Origin: a virus
Virus genome (UHGV): UHGV-0227332
Length of the DNA: 17,123 nt
Reading direction: 5' to 3' (one strand)
In this document: positions 1 through 17,123 of the stretch, one piece after another
How positions within the stretch are numbered: the stretch's first letter is position 1
Layout of the letters: every line of letters starts with the position of its first letter
Notes under the pieces: model-generated
Told to the model about the DNA's origin: nothing
Seen by the model: the letters and a program-made list of their open reading frames with translations, nothing else
Database searches by the model: none
Made by a program: the position numbers and the translations under genes

Positions 1-99
<99 letters not shown>

Positions 100-288
100 G
101 AATTCAGGATAGCCAGTGGCTACGGCTCAGTTTGGGTTGTGCTGTTGCTGGGCGGCGATGACGCCTGTACGCATTTGGTGATCCGGTTCTGCTTCCGGTA
201 TTCGCTTAATTCAGCACAACGGAAAGAGCACTCAATGCATTTAAGCCAAGCCCCATAAGGGAGAATGCTCTTACCTGTTGCACAGGTA

Positions 289-347
289 TAAAAAATCCCG
301 AAACCGTTATGCAGGCTCTAACTATTACCTGCGAACTGTTTCGGGAT
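289..347 (-). terminator. Rho-independent terminator, lambda tR'-like (end of late leader)
   Basis: Inverted repeat atcccgaaaccgtt (295-308) / aactgtttcgggat (334-347). The A-run at 289-295 on the plus strand gives a U-run after the hairpin on the minus-strand transcript. Matches lambda tR' as I remember it. Confidence 0.7.
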
Positions 348-482
348 TGCATTTTGCAGACCTCTCAGCCTGCGATGGTTGGAGTTCCAGACGATACGTC
401 GAAGTGACCAACTAGGCGGAATCGGTAGTAAGCGCCGCCTCTTTTTATCTCACTACCACAACGAGCGAATTAACCCATCGTT
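289..482 (-). ncRNA. Lambda-like 6S late leader RNA (PR' start to tR')
   Basis: Interval between the predicted PR' start and tR' is about 190 nt, as in lambda; the sequence looks near-identical to the lambda Q-S leader from memory. Inferred, not measured. Confidence 0.45.
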
Positions 483-520
483 GGGTCAAATTTACCCAAC
501 TTTATTCAAAAAGTCAATAT
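470..520 (-). promoter_or_regulatory. Late promoter PR' with overlapping qut site
   Basis: On the minus strand: -35 TTGACT (512-517), 17-bp spacer, -10 TAAATT (489-494), immediately downstream of the Q stop. Arrangement as in lambda PR'/qut. Confidence 0.6.
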
Positions 521-559
521 CATGCCGTTAATATGTTGCCATCCGTGGCAATCATGCTG

Positions 560-1183
560 CTAACGTGTGACCGCATTCAAAATGTTGTCTGCGATTGACT
601 CTTCTTTGTGGCATTGCACCACCAGAGCGTCATACAGCGGCTTAACAGTGCGTGACCAGGTGGGTTGAGTAAGGTTTGGGATTAGCATCGTTACAGCGCG
701 ATATGCGGCGCTTGCTGGCATTCTTGAATAGCCGACTCCTTTGCATCTTCCGCACTCTTTCTCGACAACTCTCCCCCACTGCTCCGTTTTGGCTATATCA
801 ACCGCACGGCCTGTACCGTGGCAATCTCTGCATCTTGCCCCCGGCGTCGCGGCACTACGGCAATAATCCGCATAAGCGAATGTTGCGAGAACTTGCAGTA
901 CCTTTGCCTTAGTATTTCCTTCAAGCTTTGCCACACCACGGTATTTCCCCGATACCTTGTGTGCAAATTGCATCAGATAGTTGATAGCCTTTTGTTTGTC
1001 GTTCTGGCTGAGTTCGTGCTTACCACAGAATGCAGCCATTCCGAATCCGGCCTGTGATTGCGCCATCCCCATAGCAGCCATCACATCAGTACCGGAAAGA
1101 GAGTCAGAAGCCGTGGCCCGTGGTGAGTCGCTCATCATCGGGCTTTTTGGCGAATGAAATTTAGCTACGCTTTCGAGTCTCAT
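560..1183 (-). CDS. Q: Late antiterminator Q (lambda Q type), 207 aa
   Basis: Translation MRLESVAKFHSPKSP...CRDCHGTGRAVD...CGRCKGVGY is essentially lambda Q from memory, including the zinc-binding Cys cluster. It sits directly upstream of PR'/qut. Confidence 0.95.
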   Translation of the reverse strand: MRLESVAKFHSPKSPMMSDSPRATASDSLSGTDVMAAMGMAQSQAGFGMAAFCGKHELSQNDKQKAINYLMQFAHKVSGKYRGVAKLEGNTKAKVLQVLATFAYADYCRSAATPGARCRDCHGTGRAVDIAKTEQWGRVVEKECGRCKGVGYSRMPASAAYRAVTMLIPNLTQPTWSRTVKPLYDALVVQCHKEESIADNILNAVTR

Positions 1184-1367
1184 CGTCTTCCTCTCTTGCC
1201 TGTTTGACCATCAGGACGCCGTTAACTATTACGTGACGCTCGCCTTTGCTGTCTCGGTTGTACTTGAGCACTGTTCCTCTTGCGCAGGAAAGCATCCTCG
1301 CCACTTCGGTCTGATTGCCTCGTGTCTGGATAAGAAGCTCTGGTATCGTTTGAATTGTGGCGTTCAT
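1161..1367 (-). CDS. ninH: NinH, 68 aa
   Basis: 68-aa product MNATIQTIPELLIQTRGNQTEVARMLSCARGTVLKYNRD matches lambda NinH in length and sequence from memory. ATGA-coupled to rusA upstream; overlaps the Q start. Confidence 0.8.
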   Translation of the reverse strand: MNATIQTIPELLIQTRGNQTEVARMLSCARGTVLKYNRDSKGERHVIVNGVLMVKQAREEDDETRKRS

Positions 1368-1726
1368 ACGTTCTCCAGTTCGGTGATTTTTATTCCAAGC
1401 CGTCCGCCTGGTACTTTCACACCACGAATTACGCGAATGTCATCGAATTGCTCGTCGTCTTCCGCAAATCCGGCGTGGATAAGGGAGTCGAGTAAACCTT
1501 TCAGGATGTTATCGAGGTCGCGGCGGCGGGAGTCTGGAACGTCTGCGATGACTTTGATGCGGAGTCGTGATTTGGTGAAAATGTCTAACTTAAGTTGGCG
1601 GATGATTTGCTGAACGTCTTTTCGGTATTTCTGGCCTTTATCGCTGATGTAGTATTGGCTTCCCCGTCTTCGCCAGTAGGTATTCACCGACGGCGGGTAT
1701 GGAAGCACAAACTGATATTCGTTCAT
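1364..1726 (-). CDS. rusA: RusA-family Holliday junction resolvase, 120 aa
   Basis: 120 aa with N-terminal YPPSVNTYW motif and an acidic catalytic region, typical of RusA from DLP12 and phage 82. ATGA overlap with the upstream gene. Confidence 0.85.
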   Translation of the reverse strand: MNEYQFVLPYPPSVNTYWRRRGSQYYISDKGQKYRKDVQQIIRQLKLDIFTKSRLRIKVIADVPDSRRRDLDNILKGLLDSLIHAGFAEDDEQFDDIRVIRGVKVPGGRLGIKITELENV

Positions 1727-2013
1727 GGCTTAATCTTCCCCTCCTTCAGTAGTATCGCCTGCGTCCTGATCACGCCTTCGAGGTGGTAAAGTCTGGCGTC
1801 TTTGTTGTCGAGAATCCTTGTGCGTCGGTCGATCTCCGCGTGGCAGTCACTACAAGCCCATGCACCGATCAGGTCGTCAGGCTTCATTCCCGTTCCGCAA
1901 ATTCCAGCCATCCGGTAATGTGCCAGAACTGTAGTTTCAGGGTTGCCATTGCATACGCCGTAAATACGTACCTGGCATTCTCTGCCGCGCGCTTCTTTGC
2001 GTAGGTTAGCCAT
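1723..2013 (-). CDS. DUF1364 / YbcO-like Cys-His-rich nin-region protein, 96 aa
   Basis: 96 aa with Cys/His clusters (C..C...H...C...C.DCH). It sits just upstream of rusA, as ybcO does in DLP12-like nin regions. Family assignment is from memory. Confidence 0.65.
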   Translation of the reverse strand: MANLRKEARGRECQVRIYGVCNGNPETTVLAHYRMAGICGTGMKPDDLIGAWACSDCHAEIDRRTRILDNKDARLYHLEGVIRTQAILLKEGKIKP

Positions 2014-2738
2014 TAAGCAGCCTCCCCTGTTACTTTCAGCATTCCGTTATCGAGCAGCTTTCTGGTCAGCCACTGTTGACCACGCCCGGTGATTTTTGTA
2101 GTGAACGATATCTGTATTCCGTGATTTGTGTTGACCGCTGTTTCTTTCACTGTGAAATAGCCGCGATCCATATATTCCTGCATTGGCACATTGCGCCGGG
2201 AACCTGAAGCAATAAGGATTTTGTGATCGCGCATCCACGCAAACAGTTTGTTTTGACCAATTCCAACAACCTTTGCAAAGTTTCCAATCAAAATTCCACT
2301 GGCCTCGCCAACGCGATCGGCAAACTCAACTTTAGGTGCGGCAATTGCGAGCTGGTTTTCCAGTTGCATTTTCTGCTCAGCAAGATCAGCAGCAAGGCGC
2401 AACGCTTCCGGTAGCGTTTTGGGGATATTAACCGCAGCTTCTTCAAGCTCTCGCCAACGGTCAACAAGACGAGCGGTGAACTCTGGCGACAACTGGGCAA
2501 CGACAATAATGCTGTCTCGCTTTCCTTGTTCGCCCTCGAAGACGTAGAAATCACGCCTCCCGGTAATAACACATAAATCATTGATTATGTTAGTGTGCTG
2601 CAATGCAGGAGGCTTGATAACGCCACGTTTCACCAATCTATCTATGGATACTTTTACATTGCTATGGCGGCTTTCTACCAACTCAGCGATTTCAATGCTT
2701 GTCATTTTGATGGCATTGCCATTTATTAACTCATTCAT
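2013..2738 (-). CDS. Phage antirepressor-like protein, Rha N-terminal domain plus KilAC/ANT C-terminal domain (Roi-like), 241 aa
   Basis: N-terminus TSIEIAELVESRHSNVKVSIDRLVKRGVI resembles the Rha family. C-terminus ADRVGEASGILIGNFAKVVGIGQNKLFAWMRDHKIL resembles the antirepressor KilAC domain. Stop and next start overlap (TAATG). Confidence 0.7.
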   Translation of the reverse strand: MNELINGNAIKMTSIEIAELVESRHSNVKVSIDRLVKRGVIKPPALQHTNIINDLCVITGRRDFYVFEGEQGKRDSIIVVAQLSPEFTARLVDRWRELEEAAVNIPKTLPEALRLAADLAEQKMQLENQLAIAAPKVEFADRVGEASGILIGNFAKVVGIGQNKLFAWMRDHKILIASGSRRNVPMQEYMDRGYFTVKETAVNTNHGIQISFTTKITGRGQQWLTRKLLDNGMLKVTGEAA

Positions 2739-2907
2739 CGTCTTCTTCCTCGTACATTGAGCTATTCGGATCGCTCATCAGTTCTGCGCAGCAGTGCTCA
2801 CACACGTGAACTTCCAGCACATGCAGCTTCTGGCCGCAGTTAGCGCACGTTAAAGCCCGCTCGACGCTTTCTTTCTGGTATTGAAGGGATTGGGATGGGC
2901 TAAGCAT
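2731..2907 (-). CDS. ninF: NinF, 58 aa (a longer in-frame upstream start at 2964 is possible)
   Basis: [46 protein letters not shown] with CxxC...CxxC matches lambda NinF from memory. The internal Met was chosen by that homology. Confidence 0.7.
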   Translation of the reverse strand: MLSPSQSLQYQKESVERALTCANCGQKLHVLEVHVCEHCCAELMSDPNSSMYEEEDDE

Positions 2908-3307
2908 GGCTTTCACCATTAAAAAGTCGCTTGTAAGCATCAATGTCTCGTTTTGCTTCACCAAGCTTTCGTCTTAATTCCATGTTTTCTGATTCAAGCT
3001 TTTCCATGTCTTGTTGGTATCGATCGCGGTGTTCTTTCCATGCTTTTTGATACGCCTTCATGTATGTCATGTTGGCCTTTCTCTTTGCCTGACGAACTGC
3101 GTGGTGGTTTTTCACAAACCAGTCAGGGTCGTTAAATGCTGCTCTGGCGCATGTATACCAATAATTTGTTGCCTCCCTGTTTAGCCAATAAATACTGATA
3201 AATGGCAACCGGATAGACACCATTTTTCGTTGTGACTCTTTCTCGCCAAACATGTGGCCTTTTTTGATGCTAAGTCCAAATCCAGGTTGAATTAAAAGCA
3301 TTGTCAT
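2900..3307 (-). CDS. Hypothetical nin-region protein, 135 aa, basic with C-terminal coiled-coil-like segment
   Basis: Open frame whose ATG overlaps the NinE stop (ATGA at 3304-3307); the ORF-track start at 3343 would overlap ninE in another frame. No family recognised. Confidence 0.5.
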
Positions 3308-3480
3308 TTCCTCGCACGATATCTTAGCCACCGGATATCCCACAGGTGAGCTGTGTAATTGAAGGTTTTTACGTCAGATTCTTTTGGGGTTGGCTTGCGT
3401 TTATTTCTGGAGCGTTTCGTTGGAAGGTATTTGCAGTTTTCGCAGATGATGTCGGTGATACTTCGTCGCTGTCGTCTCAT
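3304..3480 (-). CDS. ninE: NinE, 58 aa
   Basis: Hand translation [58 protein letters not shown] resembles lambda NinE. Its ATG overlaps the ninB stop (ATGA at 3477-3480). Missing from the ORF track because it is under 60 aa. Confidence 0.75.
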
Positions 3481-3887
3481 TCGTACCTCCTGTCGGTAAA
3501 TCTGACACCCTGACCAATAGCCCAGGCTGTTGTGTACTCGATCAGACTTGCCATGCGCTTCACGCTCATCTGCGCGCTGCTTTCGCGAATGTTGACGTAT
3601 TCGCCTTCAAGCCCGGGCAAAACATCAGCTTCCAGGTTTGTTGCCACTGCATGACCGCTAATCAACAAAACCTTCCATTGTTCCGGTTTTAACCATTTGC
3701 CGCACCATTGAACCTGACGAGCGATATCCGCCAGCATCACGTGAAATTTTGCGTTCTGGTCAAGGTTGCGCTTGTAGTCAGTAATGCGGATGGTGACTGG
3801 CTTGTCTTTATCGAGTGGTGTTGCGAGGATGGCATTTATTGCGGCTTGCTGTTGTTGCTTAGTTCGGAGGAAGATTGTTTGCTTCAC
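3477..3887 (-). CDS. ninB: NinB (orf146-like) recombination protein, 136 aa
   Basis: Conserved ...[32 protein letters not shown]... parallels lambda NinB (...SLDQNRKLWACLGDVSRQVEWHGRWLDAESWK...). Confidence 0.85.
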
Positions 3888-3898
3888 TGAATACTCCT

Positions 3899-4084
3899 TT
3901 ATTTTTTATGCCTGTAACCCCATTCTTCCAGCAACCTTGCGGCGTACCACCCAAGAAACAAAGGAAAGAACATTACAATGAGATATTCCCCGCCACGGTC
4001 AATGTTCGAAATTGACCAGATTACGATGTAACCAGTGCAGGACAGGAATATTACAAACCCCAAAAAGCTACTTCGTCGACTCAT
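3899..4084 (-). CDS. Small predicted membrane protein, 61 aa, two hydrophobic segments
   Basis: ATG at 4084 preceded by AAGGAG with 5-nt spacing. Two hydrophobic stretches (FLGFVIFLSCTGYIVIW and LIVMFFPLFLGWYAA). Starts 2 nt after the upstream ORF's stop. Confidence 0.5.
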   Translation of the reverse strand: MSRRSSFLGFVIFLSCTGYIVIWSISNIDRGGEYLIVMFFPLFLGWYAARLLEEWGYRHKK

Positions 4085-4086
4085 GC

Positions 4087-4371
4087 TCACTCCTTCACTT
4101 TGATTCCAGCGGCGCGGATGGATTCATCGATATCGTCACGGTCGTACACAGCAATAGCATCACTGACAAACCATACAGGCAACTCAATTTCAATAGCTGC
4201 TCGCGATGCCTGCCACGTTTGCCAGTGGCCTTGAACATCGTCCATCACGTATTGACCACCAATATCACCACTGCCAATTTCATGGTGATTTTCAGGGTAA
4301 CGGATAAGGTCTGATGATTCGCCTCCACGTCGCAACCAACTTTCTTCAAACTGCTTTCTTGATTCGTCCAT
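4087..4371 (-). CDS. Hypothetical acidic protein, 94 aa
   Basis: Open frame with ATG start and GAGG upstream; strongly acidic; tightly packed between two small membrane-protein ORFs. Confidence 0.5.
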   Translation of the reverse strand: MDESRKQFEESWLRRGGESSDLIRYPENHHEIGSGDIGGQYVMDDVQGHWQTWQASRAAIEIELPVWFVSDAIAVYDRDDIDESIRAAGIKVKE

Positions 4372-4388
4372 CGATACTTACCCTCAGT

Positions 4389-4595
4389 TCAACTCACAAA
4401 ACGCCACGCCATTTTTGCTACAGCGACAGGCATAACACCGATAATCACCCAGACAAATGCAGCGCCAAACAACGTATACCATGGTTCTTTACCGTCATTC
4501 ACAAGACGAATGTAGCTATGCAGAACAATAAAAAACGTCAGAAGAATCCATCCAACGCCAACGAATTTGAGTGCGACGAGCATAAACTCAGCCAC
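4389..4595 (-). CDS. Small predicted membrane protein, 68 aa, two hydrophobic segments
   Basis: GTG start at 4595 preceded by GGAGGG with 6-nt spacing (alternative ATG at 4583). Hydrophobic stretches WILLTFFIVL and AAFVWVIIGVMPVAVA. Confidence 0.45.
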   Translation of the reverse strand: MAEFMLVALKFVGVGWILLTFFIVLHSYIRLVNDGKEPWYTLFGAAFVWVIIGVMPVAVAKMAWRFVS

Positions 4596-4671
4596 GATTC
4601 ACCCTCCCCCAAATAAAAAGGCCTGCGATTACCAGCAGGCCTGTTATTAGCTCAGTGATGTAGATGGTCAT

Positions 4672-6552
4672 TTAATACTCCGTCACGTTTTCCTGTCGCC
4701 ACGCCTCGTCATATTCCGATTTCGGCATATTGGCGATGTAGCTATATGGCGATCCTGATTCAAGTTGCAGGAACTGGTGCGATTGCTCGTCAAGGAACAA
4801 CGGGACGCCACCTTCCCAACCTTCGCCGTTACGTTGTTTTTCAAGCATCAAAACAGATGCCGGAGATGCCAGTAGCTGTTCGTCCTTCTCTGACATCTTT
4901 TCACCACTCTGAACTCTCTGTAACGCTCTCTCGCGAGCCTTGTTACGCCAGATGATGAAAAGGTTGTCTGTCAGGTCTGTTATCGCTCCAGAGCCTTTTA
5001 CGTCCATTTTCCCGGTTGGTTTTTCTTCGCTGTCTCCTTTTCGCGAGTGAGTAACGAGAATGACGTGGGAGTTTGTTTTGTTTTTGAAGTCGCAAATCGA
5101 GTCAACAAACGCCTTCTGCCCGTTATAGTCATCGTCGCCTATGCCACATTTCATCAGGCTGTCGATGATGAATAACTGGATACCGTATCGGCGGCGAGCG
5201 TAGTCGAATATTTCGATCAGCCTGTCGGCTTTCGCCGTTCCGGTCAGGCCAAACACCCAAAGTCTTTCGTCATAAAATTTAAATGCAGAGTCAATTTCCA
5301 GCACTGGCGGCATCTTGCAGCACGTCGCCTGACGGGTAAGGCGCTTAAGGAGAATACCAGGCTTCAGCTCAAGTGACGCGATGCACGTCTTCACACCCTG
5401 ACGCATTGCCTCAAGTGCCATATGCCCGACAACCTCCGTTTTTCCGTGACCGTTCACACCATTGACCAGCGTCAACTCTGCCTCACGGAACTGGAATTTA
5501 TCTGCCAGAGATTCCCACGGTGGATTAAACAGATACTGCTGCTTGCCGTAGAAAGCGTTGATAGTGTCCTGGTAAAACTCTCGCGCGCTGTAGAGTTCTT
5601 CAGGATCGAAGTAGGATGCCGTGCCGATGTACTGCCAGATTTCATCCTCGGTAACACCGTTCATCAGGCATTCGTTGATGTCTTTGTACGGCAGAGTAAC
5701 AAGACGGCAACGATGTTCACCGAGTCGGCTTGCGATTTCCCTTGCGGCTTCACGACCAACATCATCAACATCCATCGAGATGAATATTTCCTCAAACCTG
5801 TCGAGGTTGTGATACTCAAACTCAATCCACTGTTGCTTAGCGCCTTTCCCGCCACCAAACGGCACGGATAACGCCGAGATGCCGTATTGCGCATAGCTCA
5901 TACAATCAATTTCGCCTTCGCAAAGTACAACCGCCCTCACGCCAGCGTCCAGAGCCTGCCATCCGAACAGACAAGGTTCGCAATCACCTTCTGCCATAAT
6001 GACTTTCTTCCCGTCCGGGCGCTCAGTGCTGATTCGCTTTACCTGCAACAACTCACCATCGCGTTTGTACGGAATCACCAGAGCATCCAGTTCTCGCTCT
6101 CCATTCCACACCTTGCCGCTGACAACCTCGTAGCGCTTTACGATTTCTGGCGATATGCCACGCGATTGCAGGTACTCAAGATGGGATTCTGTTCTGGTAA
6201 CGTAGCGGGAGATTTTCTTGCGGTCAGGTCTGGAGAATTTCTTCTCACGTTTGGCATCGAAATGGTGATCGTCATCCTTGATTCCGAGAAAGGCTTTCGC
6301 TTCCTGCATAGCCTGATGCAGGTTAATTCCACGACATGCCATCCACAAATCAAGCATGTCACCGCCGTCTCCCTCAGCGAAATCAGCCCATTTTTTCTTG
6401 CCGCTAAGGTTGACCTTAAGGCTGTTTCCCTTGTCACCGTTGACGTTACCGGCAACCCACTCATGCCCCTCTTTCTTGCCGTTTGGCAACAGGTGCGGAG
6501 CCACCCTGTCAACCTGCGCCCAAAGCAGGTCACTGAGTTCACTTGGCGTCAT
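4672..6552 (-). CDS. Bifunctional DNA primase / replicative helicase (TOPRIM plus DnaB-like RecA-fold), 626 aa
   Basis: TOPRIM-like motifs (VLCEGEIDCMS; ISMDVDD). Walker A GVNGHGKT and Walker B-like LFIIDSL in the C-terminal half. Sits where lambda P would be, downstream of the initiator. Confidence 0.9.
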   Translation of the reverse strand: MTPSELSDLLWAQVDRVAPHLLPNGKKEGHEWVAGNVNGDKGNSLKVNLSGKKKWADFAEGDGGDMLDLWMACRGINLHQAMQEAKAFLGIKDDDHHFDAKREKKFSRPDRKKISRYVTRTESHLEYLQSRGISPEIVKRYEVVSGKVWNGERELDALVIPYKRDGELLQVKRISTERPDGKKVIMAEGDCEPCLFGWQALDAGVRAVVLCEGEIDCMSYAQYGISALSVPFGGGKGAKQQWIEFEYHNLDRFEEIFISMDVDDVGREAAREIASRLGEHRCRLVTLPYKDINECLMNGVTEDEIWQYIGTASYFDPEELYSAREFYQDTINAFYGKQQYLFNPPWESLADKFQFREAELTLVNGVNGHGKTEVVGHMALEAMRQGVKTCIASLELKPGILLKRLTRQATCCKMPPVLEIDSAFKFYDERLWVFGLTGTAKADRLIEIFDYARRRYGIQLFIIDSLMKCGIGDDDYNGQKAFVDSICDFKNKTNSHVILVTHSRKGDSEEKPTGKMDVKGSGAITDLTDNLFIIWRNKARERALQRVQSGEKMSEKDEQLLASPASVLMLEKQRNGEGWEGGVPLFLDEQSHQFLQLESGSPYSYIANMPKSEYDEAWRQENVTEY

Positions 6553-6656
6553 GATTCCCTCAGATTGAGATTTTTAAACCAGAAATCGACAAACGAAATA
6601 CTTAACCAGCCGTGGTTATAACCAGCGACCAGTAGCGATTTGATTTTTGATTTCAT
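6549..6656 (-). CDS. Possible 35-aa coupling ORF between initiator and primase-helicase
   Basis: ATG 3 nt after the initiator stop, with a GGTGA-like RBS. Its TGA overlaps the primase-helicase ATG (ATGA). Very short, so a weak call. Confidence 0.25.
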   Translation of the reverse strand: MKSKIKSLLVAGYNHGWLSISFVDFWFKNLNLRES

Positions 6657-6659
6657 GGT

Positions 6660-7520
6660 TCACCTGTCGAAAAACACGTAGCCAGTTTTCGATACGGTGA
6701 TTGCGGATGATGGTTTGGATTGTGGTTGAATAGTTTCTGGCTTCTCGTCGTTCCAGCGCTGACCGTTCAGGTAGCTCGATGGTAACAACCTGTCGAATCC
6801 GAACTGCTTACCATTCCTGCATGCGATGTCTTCTGCCAGCATCGTGGCAAACTCGCTTGCCGTACCCCTGGTAGTTTTACGCCATTCCCTGAACTGTGTT
6901 CTGAATGCCGAAGCTGCGTTTTTCTTCCCGGCCTTCCGCATGCCTGCACACCAGAATATTTCCTCGAATGCCTTGTCGGTTTCTTCGTGACGGTCAGGTG
7001 ATTTTTCACACTCCGTCCGAACACTTTCGGACATAGTGTTTTTATTATTTCTTTTTTCTTTTGTAATAGTTTCTTTTGTGTGTCCCTGTTTTGGTGACAG
7101 CGCTGTCACCGTTTTGGTGACACTTTTTGTCACCAATGCAGTGACATTATCACCAGAGTAGTGACACCCTTCGATTTGCCATTCCTCGATGTTCTTGTTA
7201 GGCCCGATTTGCTGGCCTTCGCGAAGGATAACCTTCATCGCGATAAGCTCATTCTTGGCCTTGTTTACCTTCTGTCTTGGCAGCCTGGTAATTTGAGCTA
7301 ACTGACTATCAGAGATGCGATCCATCTTTTTACCGTAGCCGTATGTTTTACGGCATATGGCGTGGGCAACCTTGCTCTGATTTTTCGTTAAATCTGCGCC
7401 GATAAGCTCTTCATACAGGGCATTTGCAAGACGGGTATAACCATCTTCAACTTCTGCCACACGACGCTCCACAGGCCGTTGTGAAGGCCTTAAATGTGTT
7501 ACGGTTGCAAGATTACTCAT
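6660..7520 (-). CDS. Replication initiator with lambda O-like N-terminal DNA-binding domain, 286 aa
   Basis: N-terminal [65 protein letters not shown] resembles the lambda O N-terminal domain. Iterons lie inside the gene. The C-terminal half is unlike lambda O. Confidence 0.85.
7033..7170. repeat. Origin-like element: AT-rich tract (7033-7080) next to four GGTGACA-type iterons (7093-7169)
   Basis: Perfect 18-bp palindrome GGTGACAGCGCTGTCACC (7093-7110), GGTGACACTTTTTGTCACC (7116-7134), and GTGACA repeats near 7141 and 7162, at roughly 20-23 bp spacing. The AT-rich block follows. Same architecture as ori-lambda inside O. Confidence 0.65.
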
Positions 7521-7659
7521 GACCTTTCTCCTTCTGCATCAGCTTCACTTTTTCCAACTCAGCCCGGAATCGACCAGGCTGCTTGAAGCTGGACAGGAAG
7601 CGATCACGTAGTATGTGTTTGTGAATTTTGTCCTGGTAAGGACTGAGTTGTTTTGTCAT
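7513..7659 (-). CDS. Small basic protein, 48 aa, between cII and the initiator
   Basis: ATG at 7659 preceded by AGGAG with 5-nt spacing. Translation [21 protein letters not shown]...; its stop overlaps the initiator start by 8 nt. The start region looks like the lambda O translation initiation region. Confidence 0.45.
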
Positions 7660-7691
7660 AATTACTCCTGTGGATTGATCCAGTAATGACC

Positions 7692-7985
7692 TCAGAATTC
7701 CATCTGGATTTGTTCAGAACGCTCGGTTGCCGCCGGGCGTTTTTTATTGGTGAGAATCGAAGCAACTTGTCGTGCCAATCGAGCCATGTCGTCGTCAACG
7801 ACACCCCATTCAAGAACAGCAAGCAGCATTGAGAACTTTGGAATCCAATCCCTCTTCCACCTGCTGATCTGCGACTTATCAACTCCCACAGCTTCCGCTG
7901 TCTTCTCAGTTCCAAGCATTGCGATTTTGTTAAGCAACGCACTCTCGATTCTTAGAGCCTCGTTGCGTTTGTTTGCACGAACCAT
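7692..7985 (-). CDS. cII: CII transcriptional activator (lambda type), 97 aa
   Basis: [75 protein letters not shown] matches lambda CII from memory. Internal Met chosen over the ORF-track start at 8072. Confidence 0.95.
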
Positions 7986-8043
7986 ATGTAAGTATTTCCT
8001 TAACAAATAAGAAGTTATGCGCATCAACTTATGCGCGTTGTAT

Positions 8044-8087
8044 TCCCGCATTTCGGCGGGAATGAGGACCATGACTGTTAAAGAGCA
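8044..8087 (-). promoter_or_regulatory. nutR-like site: boxA plus boxB hairpin
   Basis: On the minus strand: boxA-like GCTCTTTAACA (8077-8087), then hairpin TCCCGC-CGAAAT-GCGGGA (8044-8061). The same hairpin recurs at the nutL position. Located between cro and cII as in lambda. Confidence 0.55.
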
Positions 8088-8093
8088 ATTTGC

Positions 8094-8279
8094 TTATGCC
8101 GCTTTGCGGTAAGCGCTTTCTTGATACTTCAGGGCGCCAGCTGTAACGACTTCCAGTCGATAGGCGTCTTTCTCTGGGATGACTTCCTTCCACTGAGAGA
8201 CTGCTGCGTCGCTAATGCCTAACGCTTTAGCTACAGCACGCTGGGTTCCGAAGTGGTCGATAACATCTTTCTTGTACAT
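8094..8279 (-). CDS. cro: Cro repressor (P22 Cro type), 61 aa
   Basis: MYKKDVIDHFGTQRAVAKALGISDAAVSQWKEVIPEKDAYRLE... is near-identical to P22 Cro as I remember it. GGAG RBS; divergent from the repressor gene. Confidence 0.9.
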   Translation of the reverse strand: MYKKDVIDHFGTQRAVAKALGISDAAVSQWKEVIPEKDAYRLEVVTAGALKYQESAYRKAA

Positions 8280-8359
8280 AGACTCGCTCCGAAATTAAAG
8301 AACACTTAAATTATCCACTAAAGGAATCTTAAGTCAAGTTTATTTAAGATGTCTTAACT
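8280..8359. promoter_or_regulatory. OR region: divergent PR/PRM promoters with P22-type operators
   Basis: 18-bp operator-like near-palindromes ATTAAAGAACACTTAAAT (8294-8311) and ATTTAAGATGTCTTAACT (8342-8359). Minus-strand PR candidate: -35 TTGACT (8332-8337) and -10 GATAAT (8310-8315). Confidence 0.7.
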
Positions 8360-9010
8360 ATGAAAACTCAATTGATGGGAGAGCGCATTCGCGCTCGGAG
8401 AAAAGAACTCAAGATCAGGCAGGCCGCACTTGGAAAGATGGTCGGCGTGTCTAATGTTGCCATATCTCAGTGGGAACGCTCTGAGACAGAGCCAAATGGA
8501 GAGAATCTTCTCGCCCTGGCTAATGCGTTGAAGTGTTCCCCTGACTATCTGATGAAAGGAGAGGAAAGTCTTTCAAACATTGCCTATCACAGTAGGCATG
8601 ATCCAAGAGGGTCATACCCTCTGATTAGCTGGGTGAGCGCAGGATGCTGGATGGAAGCTGTAGAACCATATCATAAGCGTGCAATAGATAACTGGTACGA
8701 TACAACCGTAGACTGTTCAGAAGATTCGTTTTGGTTGGACGTGAAGGGAGACTCAATGACGGCTCCGGCCGGTCTCAGTATCCCTGAAGGAATGATAATA
8801 CTCGTCGATCCTGAAGTAGAGCCGCGTAACGGGAAACTGGTAGTTGCAAAGCTCGAAGGAGAAAACGAGGCAACTTTCAAGAAGTTAGTTATTGATGCAG
8901 GCAGGAAGTTTCTAAAACCACTTAACCCACAATATCCGATGATCGAGATCAACGGAAACTGCAAAATCATCGGCGTAGTTGTCGATGCAAAACTAGCAAA
9001 CCTTCCATAA
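8360..9010 (+). CDS. c2: Prophage repressor, P22 C2-like (lambda CI analogue), 216 aa
   Basis: HTH N-terminal domain (QAALGKMVGVSNVAISQWERSE) and S24 peptidase-like C-terminal domain. Highly similar to P22 C2 from memory, same length. Confidence 0.95.
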   Translation: MKTQLMGERIRARRKELKIRQAALGKMVGVSNVAISQWERSETEPNGENLLALANALKCSPDYLMKGEESLSNIAYHSRHDPRGSYPLISWVSAGCWMEAVEPYHKRAIDNWYDTTVDCSEDSFWLDVKGDSMTAPAGLSIPEGMIILVDPEVEPRNGKLVVAKLEGENEATFKKLVIDAGRKFLKPLNPQYPMIEINGNCKIIGVVVDAKLANLP

Positions 9011-9033
9011 GGGGGCATTCGCCCCTTTTTTTT
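9011..9033 (+). terminator. Rho-independent terminator after the repressor gene
   Basis: GGGGC-ATTC-GCCCC hairpin followed by a T8 run, immediately after the repressor stop codon. Confidence 0.6.
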
Positions 9034-9056
9034 ATTTCCTTTAAAAATCAAAGCCA

Positions 9057-9140
9057 AACTTAAGTTACGAAAGAAAATTTAAGTTTTCTTCAAAAATACT
9101 CTTGACCATTAATTAAAGAGATCTTAAATTTAAGCCATCA
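9057..9140 (+). promoter_or_regulatory. OL/PL region: early-left promoter with P22-type operators
   Basis: -35 TTGACC (9104-9109), 17-bp spacer, -10 TAAATT (9127-9132). Operator-like sites ATTAAAGAGATCTTAAAT (9114-9131), ATTTAAGTTTTCTTCAAA (9077-9094) and AACTTAAGTT (near 9057-9066) share half-sites with the OR sites. Confidence 0.6.
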
Positions 9141-9176
9141 GCAGGACGCTGGAAGCCAAACGGAACAGATTGGCAG

Positions 9177-9217
9177 GCTCTTTAACATTGATGGGATTGT
9201 CCCGCCGAAATGCGGGA
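9177..9217 (+). promoter_or_regulatory. nutL-like site: boxA plus boxB hairpin
   Basis: boxA-like GCTCTTTAACA (9177-9187), then TCCCGC-CGAAAT-GCGGGA hairpin (9200-9217), identical to the hairpin at the nutR position. Between PL and the N-like gene. Confidence 0.55.
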
Positions 9218-9324
9218 ACCAAAGAGTAGTTGGCTTTGGGGTGACGTGAAGTGCAGCTGCACGACAGCAACCGGAAGATAAGCACCCGGCGCGTCACCGC
9301 CAAAGTCAATCATCGGAGGTCAAC

Positions 9325-9630
9325 ATGGCAGTAGTCATTACATATCTGGCTGACGATAACGCCAGAAATCGCCGCAGAGCACGCAGACAGGCTCAACGTG
9401 AACAGGCAATGCAAGAACAGCGACTGGCACGAAAAATTGCGCTAAAGCTCTCTGGTTGCGTCAGGGCAGATAAAGCAGCATCACTCGGAAGCCTTCGCTG
9501 CAAGAAGGCAGAAGAAGTCGAGCGTAAACAGAACCGTATTTACTACCGCAAGCCACGCAGTGAAATGGGTGTGACTTGTTCAGGCCGCCAGAAGCAACGC
9601 GGAAAATCAATTCCAGCTTATTACGATTGA
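9325..9630 (+). CDS. N: N-like transcription antiterminator, 101 aa
   Basis: First gene after PL/nutL. N-terminal arginine-rich motif NARNRRRARRQAQREQ. C-terminus GVTCSGRQKQRGKSIPAYY resembles the lambda N C-terminus. GGAGG RBS. Confidence 0.75.
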   Translation: MAVVITYLADDNARNRRRARRQAQREQAMQEQRLARKIALKLSGCVRADKAASLGSLRCKKAEEVERKQNRIYYRKPRSEMGVTCSGRQKQRGKSIPAYYD

Positions 9631-9638
9631 GGTGAGCC

Positions 9639-9776
9639 ATGCTCAAGAAAGTCAAACGCCGACTTTACAAAGAAGGTAGATATTCATGCCAGTTGCCAAA
9701 ATGCGACACAACAAAATGGAGTGTCGATGATTGGTGTAACTGGATAGATAGATACGGAACTTGGTGGGATAAATAA
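9639..9776 (+). CDS. Possible small Cys/Trp-rich protein, 45 aa
   Basis: ATG 5 nt after a GGTGA RBS, starting 9 nt after the N stop. Translation MLKKVKRRLYKEGRYSCQLPKCDTTKWSVDDWCNWIDRYGTWWDK. Short, so uncertain. Confidence 0.3.
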   Translation: MLKKVKRRLYKEGRYSCQLPKCDTTKWSVDDWCNWIDRYGTWWDK

Positions 9777-9905
9777 CAGGTAACTTAAGCGGATTTATTT
9801 TCGCAGCAAACCACTTATTTGAGAATACAAGCAAAGCTGGAATGACCATTATCCTGATGAAGTATCGAAAGCACAGTCAGCAATTAGCAAAGCTCTTGGG
9901 GAAGA

Positions 9906-10067
9906 ATGATGAATAAGAAATACATTGTTGAAGTTATAGAGCGAGAAACGAAAGAAGTAATTAAACATTTCGAATTTGATAATTATAGAAAAGCTGACCG
10001 CGTAGAAGAGGGATTGTTGCGACAAAGTAATCTCGAAAAATTTGATGTTGTCATGCGATGCGAATAA
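9906..10067 (+). CDS. Possible small protein, 53 aa
   Basis: ATGATG start after a GGGGAAG purine-rich stretch. Translation MMNKKYIVEVIERETKEVIKHFEFDNYRKADRVEEGLLRQSNLEKFDVVMRCE. No family recognised. Confidence 0.4.
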   Translation: MMNKKYIVEVIERETKEVIKHFEFDNYRKADRVEEGLLRQSNLEKFDVVMRCE

Positions 10068-10160
10068 GCACCTATAGCAGATTTGCGAGTCTGCTATGTG
10101 AGCAATGTCGCTCGTAACTAAACAGGAGCCGACTTGTTCTGATTATTGGAAATCTTCTTT

Positions 10161-10187
10161 GCCCTCCAGTGTGAGGGCAATTTTTTT
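10161..10187 (+). terminator. Intrinsic terminator inside the PL operon (tL1-like)
   Basis: GCCCTC-CAGTGT-GAGGGC hairpin followed by AATTTTTTT, immediately upstream of the RBS of the next gene. Confidence 0.55.
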
Positions 10188-10199
10188 GACGGAGGATAT

Positions 10200-11168
10200 A
10201 TGAGTGAAGTAACAGATTTAGTTGTTATTGAAAAAGCAAATGCAATGACTGTATTTCAGTCTGCCGACCAGATTGAAGAAATCCTTCAAAAGGTTGAACG
10301 TGAAGTTATGTCCTTTGTGCCTGATATCACAACGGCAAAGGGCAGAAAGGAGATCGCTTCTCTGGCGTATAAAGTTGCGCAGACGAAAACATATCTCGAT
10401 GGTCTTGGAAAAGACCTTGTTGCTGAACTGAAGGAAATTCCAAAGCTAATTGATGCCAACCGCAAGACAGTGCGTGATCGCCTTGATGAGCTGAAATCCA
10501 AGGCACGCCAGCCTCTTACTGATTATGAGGAGGAACAGGCACGGATTAAAGCCGAAGAAGAAGCTAAGGCAGCAGCTGAAGCTCTCGCAAAGCAAATTGA
10601 GTCTGACCATGAAATAGCTATTTTGATGGATCGCGAATTTGACCGCCAAAGAGAAGAGGCAAGACTCAAAGCGGAGCAGGAAAAGCGAGAGCATGAAGAA
10701 CGCTTAAAAAGAGAAGCTGAAGAGAAAGCCAGAGCAGAAGCCGAAGCAAAGGCAAAAGCCGAAATTGAAGCAGCAGCAAGGCGAGAAGCAGAAGCTAAGG
10801 CCGCAGCGGAACGTGCAGAGCGTGAACGCATTGAAGCCGAGCAACGAGCACAGCGCGAAGCAAAAGAGGCAGCAGAACGAGCTGAAAGAGAAAAGCAGGC
10901 GGCAATTGAAGCAGAACGCCGAAAAGCACAGGAGGAGGATGAACGAATCCGGCGCGAGGCTGAAGCAAAAGAGCAAGCCAGAATAGCAGAAGAAAAAAGA
11001 ATCAAGGACGAAGAAGAGCGTAGAGCAAAGGATAAAGCTCACCGGAAAGAAGTAAATAACAAAATACTTGCTGACCTTATCAAGGTTGGCGCATCAGAAG
11101 ATGTTGCTAAAAATATCATAACAGCCATCGTAAAAGGCAAAGTATTCGCAACAAAAATAACCTACTAA
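10200..11168 (+). CDS. Hypothetical protein with long Glu/Ala/Lys/Arg-rich coiled-coil region, 322 aa
   Basis: ATG 5 nt after GGAGG. A globular N-terminal segment of about 110 aa, then roughly 170 aa of EAKA/ERAE-type heptad-like repeats, then a short hydrophobic C-terminus. The ORF-track start at 10146 lies inside the terminator. Confidence 0.7.
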   Translation: MSEVTDLVVIEKANAMTVFQSADQIEEILQKVEREVMSFVPDITTAKGRKEIASLAYKVAQTKTYLDGLGKDLVAELKEIPKLIDANRKTVRDRLDELKSKARQPLTDYEEEQARIKAEEEAKAAAEALAKQIESDHEIAILMDREFDRQREEARLKAEQEKREHEERLKREAEEKARAEAEAKAKAEIEAAARREAEAKAAAERAERERIEAEQRAQREAKEAAERAEREKQAAIEAERRKAQEEDERIRREAEAKEQARIAEEKRIKDEEERRAKDKAHRKEVNNKILADLIKVGASEDVAKNIITAIVKGKVFATKITY

Positions 11169-11192
11169 TAAAACCAACATAAGGAACCACCC

Positions 11193-11324
11193 ATGATTTA
11201 CGCAATCGCGGGAGGCGCTCGCATGGGTGCCTTCCAACTAAATGAATCTTTACTTGAACGAATCACCCGTAAATTACGTGACGGATGGAAAAGAGTTGAG
11301 GTCTTATTATGCGCAATGAAATAG
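11193..11324 (+). CDS. cIII: CIII-like FtsH inhibitor, 43 aa
   Basis: MIYAIAGGARMGAFQLNESLLERITRKLRDGWKR resembles lambda CIII (MQYAIAG...ESLLERITRKLRDGWKR) from memory. AAGGA RBS. Confidence 0.75.
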   Translation: MIYAIAGGARMGAFQLNESLLERITRKLRDGWKRVEVLLCAMK

Positions 11325-11461
11325 CCGTCAATCACCAGATGCTTCGTGCTGCACAGAACAAAGCAGTAATAGCCAGATTTATTGGTGATTCCAAAATGTG
11401 GCTTGAAGCAAATAAAGCGATGAAATCAGCTATCAACCTTCCGTGGTATCGCAGGAAATGA
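11309..11461 (+). CDS. kil: Kil-like small protein, 50 aa
   Basis: ATG after GAGG, overlapping the cIII end. The IARFIGDSKMWLEANKAMK segment resembles the lambda Kil FIGDEKM region as I remember it. Position right after cIII is as in lambda. Confidence 0.5.
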   Translation: MRNEIAVNHQMLRAAQNKAVIARFIGDSKMWLEANKAMKSAINLPWYRRK

Positions 11462-11542
11462 GTTTTACAGATAACTGGTCAGACGAAGAATTCATTCGTC
11501 AGATGAACAAAATGCTCAATCAGCACAAAGAACAGGAGAAAG

Positions 11543-11854
11543 ATGATGATTCTGACTCTGAATGATAAGCGTGAAATATCGCAAATAATCGCAAGTTTTA
11601 CTGATGAAGATTACGAGCGAATCAACAGTGAAGTTGATCGTCTCTGCAAACGTTGCGACCCAATAAGCGAAATGCTTCGCTCATATAAACCAGATGAACA
11701 CACTAAGGACGCTATCGACTGGCTGGAAGATGATGACTGTAACTATCAGGAAAAAGCCGCTGAATGGTTCTGGGATGCAATAACCGAAAGAGTTAAGGCT
11801 GAATATGCCTTCGCAATATTCAAACGCAGACACATTTATGGAGAAGCAGCATGA
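11543..11854 (+). CDS. Hypothetical acidic protein, 103 aa, upstream of recT
   Basis: ATGATG start 5 nt after AGGAG. Acidic, Trp-rich C-terminal half (DWLEDDDCNYQEKAAEWFWDAITER). Its stop overlaps the recT start (ATGA). Confidence 0.6.
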   Translation: MMILTLNDKREISQIIASFTDEDYERINSEVDRLCKRCDPISEMLRSYKPDEHTKDAIDWLEDDDCNYQEKAAEWFWDAITERVKAEYAFAIFKRRHIYGEAA

Positions 11855-12753
11855 GCAATATCGTTGAATTCGTTAAACAGCAGGAGCAGTTATTCTGCGG
11901 AGCATTGACTGAACAGACGGTGACATGGGCTAAGGAAAGCCAGTTTGCAATTCAGTATTTCCAGAAAAATGATTACCTGGCTAAAACGGCACTGGCAAAT
12001 CCAACCAGTGCACAGAACGCCATCATCAATGTTGCGGCGATCGGCATCACCTTAAACCCGGCCAGCAAACTGGCTTATCTGGTTCCGCGCGACGGCATGG
12101 TTTGCCTTGATATCAGCTATATGGGATTACTTCATCTTGCGCAATCGACAGGCTCAATTAAGTGGGGGCAATGCAAACTGGTGTACTCAAACGACACCTA
12201 TGAATCAAATGGCCTTGATTCAGCACCAACTCACAAATACAACGCATTTGGAGAGCGAGGCTCTATTGTTGGTGGTTATTGCACGGTAAAAACAGCAGAT
12301 GGTGACTACCTGACTGAAGAAATGAGTCTGGCAGAAATTAAAGCAGTGGAAGCAACGAGCAAGGCAAAGAATGGACCGTGGAAAACATTCTGGGAAGAGA
12401 TGGCGCGTAAAACAATAGTTAAACGCGCCAGCAAATACTGGCCTAAAGCCCAGCGACTGGATAATGCCATTCACCTGCTTAACGAAGATGAAGGTATGCA
12501 TCAGGAACCAGTTATGCCGCACAAATCAGAGGAAGATATCCGCGAAGATGAACGGAAACGCCAGCAGGAAATAATGGATAAAGCACAACTTCTTTGCGAT
12601 GAAATGGCTCAGGCAGAAAACATGGATGATTTGAAGCGATATTTTGCAGAAGCATATCGCCTGACATCTGGAATGAAATTGCAGCAGAACGTACAAGCCA
12701 TTTACATAGAATGCAAAGCGAAACTGGAGGTTGCCAGTGAGCAAACTGTATGA
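11851..12753 (+). CDS. recT: RecT-family single-strand annealing recombinase, 300 aa
   Basis: GPWKTFWEEMARKTIVKRASKYWP closely parallels E. coli RecT (GPWVTHWEEMAKKTAIRRLFKYLP). Length and position fit a recombination module. Confidence 0.9.
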   Translation: MSNIVEFVKQQEQLFCGALTEQTVTWAKESQFAIQYFQKNDYLAKTALANPTSAQNAIINVAAIGITLNPASKLAYLVPRDGMVCLDISYMGLLHLAQSTGSIKWGQCKLVYSNDTYESNGLDSAPTHKYNAFGERGSIVGGYCTVKTADGDYLTEEMSLAEIKAVEATSKAKNGPWKTFWEEMARKTIVKRASKYWPKAQRLDNAIHLLNEDEGMHQEPVMPHKSEEDIREDERKRQQEIMDKAQLLCDEMAQAENMDDLKRYFAEAYRLTSGMKLQQNVQAIYIECKAKLEVASEQTV

Positions 12754-13219
12754 AATAGCCAATGAATACGCAAAGCTGATGGATTCAGATTTAGAGCCAG
12801 AGATGATTGCTGACACAATAGAAGGCATGGAAGGAGAATTTACCGATAAAATAGAGCAACTTCTTGCCATTATTAAAAATGAATCTGGTTATGCTGAACG
12901 CCTCAAGGACGAGGCAAAGTCACTGAATGAACGAGCAGCAGTAATTCAAAATAAGATTGATAGCATTATGGCATATATAGCCTCATCGCTTGAAATGGTT
13001 GGCAAGAAAAAGATTAGAGCAGGTATTCACCAGGTAACAATCCGCAAACCGTCAGAAACTGTAGAAATCATCGACTCAAGCGCCCTTCCTCCTGAATACG
13101 TTGAGTTTGAAACGACAATTAAAGCCGACAAGTTGGCAATCAAGCACCAACTAAAAGCAGGAATAAATATCCCAGGCGCTCAACTCAAGGTTGGGAAACC
13201 TTCACTTCTTATCAAATAA
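12737..13219 (+). CDS. Gp157-like protein, partner of RecT, 160 aa (GTG start; alternatives TTG 12731 or ATG 12779)
   Basis: GTG 7 nt after GGAGG. N-terminal motif KLYEIANEYAKLMD...LEPEMI is, from memory, typical of the siphovirus Gp157 family found beside RecT/Erf genes. Overlaps the recT end. Confidence 0.55.
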   Translation: MSKLYEIANEYAKLMDSDLEPEMIADTIEGMEGEFTDKIEQLLAIIKNESGYAERLKDEAKSLNERAAVIQNKIDSIMAYIASSLEMVGKKKIRAGIHQVTIRKPSETVEIIDSSALPPEYVEFETTIKADKLAIKHQLKAGINIPGAQLKVGKPSLLIK

Positions 13220-13230
13220 CGGTATCGACT

Positions 13231-13545
13231 ATGAAAAAGACTCCATGGGAGAAATGGGAAGTCGATTTCTTGCGCGAAGTGGCGGCGACAATGCCAGTTG
13301 AAGTTATCGCTGAAAAACTGGAAAGGACTGAAAAAGCAGTTATGGCGAAAGCAACAAGGATTGGCGCTGACATTGTTAGCCGACTTCGTGGAAGACGCTG
13401 GACAAGAGCCGAAGTATCACTTTTCGGTAAGTTCTCCGCAGAAGAAATAGCAATTGCAACCTGCCGCTCAATTTATTCAGTAAGAGCTATGCGATACAAG
13501 CTAAAAAAACTCGATGAAGAAAGAGCAGGCATACGAATAAATTAA
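13231..13545 (+). CDS. Hypothetical protein with internal tandem duplication, 104 aa
   Basis: Two repeats of about 40 aa (PWEKWEVDFLREVAATMPVEVIAEKLERTEKAVMAKATRIG and RWTRAEVSLFGKFSAEEIAIATCRSIYSVRAMRYKL). Possible helix-turn-helix-like modules. Confidence 0.55.
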   Translation: MKKTPWEKWEVDFLREVAATMPVEVIAEKLERTEKAVMAKATRIGADIVSRLRGRRWTRAEVSLFGKFSAEEIAIATCRSIYSVRAMRYKLKKLDEERAGIRIN

Positions 13546-13561
13546 CATGGAGTAATTAACA

Positions 13562-13843
13562 ATGAAGCTAAACATCGACCTCGGAAAATACGTTATTACC
13601 GGAACCAAACACGATCTGATTCTTAGCGAAAGAGGAATTATCAAAGAAGGCGAGAATGCAGGGAAAGAAACACTAAGCCGTATCGGTTATTACAGCAAGT
13701 TTGAGCATCTGGTTAAAGAATTATGCAACCGTGAAATCCTGTTATCTCAGGCGCAGACGCTACAGGATATTCAGCAGCATATCGAGACTTTAGGTGTGTC
13801 ACTTAGCATGGCTATTGACCAGTTCGTGGAGAGTAAATCATGA
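13562..13843 (+). CDS. Hypothetical protein, 93 aa
   Basis: ATG after GGAG; open frame; its stop overlaps the next start (ATGA). Confidence 0.55.
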
Positions 13844-14004
13844 GAGGACTTGCATACAACCCCGGCATTCTTCCGGCAGAAATGATTATTCGCCAACGCG
13901 TAAAGCTAATGCCATCGAGAGAAGAATTGCTTAAGAGAAATTCTTTTCCATCAGTGAATCAAAACAAATATCTGAATGCGATGTGGCGGAGTGGGAAGAA
14001 ATGA
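13840..14004 (+). CDS. Possible small protein, 54 aa
   Basis: ATGA-coupled at both ends (13840 and 14001-14004). Translation [54 protein letters not shown]. Confidence 0.35.
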
Positions 14005-14432
14005 AACAAATGTCACTAATTGAGATGGATGGATTTCTGAAAGGTAAATGCATCCCACGAGATTTAAAGGTTAACGAAACAAACGCTGAATATCTGGTGC
14101 GTAAATTTGCTGAAGCGGAGGCCAAGTACGCGGCGCTGGCAGCGGAGAATGCGGGGCTAAAGGCGATATGTGATGACCGTCGCAGGTTCATCATGAATGG
14201 GGTGCAGATGGGTTATATCAAGGTGCCAGCAGCGGAAACAGATCCAGACCTTGAGACAATTCGCATTGCTATATCACCACAAAAGCCCATTCCAGCCACC
14301 GATGCTTTCCTGGCTGAAGTACGGGCGCAGGGGGTAGAGATGATGCGCGAACATCCATCAATCAAACTTTGCTCTTTGACGCACATATGTGACGAGTTAG
14401 CCGCCCAGCTTCGCAAAGGAGGCAACCAGTGA
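14001..14432 (+). CDS. Hypothetical protein, 143 aa (start taken at the ATGA-coupled ATG rather than the ORF-track GTG at 13983)
   Basis: Open frame with coupled start. Its stop overlaps the GTG start of the following Ea22-like gene. Confidence 0.55.
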
Positions 14433-15103
14433 GCAAAATTGACTATCAGGCACTGCGTGAGGCGGCACAGAACGCGAAAGATTTAGGTGGGATTAAGAAT
14501 TACAAGCGAGGCGAGCAAGCTGTTGCCGAATTTGAGTCCTTGATAACGCCACACATTGTGCTGGCGCTTCTGGATGAACGGGAAAGAAACCAGCAATACA
14601 TCAAACGCCGCGACCAGGAGAACGAGGAAATTGCGCTAACGGTAGGGAAGCTGCGTGTTGAGCTGGAAGCAGCAAAAAAGCGCATAGCAGAACTGGAAGC
14701 CGAACCTGTAAGCCAAGCTTACAACTTGGCAGAATTAATCGAAGGCATGGAAGTTTCCATTGATGTAAGCACTTGTGATGCTGATTTAGGTAATCGCTAT
14801 TTCGGCACCGTCACCGAGGCGTTAGAACTTGATACTGCCAAGAATGGTCACATCCTCCTGGTTCAGGACGCAGAGCCAAACTTCGATGTAAATGGCAACT
14901 CTCCGGTAACTCCGGATGCCTGGATAAGCTGTAGTGAGCGAATGCCGAACGACGCGCAGTGGTGCGTAGTTGACGCCGAAGGCGGGTATTACGTGCAATG
15001 CTGGTCTGAAGGTCAAGGATGGCTTGGAGATGACATCAGCCTACGTGATTGCGATGTAATCAGATGGATGCCGCTACCAGAGCCGCCGCAGGAGATGAAG
15101 TGA
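14429..15103 (+). CDS. Ead/Ea22-like protein with C-terminal DUF551-like domain, 224 aa
   Basis: GTG 6 nt after AGGAGG. N-terminus [14 protein letters not shown]... and C-terminal W..C.ERMP...W.........W..IRWMPLPEPP pattern, which I recall as the DUF551 signature of lambdoid Ea22-like proteins. Confidence 0.7.
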   Translation: MSKIDYQALREAAQNAKDLGGIKNYKRGEQAVAEFESLITPHIVLALLDERERNQQYIKRRDQENEEIALTVGKLRVELEAAKKRIAELEAEPVSQAYNLAELIEGMEVSIDVSTCDADLGNRYFGTVTEALELDTAKNGHILLVQDAEPNFDVNGNSPVTPDAWISCSERMPNDAQWCVVDAEGGYYVQCWSEGQGWLGDDISLRDCDVIRWMPLPEPPQEMK

Positions 15104-15387
15104 TGGACTCCTTCGCGAAATATACGATTATTGACTGGATGGCATCCCTTCAGGTTTTGCTCATCTGGTTTTATATGGCTTACAGGAGTGGACAGTGGAT
15201 TGTCAGTGTAGCATGTGGCAAGGGATGGCGTTGGTGGAACCGAAAGAATAAAAAAGCACTAGCCTTGGATTCGTTTTACGAAGCATTCAATCTTAACAGC
15301 CTTCAGCCTGGTTCTGTCATTGTAGTCACCACTCAAAGCGGCATGACGATACAAATTCACAAGCCAAAGGAGGAAGGTCGTGGCTAA
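15103..15387 (+). CDS. Hypothetical protein with one hydrophobic segment, 94 aa
   Basis: ATG overlapping the upstream stop (TGATG). Hydrophobic stretch LQVLLIWFYMAY. Start chosen over the ORF-track start at 15049, which lies inside the upstream gene. Confidence 0.5.
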   Translation: MDSFAKYTIIDWMASLQVLLIWFYMAYRSGQWIVSVACGKGWRWWNRKNKKALALDSFYEAFNLNSLQPGSVIVVTTQSGMTIQIHKPKEEGRG

Positions 15388-15664
15388 CCTGCAACTTGCC
15401 GTCAAAGGTGAATACTTCGATGCAATGATTCGCGGAGAGAAAACGGAAGAGTATCGCTTGTGTAATGACTACTGGAATAAGCGAATTATGTTCCGGGAGT
15501 ATGACCGCCTGATTATCACAAAGGGATATCCGAAGCGCGACGATTCCAGCCGTAGAATTGATGTTCCGTATGACGGATATGAAATCAAGACAATCACACA
15601 TCCGCACTTCGGCGATAAACCGGTTAAGGTATACGCGATAAAGGTAAATATCGGCACTGAATAA
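15380..15664 (+). CDS. ASCH-domain-like protein, 94 aa
   Basis: GTG start after AAGGAGG. N-terminal LQLAVKGEYFDAMIRGEKTEEYR fits the ASCH/PUA-like motif (GxKxxExR). Assignment is by motif only. Confidence 0.6.
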   Translation: MANLQLAVKGEYFDAMIRGEKTEEYRLCNDYWNKRIMFREYDRLIITKGYPKRDDSSRRIDVPYDGYEIKTITHPHFGDKPVKVYAIKVNIGTE

Positions 15665-15668
15665 CAAT

Positions 15669-15695
15669 CCTCGCACTCGCGGGGATTTCTTTTAT
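15669..15695 (+). terminator. Candidate intrinsic terminator after the ASCH-like gene
   Basis: CCTCGC-ACTC-GCGGGG hairpin (one G-U pair) followed by a U-rich tail (ATTTCTTTTAT). Confidence 0.4.
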
Positions 15696-15735
15696 CTGAA
15701 CTCGCTACGGCGGGTTTTGTTTTTTGGAGATGATT

Positions 15736-16035
15736 ATGGCCTGTTCAACATTCAACCCTCTAACATTACAGAAATACCAGCCAGACCCTGAAGATTTATG
15801 CTCACTGTGTGGCGGAAATCATGGTAAAGCCGCCATGATCGAATGTAAGGACAAAATCCACATTTGCCTTAATTGCGTTGATGTCCTCGTTGATATCAAA
15901 AATGAGAGAGAAGATAAAAAGCGTAGCGAGGCTGTTCGCGCCTTAGATTCATGGATGCGAGATGGGTATAGTGCTGCGCAAATTTATGACTTAGCCATTT
16001 CAAAAGGCGAAATACCAGGTGTGCGAATCGAATAA
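15736..16035 (+). CDS. Hypothetical zinc-ribbon-like protein, 99 aa
   Basis: ATG 5 nt after GGAG. Two Cys pairs (CSLCGG ... CLNC) suggest a zinc ribbon. The ORF-track TTG start at 15724 was rejected in favour of the RBS-supported ATG. Confidence 0.55.
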   Translation: MACSTFNPLTLQKYQPDPEDLCSLCGGNHGKAAMIECKDKIHICLNCVDVLVDIKNEREDKKRSEAVRALDSWMRDGYSAAQIYDLAISKGEIPGVRIE

Positions 16036-16070
16036 GAAGCGCACTCAAGCATCTTTTGGAGAAATCACAA

Positions 16071-16238
16071 ATGCACTTCCGAGTCACAGGTGAATGGAAT
16101 GGAGAGCCATTCAACAGAGTTATCGAAGCCGAGAACATCAGCGACTGCTATGACCACTGGATGCTGTGGGCGCAGATAGCACATGCAGACGTAACCAATA
16201 TTCGAATTGAAGAACTGAAAGAACACCAAGCCGCCTGA
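16071..16238 (+). CDS. Possible small protein, 55 aa
   Basis: ATG after GGAG (9-nt spacing). Its stop codon sits in the loop of the downstream terminator. Confidence 0.4.
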   Translation: MHFRVTGEWNGEPFNRVIEAENISDCYDHWMLWAQIAHADVTNIRIEELKEHQAA

Positions 16239-16252
16239 TGGCGGTTTTTTAT
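16230..16252 (+). terminator. Intrinsic terminator
   Basis: CCGCC-TGAT-GGCGG hairpin followed by TTTTTTATT. Confidence 0.55.
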
Positions 16253-16264
16253 TGGAGACAAGAA

Positions 16265-16609
16265 ATGTCAGATTTGGCTATGAAGGTTTTGAAATGGCAA
16301 TCGACAGGCGATGTCGGCATCAGTAGCGCAACTCTTGCCTCAATCGCATGTGGACTGAAAAAGAATATCTATGGTCATCACTTCGGCGCTCCACATGACG
16401 CAGCCGATTTCCGGCGATGCGTTGCACTTGTTGAGCAGATTCCAGAAATCAGAGATTCATTCGGCAAGGTTGCAAAGCGCGTTCCGGCATTCAAAGGAAT
16501 CCTCAACGAATGGGATTCACTCGTTGCTCTGTTGAAGTCTGAAATGAAGATACACGGAAACAAAGCACCAGAGACTTACAGAAGAATTAGCGAGTTACGC
16601 AAGGACTAA
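16265..16609 (+). CDS. Hypothetical protein, 114 aa, bracketed by terminators (moron-like)
   Basis: ATG 8 nt after GGAG; terminators both upstream and downstream. The ORF-track start at 16238 lies inside the upstream terminator stem. Confidence 0.6.
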   Translation: MSDLAMKVLKWQSTGDVGISSATLASIACGLKKNIYGHHFGAPHDAADFRRCVALVEQIPEIRDSFGKVAKRVPAFKGILNEWDSLVALLKSEMKIHGNKAPETYRRISELRKD

Positions 16610-16668
16610 CCACAGCCTCACACTCGATGAGGCCTGTTCATTTCTCAAGATATCCAGACCTGCCATTG

Positions 16669-16689
16669 CCGCATCAATGCGGTTTTTTT
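16669..16689 (+). terminator. Intrinsic terminator (preceded by a second hairpin at 16615-16633)
   Basis: CCGCA-TCAA-TGCGG hairpin followed by a T7 run. An additional 6-bp stem GCCTCA/TGAGGC lies at 16615-16633, right after the preceding stop codon. Confidence 0.6.
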
Positions 16690-16734
16690 ATTGCCTGATT
16701 TGCAGGTTCGATTCCCTATTCGGAGATAGCACTC

Positions 16735-16935
16735 ATGCAACACGAACTACAACCTGATTCACTGGTTGATTTGAAATTCATCATGGCTGATACTGGCTTC
16801 GGTAAAACCTTCATCTACGACCGGATTAAGTCCGGCGACCTGCCAAAAGCCAAAGTTATCCACGGGCGAGCAAGATGGTTATATCGTGACCATTGTGAAT
16901 TCAAAAATAAGCTCTTAAGCCGCGCCAATGGGTAA
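16735..16935 (+). CDS. torI: TorI-like excisionase / recombination directionality factor (AlpA-Xis family), 66 aa
   Basis: MQHELQPDSLVDLKFIMADTGFGKTFIYDRIKSGDLPKAKVIHGRARWLYRDHCEFKNKLLSRANG matches E. coli KplE1 TorI from memory, a winged-helix excisionase. Located at the prophage end next to a tRNA-like core. Confidence 0.85.
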   Translation: MQHELQPDSLVDLKFIMADTGFGKTFIYDRIKSGDLPKAKVIHGRARWLYRDHCEFKNKLLSRANG

Positions 16936-17008
16936 AATAGCGGGTAAAATATTTCTTACATCTAAAAAACATCATTCCAATCAATCCCCTGCCGCGCCAA
17001 GTAGATGT

Positions 17009-17023
17009 CTGCAGGGGACACCA
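17009..17023 (+). other. Candidate attachment-site core: 15-nt identity to a tRNA-Arg 3' end (CTGCAGGGGACACCA)
   Basis: The sequence ends in ...GGGGACACCA, matching the acceptor-stem 3' half and CCA of E. coli argW as I recall it. It lies 74 bp downstream of the torI stop, where KplE1-type att cores are found. Confidence 0.45.
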
Positions 17024-17123
17024 TTCTTGTGTTTATCCCTAAAACCACGTAAAAACCGTAAATTATTAAATTCGCACTAGCAATGCCGAATAAGGCACAC
17101 CAGGAACTCGTGGTCTTATTCAT

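Follow-up and report, generated by a model that had tools for sequence, protein, structure and literature searches.

An O-type initiator with in-gene iterons paired with a primase-helicase fusion in the replication module of a lambdoid phage

Background

In phage lambda the origin of replication (ori-lambda) lies inside the O gene and is formed by four dyad iterons, an A+T-rich element and an inverted repeat. The cassette is located after cII, and P is the protein carrying the host DnaB. P22 encodes an O-like initiator with in-gene repeats (gene 18) and a phage SF4 helicase rather than a DnaB loader (gene 12). T7 gp4 and mitochondrial Twinkle share a three-part architecture; the former carries a Cys4 zinc ribbon and belongs to a phage with its own polymerase and a transcription-activated origin. 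The zinc-binding domain of T7 gp4 is required for template-directed, sequence-specific priming. Metazoan Twinkle has no zinc ligands and is not a primase, and in the human protein the primase catalytic residues have been lost. P22 gp12 is the phage's own DnaB-type helicase and works with host DnaG (Wickner 1984, as cited in PMC8022706).

The pairing of an O-type initiator with a primase-helicase has also been described. The ES18 record (AY736146, 2005) marks the ori and an O homologue, lists gp60 with 35 aa and describes the primase-helicase as "putative primase/helicase; similar to phage T7 gene 4", and this module type is one of three found in P22-like phages (PMC10307801). The primase-helicase half is included in the Shiga-toxin phage type 'Eru5', whose defining feature is a pair of genes beside cI, for an HTH_36 protein and a primase; the replication proteins of Eru phages are reported as wholly unstudied, and the replication type is proposed to influence lysogen stability and hence virulence potential (PMC8951638). 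A literature search for experiments on the module type formed by O and the primase-helicase retrieved none, and this common module of lambdoid and Shiga-toxin phages is apparently without biochemical study.

Replication cassette and its relatives

The window, meaning the whole stretch of 17,123 nucleotides that was analysed (virus genome UHGV-0227332), contains a three-gene replication cassette on the minus strand. It is located after cII as in lambda, and the cII/oop region is 97% identical to that of lambda. An earlier note on this DNA had been made from the sequence alone; in an ORF check the coordinates of the three genes proved exact. The features of the cassette are the following:

6660-7520, minus strand, O-type replication initiator, 286 aa (ORF, Pfam and NCBIfam matches, identity to mEp043)
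6663-6998, minus strand, region encoding the C-terminal part of O, aa 175-286, with a helical core and a terminal tail (PHROG 33384)
6549-6656, minus strand, 35-codon gene, homologue of ES18 gp60 (ORF, match to PHROG 21848)
4672-6552, minus strand, bifunctional primase-helicase of the T7 gp4/Twinkle type, 626 aa (Pfam, phmmer against PDB, Foldseek)
4619-4642, minus strand, intrinsic-terminator-like hairpin, stem of 8 pairs (6 of them GC), then TTTTATTT

The hairpin is found 30 nt past the stop codon of the primase-helicase and probably marks the end of the cassette. No P- or DnaC-like loader was identified in the cassette by Pfam and PHROG comparison, and an Rfam scan of the window matched no family.

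The cassette is a lambdoid (pro)phage early-right module of the mEp043/Sf101 type, with the ES18 type as a relative. Both large proteins are known from phage mEp043 (JQ182734), with 100% identity for O and 99.5% for the primase-helicase; the DNA is 98-99% identical. The order initiator, 35-aa gene and primase-helicase is shared at high identity with mEp043, Sf101, ES18 (genes 59-60-61) and epsilon34 (genes 50-52). Identity to ES18 is 93.9% for the helicase and 94.6% for the C-terminal 129 aa of O, and the small protein agrees in 33 of its 35 residues. The difference lies in the N-terminus of O and in the iterons, being of lambda type in ES18 and epsilon34 and of mEp043 type in the window (N-terminal part 49% identical, iterons TGTCAC-N7-GTGACA). 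Among complete E. coli genomes the cassette was identified in 286 of 5426 (~5%). Plaque-forming carriers are mEp043, Sf101, ES18, epsilon34 and phi24B, and the reading of the locus as part of a defective prophage is rejected because identical cassettes are found among plaque-forming phages. The cassette is not new, since GenBank phages from 2005 and 2012 already carry it, and at the level of sequence it brings nothing beyond what is known.

Origin

The elements of the putative origin lie inside the O gene:

7081-7099, 7104-7122, 7128-7146 and 7148-7166, four 19-bp dyad iterons TGTCAC-N7-GTGACA with 0-1 mismatch each
7040-7080, A+T-rich tract, directly downstream of the iterons along O transcription, 85% A+T (7040-7079)
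7008-7039, inverted repeat adjoining the A+T-rich tract, 14-nt arms, 86% complementary

The iterons are spaced by 23, 24 and 20 bp. The dyad was matched 5 times against 0.58 expected, at least five matches being reached in none of 200 shuffles, and the word GGTGACA was counted 7 times against 1.76 expected; Tandem Repeats Finder did not detect the iterons. The four in-gene iterons announced by the earlier note are thus present, with limits other than the 7093-7169 it had given, the dyads spanning 7081-7166. The A+T-rich tract that it had placed at 7033-7080 is also found, with 81% A+T over these bounds. The coding strand of the tract, ACACAAAAGAAACTATTACAAAAGAAAAAAGAAA, is near-identical to the A+T-rich region of the lambda origin, and the tract is presumed to be the DNA-unwinding element. 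The inverted repeat forms the left edge of a block common to the window, ES18 and phi24B.

The lambda origin has the same layout, some four dyad iterons of ~19 bp within the initiator gene and then a tract rich in A+T with an inverted repeat beside it. The label 'non-lambda' which had been applied to the module is for this reason overstated, and it is equally at odds with the recognition of the module as a lambdoid type in the ES18 annotation and in PMC10307801. The differences from lambda are the iteron sequence, the unrelated C-terminus of O and the replacement of P by the 35-aa gene and the primase-helicase. The consensus TGTCAC-N7-GTGACA was also identified at the same place in the O gene of a Proteus prophage, while the O genes of ES18 and lambda have ATCCCTC-N5-GAGGGAT at the iteron site instead. 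Across the loci compared, the iteron type switches together with the type of O N-terminal domain, and the iterons are presumed to be the target of the N-terminal domain encoded by the same gene.

O-type initiator

The N-terminal part of O is 49% identical to residues 1-155 of lambda O (BLASTP). Pfam Phage_rep_O (PF04492) matches aa 20-114 (E 1.2e-37, 128.8 bits, cut-off 28.7) and NCBIfam phage_O_Nterm (TIGR01610) matches with E 1.7e-30 (105 bits, cut-off 45.5), both above their cut-offs and in agreement with the lambda O-like N-terminal domain proposed before. In the AF2 model this part contains a winged helix (46-107), followed by a low-confidence stretch (111-174) and by helices (179-258); this model and that of the primase-helicase are both modest in confidence, one with pLDDT 66 and the other with 57. 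A Foldseek search with the O model gave winged-helix matches that were all non-significant (E >= 0.1), and a PDB sequence search with O gave no match. The winged-helix domain is a homologue of that of lambda O, presumably with a specificity of its own, and the iterons and the A+T-rich tract double as the coding sequence of the disordered linker.

The C-terminal half is different from that of lambda O, as had been claimed, with no significant similarity past residue 157 in BLASTP. An HMM of this part gave E 0.95 on lambda O, and the P-binding C-terminus of lambda type was not recognised. No similarity was found to the C-terminus of P22 gp18 either. The region matches PHROG 33384. In Pfam at E up to 10 no match was obtained for the C-terminus of O, the N-terminus of the helicase or the 35-aa protein; NCBIfam gave none for the 35-aa protein or for proteins with related C-terminal domains, and a word-index search that used the C-terminus of O as query brought up truncated proteins for the most part.

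The same C-terminus is found in other contexts. In ES18 gp59, where both the N-terminus and the iterons are of lambda type, it is 94.6% identical, and the figure is the same for phi24B O, whose HTH N-terminus is unrelated; some E. coli proteins also have a lambda-type N-terminus fused to it. By sequence, O is a chimera whose C-terminal part occurs behind three different origin-binding N-termini. This part has no relation to the P-binding region of lambda O and is co-inherited with the 35-aa gene and the primase-helicase.

The possibility that the helical core of the C-terminal part is a specific docking domain for the primase-helicase is weakened by loci where one is present without the other. 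The core is found in Vibrio phage D59, where no primase-helicase is annotated downstream, and at two loci (L010 and L013) the helicase is paired with a different initiator core. In PVA1, a sparsely annotated record, the core is followed by a 1.4-kb unannotated gap. The proteins upstream of some distant helicases match the core motif weakly (E 4e-7 to 1e-3).

Primase-helicase

The 626-aa protein comprises an N-terminal domain (aa 1 to ~95), a primase RNA-polymerase/TOPRIM domain (~110-320) and an SF4 helicase domain (~345-600). Pfam identified Toprim_2 at aa 209-296 (E 3e-12) and AAA_25/DnaB_C at aa 355-594, the AAA_25 match being just above its cut-off (27.9 bits, cut-off 27) and the DnaB_C match under it (23.9 bits, cut-off 27). 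The protein matched T7 gp4 (E 2.7e-23) and Twinkle (E 6e-14) by phmmer against PDB, and Twinkle (E 8e-21), gp4 (E 5e-19) and Aquifex DnaG (E 2e-11) by Foldseek, the fold also matching DnaB. These matches bear out the earlier proposal of a TOPRIM and DnaB-like fusion in place of P. Compared with the T7 system, the window contains no phage polymerase and has an O-type initiator; unlike P22 gp12, a helicase only, the enzyme carries a DnaG-type primase domain in the same polypeptide.

The TOPRIM ligands E212, D261, D263 and D291 are present and align with E157, D207, D209 and D237 of gp4. The helicase domain has K371, D464, H502, R536 and R574, of which K371, D464, H502 and R574 cover the elements of a DnaB-like RecA core (Walker A, Walker B, the histidine of motif H3 and the arginine finger). 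In relatives of 34-99% identity these catalytic residues vary little or not at all. The full set of TOPRIM and SF4 catalytic residues is kept, next to a zinc-less N-terminal domain of DnaG type.

The first 110 residues contain a single cysteine (C73), bearing out the statement that the Cys4 pattern is lacking, and no conserved Cys4 was found among 126 relatives. The NCBIfam dnaG model (TIGR01391) matches aa 26-143 with E 1.3e-9, far under its whole-protein cut-off, and structure prediction gives a beta-sheet plus helices for the N-terminal domain. The lack of zinc ligands is a trait of the whole family, shared with metazoan Twinkle, in a domain that is by its profile match homologous to the DnaG N-terminus. 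Across the family this domain ranks with the most strongly conserved portions of the protein, which argues for a retained function. However, with the Cys4 absent and with the precedents of T7 gp4 and Twinkle, primase activity is not assured.

Proposed mechanism and host dependence

The explanation held to be probable for the locus as a whole is a chimeric O acting on a lambda-like origin in the service of a phage primase-helicase. As in lambda, O dimers would occupy the iterons and melt the A+T-rich tract. The primase-helicase hexamer would be recruited onto the opened DNA by the C-terminal part of O, perhaps chiefly through the terminal tail of O and perhaps with the help of the 35-aa protein, at the step where lambda uses P carrying host DnaB. 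The enzyme would then unwind in the 5'-3' direction and prime for the host Pol III holoenzyme, and the ATGA overlap would tie helicase translation to that of the small protein. Since the phage enzyme would both unwind and prime, DnaB and DnaC would be bypassed and DnaG probably too. The replication independent of host DnaB and DnaG suggested by the earlier note is a reasonable inference, independence from DnaG being its weaker half because T7 gp4 needs the zinc-binding domain to prime. Taken together, the observation that the note reported is confirmed and its interpretation partly supported.

Unlikely, yet with a precedent in the P22 gp12 that works with host DnaG (cited in PMC8022706), is a mode where the 626-aa protein is only a helicase, its primase half being inactive or structural and host DnaG providing the primers. 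The family-wide absence of the N-terminal Cys4 would fit such a mode. Priming is also lacking in T7 gp4 deprived of its zinc-binding domain and in metazoan Twinkle. The near-invariance of E212, D261, D263 and D291 down to 34% identity points the other way, as does the strong conservation of the zinc-less domain; human Twinkle, by contrast, has lost its TOPRIM acidic residues. Far less probable is that host DnaB, loaded somehow by O, is the fork helicase and the phage enzyme an accessory, for example in late rolling-circle or recombination-dependent replication. An O homologue with neither helicase nor loader is encoded by 34 of 314 lambdoid phages, about a tenth (PMC12315714), so that an O-type protein can presumably work with host factors alone, and the O C-terminal core of Vibrio phage D59, with no primase-helicase annotated downstream, points the same way. 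Against this, the helicase gene always comes right after the initiator, and its translation is coupled to that of the initiator or of the small ORF, which persists in relatives of 34-50% identity, and the cassette lacks a P- or DnaC-like loader.

The 35-codon gene can likewise be read in two ways, as a translated spacer that brings ribosomes to the helicase start and encodes a functionless peptide, or as a gene for a working protein. The stop codon of the ORF overlaps the primase-helicase start in ATGA, and in all loci compared the ORF abuts or overlaps the start of the helicase. Among helicase relatives below ~60% identity it is absent and the initiator itself overlaps the helicase start; PGAP leaves the ORF unannotated. 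All of this would suit a spacer, which is nevertheless rather doubtful, given that all 11 fully read copies are 35 codons long, that residues are conserved (MK..(I/L)K..L(I/V).GY..G...........F......L) with synonymous sites near saturation, and that dN/dS is about 0.1-0.3 (pS 0.45-0.87 against pN 0.17-0.29). In addition, the peptide variants co-vary with variants of the initiator tail, and one locus (L047) has a weakly similar 35-aa ORF at a different place, upstream of the initiator. The coupling described by the earlier note holds at the side of the primase-helicase and not at that of O, where the ATG is found 3 nt past the O stop and is preceded by a Shine-Dalgarno-like AGGTGA.

Small protein and exchange of origin-binding domains

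The 35-codon gene was identified directly upstream of the helicase in all 17 of the compared loci with a helicase at least 60% identical. Its substitution pattern marks it as a real gene under purifying selection, limited to the enterobacterial clade of the helicase. A tentative extension, with perhaps a modest chance of being right, is that the 35-aa protein and the initiator tail form a minimal dedicated loader or adaptor and that the zinc-less enzyme, a member of a very large family in which no zinc finger occurs, is a fully active primase. If true, a T7-type primase-helicase would be placed on a lambda-type origin by a tiny adaptor, DnaG-type priming would occur without a zinc ribbon, and Twinkle-like enzymes would gain a simple bacterial model. 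The module contains a tiny conserved protein and a primase domain, zinc-less and otherwise intact, that bears on the working of Twinkle-type enzymes; human Twinkle has lost the primase residues that the window protein keeps.

The module is also a natural domain-swap experiment, with one helicase-side unit combined with at least three origin-binding domains. The Eru5 unit (Stx2a_F403, phi24B and Min27) shares with the window the C-terminus of O, the small ORF and the primase-helicase at 96-99% identity. Its initiator begins with an unrelated HTH_36-type domain and is associated with other repeats, whereas the initiator of the window is O-type at its N-terminus. The helicase gene of Eru5 also differs in that a LAGLIDADG intein of 342 aa sits within its Walker A loop.

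The replication cassette and its prior description

The replication cassette of the window is already known. Over 3.1 kb it shares 98-99% identity with phages mEp043, Sf101 and vB_EcoP-720R6 (mEp043 has an O that is 100% and a helicase that is 99.5% identical), and it is carried by 286 of the 5426 complete E. coli genomes. In the GenBank record of phage ES18, gp59 is 'similar to phage lambda gpO', the rep_origin 'similar to lambda ori', gp60 follows, and gp61 is a 'putative primase/helicase; similar to phage T7 gene 4'. The ES18 replication region is mentioned in the epsilon34 paper (PMC2629481), and the ES18 combination, an O homologue with a primase-helicase, is counted among three types of replication module listed for P22-like phages (PMC10307801, 2023). 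In Stx phages the helicase-side unit belongs to 'Eru5' (PMC8951638). A literature search found no experimental study of the O plus primase-helicase module.

As a whole, the window is the stretch of a lambdoid (pro)phage comprising its immunity and early region; its features are:

8360-9010 (+): cI
(+): early-left genes including RecT
8094-8279 (-): cro, heading the minus-strand series in transcription order
(-): lambda-type cII, after cro
7513-7659 (-): 48-aa DUF2740 ORF, between cII and O
6660-7520 (-): O-type initiator, 286 aa
7081-7099, 7104-7122, 7128-7146, 7148-7166: four iterons, 0-1 mismatch each
7040-7079: A+T tract (85% A+T), next to the iterons in the direction of O transcription
7008-7039: 14-nt inverted repeat, after the A+T tract in the same direction
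6549-6656 (-): 35-codon ORF, between O and the large gene
4672-6552 (-): 626-aa protein
4619-4642 (-): strong terminator-like hairpin, six GC pairs then TTTTATTT, 30 nt past the primase-helicase stop
(-): nin-region genes NinB, antirepressor, YbcO and RusA, after the 626-aa gene
560-1183 (-): Q, last of the minus-strand series

The earlier note had described 4672-7520 as a non-lambda module replicating independently of host DnaB and DnaG. Its ORF coordinates are exact and the observation itself is confirmed; the interpretation is upheld in part.

The primase-helicase

The 626-aa protein is the fusion of TOPRIM and DnaB-like domains that had been proposed. Pfam identified Toprim_2 (aa 209-296) and AAA_25 (aa 357-507), with DnaB_C at aa 355-594 scoring 23.9 bits, under the cut-off of 27. 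In sequence comparisons its residues 192-539 align with 138-507 of T7 gp4 (E 2.7e-23), and Twinkle is a further match (E 6e-14). Foldseek with the AF2 model (mean pLDDT 66; residues 1-90 at 70-87) retrieved human Twinkle (E 8e-21), T7 gp4 (E 5e-19) and the zinc-binding and RNA-polymerase domains of Aquifex DnaG (E 2e-11). TOPRIM residues E212, D261, D263 and D291 correspond to gp4 E157, D207, D209 and D237, and the helicase keeps Walker A K371, Walker B D464, H502 and arginines R536 and R574; these catalytic residues are invariant or nearly so among relatives down to 34% identity. The family comprises 855 clusters (50% identity) at E <1e-30, and phages have repeatedly adopted the fusion of DnaG-type primase with SF4 helicase (PMC4889955).

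The Cys4 pattern is missing from the N-terminus as the earlier note stated, the first 95 residues holding a single cysteine. This domain is predicted by the AF2 model as a small beta-sheet followed by helices, and the N-terminal part of the DnaG model TIGR01391 matches aa 26-143 (E 1.3e-9, far below the model's whole-protein cut-off). The motif LLPxGKxxGxEWxxGSxxGExGxSLKVxLxGxKxWxDFAxGxxGDLxDLW runs through 126 full-length relatives (35-62% identity), across which a conserved Cys4 is absent from it. The zinc-less domain is a family-wide state and not a peculiarity of the window.

In phi24B ('P', L003 1996-4902), Min27 and Stx2a phages the window-type primase-helicase (96-99% identical) carries after Walker A K371 an intein, 342 aa long and containing Hint and LAGLIDADG homing-endonuclease domains. 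No intein interrupts the window allele. In several distant relatives, 900-1050 aa long, a split falls at this same Walker A position.

The initiator and its origin

The O-like N-terminus is well supported, residues 1-157 matching Phage_rep_O (E 1e-37) and being 49% identical to lambda O. Similarity to lambda O ends at residue 157, in agreement with the divergent C-terminal half noted earlier; a profile of this part gave E 0.95 with lambda O and 0.92 with P22 gp18. The C-terminal part, for which neither a Pfam family nor a significant fold match was found, is taken in by PHROG 33384. It consists of a helical core (helices 179-258 in the AF2 model, pLDDT ~80) and a terminal tail. Over the C-terminal 129 residues, identity is 94.6% with ES18 gp59, whose N-terminus is lambda-type, and equally with the 'O' of phi24B, whose N-terminus is an unrelated HTH type and whose repeats differ from the window iterons. 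Lambda-type N-termini are also joined to the window-type C-terminus in E. coli prophages, and the block common to these genes starts at the inverted repeat just beyond the A+T-rich tract. The O of the window is a chimera.

The four in-gene iterons are as claimed, but their unit is the 19-bp dyad TGTCAC-N7-GTGACA rather than the GGTGACA 7-mer. Five dyad matches occur in the window versus 0.58 expected, a count reached by 0 of 200 shuffles. The lambda iterons lie at the same gene codons with a different sequence, and the A+T-rich element is nearly the same (ACACAAAAGAAACTATTACAAAAGAAAAAAGAAA in the window, ACACAAAAGACACTATTACAAAAGAAAAAAGAAAAG in lambda); therefore the origin is lambda-like in all but specificity. 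A Proteus prophage, with an O 64% identical, has TGTCAC-type repeats as in the window, whereas ES18 combines the lambda-type N-terminus with lambda-type ATCCCTC-N5-GAGGGAT repeats. Across the loci compared, iteron type follows N-terminal domain type. The ori-encoded residues 111-174 are modelled (AF2) as a low-confidence linker joining two folded parts.

Within the primase-helicase gene, towards its 5' end, lie two more exact GGTGACA half-sites (6357-6363 and 6432-6438, -) and one 2-mismatch 19-mer (6432-6450), which could be fortuitous or weak additional sites for O.

The 35-codon gene

Judged by its sequence, the 35-codon ORF is a real gene. The ATGA coupling holds at the primase-helicase start, which its stop overlaps; on the O side its ATG stands 3 nt past the stop, with AGGTGA in front. 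It corresponds to PHROG 21848 and ES18 gp60, and the PGAP annotation of RefSeq E. coli genomes omits it. With a profile of the peptide, a copy was located immediately 5' of the helicase gene in 17 of 17 loci (E. coli, Salmonella, Proteus, Xenorhabdus and viral contigs) whose helicase identity is 60% or more. All 11 fully read copies have exactly 35 codons and align without gaps, with pS 0.45-0.87 versus pN 0.17-0.29 (dN/dS ~0.1-0.3).

The ORF was not found in relatives with helicases 34-50% identical, where the helicase start overlaps the stop of an initiator-like protein of 240-385 aa with a variable N-terminus (HTH_36, DUF1376 or without Pfam match). In the viral contig L047 (2504-3501; helicase 50% identical) the order is a weakly similar 35-aa ORF (E 8e-5), a 182-aa winged-helix protein, a 96-aa protein carrying the O C-terminal-core motif as a separate gene, and the helicase; therefore the cassette parts look separable. 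In the Fraca/L014 type a different tail (AEVFI.Q.AIDRM.RG..RP) comes with a different peptide variant and a helicase of only 60% identity. The 35-aa variant goes together with the initiator tail, a pairing that linkage alone could explain.

Helicase recruitment and proposed mechanism

The O C-terminal core as helicase docking site is only partly supported. O-like initiators with a core ~44% identical occur in Vibrio phage D59 (L088 2626-3420), with no primase-helicase, helicase or loader annotated downstream, and in PVA1 (L090 2692-3477), followed by a 1.4-kb unannotated gap, too short for the 1.9-kb gene, in a sparsely annotated record. Both are possible members of the 'O only' class among lambdoid replication modules, reported as not understood (PMC12315714). 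In two further loci (L010 and L013) the helicase and small ORF stand behind initiators with a different core and the same tail. Thus the tail and the 35-aa protein would be better docking candidates than the core.

By analogy with lambda and P22, O would most likely assemble on the iterons and open the A+T-rich tract. Its C-terminal end, perhaps assisted by the 35-aa protein, would then bring the phage primase-helicase, replacing P carrying DnaB, and this enzyme would unwind the DNA and prime for host Pol III. The precedent is P22, in which DnaB is replaced and DnaG kept (Wickner 1984, cited in PMC8022706). Bypass of DnaG would depend on the zinc-less domain being able to support priming. In favour of an active primase are the fully retained TOPRIM ligands and the strongly conserved N-terminal domain; caution is counselled by how T7 gp4 without its zinc domain and metazoan Twinkle behave.

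Flanking features

The hairpin at 4619-4642 (-) is reminiscent in its position of lambda tR2 at the beginning of the nin region. At 7652-8002 (both strands) the window is 97% identical to cII and oop antisense RNA of lambda; this stretch includes an oop-like RNA (~7670-7748, +) and the oop terminator hairpin (7716-7743). For cII, the 97-aa protein of lambda length (7692-7985) is probably the true product rather than the listed 126-aa ORF. Lambda similarity breaks off precisely at the start codon of lambda O; the DUF2740 ORF begins there instead, making a sharp mosaic joint. This ORF has an 8-nt overlap with the start of O and is also found upstream of P22 gene 18 (as ORF48) and of mEp043 O. 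Its family is labelled 'tail protein' in RefSeq and PHROG, which looks mislabelled because the ORF sits in the early-right operon. Finally, a 340-aa ORF of the early-left region (10146-11168, +), without Pfam match, contains a long Glu/Ala/Lys/Arg-rich, coiled-coil-like stretch that gives rise to an A-over-T skew of up to 0.66.

Follow-up and report, generated by a model that had tools for sequence, protein, structure and literature searches.

orf48, a small conserved gene between cII and the replication initiator gene in a lambdoid virus genome

The stretch of DNA analyzed here (UHGV virus genome UHGV-0227332, 17,123 nucleotides, henceforth the window) resembles phage lambda through cII and up to the site at which translation of the replication gene O begins. 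In lambda that site opens directly onto O; in the window it opens onto a frame of 48 codons, the end of which overlaps the start of a replication initiator gene. What is this frame, and why does it stand at this position? A previous reading of the same DNA, made from the letters alone (the sequence-only reading), considered it new and offered two explanations: a scar left by recombination, or a small coupled regulator, or a leader peptide, of the replication genes.

orf48 and the end of lambda homology

The frame occupies positions 7513–7659 of the minus strand (a detail that the sequence-only reading left unstated), with its ATG beginning at 7659 and its TAA ending at 7513. It encodes, as had been described, a Lys/His/Arg-rich peptide of 48 residues: there are 8 lysines, 4 arginines and 3 histidines, the pI is 10.1 and the net charge about +6. 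The description of the frame as new did not hold. The peptide matches Pfam family PF10872 (DUF2740) with E=8.9e-29 and 99.4 bits against a cutoff of 27 bits, residues 6–48 aligning to the whole of the profile (1–43 of 43), and PHROG 1913 with E=2.7e-28. Searches with tblastn found a homologue in 127 phage records. The identity is 100% at the amino acid level to orf48 of HK022, to hkaW of HK620 (the name given to orf48 in the GenBank annotation of HK620 and HK630) and to the copies in HK630, mEp043, mEp235, VT2-Sakai (H0097), Stx2 II and Stx2-phage 86; it is 85% for P22 and its relatives and 58% for Erwinia phage Midgardsormr38. The GenBank record of HK022 (U02466) already labels the gene ‘orf48 gene product; sequence well conserved in phage P22’, and the P22 records (BK000583/X78401) place it between c1/oop and gene 18. 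Copies are present on 380 IMG/VR contigs and in 400 of 5,426 complete E. coli genomes (∼7%; PGAP label ‘DUF2740 family protein’), Shiga-toxin phages included.

Position agrees with this assignment, which rests on the open reading frame listing, Pfam and the homologues. The order cII (7692–7985), orf48 (7513–7659) and initiator (6660–7520), all on the minus strand, fits the place of the family in the early-right operon of lambdoid phages, and the same order – a gene on the cII/c1 side, orf48, initiator – recurs in P22, HK022, HK630, 720R6 and Midgardsormr38. In length, position, ribosome-binding site and ATGAGTAA overlap the window's copy equals P22 orf48, HK022 orf48 and HK620 hkaW, from which it differs in nothing substantive. 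We are thus highly confident that 7513–7659 is the known, conserved orf48/DUF2740 gene cassette of lambdoid phages. GenBank and the literature already record the gene, the lack of it in lambda and the precise mosaic boundary: Hayes et al. 2012 (PMC3349717) noted that lambda naturally lacks orf48 and described the same point of lambda divergence (lambda 38694). The label ‘tail protein’, widespread for the DUF2740 family in RefSeq and in annotation derived from PHROG, is almost certainly an error that should be corrected.

The surrounding genes are those of a lambdoid early region, here displayed antisense to the conventional lambda map. Upstream of orf48 lies a lambda-type cII of 97 amino acids (7692–7985, minus; Pfam Phage_CII E=1.7e-48; ∼97% DNA identity to lambda), the 3′-end of which overlaps oop, and before it a P22-type cro (8094–8279, minus) and, on the plus strand, a P22-type c2 repressor (8360–9010). 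Downstream are the initiator (6660–7520, minus; Phage_rep_O E=1.2e-37, TIGR01610) and a Toprim/DnaB-like primase-helicase of 626 amino acids (4672–6552, minus). The sequence-only reading had called the initiator non-lambda, and this is correct for one part of it: the protein departs from lambda in its C-terminal part, as does its partner primase/helicase, whereas the N-terminal 157 amino acids form a lambda-O-type domain with 49% identity to lambda O, beginning at residue 1 (MSNLATV versus MTNTAKI). A repeat search found four ∼19-nt iterons (TGTCACC...GGTGACA) at 7081–7166, within the initiator gene; next to an AT-rich tract (7040–7080), they are probably the origin of replication, comparable to ori-lambda inside O.

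Where lambda homology ends was determined by ungapped alignment anchored on the ATG of orf48. From −330 to +8, a stretch that spans cII, the spacer, AGGAG and ATGACAAA, 328 of 338 positions are identical (97%); from +9 to +200 the count falls to 47 of 192, the value expected of random sequence. Identity to lambda through cII and the O-type ribosome-binding region, and its loss within the first codons, is therefore just as had been proposed. The last base in common is 7652, the final A of ATGACAAA, and the first mismatch is 7651 (lambda 38694). On lambda's side, the likeness of ∼97% takes in cII, oop, a LexA-like box, the Shine-Dalgarno sequence, the −10 of the oop promoter (pO) and ATGACAAA.

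The end of homology need not be the site of exchange. Between cII stop and ATGACAAA (7652–7691) lies a block common to lambdoid phages, defined by the lambda and HK022 alignments and by Hayes et al. 2012 (PMC3349717), which contains the spacer, the LexA-like box, the Shine-Dalgarno sequence, the start of oop and the oop −10, and which serves as the upstream recombination joint. Hayes et al. aligned this conserved block across 23 lambdoid phages by means of a 33-nt sequence, first noted (as ‘sequence 5’) by Clark et al. 2001 according to the citation in PMC3349717. The window departs from lambda at three spacer sites (−17, −13 and −4) and at each carries the HK022-type base; indeed, it equals HK022 without a difference from the spacer through the orf48 stop, the two diverging directly after ATGAGTAA. 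In the window's lineage the crossover was thus probably 5′ of the ATG, within the shared block, rather than in the first codons. Moreover, where the 3′-end of cII is of lambda type, the three spacer polymorphisms occur as four haplotypes in front of orf48, which indicates that crossovers are scattered over the ∼45-nt shared block. Codon 3, then, marks the end of lambda homology, but not necessarily – on this evidence from the alignments – the place at which strands were exchanged.

Relative to lambda, orf48 corresponds to a 139-nt indel between imperfect 8-nt repeats, ATGACAAA and ATGAGTAA. A deletion between the two would leave just what lambda has, ATGACAAAT; loss in lambda and gain elsewhere both fit the indel data. 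With these 139 nt missing, lambda O is translated directly from the ribosome-binding site that in the window serves orf48.

Selection and exchange of the cassette

Eight DNA versions of orf48 were compared, those of E. coli, Salmonella/P22, Enterobacter, Citrobacter, Atlantibacter, Pseudescherichia, Candidatus Erwinia dacicola and an Erwinia phage. The frame is open in all eight, even at dS above 1, and homologues down to 58–67% identity retain it. Values of dN/dS (Nei-Gojobori), obtained from a gene of 144 nt in just 8 distinct versions, range from 0.07 to 0.54 across all informative pairs, and from 0.07 to 0.48 for central codons 5–41, which are free of known signals. Among 23 cluster representatives 15 residues are invariant, and most of these are central (H13, K14, I16, D19, R20, L22, G29, R30, F31, E34, E36 and K39). 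The pattern of substitution shows orf48 to be under purifying selection as a coding sequence. The family is nonetheless narrow: its 54 clusters at 90% identity all come from Enterobacterales and their phages, and an exhaustive profile search returned 17 representatives among 1.84 billion at the 50% identity level, from the same group of hosts and phages and all of them close relatives or fragments.

The gene also behaves as a unit of exchange. In a set of 93 orf48 loci the 147-nt sequence is identical in 79, yet it is accompanied by at least three types of cII upstream and by two unrelated initiator families downstream (Phage_rep_O type at 52 loci, HK022-O type at 35), with all six major combinations found. 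Identical DNA in such varied company marks orf48 as a self-contained cassette, joined to its neighbors at both ends. On the upstream side the differing 3′-ends of cII run into a common sequence, ACTGGATC(A/T)ATC(C/A)ACAGGAGT(A/C)ATTATGACAAAA; downstream, GGTCATGAGTAA is present at 92 of the 93 loci, with flanks that diverge at the very next base, and the partner initiators of the set all begin MSN. Since both ends lie in short sequences common to otherwise unrelated neighbors, homologous recombination shuffles the cassette among phages. The window, compared with P22, HK022 and HK620, represents one of at least six arrangements of flanks: a lambda-type cII stands on one side of the cassette, and on the other a Phage_rep_O-type initiator with primase/helicase after it.

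These data dispose of the first explanation offered by the sequence-only reading, a functionless chance frame that arose as a lambda-type cII/oop segment became linked to replication genes of foreign origin: although lambda homology ends 8 nt into the frame, in a region known to be a mosaic joint, the same frame recurs with different flanks in hundreds of phages and prophages, has the joints at its two ends and none inside, constitutes a curated Pfam family and remains open in divergent hosts with dN/dS well below 1, so that a scar or fortuitous frame is excluded for practical purposes. The observations that bear on that proposal are themselves sound: lambda identity is present at the start region, and the frame is conserved in related phages and prophages.

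What occupies the position after the shared block in other phages was established by scanning IMG/VR for the block alone and sorting at least 120 contigs by what follows the ATG. Among the 120 contigs listed, ∼45 proceed directly to the initiator in the style of lambda (MTNTAK...), 27 carry orf48, 3 carry another long frame, and ∼45 carry a different open reading frame of 53 amino acids (MTKRRKKYQEKEEIRHPDSPEGLVVAAANNRAFAERLVGVYRLAKAGVKHGRR), which is the ‘orf54/gp53-type’ alternative mentioned in Hayes et al. 2012 (PMC3349717). This frame, of HK97 type, is built as orf48 is: it uses the same ATG, with a shared ribosome-binding site and ATGACAAAA start, has TACCAGGA over the −35 zone of pO, and contains the initiator Shine-Dalgarno sequence internally. 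It differs from orf48 in that the peptide is unrelated past residue ∼10 and the overlap with the initiator ATG is 14 nt rather than 8 nt. Homology between the two was considered and rejected (hhalign probability 0.6%), the likeness being confined to the first ∼10 codons, which overlap the promoter; the 53-amino-acid frame has no Pfam match. That two unrelated peptides should share one layout suggests selection for the layout itself, an upstream frame with coupling to the initiator.

Signals at the two ends of orf48 and folding of the mRNA

Both ends of orf48 physically overlap elements that belong to something else: pO at one end, the initiator's translation signals at the other. At the 5′-end, a Shine-Dalgarno sequence AGGAG (7665–7669, minus) precedes the ATG by 5 nt, and the alignments to lambda and HK022 bear out the proposal that this site and start are the ones that serve O in lambda. 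On the opposite strand the first ∼10 codons of orf48 hold the oop promoter, both its extended −10 and its −35 zone. The extended −10, TGT-CATAAT (7654–7662, plus), is the complement of codons 1–2 and of the ATT before the ATG; CATAAT itself (7657–7662) complements ATTATG, and TGT (7654–7656) supplies the extension. Mutation of the corresponding lambda −10 (ATTAT at 38684–38688) inactivates pO (Hayes et al., PMC3349717). Across homologues the first base of codon 2 may be A, C, G or T, while the CA that complements TG is retained. A putative −35, TGGTAA (7634–7639, plus), lies across a 17-nt spacer and is complementary to codons 7–9; it is proposed from the sequence and from the GenBank record of P22, in which the oop promoter is annotated over orf48 nt −3 to +26. 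TGGTAA is a weak match to consensus (3/6), and a strict promoter scan did not pick up the site; Hayes et al. 2012 (PMC3349717) describe the P22-type pO −35 as distinct from that of lambda, which we find in O codons 7–9.

The promoter would direct the oop antisense RNA (7670–7749, plus), placed by a terminator scan and by near-identity to lambda, with its start inferred from lambda 38675 and a terminator stem at 7716–7743 followed by a T-run. OOP RNA has been detected and mapped experimentally in phage BTP1 (PMC7067206), which is among the phages that match orf48 by tblastn. A putative LexA-box-like palindrome, CTGTGGATTGATCCAG, is located at the start of oop (7668–7683, plus); a LexA site inside oop-pO of lambda is cited in PMC5869508. 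Rfam returned no family match anywhere in the window, oop included.

At the 3′-end, the stop of orf48 overlaps the initiator start by 8 nt, as had been noticed from the sequence: in ATGAGTAA (7513–7520, minus), the downstream recombination joint, the TAA falls within the initiator's ATG AGT AAT. Codons 47–48 and the stop thus contain the initiator ATG, and 6 nt before it is the initiator Shine-Dalgarno sequence AAGGAG (7528–7533, minus), encoded by orf48 codons 43–44 (AAG GAG, K-E) in a junction that is conserved in homologues. The last six codons (K-E-K-G-H-E) accordingly carry both Shine-Dalgarno sequence and AUG. The two ends of orf48 are therefore frozen for different reasons: the 5′-end because the oop promoter occupies the other strand, the 3′-end because the translation signal of the initiator is located there.

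Could orf48 be conserved chiefly as regulatory DNA or RNA of the opposite strand (the oop promoter and elements upstream of it), with the open frame a by-product? The first ~10 codons do coincide with the extended −10 and −35 zone, the similarity between orf48 and the 53-amino-acid frame is limited to those same codons, and 79 of 93 loci are identical as DNA. However, pO requires only ∼35 nt, whereas conservation of frame and peptide extends across the full 144 nt; in divergent homologues it is synonymous changes that prevail; and lambda pO is functional with an entirely different −35, inside O (Hayes 2012, PMC3349717). We regard this explanation as improbable.

The 3′-end also figures in predictions of mRNA secondary structure. 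A long-range helix (7514–7613, minus) is predicted to pair orf48 codons 16–23 (7593–7613) with the initiator Shine-Dalgarno sequence and AUG (7514–7537), enclosing an apical hairpin at 7560–7581. The 221-nt mRNA has a minimum free energy of −64.5 kcal/mol (z=−3.6) and is more stable than 200 of 200 dinucleotide shuffles, and the same helix was predicted in separate folds of all eight divergent homologues. In five homologues the natural mRNA is also more stable than synonymous recodings in which peptide and ribosome-binding site were fixed (z from −1.3 to −3.7). Covariation in support of the predicted helix did not exceed that in shuffles, the AUG-masking helix never varying among homologues, and pairing over Shine-Dalgarno sequence and AUG in the window is close to that of synonymous recodings (12 versus ∼11 nt; 107 of 200 controls equal or exceed the natural sequence). 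Conservation of the helix is explicable by the R-D-R and G-H-E codons. An mRNA helix that would mask the ribosome-binding site and gate initiator translation thus stays a hypothesis, albeit a plausible one.

The folding data and the census together bring into focus the possibility that orf48 is purely a cis-acting leader: translation alone would matter, by delivering ribosomes or by unmasking the initiator's ribosome-binding site, and the peptide would be irrelevant. Two unrelated peptides in the same position, with one start and a like stop/start overlap, speak for such a leader, as do a predicted helix that masks both Shine-Dalgarno sequence and AUG and an mRNA more stable than its synonymous recodings. 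Yet purifying selection acts on central codons that carry no signal (dN/dS 0.07–0.48), the central residues are invariant (although constraint on the RNA could account for some of this), the helix lacks covariation and the pairing of the ribosome-binding site is not specific to codon choice. That the peptide counts for nothing is, we think, unlikely.

Candidate roles of orf48

If the peptide matters, what might it do? An AlphaFold2 model built from the 23-sequence alignment is a two-helix hairpin (helices 7–25 and 28–44; mean pLDDT 80.7). Foldseek found no match to this model in PDB or in the viral BFVD library, a 48-residue hairpin being too small to inform; a profile search of PDB sequences gave noise only (E>0.7), and neither NCBIfam nor PADLOC contained a match to the peptide. 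A shared ‘QPG’ directed attention to lambda CIII (PF02061), but homology was rejected: the hhalign probability is 1.2% over 11 columns, and there is no Lambda_CIII Pfam match at E≤1. Also set aside was ‘orf48:gnarl1’, an O-antigen-modifying accessory gene (PMC12373910); here the name is a library index, for an unrelated gene from lytic phages, and the orf48 peptide is absent from the supplements. Our searches of the literature found no published orf48 phenotype and no proteomic or ribosome-profiling data for it; no paper was found under ‘DUF2740’, and ‘hkaW’ gave name collisions only. That the peptide is made is indicated indirectly, by the strong Shine-Dalgarno sequence in common with lambda O and by dN/dS values below 1. 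Papers that handle P22 orf48 do so merely as part of cloned fragments.

An alternative of some weight is that the peptide is a small regulator acting in trans on the circuit of lysis-lysogeny or of replication (a protease inhibitor like CIII, say, or a hairpin that binds nucleic acid), coupling to the initiator being incidental. Purifying selection, the confidently predicted basic helical hairpin and a position beside cII and initiator in the early operon are all in keeping with it, and indifference to the type of initiator or cII partner suggests a host or generic target. Against it stand the absence of similarity to CIII, of any match to solved or predicted structures or to a defense family, and of a published phenotype among the papers found, together with the restriction of the family to enterobacterial lambdoids. 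On balance a trans role by itself is possible but somewhat unlikely.

The reading that we prefer, tentatively, combines coupling with an action in trans. Small and early in the rightward (pR) operon, orf48 is an optional cassette between the cII/oop block and the initiator gene. On this reading ribosomes would load at the strong lambda-O-type ribosome-binding site, translate orf48 and terminate on the initiator AUG; translational coupling would then sustain synthesis of the initiator, perhaps with the aid of unfolding of the helix between codons 16–23 and the initiator Shine-Dalgarno sequence and AUG. The basic two-helix peptide would probably also act in trans during early lytic development, given that the central codons are under purifying selection. 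In essence this is the second explanation of the sequence-only reading, coupling of a small gene or leader to those of replication, and it is plausible in that it fits the evidence. Two considerations temper it. The initiator has a good Shine-Dalgarno sequence of its own, and short overlaps of stop and start are routine in phage operons (4 nt for lambda O/P), so coupling may be incidental; and lambda, with many of its relatives, replicates without the small frame, which makes orf48 dispensable in principle.

Plasmids offer a comparison for the coupling part of the preferred reading. In the repA leaders of IncFII and IncB plasmids (tap/repBA) a short open reading frame ends at or over the initiator start, a structure masks the ribosome-binding site and an antisense RNA is encoded nearby. 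orf48 resembles these leaders in its overlap with the initiator start, in the predicted structure that masks the ribosome-binding site and in the proximity of an antisense RNA. It differs from them in that cII, rather than the leader, is the target of the antisense RNA (oop), in that the initiator has a strong Shine-Dalgarno sequence of its own, and in that neither a pseudoknot nor covariation was found.

A broader proposal is that orf48 is one of two unrelated, interchangeable frames upstream of the initiator: the start within the LexA-controlled oop block would gate the initiator through melting of the helix, and the peptide would add a role in trans. We consider this doubtful.

In themselves the identity of the gene and the boundary with lambda add little. 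The gene is, on the other hand, carried by ∼7% of complete E. coli genomes, among them Shiga-toxin phages, and the comparative data – selection on the coding sequence, behavior as a cassette, ends with dual use and an unrelated frame of the same layout – point to concrete and cheap experiments. If the reading of interchangeable gating frames is true, they would represent an undescribed layer of control over the initiation of lambdoid replication, one that lambda has lost.

An alternative occupant and a repeat within orf48

The slot between the shared oop/RBS block and the replication initiator gene can hold a 53-aa ORF (MTKRRKKYQEKEEIRH...KHGRR; 9586-9747, plus strand, after the block in the IMG/VR contig L096), which is unrelated to orf48, the 48-aa basic ORF at 7513-7659 on the minus strand of the window, and yet fills the same position. 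It occurs in ~45 loci among the matches listed (L096-L215, contigs matched by the shared block alone) and has no family in Pfam. The initiator SD is contained inside this ORF, and the overlap between the end of the ORF and the initiator ATG is 14 nt.

In orf48 itself, codons 27-34 carry a GC-rich inverted repeat, CAGCCTGG-TCGATT-CCGGGCTG (7560-7581, minus strand), conserved in seven of eight divergent homologues. This repeat adds to the predicted mRNA fold, which is unusually stable.

The initiator gene and the mosaic surroundings

Four ~19-nt iterons (TGTCACC...GGTGACA; 7081-7166) and an adjoining AT-rich tract (7040-7080) lie within the initiator gene. Together they are a probable internal replication origin, likened to the arrangement in lambda, where the origin is located inside the O gene. 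Between the initiator and the primase/helicase gene is a 35-aa ORF (MKSKIKSLLVAGYNHGWLSISFVDFWFKNLNLRES; 6549-6656, minus strand) that overlaps the primase/helicase start; the annotation of phage vB_EcoP-720R6 lists it as 'hypothetical'.

On the other side of orf48, a P22-type immunity module (8094-9010), comprising cro (8094-8279, minus strand) and c2 (8360-9010, plus strand), is joined to a lambda-type cII; there is therefore a second mosaic joint in the cro–cII (nutR/tR1) interval, at 7985-8094. Coverage of the 17-kb window by any one phage in the database is 54% at most. In the early-left region, a 340-aa ORF (10146-11168, plus strand) consists mostly of a repetitive Glu/Ala/Lys/Arg-rich segment resembling a coiled coil; it is labeled TolA-like in relatives.

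Database records of the orf48 family

Several database members of the family (DUF2740) are irregular: P0001 contains an internal duplication, P0036 and P0064 are frameshifted, and P0060 is fused to cII (152 aa). These irregularities suggest that the locus sometimes decays in prophages, or else suffers there from artefacts of assembly and annotation.

The family is named 'tail protein' in PHROG 1913, a label that has spread to many RefSeq phage records, including P22 (NC_002371), mEp043 (NC_019706), Sf101 (NC_027398), SEN22 (NC_028696) and Midgardsormr38 (NC_070949). Because orf48 sits in the early-right operon, with cII on one side and the replication initiator on the other, this label is almost certainly a mis-annotation.

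Follow-up and report, generated by a model that had tools for sequence, protein, structure and literature searches.

Two identical RNA hairpins in the 17.1-kb stretch of viral DNA that we analyzed (the window, taken at its full length) are very probably the boxB elements of the nutL and nutR sites of a lambda-style N antitermination system, carried by a CUS-3/HK620-like (P22-like) E. coli prophage. By analogy with known systems, the arginine-rich motif (ARM) of the N protein and both boxB elements would act as one matched set. This reading is carried by the anatomy of the region, by homology, and by a strict co-occurrence of ARM and boxB, each of which we observed directly. N proteins are short and are disordered when free, and N-boxB pairs are the classic model of RNA recognition by arginine-rich peptides and serve as widely used tethering tools.

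Anatomy of the nut sites and the immunity cassette

The first-pass annotation had described identical hairpins, TCCCGC-CGAAAT-GCGGGA, at the two nut sites, each preceded by an rrn-like boxA, and both observations hold. The boxB sequence TCCCGCCGAAATGCGGGA occurs exactly twice in the window, at 8044-8061 (minus strand) and 9200-9217 (plus strand), against 0.01 copies expected by chance, and none of 200 shuffles reached two matches. A repeat search recovered the two copies as a 19-nt perfect inverted repeat. Both copies are predicted to fold into a 6-nt loop on a 6-bp stem, and the nutR stem continues to 8 bp (AUUCCCGC/GCGGGAAU, spanning 8042-8063). A pattern search placed boxA GCTCTTTAACA at 8076-8086 (minus) and 9177-9187 (plus) and found no further copy in the window, even allowing one mismatch. 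At each site boxB lies on the 3' side of boxA, with a spacing of 12 nt at nutL and 14 nt at nutR. The nutL site is placed between PL and N and the nutR site between cro and cII, with promoter-like sites upstream of both in a promoter scan. Both the PL and the PR transcripts carry a boxA and a short boxB hairpin early on, which is the arrangement of the lambdoid N/nut systems. The features of the nut sites and of the left operon are as follows.

8019 to 8036, minus strand: RNA hairpin GCGCAU-AAGUUG-AUGCGC in the tR1 position, from folding and comparison of variants
8044 to 8061, minus strand: nutR boxB, UCCCGC-CGAAAU-GCGGGA, identical to the boxB part of the annotated nutR of HK620
8076 to 8087, minus strand: nutR boxA, UGCUCUUUAACA, an exact pattern match of the rrn-consensus type
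9177 to 9187, plus strand: nutL boxA, GCUCUUUAACA, identical to the annotated boxA-L of phage 21 and to HK620 nutL
9200 to 9217, plus strand: nutL boxB, UCCCGC-CGAAAU-GCGGGA, identical to the boxB of the annotated nutL of HK620
9229 to 9312, plus strand: long leader stem lying between nutL and the N ribosome-binding site, from RNA folding
9232 to 9243, plus strand: putative boxC-like element, GGCUUUGGGGUG, 14 nt 3' of the nutL boxB
9325 to 9630, plus strand: N antiterminator gene (101 aa), with the ARM at about residues 10 to 27 (nt 9352-9405) and the rest of phage 21 type
10159 to 10187, plus strand: tL1-like intrinsic terminator downstream of N, from a terminator scan (8-bp stem, then TTTTTTT)

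The nutR boxA sequence is the same as the annotated boxA-R of phage 21 and also lies inside the annotated nutR of HK620. Within it, UGCUCUUUA-ACA corresponds to the rrn boxA together with the first bases of its spacer, and boxC is counted as part of nut (PMC2724277). The boxC-like 12-mer also follows the lambda-type nutL of phage mEp213 and is conserved in part in a four-phage alignment. The segment from 9196 to 9330 has a predicted folding energy of -55.1 kcal/mol (z=-3.9; none of 200 shuffles was equally stable). By analogy, the leader stem within it may be the counterpart of the RNase III hairpin of the lambda N leader. A search of the whole window against Rfam, a library without a nut or boxB model, gave no family at the gathering thresholds.

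The immunity cassette is, by homology, a mosaic in which cI, cro, and operators of the P22/21 type adjoin a lambda cII. It consists of the following features.

7692 to 7985, minus strand: cII (97 aa), lambda type (Pfam Phage_CII, E=1.7e-48)
7963 to 7976, plus strand: TTGC-N6-TTGC cII/PRE box, read directly from the sequence
8094 to 8279, minus strand: cro, P22 type (Pfam P22_Cro, E=8.7e-28)
8294 to 8359, no strand assigned: OR operators of P22/21 type at 8294-8311, 8317-8334, and 8342-8359, matching ANTNAAGN4CTTNANT with zero mismatches at all three
8337 to 8310, minus strand: PR-like promoter, from the promoter scan
8360 to 9010, plus strand: prophage repressor (216 aa) of the P22 C2/phage 21 cI type (Pfam HTH_3 and Peptidase_S24)
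9009 to 9028, plus strand: intrinsic terminator after the repressor gene, from the terminator scan
9077 to 9130, plus strand: OL operators at 9077-9094 and 9112-9129, from the ANTNAAGN4CTTNANT pattern search
9102 to 9130, plus strand: PL-like promoter, from the promoter scan

The assignment of the repressor, Cro, and operators as P22-like and of cII as lambda-like, made in the first-pass annotation, was borne out at each point. Residues 1 to 76 of the repressor align with the N-terminal domain of P22 C2 (1ADR, E=3e-37) and have the same recognition helix, Cro is identical to P22 Cro (1RZS) at 58 of 61 residues, and cII is identical to lambda cII (1XWR) at 96 of 97. We ran ANTNAAGN4CTTNANT, which we take to be the operator consensus, as a pattern search and obtained eight matches in the window versus 0.8 expected; OR and OL together hold four perfect matches and one match with a single mismatch. 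The C2-type repressor, P22-type Cro, and OR/OL operators place the cassette with the P22/21-type immunity (immC), and the phage 21 cI and cro belong to the same P22-like family. The immunity region shows 85% DNA identity to phage 21/DE3, and the OL/PL region aligns near-identically with the annotated OL/PL of phage 21. Sites equivalent to the cII/PRE box are annotated in HK629 and mEp213.

The N protein and the known N-boxB pairs

The PL operon begins with a gene for a small, basic N homologue that has an N-terminal ARM. The protein matches PHROG 271, "anti-termination protein N-like" (E=5e-36), and a PDB sequence search returned lambda N alone among N proteins. Residues 62 to 98 align with residues 74 to 109 of lambda N in the antitermination complex 6GOV (E=6e-7), and by this homology the C terminus of the window N would contact RNA polymerase. 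The distinct arginine-rich motif that had been noted before is confirmed as NARNRRRARRQAQREQ at residues 12 to 27 of the open reading frame; it fits the consensus of 36 distinct variants, among which the ARM is conserved. From about residue 33 on, over about 70% of its length, the protein is near-identical to phage 21 N, a feature that is central to the reading and does not figure in the first-pass annotation. Automated annotation misses the gene: RefSeq calls it "hypothetical protein," the Pfam N_peptide score of 18.9 bits is under the 27.9-bit cutoff, and NCBIfam gave no model for it.

Aligned in ARM and boxB with lambda, P22, and phage 21, the window pair matches none of the three. Phage 21 resembles the window in its PL leader, boxA GCUCUUUAACA, the start of the spacer, the boxC-like region, and a 6-nt boxB loop. 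However, nutL similarity stops exactly at boxB and protein similarity exactly at the ARM, which is TAKSRYKARRAELIAERR in phage 21. The phage 21 boxB sequences are UCUCAAC-CUAACC-GUUGAGA and UCACCU-CUAACC-GGGUGA, with nutL and nutR stems unlike each other, whereas the window stems are identical. Despite its 21-like remainder of N and 21-like nut flanks, the window therefore falls outside the phage 21 class as defined by that ARM and the CUAACC loop. Within N/nut, by alignment, it is just the ARM and both boxB elements that differ from phage 21, having been replaced together.

Lambda shares with the window the architecture of the system, the ARM core A-x-x-R-R-R-x-R-R, and a purine-rich loop with GAAA. 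In contrast, its boxB, GCCCU-GAAAA-AGGGC, combines a 5-nt loop with a 5-bp stem, its boxA, CGCUCUUA, is not the rrn consensus, the position of its Trp18 is Ala in the window N, and the middle parts of the two N proteins are unrelated. Measured against the lambda class (ARM MDAQTRRRERRAEKQAQWK, boxB GCCCU-GAARA-AGGGC), the window is identical at 7 of 17 ARM positions and differs in stem, loop length, and the Trp position. The P22 N protein, gp24, starts with M-T-V-(V)-I-T-Y and then N-A-[KR]-x-R-R, as does the window N, and P22 boxA is likewise of the consensus type. The P22 boxB elements, GCGCU-GACAA-AGCGC at nutL and CCGCC-GACAA-CGCGG at nutR, have 5-nt loops, unlike the 6-nt loop of the window hairpin, and the P22 ARM, NAKTRRHERRRKLAIER, is identical to the window ARM at 5 of 17 positions, which sets the window apart from the P22 class (ARM GNAKTRRHERRRKLAIER, GACAA pentaloop).

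The pair has a close match in HK620 (NC_002730). The boxA-spacer-boxB of HK620 nutL is base for base that of the window, nutR is the same except for the base preceding boxA, N residues 1 to 64 are at least 95% identical, and the hairpin in the tR1 position is the same. Similar carriers are HK140, CUS-3, IME10, Gally, JEP4, N7, HF4s, and the Stx2c phage Stx2_5044. Beyond this module the two diverge: HK620 has a 434/L-like cI, a lambda/HK97-like cro, and a P22 c1-like cII where the window has the P22/21-type cassette and a lambda cII, and HK620 N ends in an H-19B/P22-like tail, ...CLPNVAIYAAGYRKSKQLTAR, where the window N ends in ...SGRQKQRGKSIPAYYD. The HK620 GenBank record annotates exactly these sequences as "putative N-utilization leftward/rightward," and the novelty implied for the pair in the first-pass annotation does not stand. 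As to whether the pair equals one already characterized, it is identical in sequence to that of HK620, but our literature search found no experimental characterization of it, HK620 (Clark et al. 2001) being known in this respect from its GenBank annotation only. The pair is thus already catalogued through the HK620 annotation, and 511 of 5,426 complete E. coli genomes (about 9%) carry the module; because of this we regard it as real but ordinary.

Co-occurrence of ARM and boxB

The comparison covered about 280 loci from metagenomes or prophages as well as 16 reference phages. Among the reference phages there are four classes of ARM, and every class has a boxB of its own. Throughout the set, the HK620-type ARM occurred only with the HK620-type boxB, and the phage 21, lambda, and P22 ARMs occurred only with their own. 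The distinct nutL/N combinations numbered 107 for the HK620 type, 9 for the phage 21 class, and 4 for the lambda class, with no off-diagonal case. When loci were picked by the ARM alone in a profile scan (80 closest loci listed), the exact boxB was present in 75 of 79; the other four were mEp213, locus L222, and two loci with short upstream flanks. When loci were picked by boxB alone, the ARM core was present in all of them, even where the remainder of N was unrelated. The loop was fixed by design in two of the scans. The N C-terminal tails and the immunity regions reassort independently of the ARM-boxB pair. That lambdoid phages exchange modules while keeping N matched to nut is well documented.

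The window has the ARM core DNA[RK]NRRRx[RK]R and the boxB core CCGC-CGAAAU-GCGG at both nut sites, and its ARM-boxB fits a fourth natural specificity class. The strict co-occurrence of ARM and boxB while other N modules reassort supports the earlier suggestion of a separate N-boxB specificity pair, as far as sequence comparison can speak for specificity. The nutR boxB is invariant across every nutR site of loci with the HK620-type ARM, and boxB is nearly invariant across related loci in general; because it hardly varies, compensatory changes offer little support for the upper stem. A scan of species-representative genomes gave five matches (Escherichia sp., Pantoea piersonii, two probably contaminated metagenome-assembled genomes, and one chance match in Bradyrhizobium), which extends the class to Pantoea. 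Phage mEp213 encodes two N proteins: one is of the lambda type and has nut sites of that type, and the second is of the HK620 type and lacks an intact cognate nut.

Quite possibly, the two boxB copies are identical because of a recent gene conversion from one inverted nut site to the other, and not because every nucleotide of the stem is under selection; recognition would then be limited to the loop and the top 4 bp. In locus L075, the nutR boxA-spacer-boxB has been wholly converted to the nutL version. We considered an inversion of the immunity cassette as the source of this hybrid site and rejected it; the gene order is unchanged, and we therefore ascribe the hybrid to gene conversion. In divergent lineages, the lower stem varies both between nutL and nutR and from lineage to lineage, and CCGC-CGAAAU-GCGG is constant. 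Yet the 18-nt identity is kept in most of about 200 E. coli loci, also where their flanks differ, and such conversion would be compatible with a matched ARM-boxB set, not opposed to it.

Since both the ARM core (AxxRRRxRR) and the GAAA loop resemble those of lambda, the sites could be functional without any separate specificity, the window N and lambda (or P22) N recognizing each other's boxB. We consider this unlikely. The identities between the window and lambda ARMs, which come from an ungapped alignment, include Ala and five Arg, the window loop contains GAAA as does the GAAAA of lambda, and the second N of mEp213 would be accommodated by such cross-recognition. However, the lambda ARM is just as similar to those of P22 and phage 21 (7 of 17 positions each), and these pairs are said to be functionally specific in the work of Franklin and of Tan and Frankel. 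Stem sequence, stem length, and loop size are all unlike those of lambda, and although both sides recombine abundantly, none of the roughly 120 distinct combinations joins an ARM to a mismatched boxB. Partial cross-recognition of lambda boxB by the window N is possible, judging from these similarities.

It is most improbable that the hairpins, instead of being N targets, are stems of a terminator or attenuator, sites for RNase III, or inverted repeats that act at the DNA level in recombination or protein binding and flank the cassette: the 19-bp perfect repeat does bracket cI-cro and a natural junction in mEp213 does reflect recombination within the hairpin, but neither hairpin is followed by a T run or was called in the terminator scan, both keep a fixed distance from boxA, they covary strictly with the N ARM, and their location is that of the nut sites defined by experiment in lambda and phage 21.

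We infer RNA binding, orthogonality, and antitermination activity; binding and the suppression of terminators have indirect support in the strict ARM-boxB co-occurrence and in the terminators that lie downstream of each nut site. If the hairpins are boxB, then by analogy with lambda the PL (plus) and PR (minus) transcripts would present a consensus boxA, to which NusB-S10 would bind, followed by the boxB hairpin, whose core, CCGC-CGAAAU-GCGG, would be bound by the N ARM (core DNARNRRRARRQAQRE). The remaining N, with its NusA- and RNA polymerase-contacting parts, would derive from the phage 21 N module, and the RNA loop would hold N on the elongating polymerase. The polymerase would then read through the tL1-like terminator at 10159-10187, likely the first N target on the left operon, and through the hairpin/terminator in the tR1 position between nutR and cII. 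Together, the ARM and the two boxB elements make up the HK620-type set, which differs from those of lambda, P22, and phage 21 and has probably been swapped as a unit into a phage 21-like nut/N backbone.

More tentatively, and with some doubt on our part, the HK620-type pair may be a fourth, fully orthogonal ARM-boxB solution, with a boxB in which a C.U mismatch atop a CCGC/GCGG stem closes a canonical GAAA tetraloop of the GNRA type, and an ARM that reads this boxB without stacking of the lambda N-type Trp. To our knowledge, the solved N-boxB structures are those of the lambda, P22, and phage 21 pairs. If the proposal is right, the HK620-type boxB would be the plain form of a GNRA-like fold, imitated by the pentaloops of lambda and P22 through base extrusion, and the pair, because it is so invariant and widespread, would offer synthetic biology an extra, ready-made orthogonal peptide-RNA tether. 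The window is a clean natural case of the fourth class, which is very common in E. coli prophages. Since the ARM and the two boxB elements alone appear exchanged in a phage 21 backbone, it comes near to a natural domain-swap experiment and is therefore convenient for studies of specificity and orthogonality. No concept is changed, the sites having been annotated in HK620 in 2001.

The hairpin 3' of nutR

A direct repeat between nutR and cII had also been reported. It is present, as AAsTTATGCGC at 8012-8022 and 8026-8036, but with a period of 14, so that the gap between the two GCGCATAA 8-mers is 6 nt, not 7. A conserved RNA hairpin, placed where lambda has tR1, appears to be the better explanation of the repeat. 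The hairpin lies 7 nt 3' of the core nutR boxB and 5 nt from the extended boxB stem, and the fold of 7983-8064 (minus strand) has a z score of -4.1. A role of the repeat in protein binding, comparable to that of the cII TTGC-N6-TTGC box, was considered as well and discarded; the true cII box is at 7963-7976, and the repeat decays in variants while the hairpin stays. In these variants, the hairpin survives through G.U wobble pairs, which can form in the PR-sense RNA only, and divergent lineages carry hairpins of other sequence at the tR1 position.

Paired nut sites in a mosaic immunity region

The window contains the 18-mer TCCCGCCGAAATGCGGGA exactly twice, once on the minus strand (8044-8061) and once on the plus strand (9200-9217); 0.01 occurrences are expected by chance, and two matches did not arise in any of 200 shuffles. 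Together the copies make a 19-nt perfect inverted repeat. Each folds as RNA into a 6-bp stem with the 6-nt loop CGAAAU, the stem of the minus-strand copy being lengthened to 8 bp. The hairpins lie 12 to 14 nt downstream of a boxA, GCTCTTTAACA, at 8076-8086 (minus strand) and 9177-9187 (plus strand), which had no other match in the window with one mismatch allowed. The minus-strand boxA reads UGCUCUUUA-ACA, which corresponds to the E. coli rrn boxA and the first bases of the spacer that follows it; lambda's boxA is CGCUCUUA (PMC2724277). The exact match on both strands and the match to the rrn boxA bear out the first-pass annotation, which had described one hairpin present twice behind an rrn-like boxA.

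Features of the immunity region and its flanks
6660-7520, minus strand: O-like replication gene (Pfam Phage_rep_O)
7692-7985, minus strand: cII, 96/97 identical to lambda cII
8094-8279, minus strand: cro, 58/61 identical to P22 Cro
8294-8359, no strand: three operators that fit the P22-type consensus without mismatch
8337->8310, minus strand: PR-like promoter
8360-9010, plus strand: repressor, 216 aa, residues 1-76 matching the P22 C2 DNA-binding domain
9009-9028, plus strand: terminator after the repressor gene
9077-9129, plus strand: OL operators
9102-9130, plus strand: PL-like promoter
9325-9630, plus strand: N-like protein, 101 aa (PHROG 271, E=5e-36)

With the plus-strand hairpin between PL and N and the minus-strand hairpin between cro and cII, the two occupy the canonical nutL and nutR positions. 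The repressor recognition helix is identical to that of P22 C2, and the repressor, Cro, operator and cII matches agree with the earlier description of P22-like immunity joined to a lambda cII.

Several neighboring features were also observed. The CUS-3 record gives cII as a 126-aa ORF from an upstream in-frame ATG inside nutR (window 7692-8072, minus strand; CUS-3 locus L001, 1497-1877); the 97-aa form, which begins at 7985 behind a Shine-Dalgarno sequence of its own, corresponds to lambda cII. Antisense to the cII 3' end, at 7716-7743 (plus strand), is a strong intrinsic terminator placed like that of the lambda oop RNA; an oop-like RNA is annotated at the equivalent site of HK629, and an Rfam search of the whole window returned no match. 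Two small conserved ORFs, at 9639-9776 and 9906-10067 (plus strand), separate N from the tL1-like terminator; one is DUF5484/PHROG 1871 and the other PHROG 6949, neither of which gives a function. After the O-like gene, 4672-6552 (minus strand) encodes a 626-aa protein that by sequence looks like a primase/helicase fusion, where CUS-3 and phage 21 have a lambda P or DnaB-type helicase loader.

A fourth class of arginine-rich motif and boxB

Phages CUS-3, Gally, JEP4, N7 and IME10 share 98.8 to 99.4% identity with the region, and phage 21 and its relatives share about 85%. Aligned with the phage 21 record, which carries curated nutL, nutR, boxA and operator features, the window keeps the PL leader, boxA and spacer start, but DNA similarity is lost exactly at boxB and regained after it. 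Likewise, N follows phage 21 N almost residue for residue from about position 33 to the C-terminal region, whereas residues 1-32, which carry the arginine-rich motif (ARM), are unrelated in sequence. Because similarity breaks at boxB and the ARM alone, the ARM and both boxB hairpins have been swapped together in a phage-21-type nut/N backbone. Lambda N aligns at its end with the C-terminal 37 residues of the window N (solved antitermination complex 6GOV, E=6e-7).

We compared the N proteins and the hairpins next to boxA in 16 annotated reference phages, which sort into four classes.

ARM and boxB classes among reference phages
lambda class: ARM AQTRRRERRAEKQAQW; boxB GCCCU-GAARA-AGGGC; lambda, SfI, mEp043
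P22 class: ARM NAKTRRHERRRKLAIER; boxB with GACAA pentaloop; ST64T, SH2026Stx1
phage 21 class: ARM TAKSRYKARRAELIAERR; boxB with CUAACC hexaloop; 21, PA28, VT1-Sakai, HK629, mEpX1, Kapi1
HK620-type class: ARM NARNRRRARRQAQREQ; boxB UCCCGC-CGAAAU-GCGGGA; window, CUS-3, HK620, HK140, Stx2_5044

Inside each class the C-terminal modules of N vary (for example, ...SGRQKQRGKSIPAYYD, ...VGRQKMKLGSKPLI, ...CLPNVAIYAAGYRKSKQLTAR and ...NPLGNKIHAVQK...), and among the 16 phages N tails recur between classes. Immunity regions vary inside classes too, the HK620 repressor being 434/L-like. The window ARM matches that of lambda at 7 of 17 positions and those of P22 and phage 21 at 5 of 17 each; these three differ from one another no more than they do from it. 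By sequence comparison, the window pair is a fourth ARM-boxB class. Its boxB loop contains GAAA and may form a GNRA tetraloop closed by a C.U pair.

We scanned IMG/VR three times, taking 80 loci by N similarity, 120 by boxA...CCGAAATG and the best 80 by ARM profile alone. The distinct nutL/N combinations numbered 107 HK620-type, 9 phage 21 class and 4 lambda class, with no mismatched ARM and boxB among them. Exactly this boxB stood upstream of N in 75 of 79 ARM-selected loci, the exceptions being mEp213, locus L222 and two loci with short upstream flanks. The boxB-selected loci encode quite divergent N proteins (MTIVMTILASDNARNRRRAKRAAEREQV..., MTIVVTYLASDTAKNRRRERRAALRDQ..., a Pantoea piersonii prophage), all of which keep the ARM core. 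All 36 distinct ARM variants have N-R-R-R, with another Arg three positions on and a Thr upstream; the D-N-A-R that leads into the core and the A-[RK]-R that follows are nearly invariant. The lower boxB stem varies (UCUCCGC/GCGGGGA, UUCCCGC/GCGGGGAA, UUUCCGC/GCGGGAAA) around a constant core, CCGC-CGAAAU-GCGG; in two scans the search pattern itself fixed the loop and the uppermost one or two base pairs, and independent evidence for the core comes only from the third and fourth pairs and the N-selected and ARM-selected sets. This strict co-occurrence supports the earlier proposal of a separate N-boxB specificity pair, which we infer to be orthogonal to the others.

Homology and position point to lambda-type N antitermination as the most likely mechanism. 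Nascent PL and PR transcripts would expose boxA, bound by NusB-S10, and then boxB, bound by the N ARM; the phage-21-type body of N would engage NusA and RNA polymerase, and the modified polymerase would read through downstream terminators. Each side offers a candidate first target: a strong intrinsic terminator (10159-10187, plus strand) on the left and the structured nutR-cII region on the right.

A hairpin downstream of nutR

The direct repeat reported between nutR and cII is present, as AAsTTATGCGC at 8012-8022 and 8026-8036, with a period of 14 and a gap of 6 nt between 8-mers rather than the N7 spacing given. ATGCGCAT is a palindrome, which lets these bases also pair as a hairpin, GCGCAU-AAGUUG-AUGCGC (8019-8036, minus strand), starting 5 nt past the extended nutR boxB stem; the 82-nt segment running from boxB to the cII start folds with z=-4.1. 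We compared the tails after nutR at 160 sites (27 distinct 62-nt tails). A common variant, GCGCAUC-AGUU-GGUGCGU (17 loci), loses the direct repeat and keeps the stem through G.U pairs that form only in the PR-sense RNA (-9.5 versus -3.7 kcal/mol antisense), and divergent lineages have hairpins of other sequence at the equivalent position (ACGCAUC...GAUGCGU, GCAGACC...GGUCUGC). These results argue for a conserved RNA structure at the lambda tR1 position, and the hairpin is likely a tR1-like element. We rejected a protein-binding repeat at 8012-8036, since variants lose the repeat and retain the hairpin; the true cII-type TTGC-N6-TTGC box is at 7963-7976, with counterparts annotated in the HK629 and mEp213 records.

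Existing records and variation among relatives

The paired nut sites are real and the first-pass interpretation of them is correct, but they are already catalogued, and this kind of system is well understood. The HK620 GenBank record labels GGCTCTTTAACATTGATGGGATTGTCCCGCCGAAATGCGGGA "nutL; putative N-utilization leftward" and CGCTCTTTAACAGTCATGGTCCTCATTCCCGCCGAAATGCGGGAAT nutR; the former is identical to the window nutL, and the latter differs from the window nutR only in the base before boxA. The same ARM is encoded in CUS-3, HK140, mEp213, IME10, Gally, JEP4, N7, HF4s and some Stx phages, and the nutL-ARM segment occurs in 511 of 5,426 complete E. coli genomes. RefSeq E. coli genomes label N "hypothetical" protein; Pfam N_peptide scores 18.9 bits, under its 27.9 cutoff, NCBIfam has no model for it, and PHROGs alone recognizes it. 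A divergent N terminus on an otherwise conserved N has been read as a new boxB specificity in phages epsilon34 (PMC2629481) and L (PMC8022706), so the first-pass reasoning was already in the literature. The earlier annotation had also raised identity to a characterized N-nut pair: the sequence does match the HK620 nut sites, and in the literature searched, which excluded the HK620 and CUS-3 genome papers, we found neither this boxB or ARM sequence nor an experimental test of the pair.

Individual relatives depart from this arrangement. In an IMG/VR prophage (L075), the nutR boxA-spacer-boxB is replaced by the nutL version (1734-1762, minus strand, versus 2853-2881, plus strand), giving a 41-bp perfect inverted repeat with gene order unchanged; this is gene conversion between the two nut sites. 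Phage mEp213 (L084/L301, NC_019720) carries two N genes: a lambda-type N accompanied by nutL and nutR of the same type and, about 1.5 kb farther along the PL operon, an HK620-type N. No boxA precedes this second N; a hybrid hairpin, GCCCUC-CGAAAU-GCGGGA, does, joining the left arm of a tL1-like terminator (compare window 10159-10167) to the right half of boxB.

The nutL-to-N distance is 353 to 486 nt in CUS-3, HK140 and Stx2_5044, compared with 149 nt in the window, reflecting about 200 to 340 extra nt between boxB and N. The CUS-3 insert includes part of its "bsq5 boundary sequence" (L001 2816-3317 versus window 9011-9324), and in Stx2_5044 the right flank of boxB also differs. In the window, a long, very stable stem at 9229-9312 (plus strand) lies between the nutL boxB/boxC and the N ribosome-binding site (fold of 9196-9330, -55 kcal/mol, z=-3.9); it recalls the RNase III-sensitive hairpin of the lambda N leader.

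Follow-up and report, generated by a model that had tools for sequence, protein, structure and literature searches.

A copy of part of the argW T-arm in the leader of torI as a conserved candidate operator, distinct from the crossover core at the attR of a lambdoid prophage

In the window (the whole stretch of 17,123 nt that was analysed), the leader of the excisionase gene torI was found to carry a 16-nt segment (TTGCAGGTTCGATTCC) that matches E. coli argW exactly. Judged from the aligned loci, its inner ten nucleotides (GTTCGATTYC across genera) appear to be the best-conserved stretch of the whole torI locus; they are proposed to be held by selection in the torI modules of many Enterobacterales, the remaining T-arm having decayed. 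The copy is read here, tentatively, as an operator in the torI leader for the recombination proteins of the module itself, both the binding and the regulatory effect being inferred from sequence. That two tRNA-like pieces bracket torI, as the initial annotation had it, was confirmed by exact argW matches at 16700–16715 and 17009–17023; the downstream piece is the IntS crossover core.

The window covers the early region of a lambdoid prophage (gene content Q, O-like, CII, CI, N, RecT and, at the far end, torI), in which a primase/helicase is encoded along with the O-like gene, and small early-left genes lie between RecT and torI. It opens inside the prophage (Q gene), the left end of which lies outside the 17,123 nt. 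The features that give the context are:

560–1183, minus strand: Q-like gene
7692–8072, minus strand: CII-like gene, lambda-type
8360–9010: CI repressor
9325–9630: N-like gene
11851–12753: RecT
16668–16690, plus strand: intrinsic terminator, hairpin GCCGCATCAATGCGGT and T run (terminator scan)
16735–16935, plus strand: torI (hkaC homologue), 66-aa excisionase / recombination directionality factor (RDF) (ORF list)
17025–17123, no strand assigned: host chromosome right of attR, intergenic DNA toward the dsdC 3' end (K-12 alignment)

Full-length matches to the last 724 nt of the window were obtained in 288 E. coli chromosomes, in which torI and dsdC are annotated; the TorI protein is 100% identical in many IMG/VR prophages and carries the name TorI at NCBI. 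Phage genomes (HK620, Sf6, Kapi1, HK633, IME10 and others) match 16679–17025 only (BLAST); all of these matches end at 17025, dsdC-side host DNA follows, and from that position on the sequence aligns to the K-12 DNA after pawZ and not to the P' arm of HK620 or Sf6. Phage homology ending at 17025 and the K-12 alignment thereafter place the end of the window at attR and make 17025–17123 host DNA; by all appearances the prophage is integrated in the argW tRNA gene. The terminator closes the upstream early-left genes and stands approximately at the left edge of the conserved torI module, phage matches beginning at about 16679; E. coli-type copies have three different terminator hairpins and identical sequence from the T run onward. 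A tor-box-like CTGTTCATTT was noted at 16634, one match where about one is expected by chance.

The elements around torI that derive from, or resemble, recombination sites are:

16700–16715, plus strand: upstream tRNA-like segment, argW nt 46–61
16706–16715, plus strand: conserved box GTTCGATTCC, holding a GTTCG pentamer at 16706–16710
16718–16725, plus strand: ATTCG, near TorI-type pentamer, overlapping the torI Shine-Dalgarno GGAG (16722–16725)
16930–16948, plus strand: two direct GGGTAAA repeats (starts 16930 and 16942), 12 nt apart
17002–17009, plus strand: candidate left core-type half-site C, AGATGTC, imperfect inverted repeat of ACACC (comparison of 20 relatives)
17009–17024, plus strand: att core CTGCAGGGGACACCAT, argW nt 61–75 plus 1 nt, identical to the published 16-nt KplE1 core

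K-12 argW, used as reference, reads ...gggctaaTTGCAGGTTCGATTCCTGCAGGGGACACCA (GTCCTCTTAGTTAAATGGATATAACGAGCCCCTCCTAAGGGCTAATTGCAGGTTCGATTCCTGCAGGGGACACCA); alignment to it bore out the argW origin that had been suggested for both pieces. The upstream segment corresponds to nt 46–61 and the downstream segment (CTGCAGGGGACACCA, 17009–17023) exactly to nt 61–75, identity running to T17024. The two share one C (argW nt 61), are separated by 293 nt, and are the only exact argW matches of at least 10 nt (exhaustive search, both strands of the window); the chance expectation for one given 16-mer in 2 × 17,123 positions is about 8 × 10−6 (arithmetic). Distances of 20 bp to the torI start and 74 bp from its stop had been given, and are close; 19 nt were measured from the upstream segment to the ATG and 73 nt from the stop codon to the core. 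The upstream segment begins at the end of the variable loop, takes in the 5' strand of the T-stem and the T-loop, and ends two nt into the T-stem 3' strand; the same 16-mer is present in K-12 KplE1, HK620 and Sf6. No tRNA gene was found by ARAGORN, and an Rfam scan at E ≤ 10 returned noise only, with no tRNA match and no known RNA family; the pieces are therefore fragments and not a gene. Neither the contiguous cloverleaf nor the acceptor/T-arm minihelix of a tRNA gene or pseudogene is formed.

The downstream segment is the functional core, as the initial annotation had supposed: CTGCAGGGGACACCAT is the published duplicated 16-nt core of KplE1 (PMC2951348), the 'attP core' feature of the HK620 and Sf6 records, and K-12 pawZ, which is annotated as an argW-fragment pseudogene. 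As on the attR side of the KplE1/HK620/Sf6 argW module, the 16-nt core stands at the phage/host junction (17009–17024), torI reads toward it, and TAAA arm-type repeats lie between gene and core. In the 20 relatives compared, the core is laid out as an imperfect inverted repeat around TGCAGGG; the arrangement in E. coli is GATGT-C-TGCAGGG-G-ACACC, and that in Edwardsiella is a perfect repeat, GGCGT-A-TGCAGGG-A-ACGCC, the left half-site covarying with the right one. From this comparison, TGCAGGG at 17010–17016 is probably the 7-bp overlap and 17002–17009 probably the left core-type half-site C. The GGGTAAA repeats, kept in all relatives, are probable IntS arm-type sites of the P arm; all arm-type sites carry a conserved TAAA motif (PMC2951348).

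The search for TorI and IntS sites that had been proposed for this region was successful in part: GTTCG was found at 16706–16710 and GGGTAAA at 16930 and 16942 only, and the Int arm-type motif GGGTAAA/TAAA is absent from 16690–16734. The upstream piece had itself been offered as a possible arm-type site. This does not agree with the position of the arm-type repeats, nor with the finding that in-vitro excision proceeds on a linear attR of 135 bp, the amplicon from CTCTTAAGCCGCGCCAATGG (16912–16931) to 17046 (PMC3509656); that fragment (16912–17046) does not include the upstream piece, which lies 200 nt further left and is thus unneeded for excisive recombination. An Int core-type crossover site is not formed either, the box being followed by CTATTCG GAGATAG and not by TGCAGGG GACACC; it would be an isolated half-site at most. 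As such it is an exact copy of the left (B) half-site of attB that adjoins the overlap.

The two pieces abut exactly in E. coli tRNA coordinates (argW 46–61 and 61–75), which would suit a once-continuous tRNA-homologous att region of about 31 nt, split into two halves by insertion of the torI cassette, as the initial annotation had suggested. This origin is very improbable and may be regarded as largely refuted, since the pieces overlap in relatives: in Serratia (L091) and Pantoea (L094) the upstream copy extends through CCTG, into the tRNA coordinates of the core, and the attP of most relatives retains a T-loop remnant of its own beside the overlap and in register (GTTCGAT by TGCAGGG; GTTCGATGTA directly before TGCAGGG). 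The left half-site of these attP sequences, (G/A/T)TTCGATGT[A/T/C] directly before TGCAGGG, is such a remnant in tRNA register; in Serratia attP, GAGTTCGATGTA precedes TGCAGG where argW has CAGGTTCGATTCC before TGCAGG. Given the CCTG extension and the attP remnant, the phage therefore carries two overlapping partial T-arm copies, and the exact abutment is a peculiarity of the E. coli lineage. Further points against a split site are that no terminal repeats or target duplication flanking 16716–17008 could be read from the sequence, and that no joined or tRNA-continuous form was seen in 5,426 E. coli genomes, in which a chimeric query (argW nt 1–61 including the 16-mer, plus the torI leader) retrieved no joined copy at ≥80% coverage. 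An interrupted tRNA, or a deletion remnant, was ruled out by the same query. The upstream copy could have arisen from an older att site, a core-proximal duplication or an illegitimate event at the overlap boundary; the older att site, nested with the present one, that the initial annotation had also considered may be that source.

Conservation of the box: torI loci were collected by scanning the genomes of GTDB species with an alignment of TorI (23 loci) and by exact-protein look-ups and two IMG/VR scans (more than 100 further loci); all collected loci carry an argW-type core. Across 17 distinct leader variants, which represent 8 genera or more (Escherichia, Enterobacter, Citrobacter, Serratia, Pantoea twice, Edwardsiella, Hafnia and IMG/VR lineages), neither GTTCGATT nor the C at +9 varies; this estimate of invariance is partly ascertained, the variants having been picked by the motif and the lineages being related, not independent. 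The distance from the start of the box to the torI ATG is 28–29 nt in 16 of the 17 variants, and the box is placed 12 nt before the torI ribosome-binding site. In the same sequences, 14% of the torI third-codon positions are invariant and 86% variable, and the longest invariant run within the coding sequence is 7 nt. The flanks of the box vary on the 5' side (GCAGG, ACAGG, CCAGG, ATAGG, GCCGG or CTCA) and on the 3' side (CCTAT, CCTGT, CCAAA, CTGAT or CCAGT). In 85 copies of the E. coli type, minor alleles that were seen at least 3 times are absent from the 16-mer; they occur at 3 of 16 positions just upstream, at 2 of 19 just downstream (starting with 16716, the base that directly follows) and at 12 of 66 third-codon positions of torI. 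Taken together, the lineages point to an ancestral TT(G)CAGGTTCGATTCCTG, that is, almost the whole argW T-arm.

Many genera keep the box. The loci of Dryocola, Tatumella, Arsenophonus, Proteus, Klebsiella, Cronobacter and Erwinia, and some of those of Pantoea, do not have it, their leader being unrelated or missing; torI is intact in several of these (Dryocola, Klebsiella, Cronobacter, Tatumella, Arsenophonus, some Pantoea). Such absences, above all that in Dryocola (L093), the TorI of which is nearly identical to that of box-bearing lineages, would be expected of a neutral relic, namely a decaying leftover of an older attachment site or of aberrant argW recombination with no present function; dispensability for excision in vitro, decay of the T-stem 3' strand and point mutations in the upstream segment of occasional prophage copies fit this as well. 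A relic is quite unlikely to have kept a block of 9–10 nt unchanged across genera while third-codon positions of torI varied, at fixed spacing and with the immediately adjacent positions polymorphic; because the box is kept across genera, the mere remnant that had been suggested is unlikely. The possibility that box variants follow the T-stem of the host argW leans negative: ACAGG-type argW genes exist (Proteus and others) and the box of the Edwardsiella/Hafnia lineage is ACAGG..CCTGT; the att cores of these prophages, however, point to a tRNA of the GCAGG type, and no argW of the CCAGG type turned up.

Promoter context: mapping of the HK620 GenBank features placed one further element just before and partly within the upstream segment:

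16691–16703, plus strand: TTGCCTGATTTGC, cII-binding site as annotated in HK620

The 'phage integration' promoter of HK620 maps to 16690–16728, the Sf6 record copies the annotation, and the box lies inside this predicted cII-dependent integration promoter. According to a further explanation, which we hold to be rather unlikely, the segment is merely part of that promoter (pI) and its likeness to tRNA is incidental; TTGC-N5-TTGC would bind CII, and transcription would start at or just after the torI Shine-Dalgarno sequence, giving Int without TorI during lysogenisation. In addition to the two GenBank annotations, the phage encodes a lambda-type CII and has canonical TTGCN6TTGC sites, one pRE-like (7963–7976) and one inside Q (883–896), both in the same direction. 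The pRE-like site is identical to that of lambda (TTGCGTTTGTTTGC). HK022 has TTGCGTGTAATTGC, a lambda pI box, at the equivalent place before xis, and the order of terminator (16668–16690), site (16691–16703) and torI ATG (16735) is like the HK022 layout. However, the spacing at 16691–16703 is N5 and not the N6 of the pRE-like and paQ-like sites of the same phage; K-12 and many other copies have TTAC in place of the first TTGC, and the other genera with the box have lost both repeats; no sigma-70 promoter was detected on the torI strand in a scan of 16500–17123; and GTTCGATTYC would fall in the spacer, which is usually under less constraint than the other parts of a promoter. A cII-dependent pI with a start at or after the torI Shine-Dalgarno sequence may operate in the E. 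coli lineage; it leaves the conserved part unexplained and is compatible with an operator.

Recognition as DNA or as RNA: the T-stem no longer pairs consistently, pairs being formed in 51% of cells with a 7-nt loop and in 65% with an 8-nt loop, no better than in shuffled or slid controls; the two loop-closing pairs hold and no others, so the 5-bp T-stem with compensatory changes of an RNA T-arm mimic is not seen. The unmaintained T-stem favours sequence-specific recognition, and retention of the inner box while the other parts of the T-arm decayed argues likewise for a sequence-specific site and not for a tRNA-like fold. The box might instead act in RNA, either in read-through transcripts, as the 5' half of a structure that covers the Shine-Dalgarno sequence of torI (UUCG with YGGA, or AUUYCC with GGAGAU), or as a T-loop mimic bound in RNA form, and so control TorI translation; this we consider unlikely. 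In its favour, RNAalifold gave a shared fold in which the box pairs with the Shine-Dalgarno region (GUU/AAC, AUU/GAU and CC/GG(SD) in 13–16 of 16 leaders), single-sequence folds of many lineages pair the same regions, the base preceding GGAG is C or T in 16 of 17 lineages and able to pair with G4 of the box, the distance from box to Shine-Dalgarno sequence is fixed, and there is a precedent for an RDF acting on RNA (P4 Vis; PMC2951348, discussion). Yet the consensus amounts to −1.8 kcal/mol with no compensatory pair, the E. coli leader gives a non-significant z of −1.3 (equally stable folds in 24 of 200 shuffles), no variation is seen in the 5' half, not even at positions that would tolerate a wobble or alternative pair, and E. 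coli has lost the AACC partner and kept GGTT. The lost T-stem, the weak leader fold and the invariant 5' half therefore favour recognition as DNA, with an RNA element as the main rival.

Candidate binders: an operator at this place would lie within the torI leader, inside the predicted integration promoter and between the terminator and the ribosome-binding site. TorI would bind it via the published GTTCG pentamer, and/or IntS via the exact copy of the attB left half-site; binding would throttle transcription into torI and, in the circular phage, into int, and the Int:RDF ratio would be set in this way. Three pentamers, GTTCG, GATCG and GTCCG, define the five attL sites by which TorI represses PintS (PMC2951348). 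The box has the pentamer (GTTCG, 16706–16710); it does not reproduce the context of the mapped TorI sites, in which C or T follows the pentamer and the sites form arrays with a phase of 10 or 20 bp. The base after the pentamer is A in 17 of 17 box variants and in 0 of about 22 P'-arm TorI-type sites (all C or T; K-12, HK620, L129, L128 and Proteus examined), and the second pentamer near the box lies at 12 nt instead of 10 or 20 and is degenerate, namely ATTCG next to GGAG in E. coli; in its place GTTCG or GTCCG occurs in several relatives. The argW T-loop in attL, of the same sequence as the box, is not one of the five published TorI sites. Since the ten conserved bases are the attB left half-site, IntS is an equally natural candidate. 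The E. coli C half-site GTAGATGTC is very different from the box; as IntS tolerates it, IntS binding alone would not demand all 10 nt.

Six other int genes of the P4 type, which lie in tandem islands to the right of the argW core, are preceded at 23–45 nt by the related motif GTTCGA[T/A], a recurrence that suggests a family-wide operator motif. As regards other islands of K-12, leuX-intB has CCGGTTCGA 45 nt before intB, a 9-nt match at chance level, and no T-arm copies were found near the int or RDF genes of ssrA-intA/alpA. In a broader and rather improbable version of the proposal, the T-loop sequence of the target tRNA would be reused as regulatory DNA across P4-type int/RDF modules, and an IntS loop would silence torI. 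The GGTTCGAT copies before the RDF gene here and before the int genes of neighbouring islands would then be bound by the Int and RDF proteins, the same ones by which the tRNA T-loop side is recognised in attB and attL. IntS at the arm-type repeats (16930–16948) could bridge to the B-type half-site (16706–16715) and loop out torI, so that the excisionase would be silenced in the lysogen until read-through transcription or accumulation of TorI breaks the loop.

Comparison with known systems: the closest resemblance is to the intS-att-torI module of KplE1 (CPS-53), HK620 and Sf6, with which the window shares the 16-nt core, the TorI protein, the GGGTAAA repeats, the dsdC-side junction and the upstream 16-mer; it differs in the lambda-like early region (CI/CII/N/RecT) and in the terminator before the module, and the T-arm box is not one of the published binding sites of that module and is without annotation in K-12. 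The TorI sites I1–I5 of attL are like the box in the GTTCG pentamer, in the position near a transcription/translation start of a recombination gene and in the RDF acting as transcriptional regulator (for the box, a presumed role); they differ in that the box is followed by A and not by C/T, and offers one strong and one degenerate site at 12 nt in place of 10/20-nt arrays. With pI of lambda/HK022 the region shares the slot between the last early-left terminator and the RDF start codon, and a predicted start at or beyond the RDF ribosome-binding site that would give Int without RDF. Here, in contrast, the TTGC repeats are spaced by N5 and poorly conserved, the conserved element is a T-loop copy that is missing in lambda, and the prophage int lies at the opposite end, such a promoter reaching int in the circular genome only. 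The downstream piece is an argW 3'-end duplicate from integration, like other tRNA direct repeats at prophage ends (e.g., pawZ); the upstream piece, unlike these, was not made by integration, being inside phage DNA in the attP of free HK620 and Sf6, and the tRNA part of which it is a copy does not belong to the crossover core. P4 Vis and P2 Cox are likewise small winged-helix RDFs that regulate recombination or early-gene promoters, and P4 Vis has been proposed to act on int mRNA (PMC2951348, discussion). TorI autoregulation, by contrast, is only proposed, and the kinship is at the level of mechanism only.

Prophages of the KplE1 type produce their integrase constitutively and in small amounts, and in the published view excision is decided by expression of the RDF gene, which is seen as the chief point of control; PtorI is there called uncharacterised (PMC2951348). 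Neither transcription-start data for torI nor a paper mentioning the upstream box was found in the reachable literature, in which the T-arm box before torI is thus probably undescribed, the downstream core being already known. The box is a concrete and mutable candidate for the missing control point of torI, resembles binding sequences of both recombination proteins, and is carried by K-12 as well as by the tractable phages HK620, Sf6 and Kapi1. Fragments of tRNA genes at prophage ends are, accordingly, not always integration scars or split genes; there is a hint that the T-loop sequence of a tRNA may be reused as operator DNA in elements that target tRNA genes.

TorR tor box-like site and IsrK-like match 5' of torI: the sequence CTGTTCATTT (window 16634-16643, plus strand) lies between two hairpins, ca. 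100 nt 5' of the excisionase gene torI, and agrees at 9 of 10 positions with the tor box consensus of TorR, CTGTTCATAT; it is the sole match of this kind in the window, where about one is expected by chance. In Rfam, the two hairpins 5' of the torI module are spanned by a low-scoring match to IsrK, a prophage sRNA (16615-16689, plus strand; 14 bits, E = 1.9); it falls below threshold and is probably noise.

Two canonical CII boxes were located elsewhere in the window:
7963-7976, plus strand, TTGCGTTTGTTTGC, within the 5'-terminal part of the cII-like gene, pRE-like position;
883-896, plus strand, TTGCGAGAACTTGC, antisense in the Q-like gene, paQ-like position.
Lambda-type CII control appears to be in use by this phage.

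Open reading frame across the att core:
16928-17080, plus strand, 50 codons, sharing sequence with the stop codon of torI, both arm-type repeats and the att core.
The HK620 annotation calls this frame hkaB, that of Sf6 gene 17; as it crosses the core, its 3' part is altered upon integration, which makes a genuine gene unlikely. Enterobacterial torI modules, near-identical to Citrobacter/Enterobacter-type prophages, were also found on contigs of metagenome-assembled genomes labelled Actinomycetes (L090) and Parachlamydiaceae (L106), where mis-binning or contamination is likely.

Variants of the argW T-arm and of its copy (the box) in the torI leader: the T-stem is ACAGG/CCTGT, not GCAGG/CCTGC, in Proteus hauseri and some other hosts (L103; L151-L155; in L103, argW at 11495-11567, minus strand). 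The torI box of the Edwardsiella/Hafnia lineage, ACAGGTTCGATTCCCTGT, is a T-arm of the ACAGG type plus one additional C. Partial tandem duplication of the box, 30-60 nt 5' of the torI homologue, was observed in two relatives, L132 (CCTGTTCGATTCCCGCGTTCGATTACC) and L089 (GCTCGATTCATAGGTTCGATTTC).

In the attL of K-12 (L003, 361-479), the argW T-loop GTTCG and five TorI pentamers begin at 361, 392, 412, 455, 465 and 475, i.e., at spacings of 31, 20, 43, 10 and 10 nt; each is near a whole number of helical turns, so that the tRNA T-loop and the mapped TorI sites share one face of the DNA. The Proteus attL resembles the TorI sites of KplE1 in having GTTCG repeats (CAGTTCGCC, twice, and TAGTTCGCA).

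In several prophages (L005, L136, L110, L131 and L132; TGCAGGG core at ca. 2775 or 1775), another integrase module directly follows torI-P arm-core on the right, and neither the cognate intS P' arm nor host DNA is present there; this arrangement is one of tandem integrative elements with the argW core in common. In tandem islands, to the right of an argW core, GTTCGA[T/A], often as GGTTCGAT, was found 23-45 nt 5' of six different P4-type integrase genes:
L005, 2929;
L136, 2929;
L110, 1928;
L121, 2929;
L153, 2605, minus strand;
L155, 1086.
The motif is enclosed by the inverted repeat GGGGCA..TGCCCC in L005 and L136; at leuX-intB of K-12 (L157, ca. 637), CCGGTTCGATAAT lies within TTGGTACA..TGTACCAA. 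The integrase-upstream GTTCGA[T/A] may represent a T-loop-like operator or leader element shared across the family.
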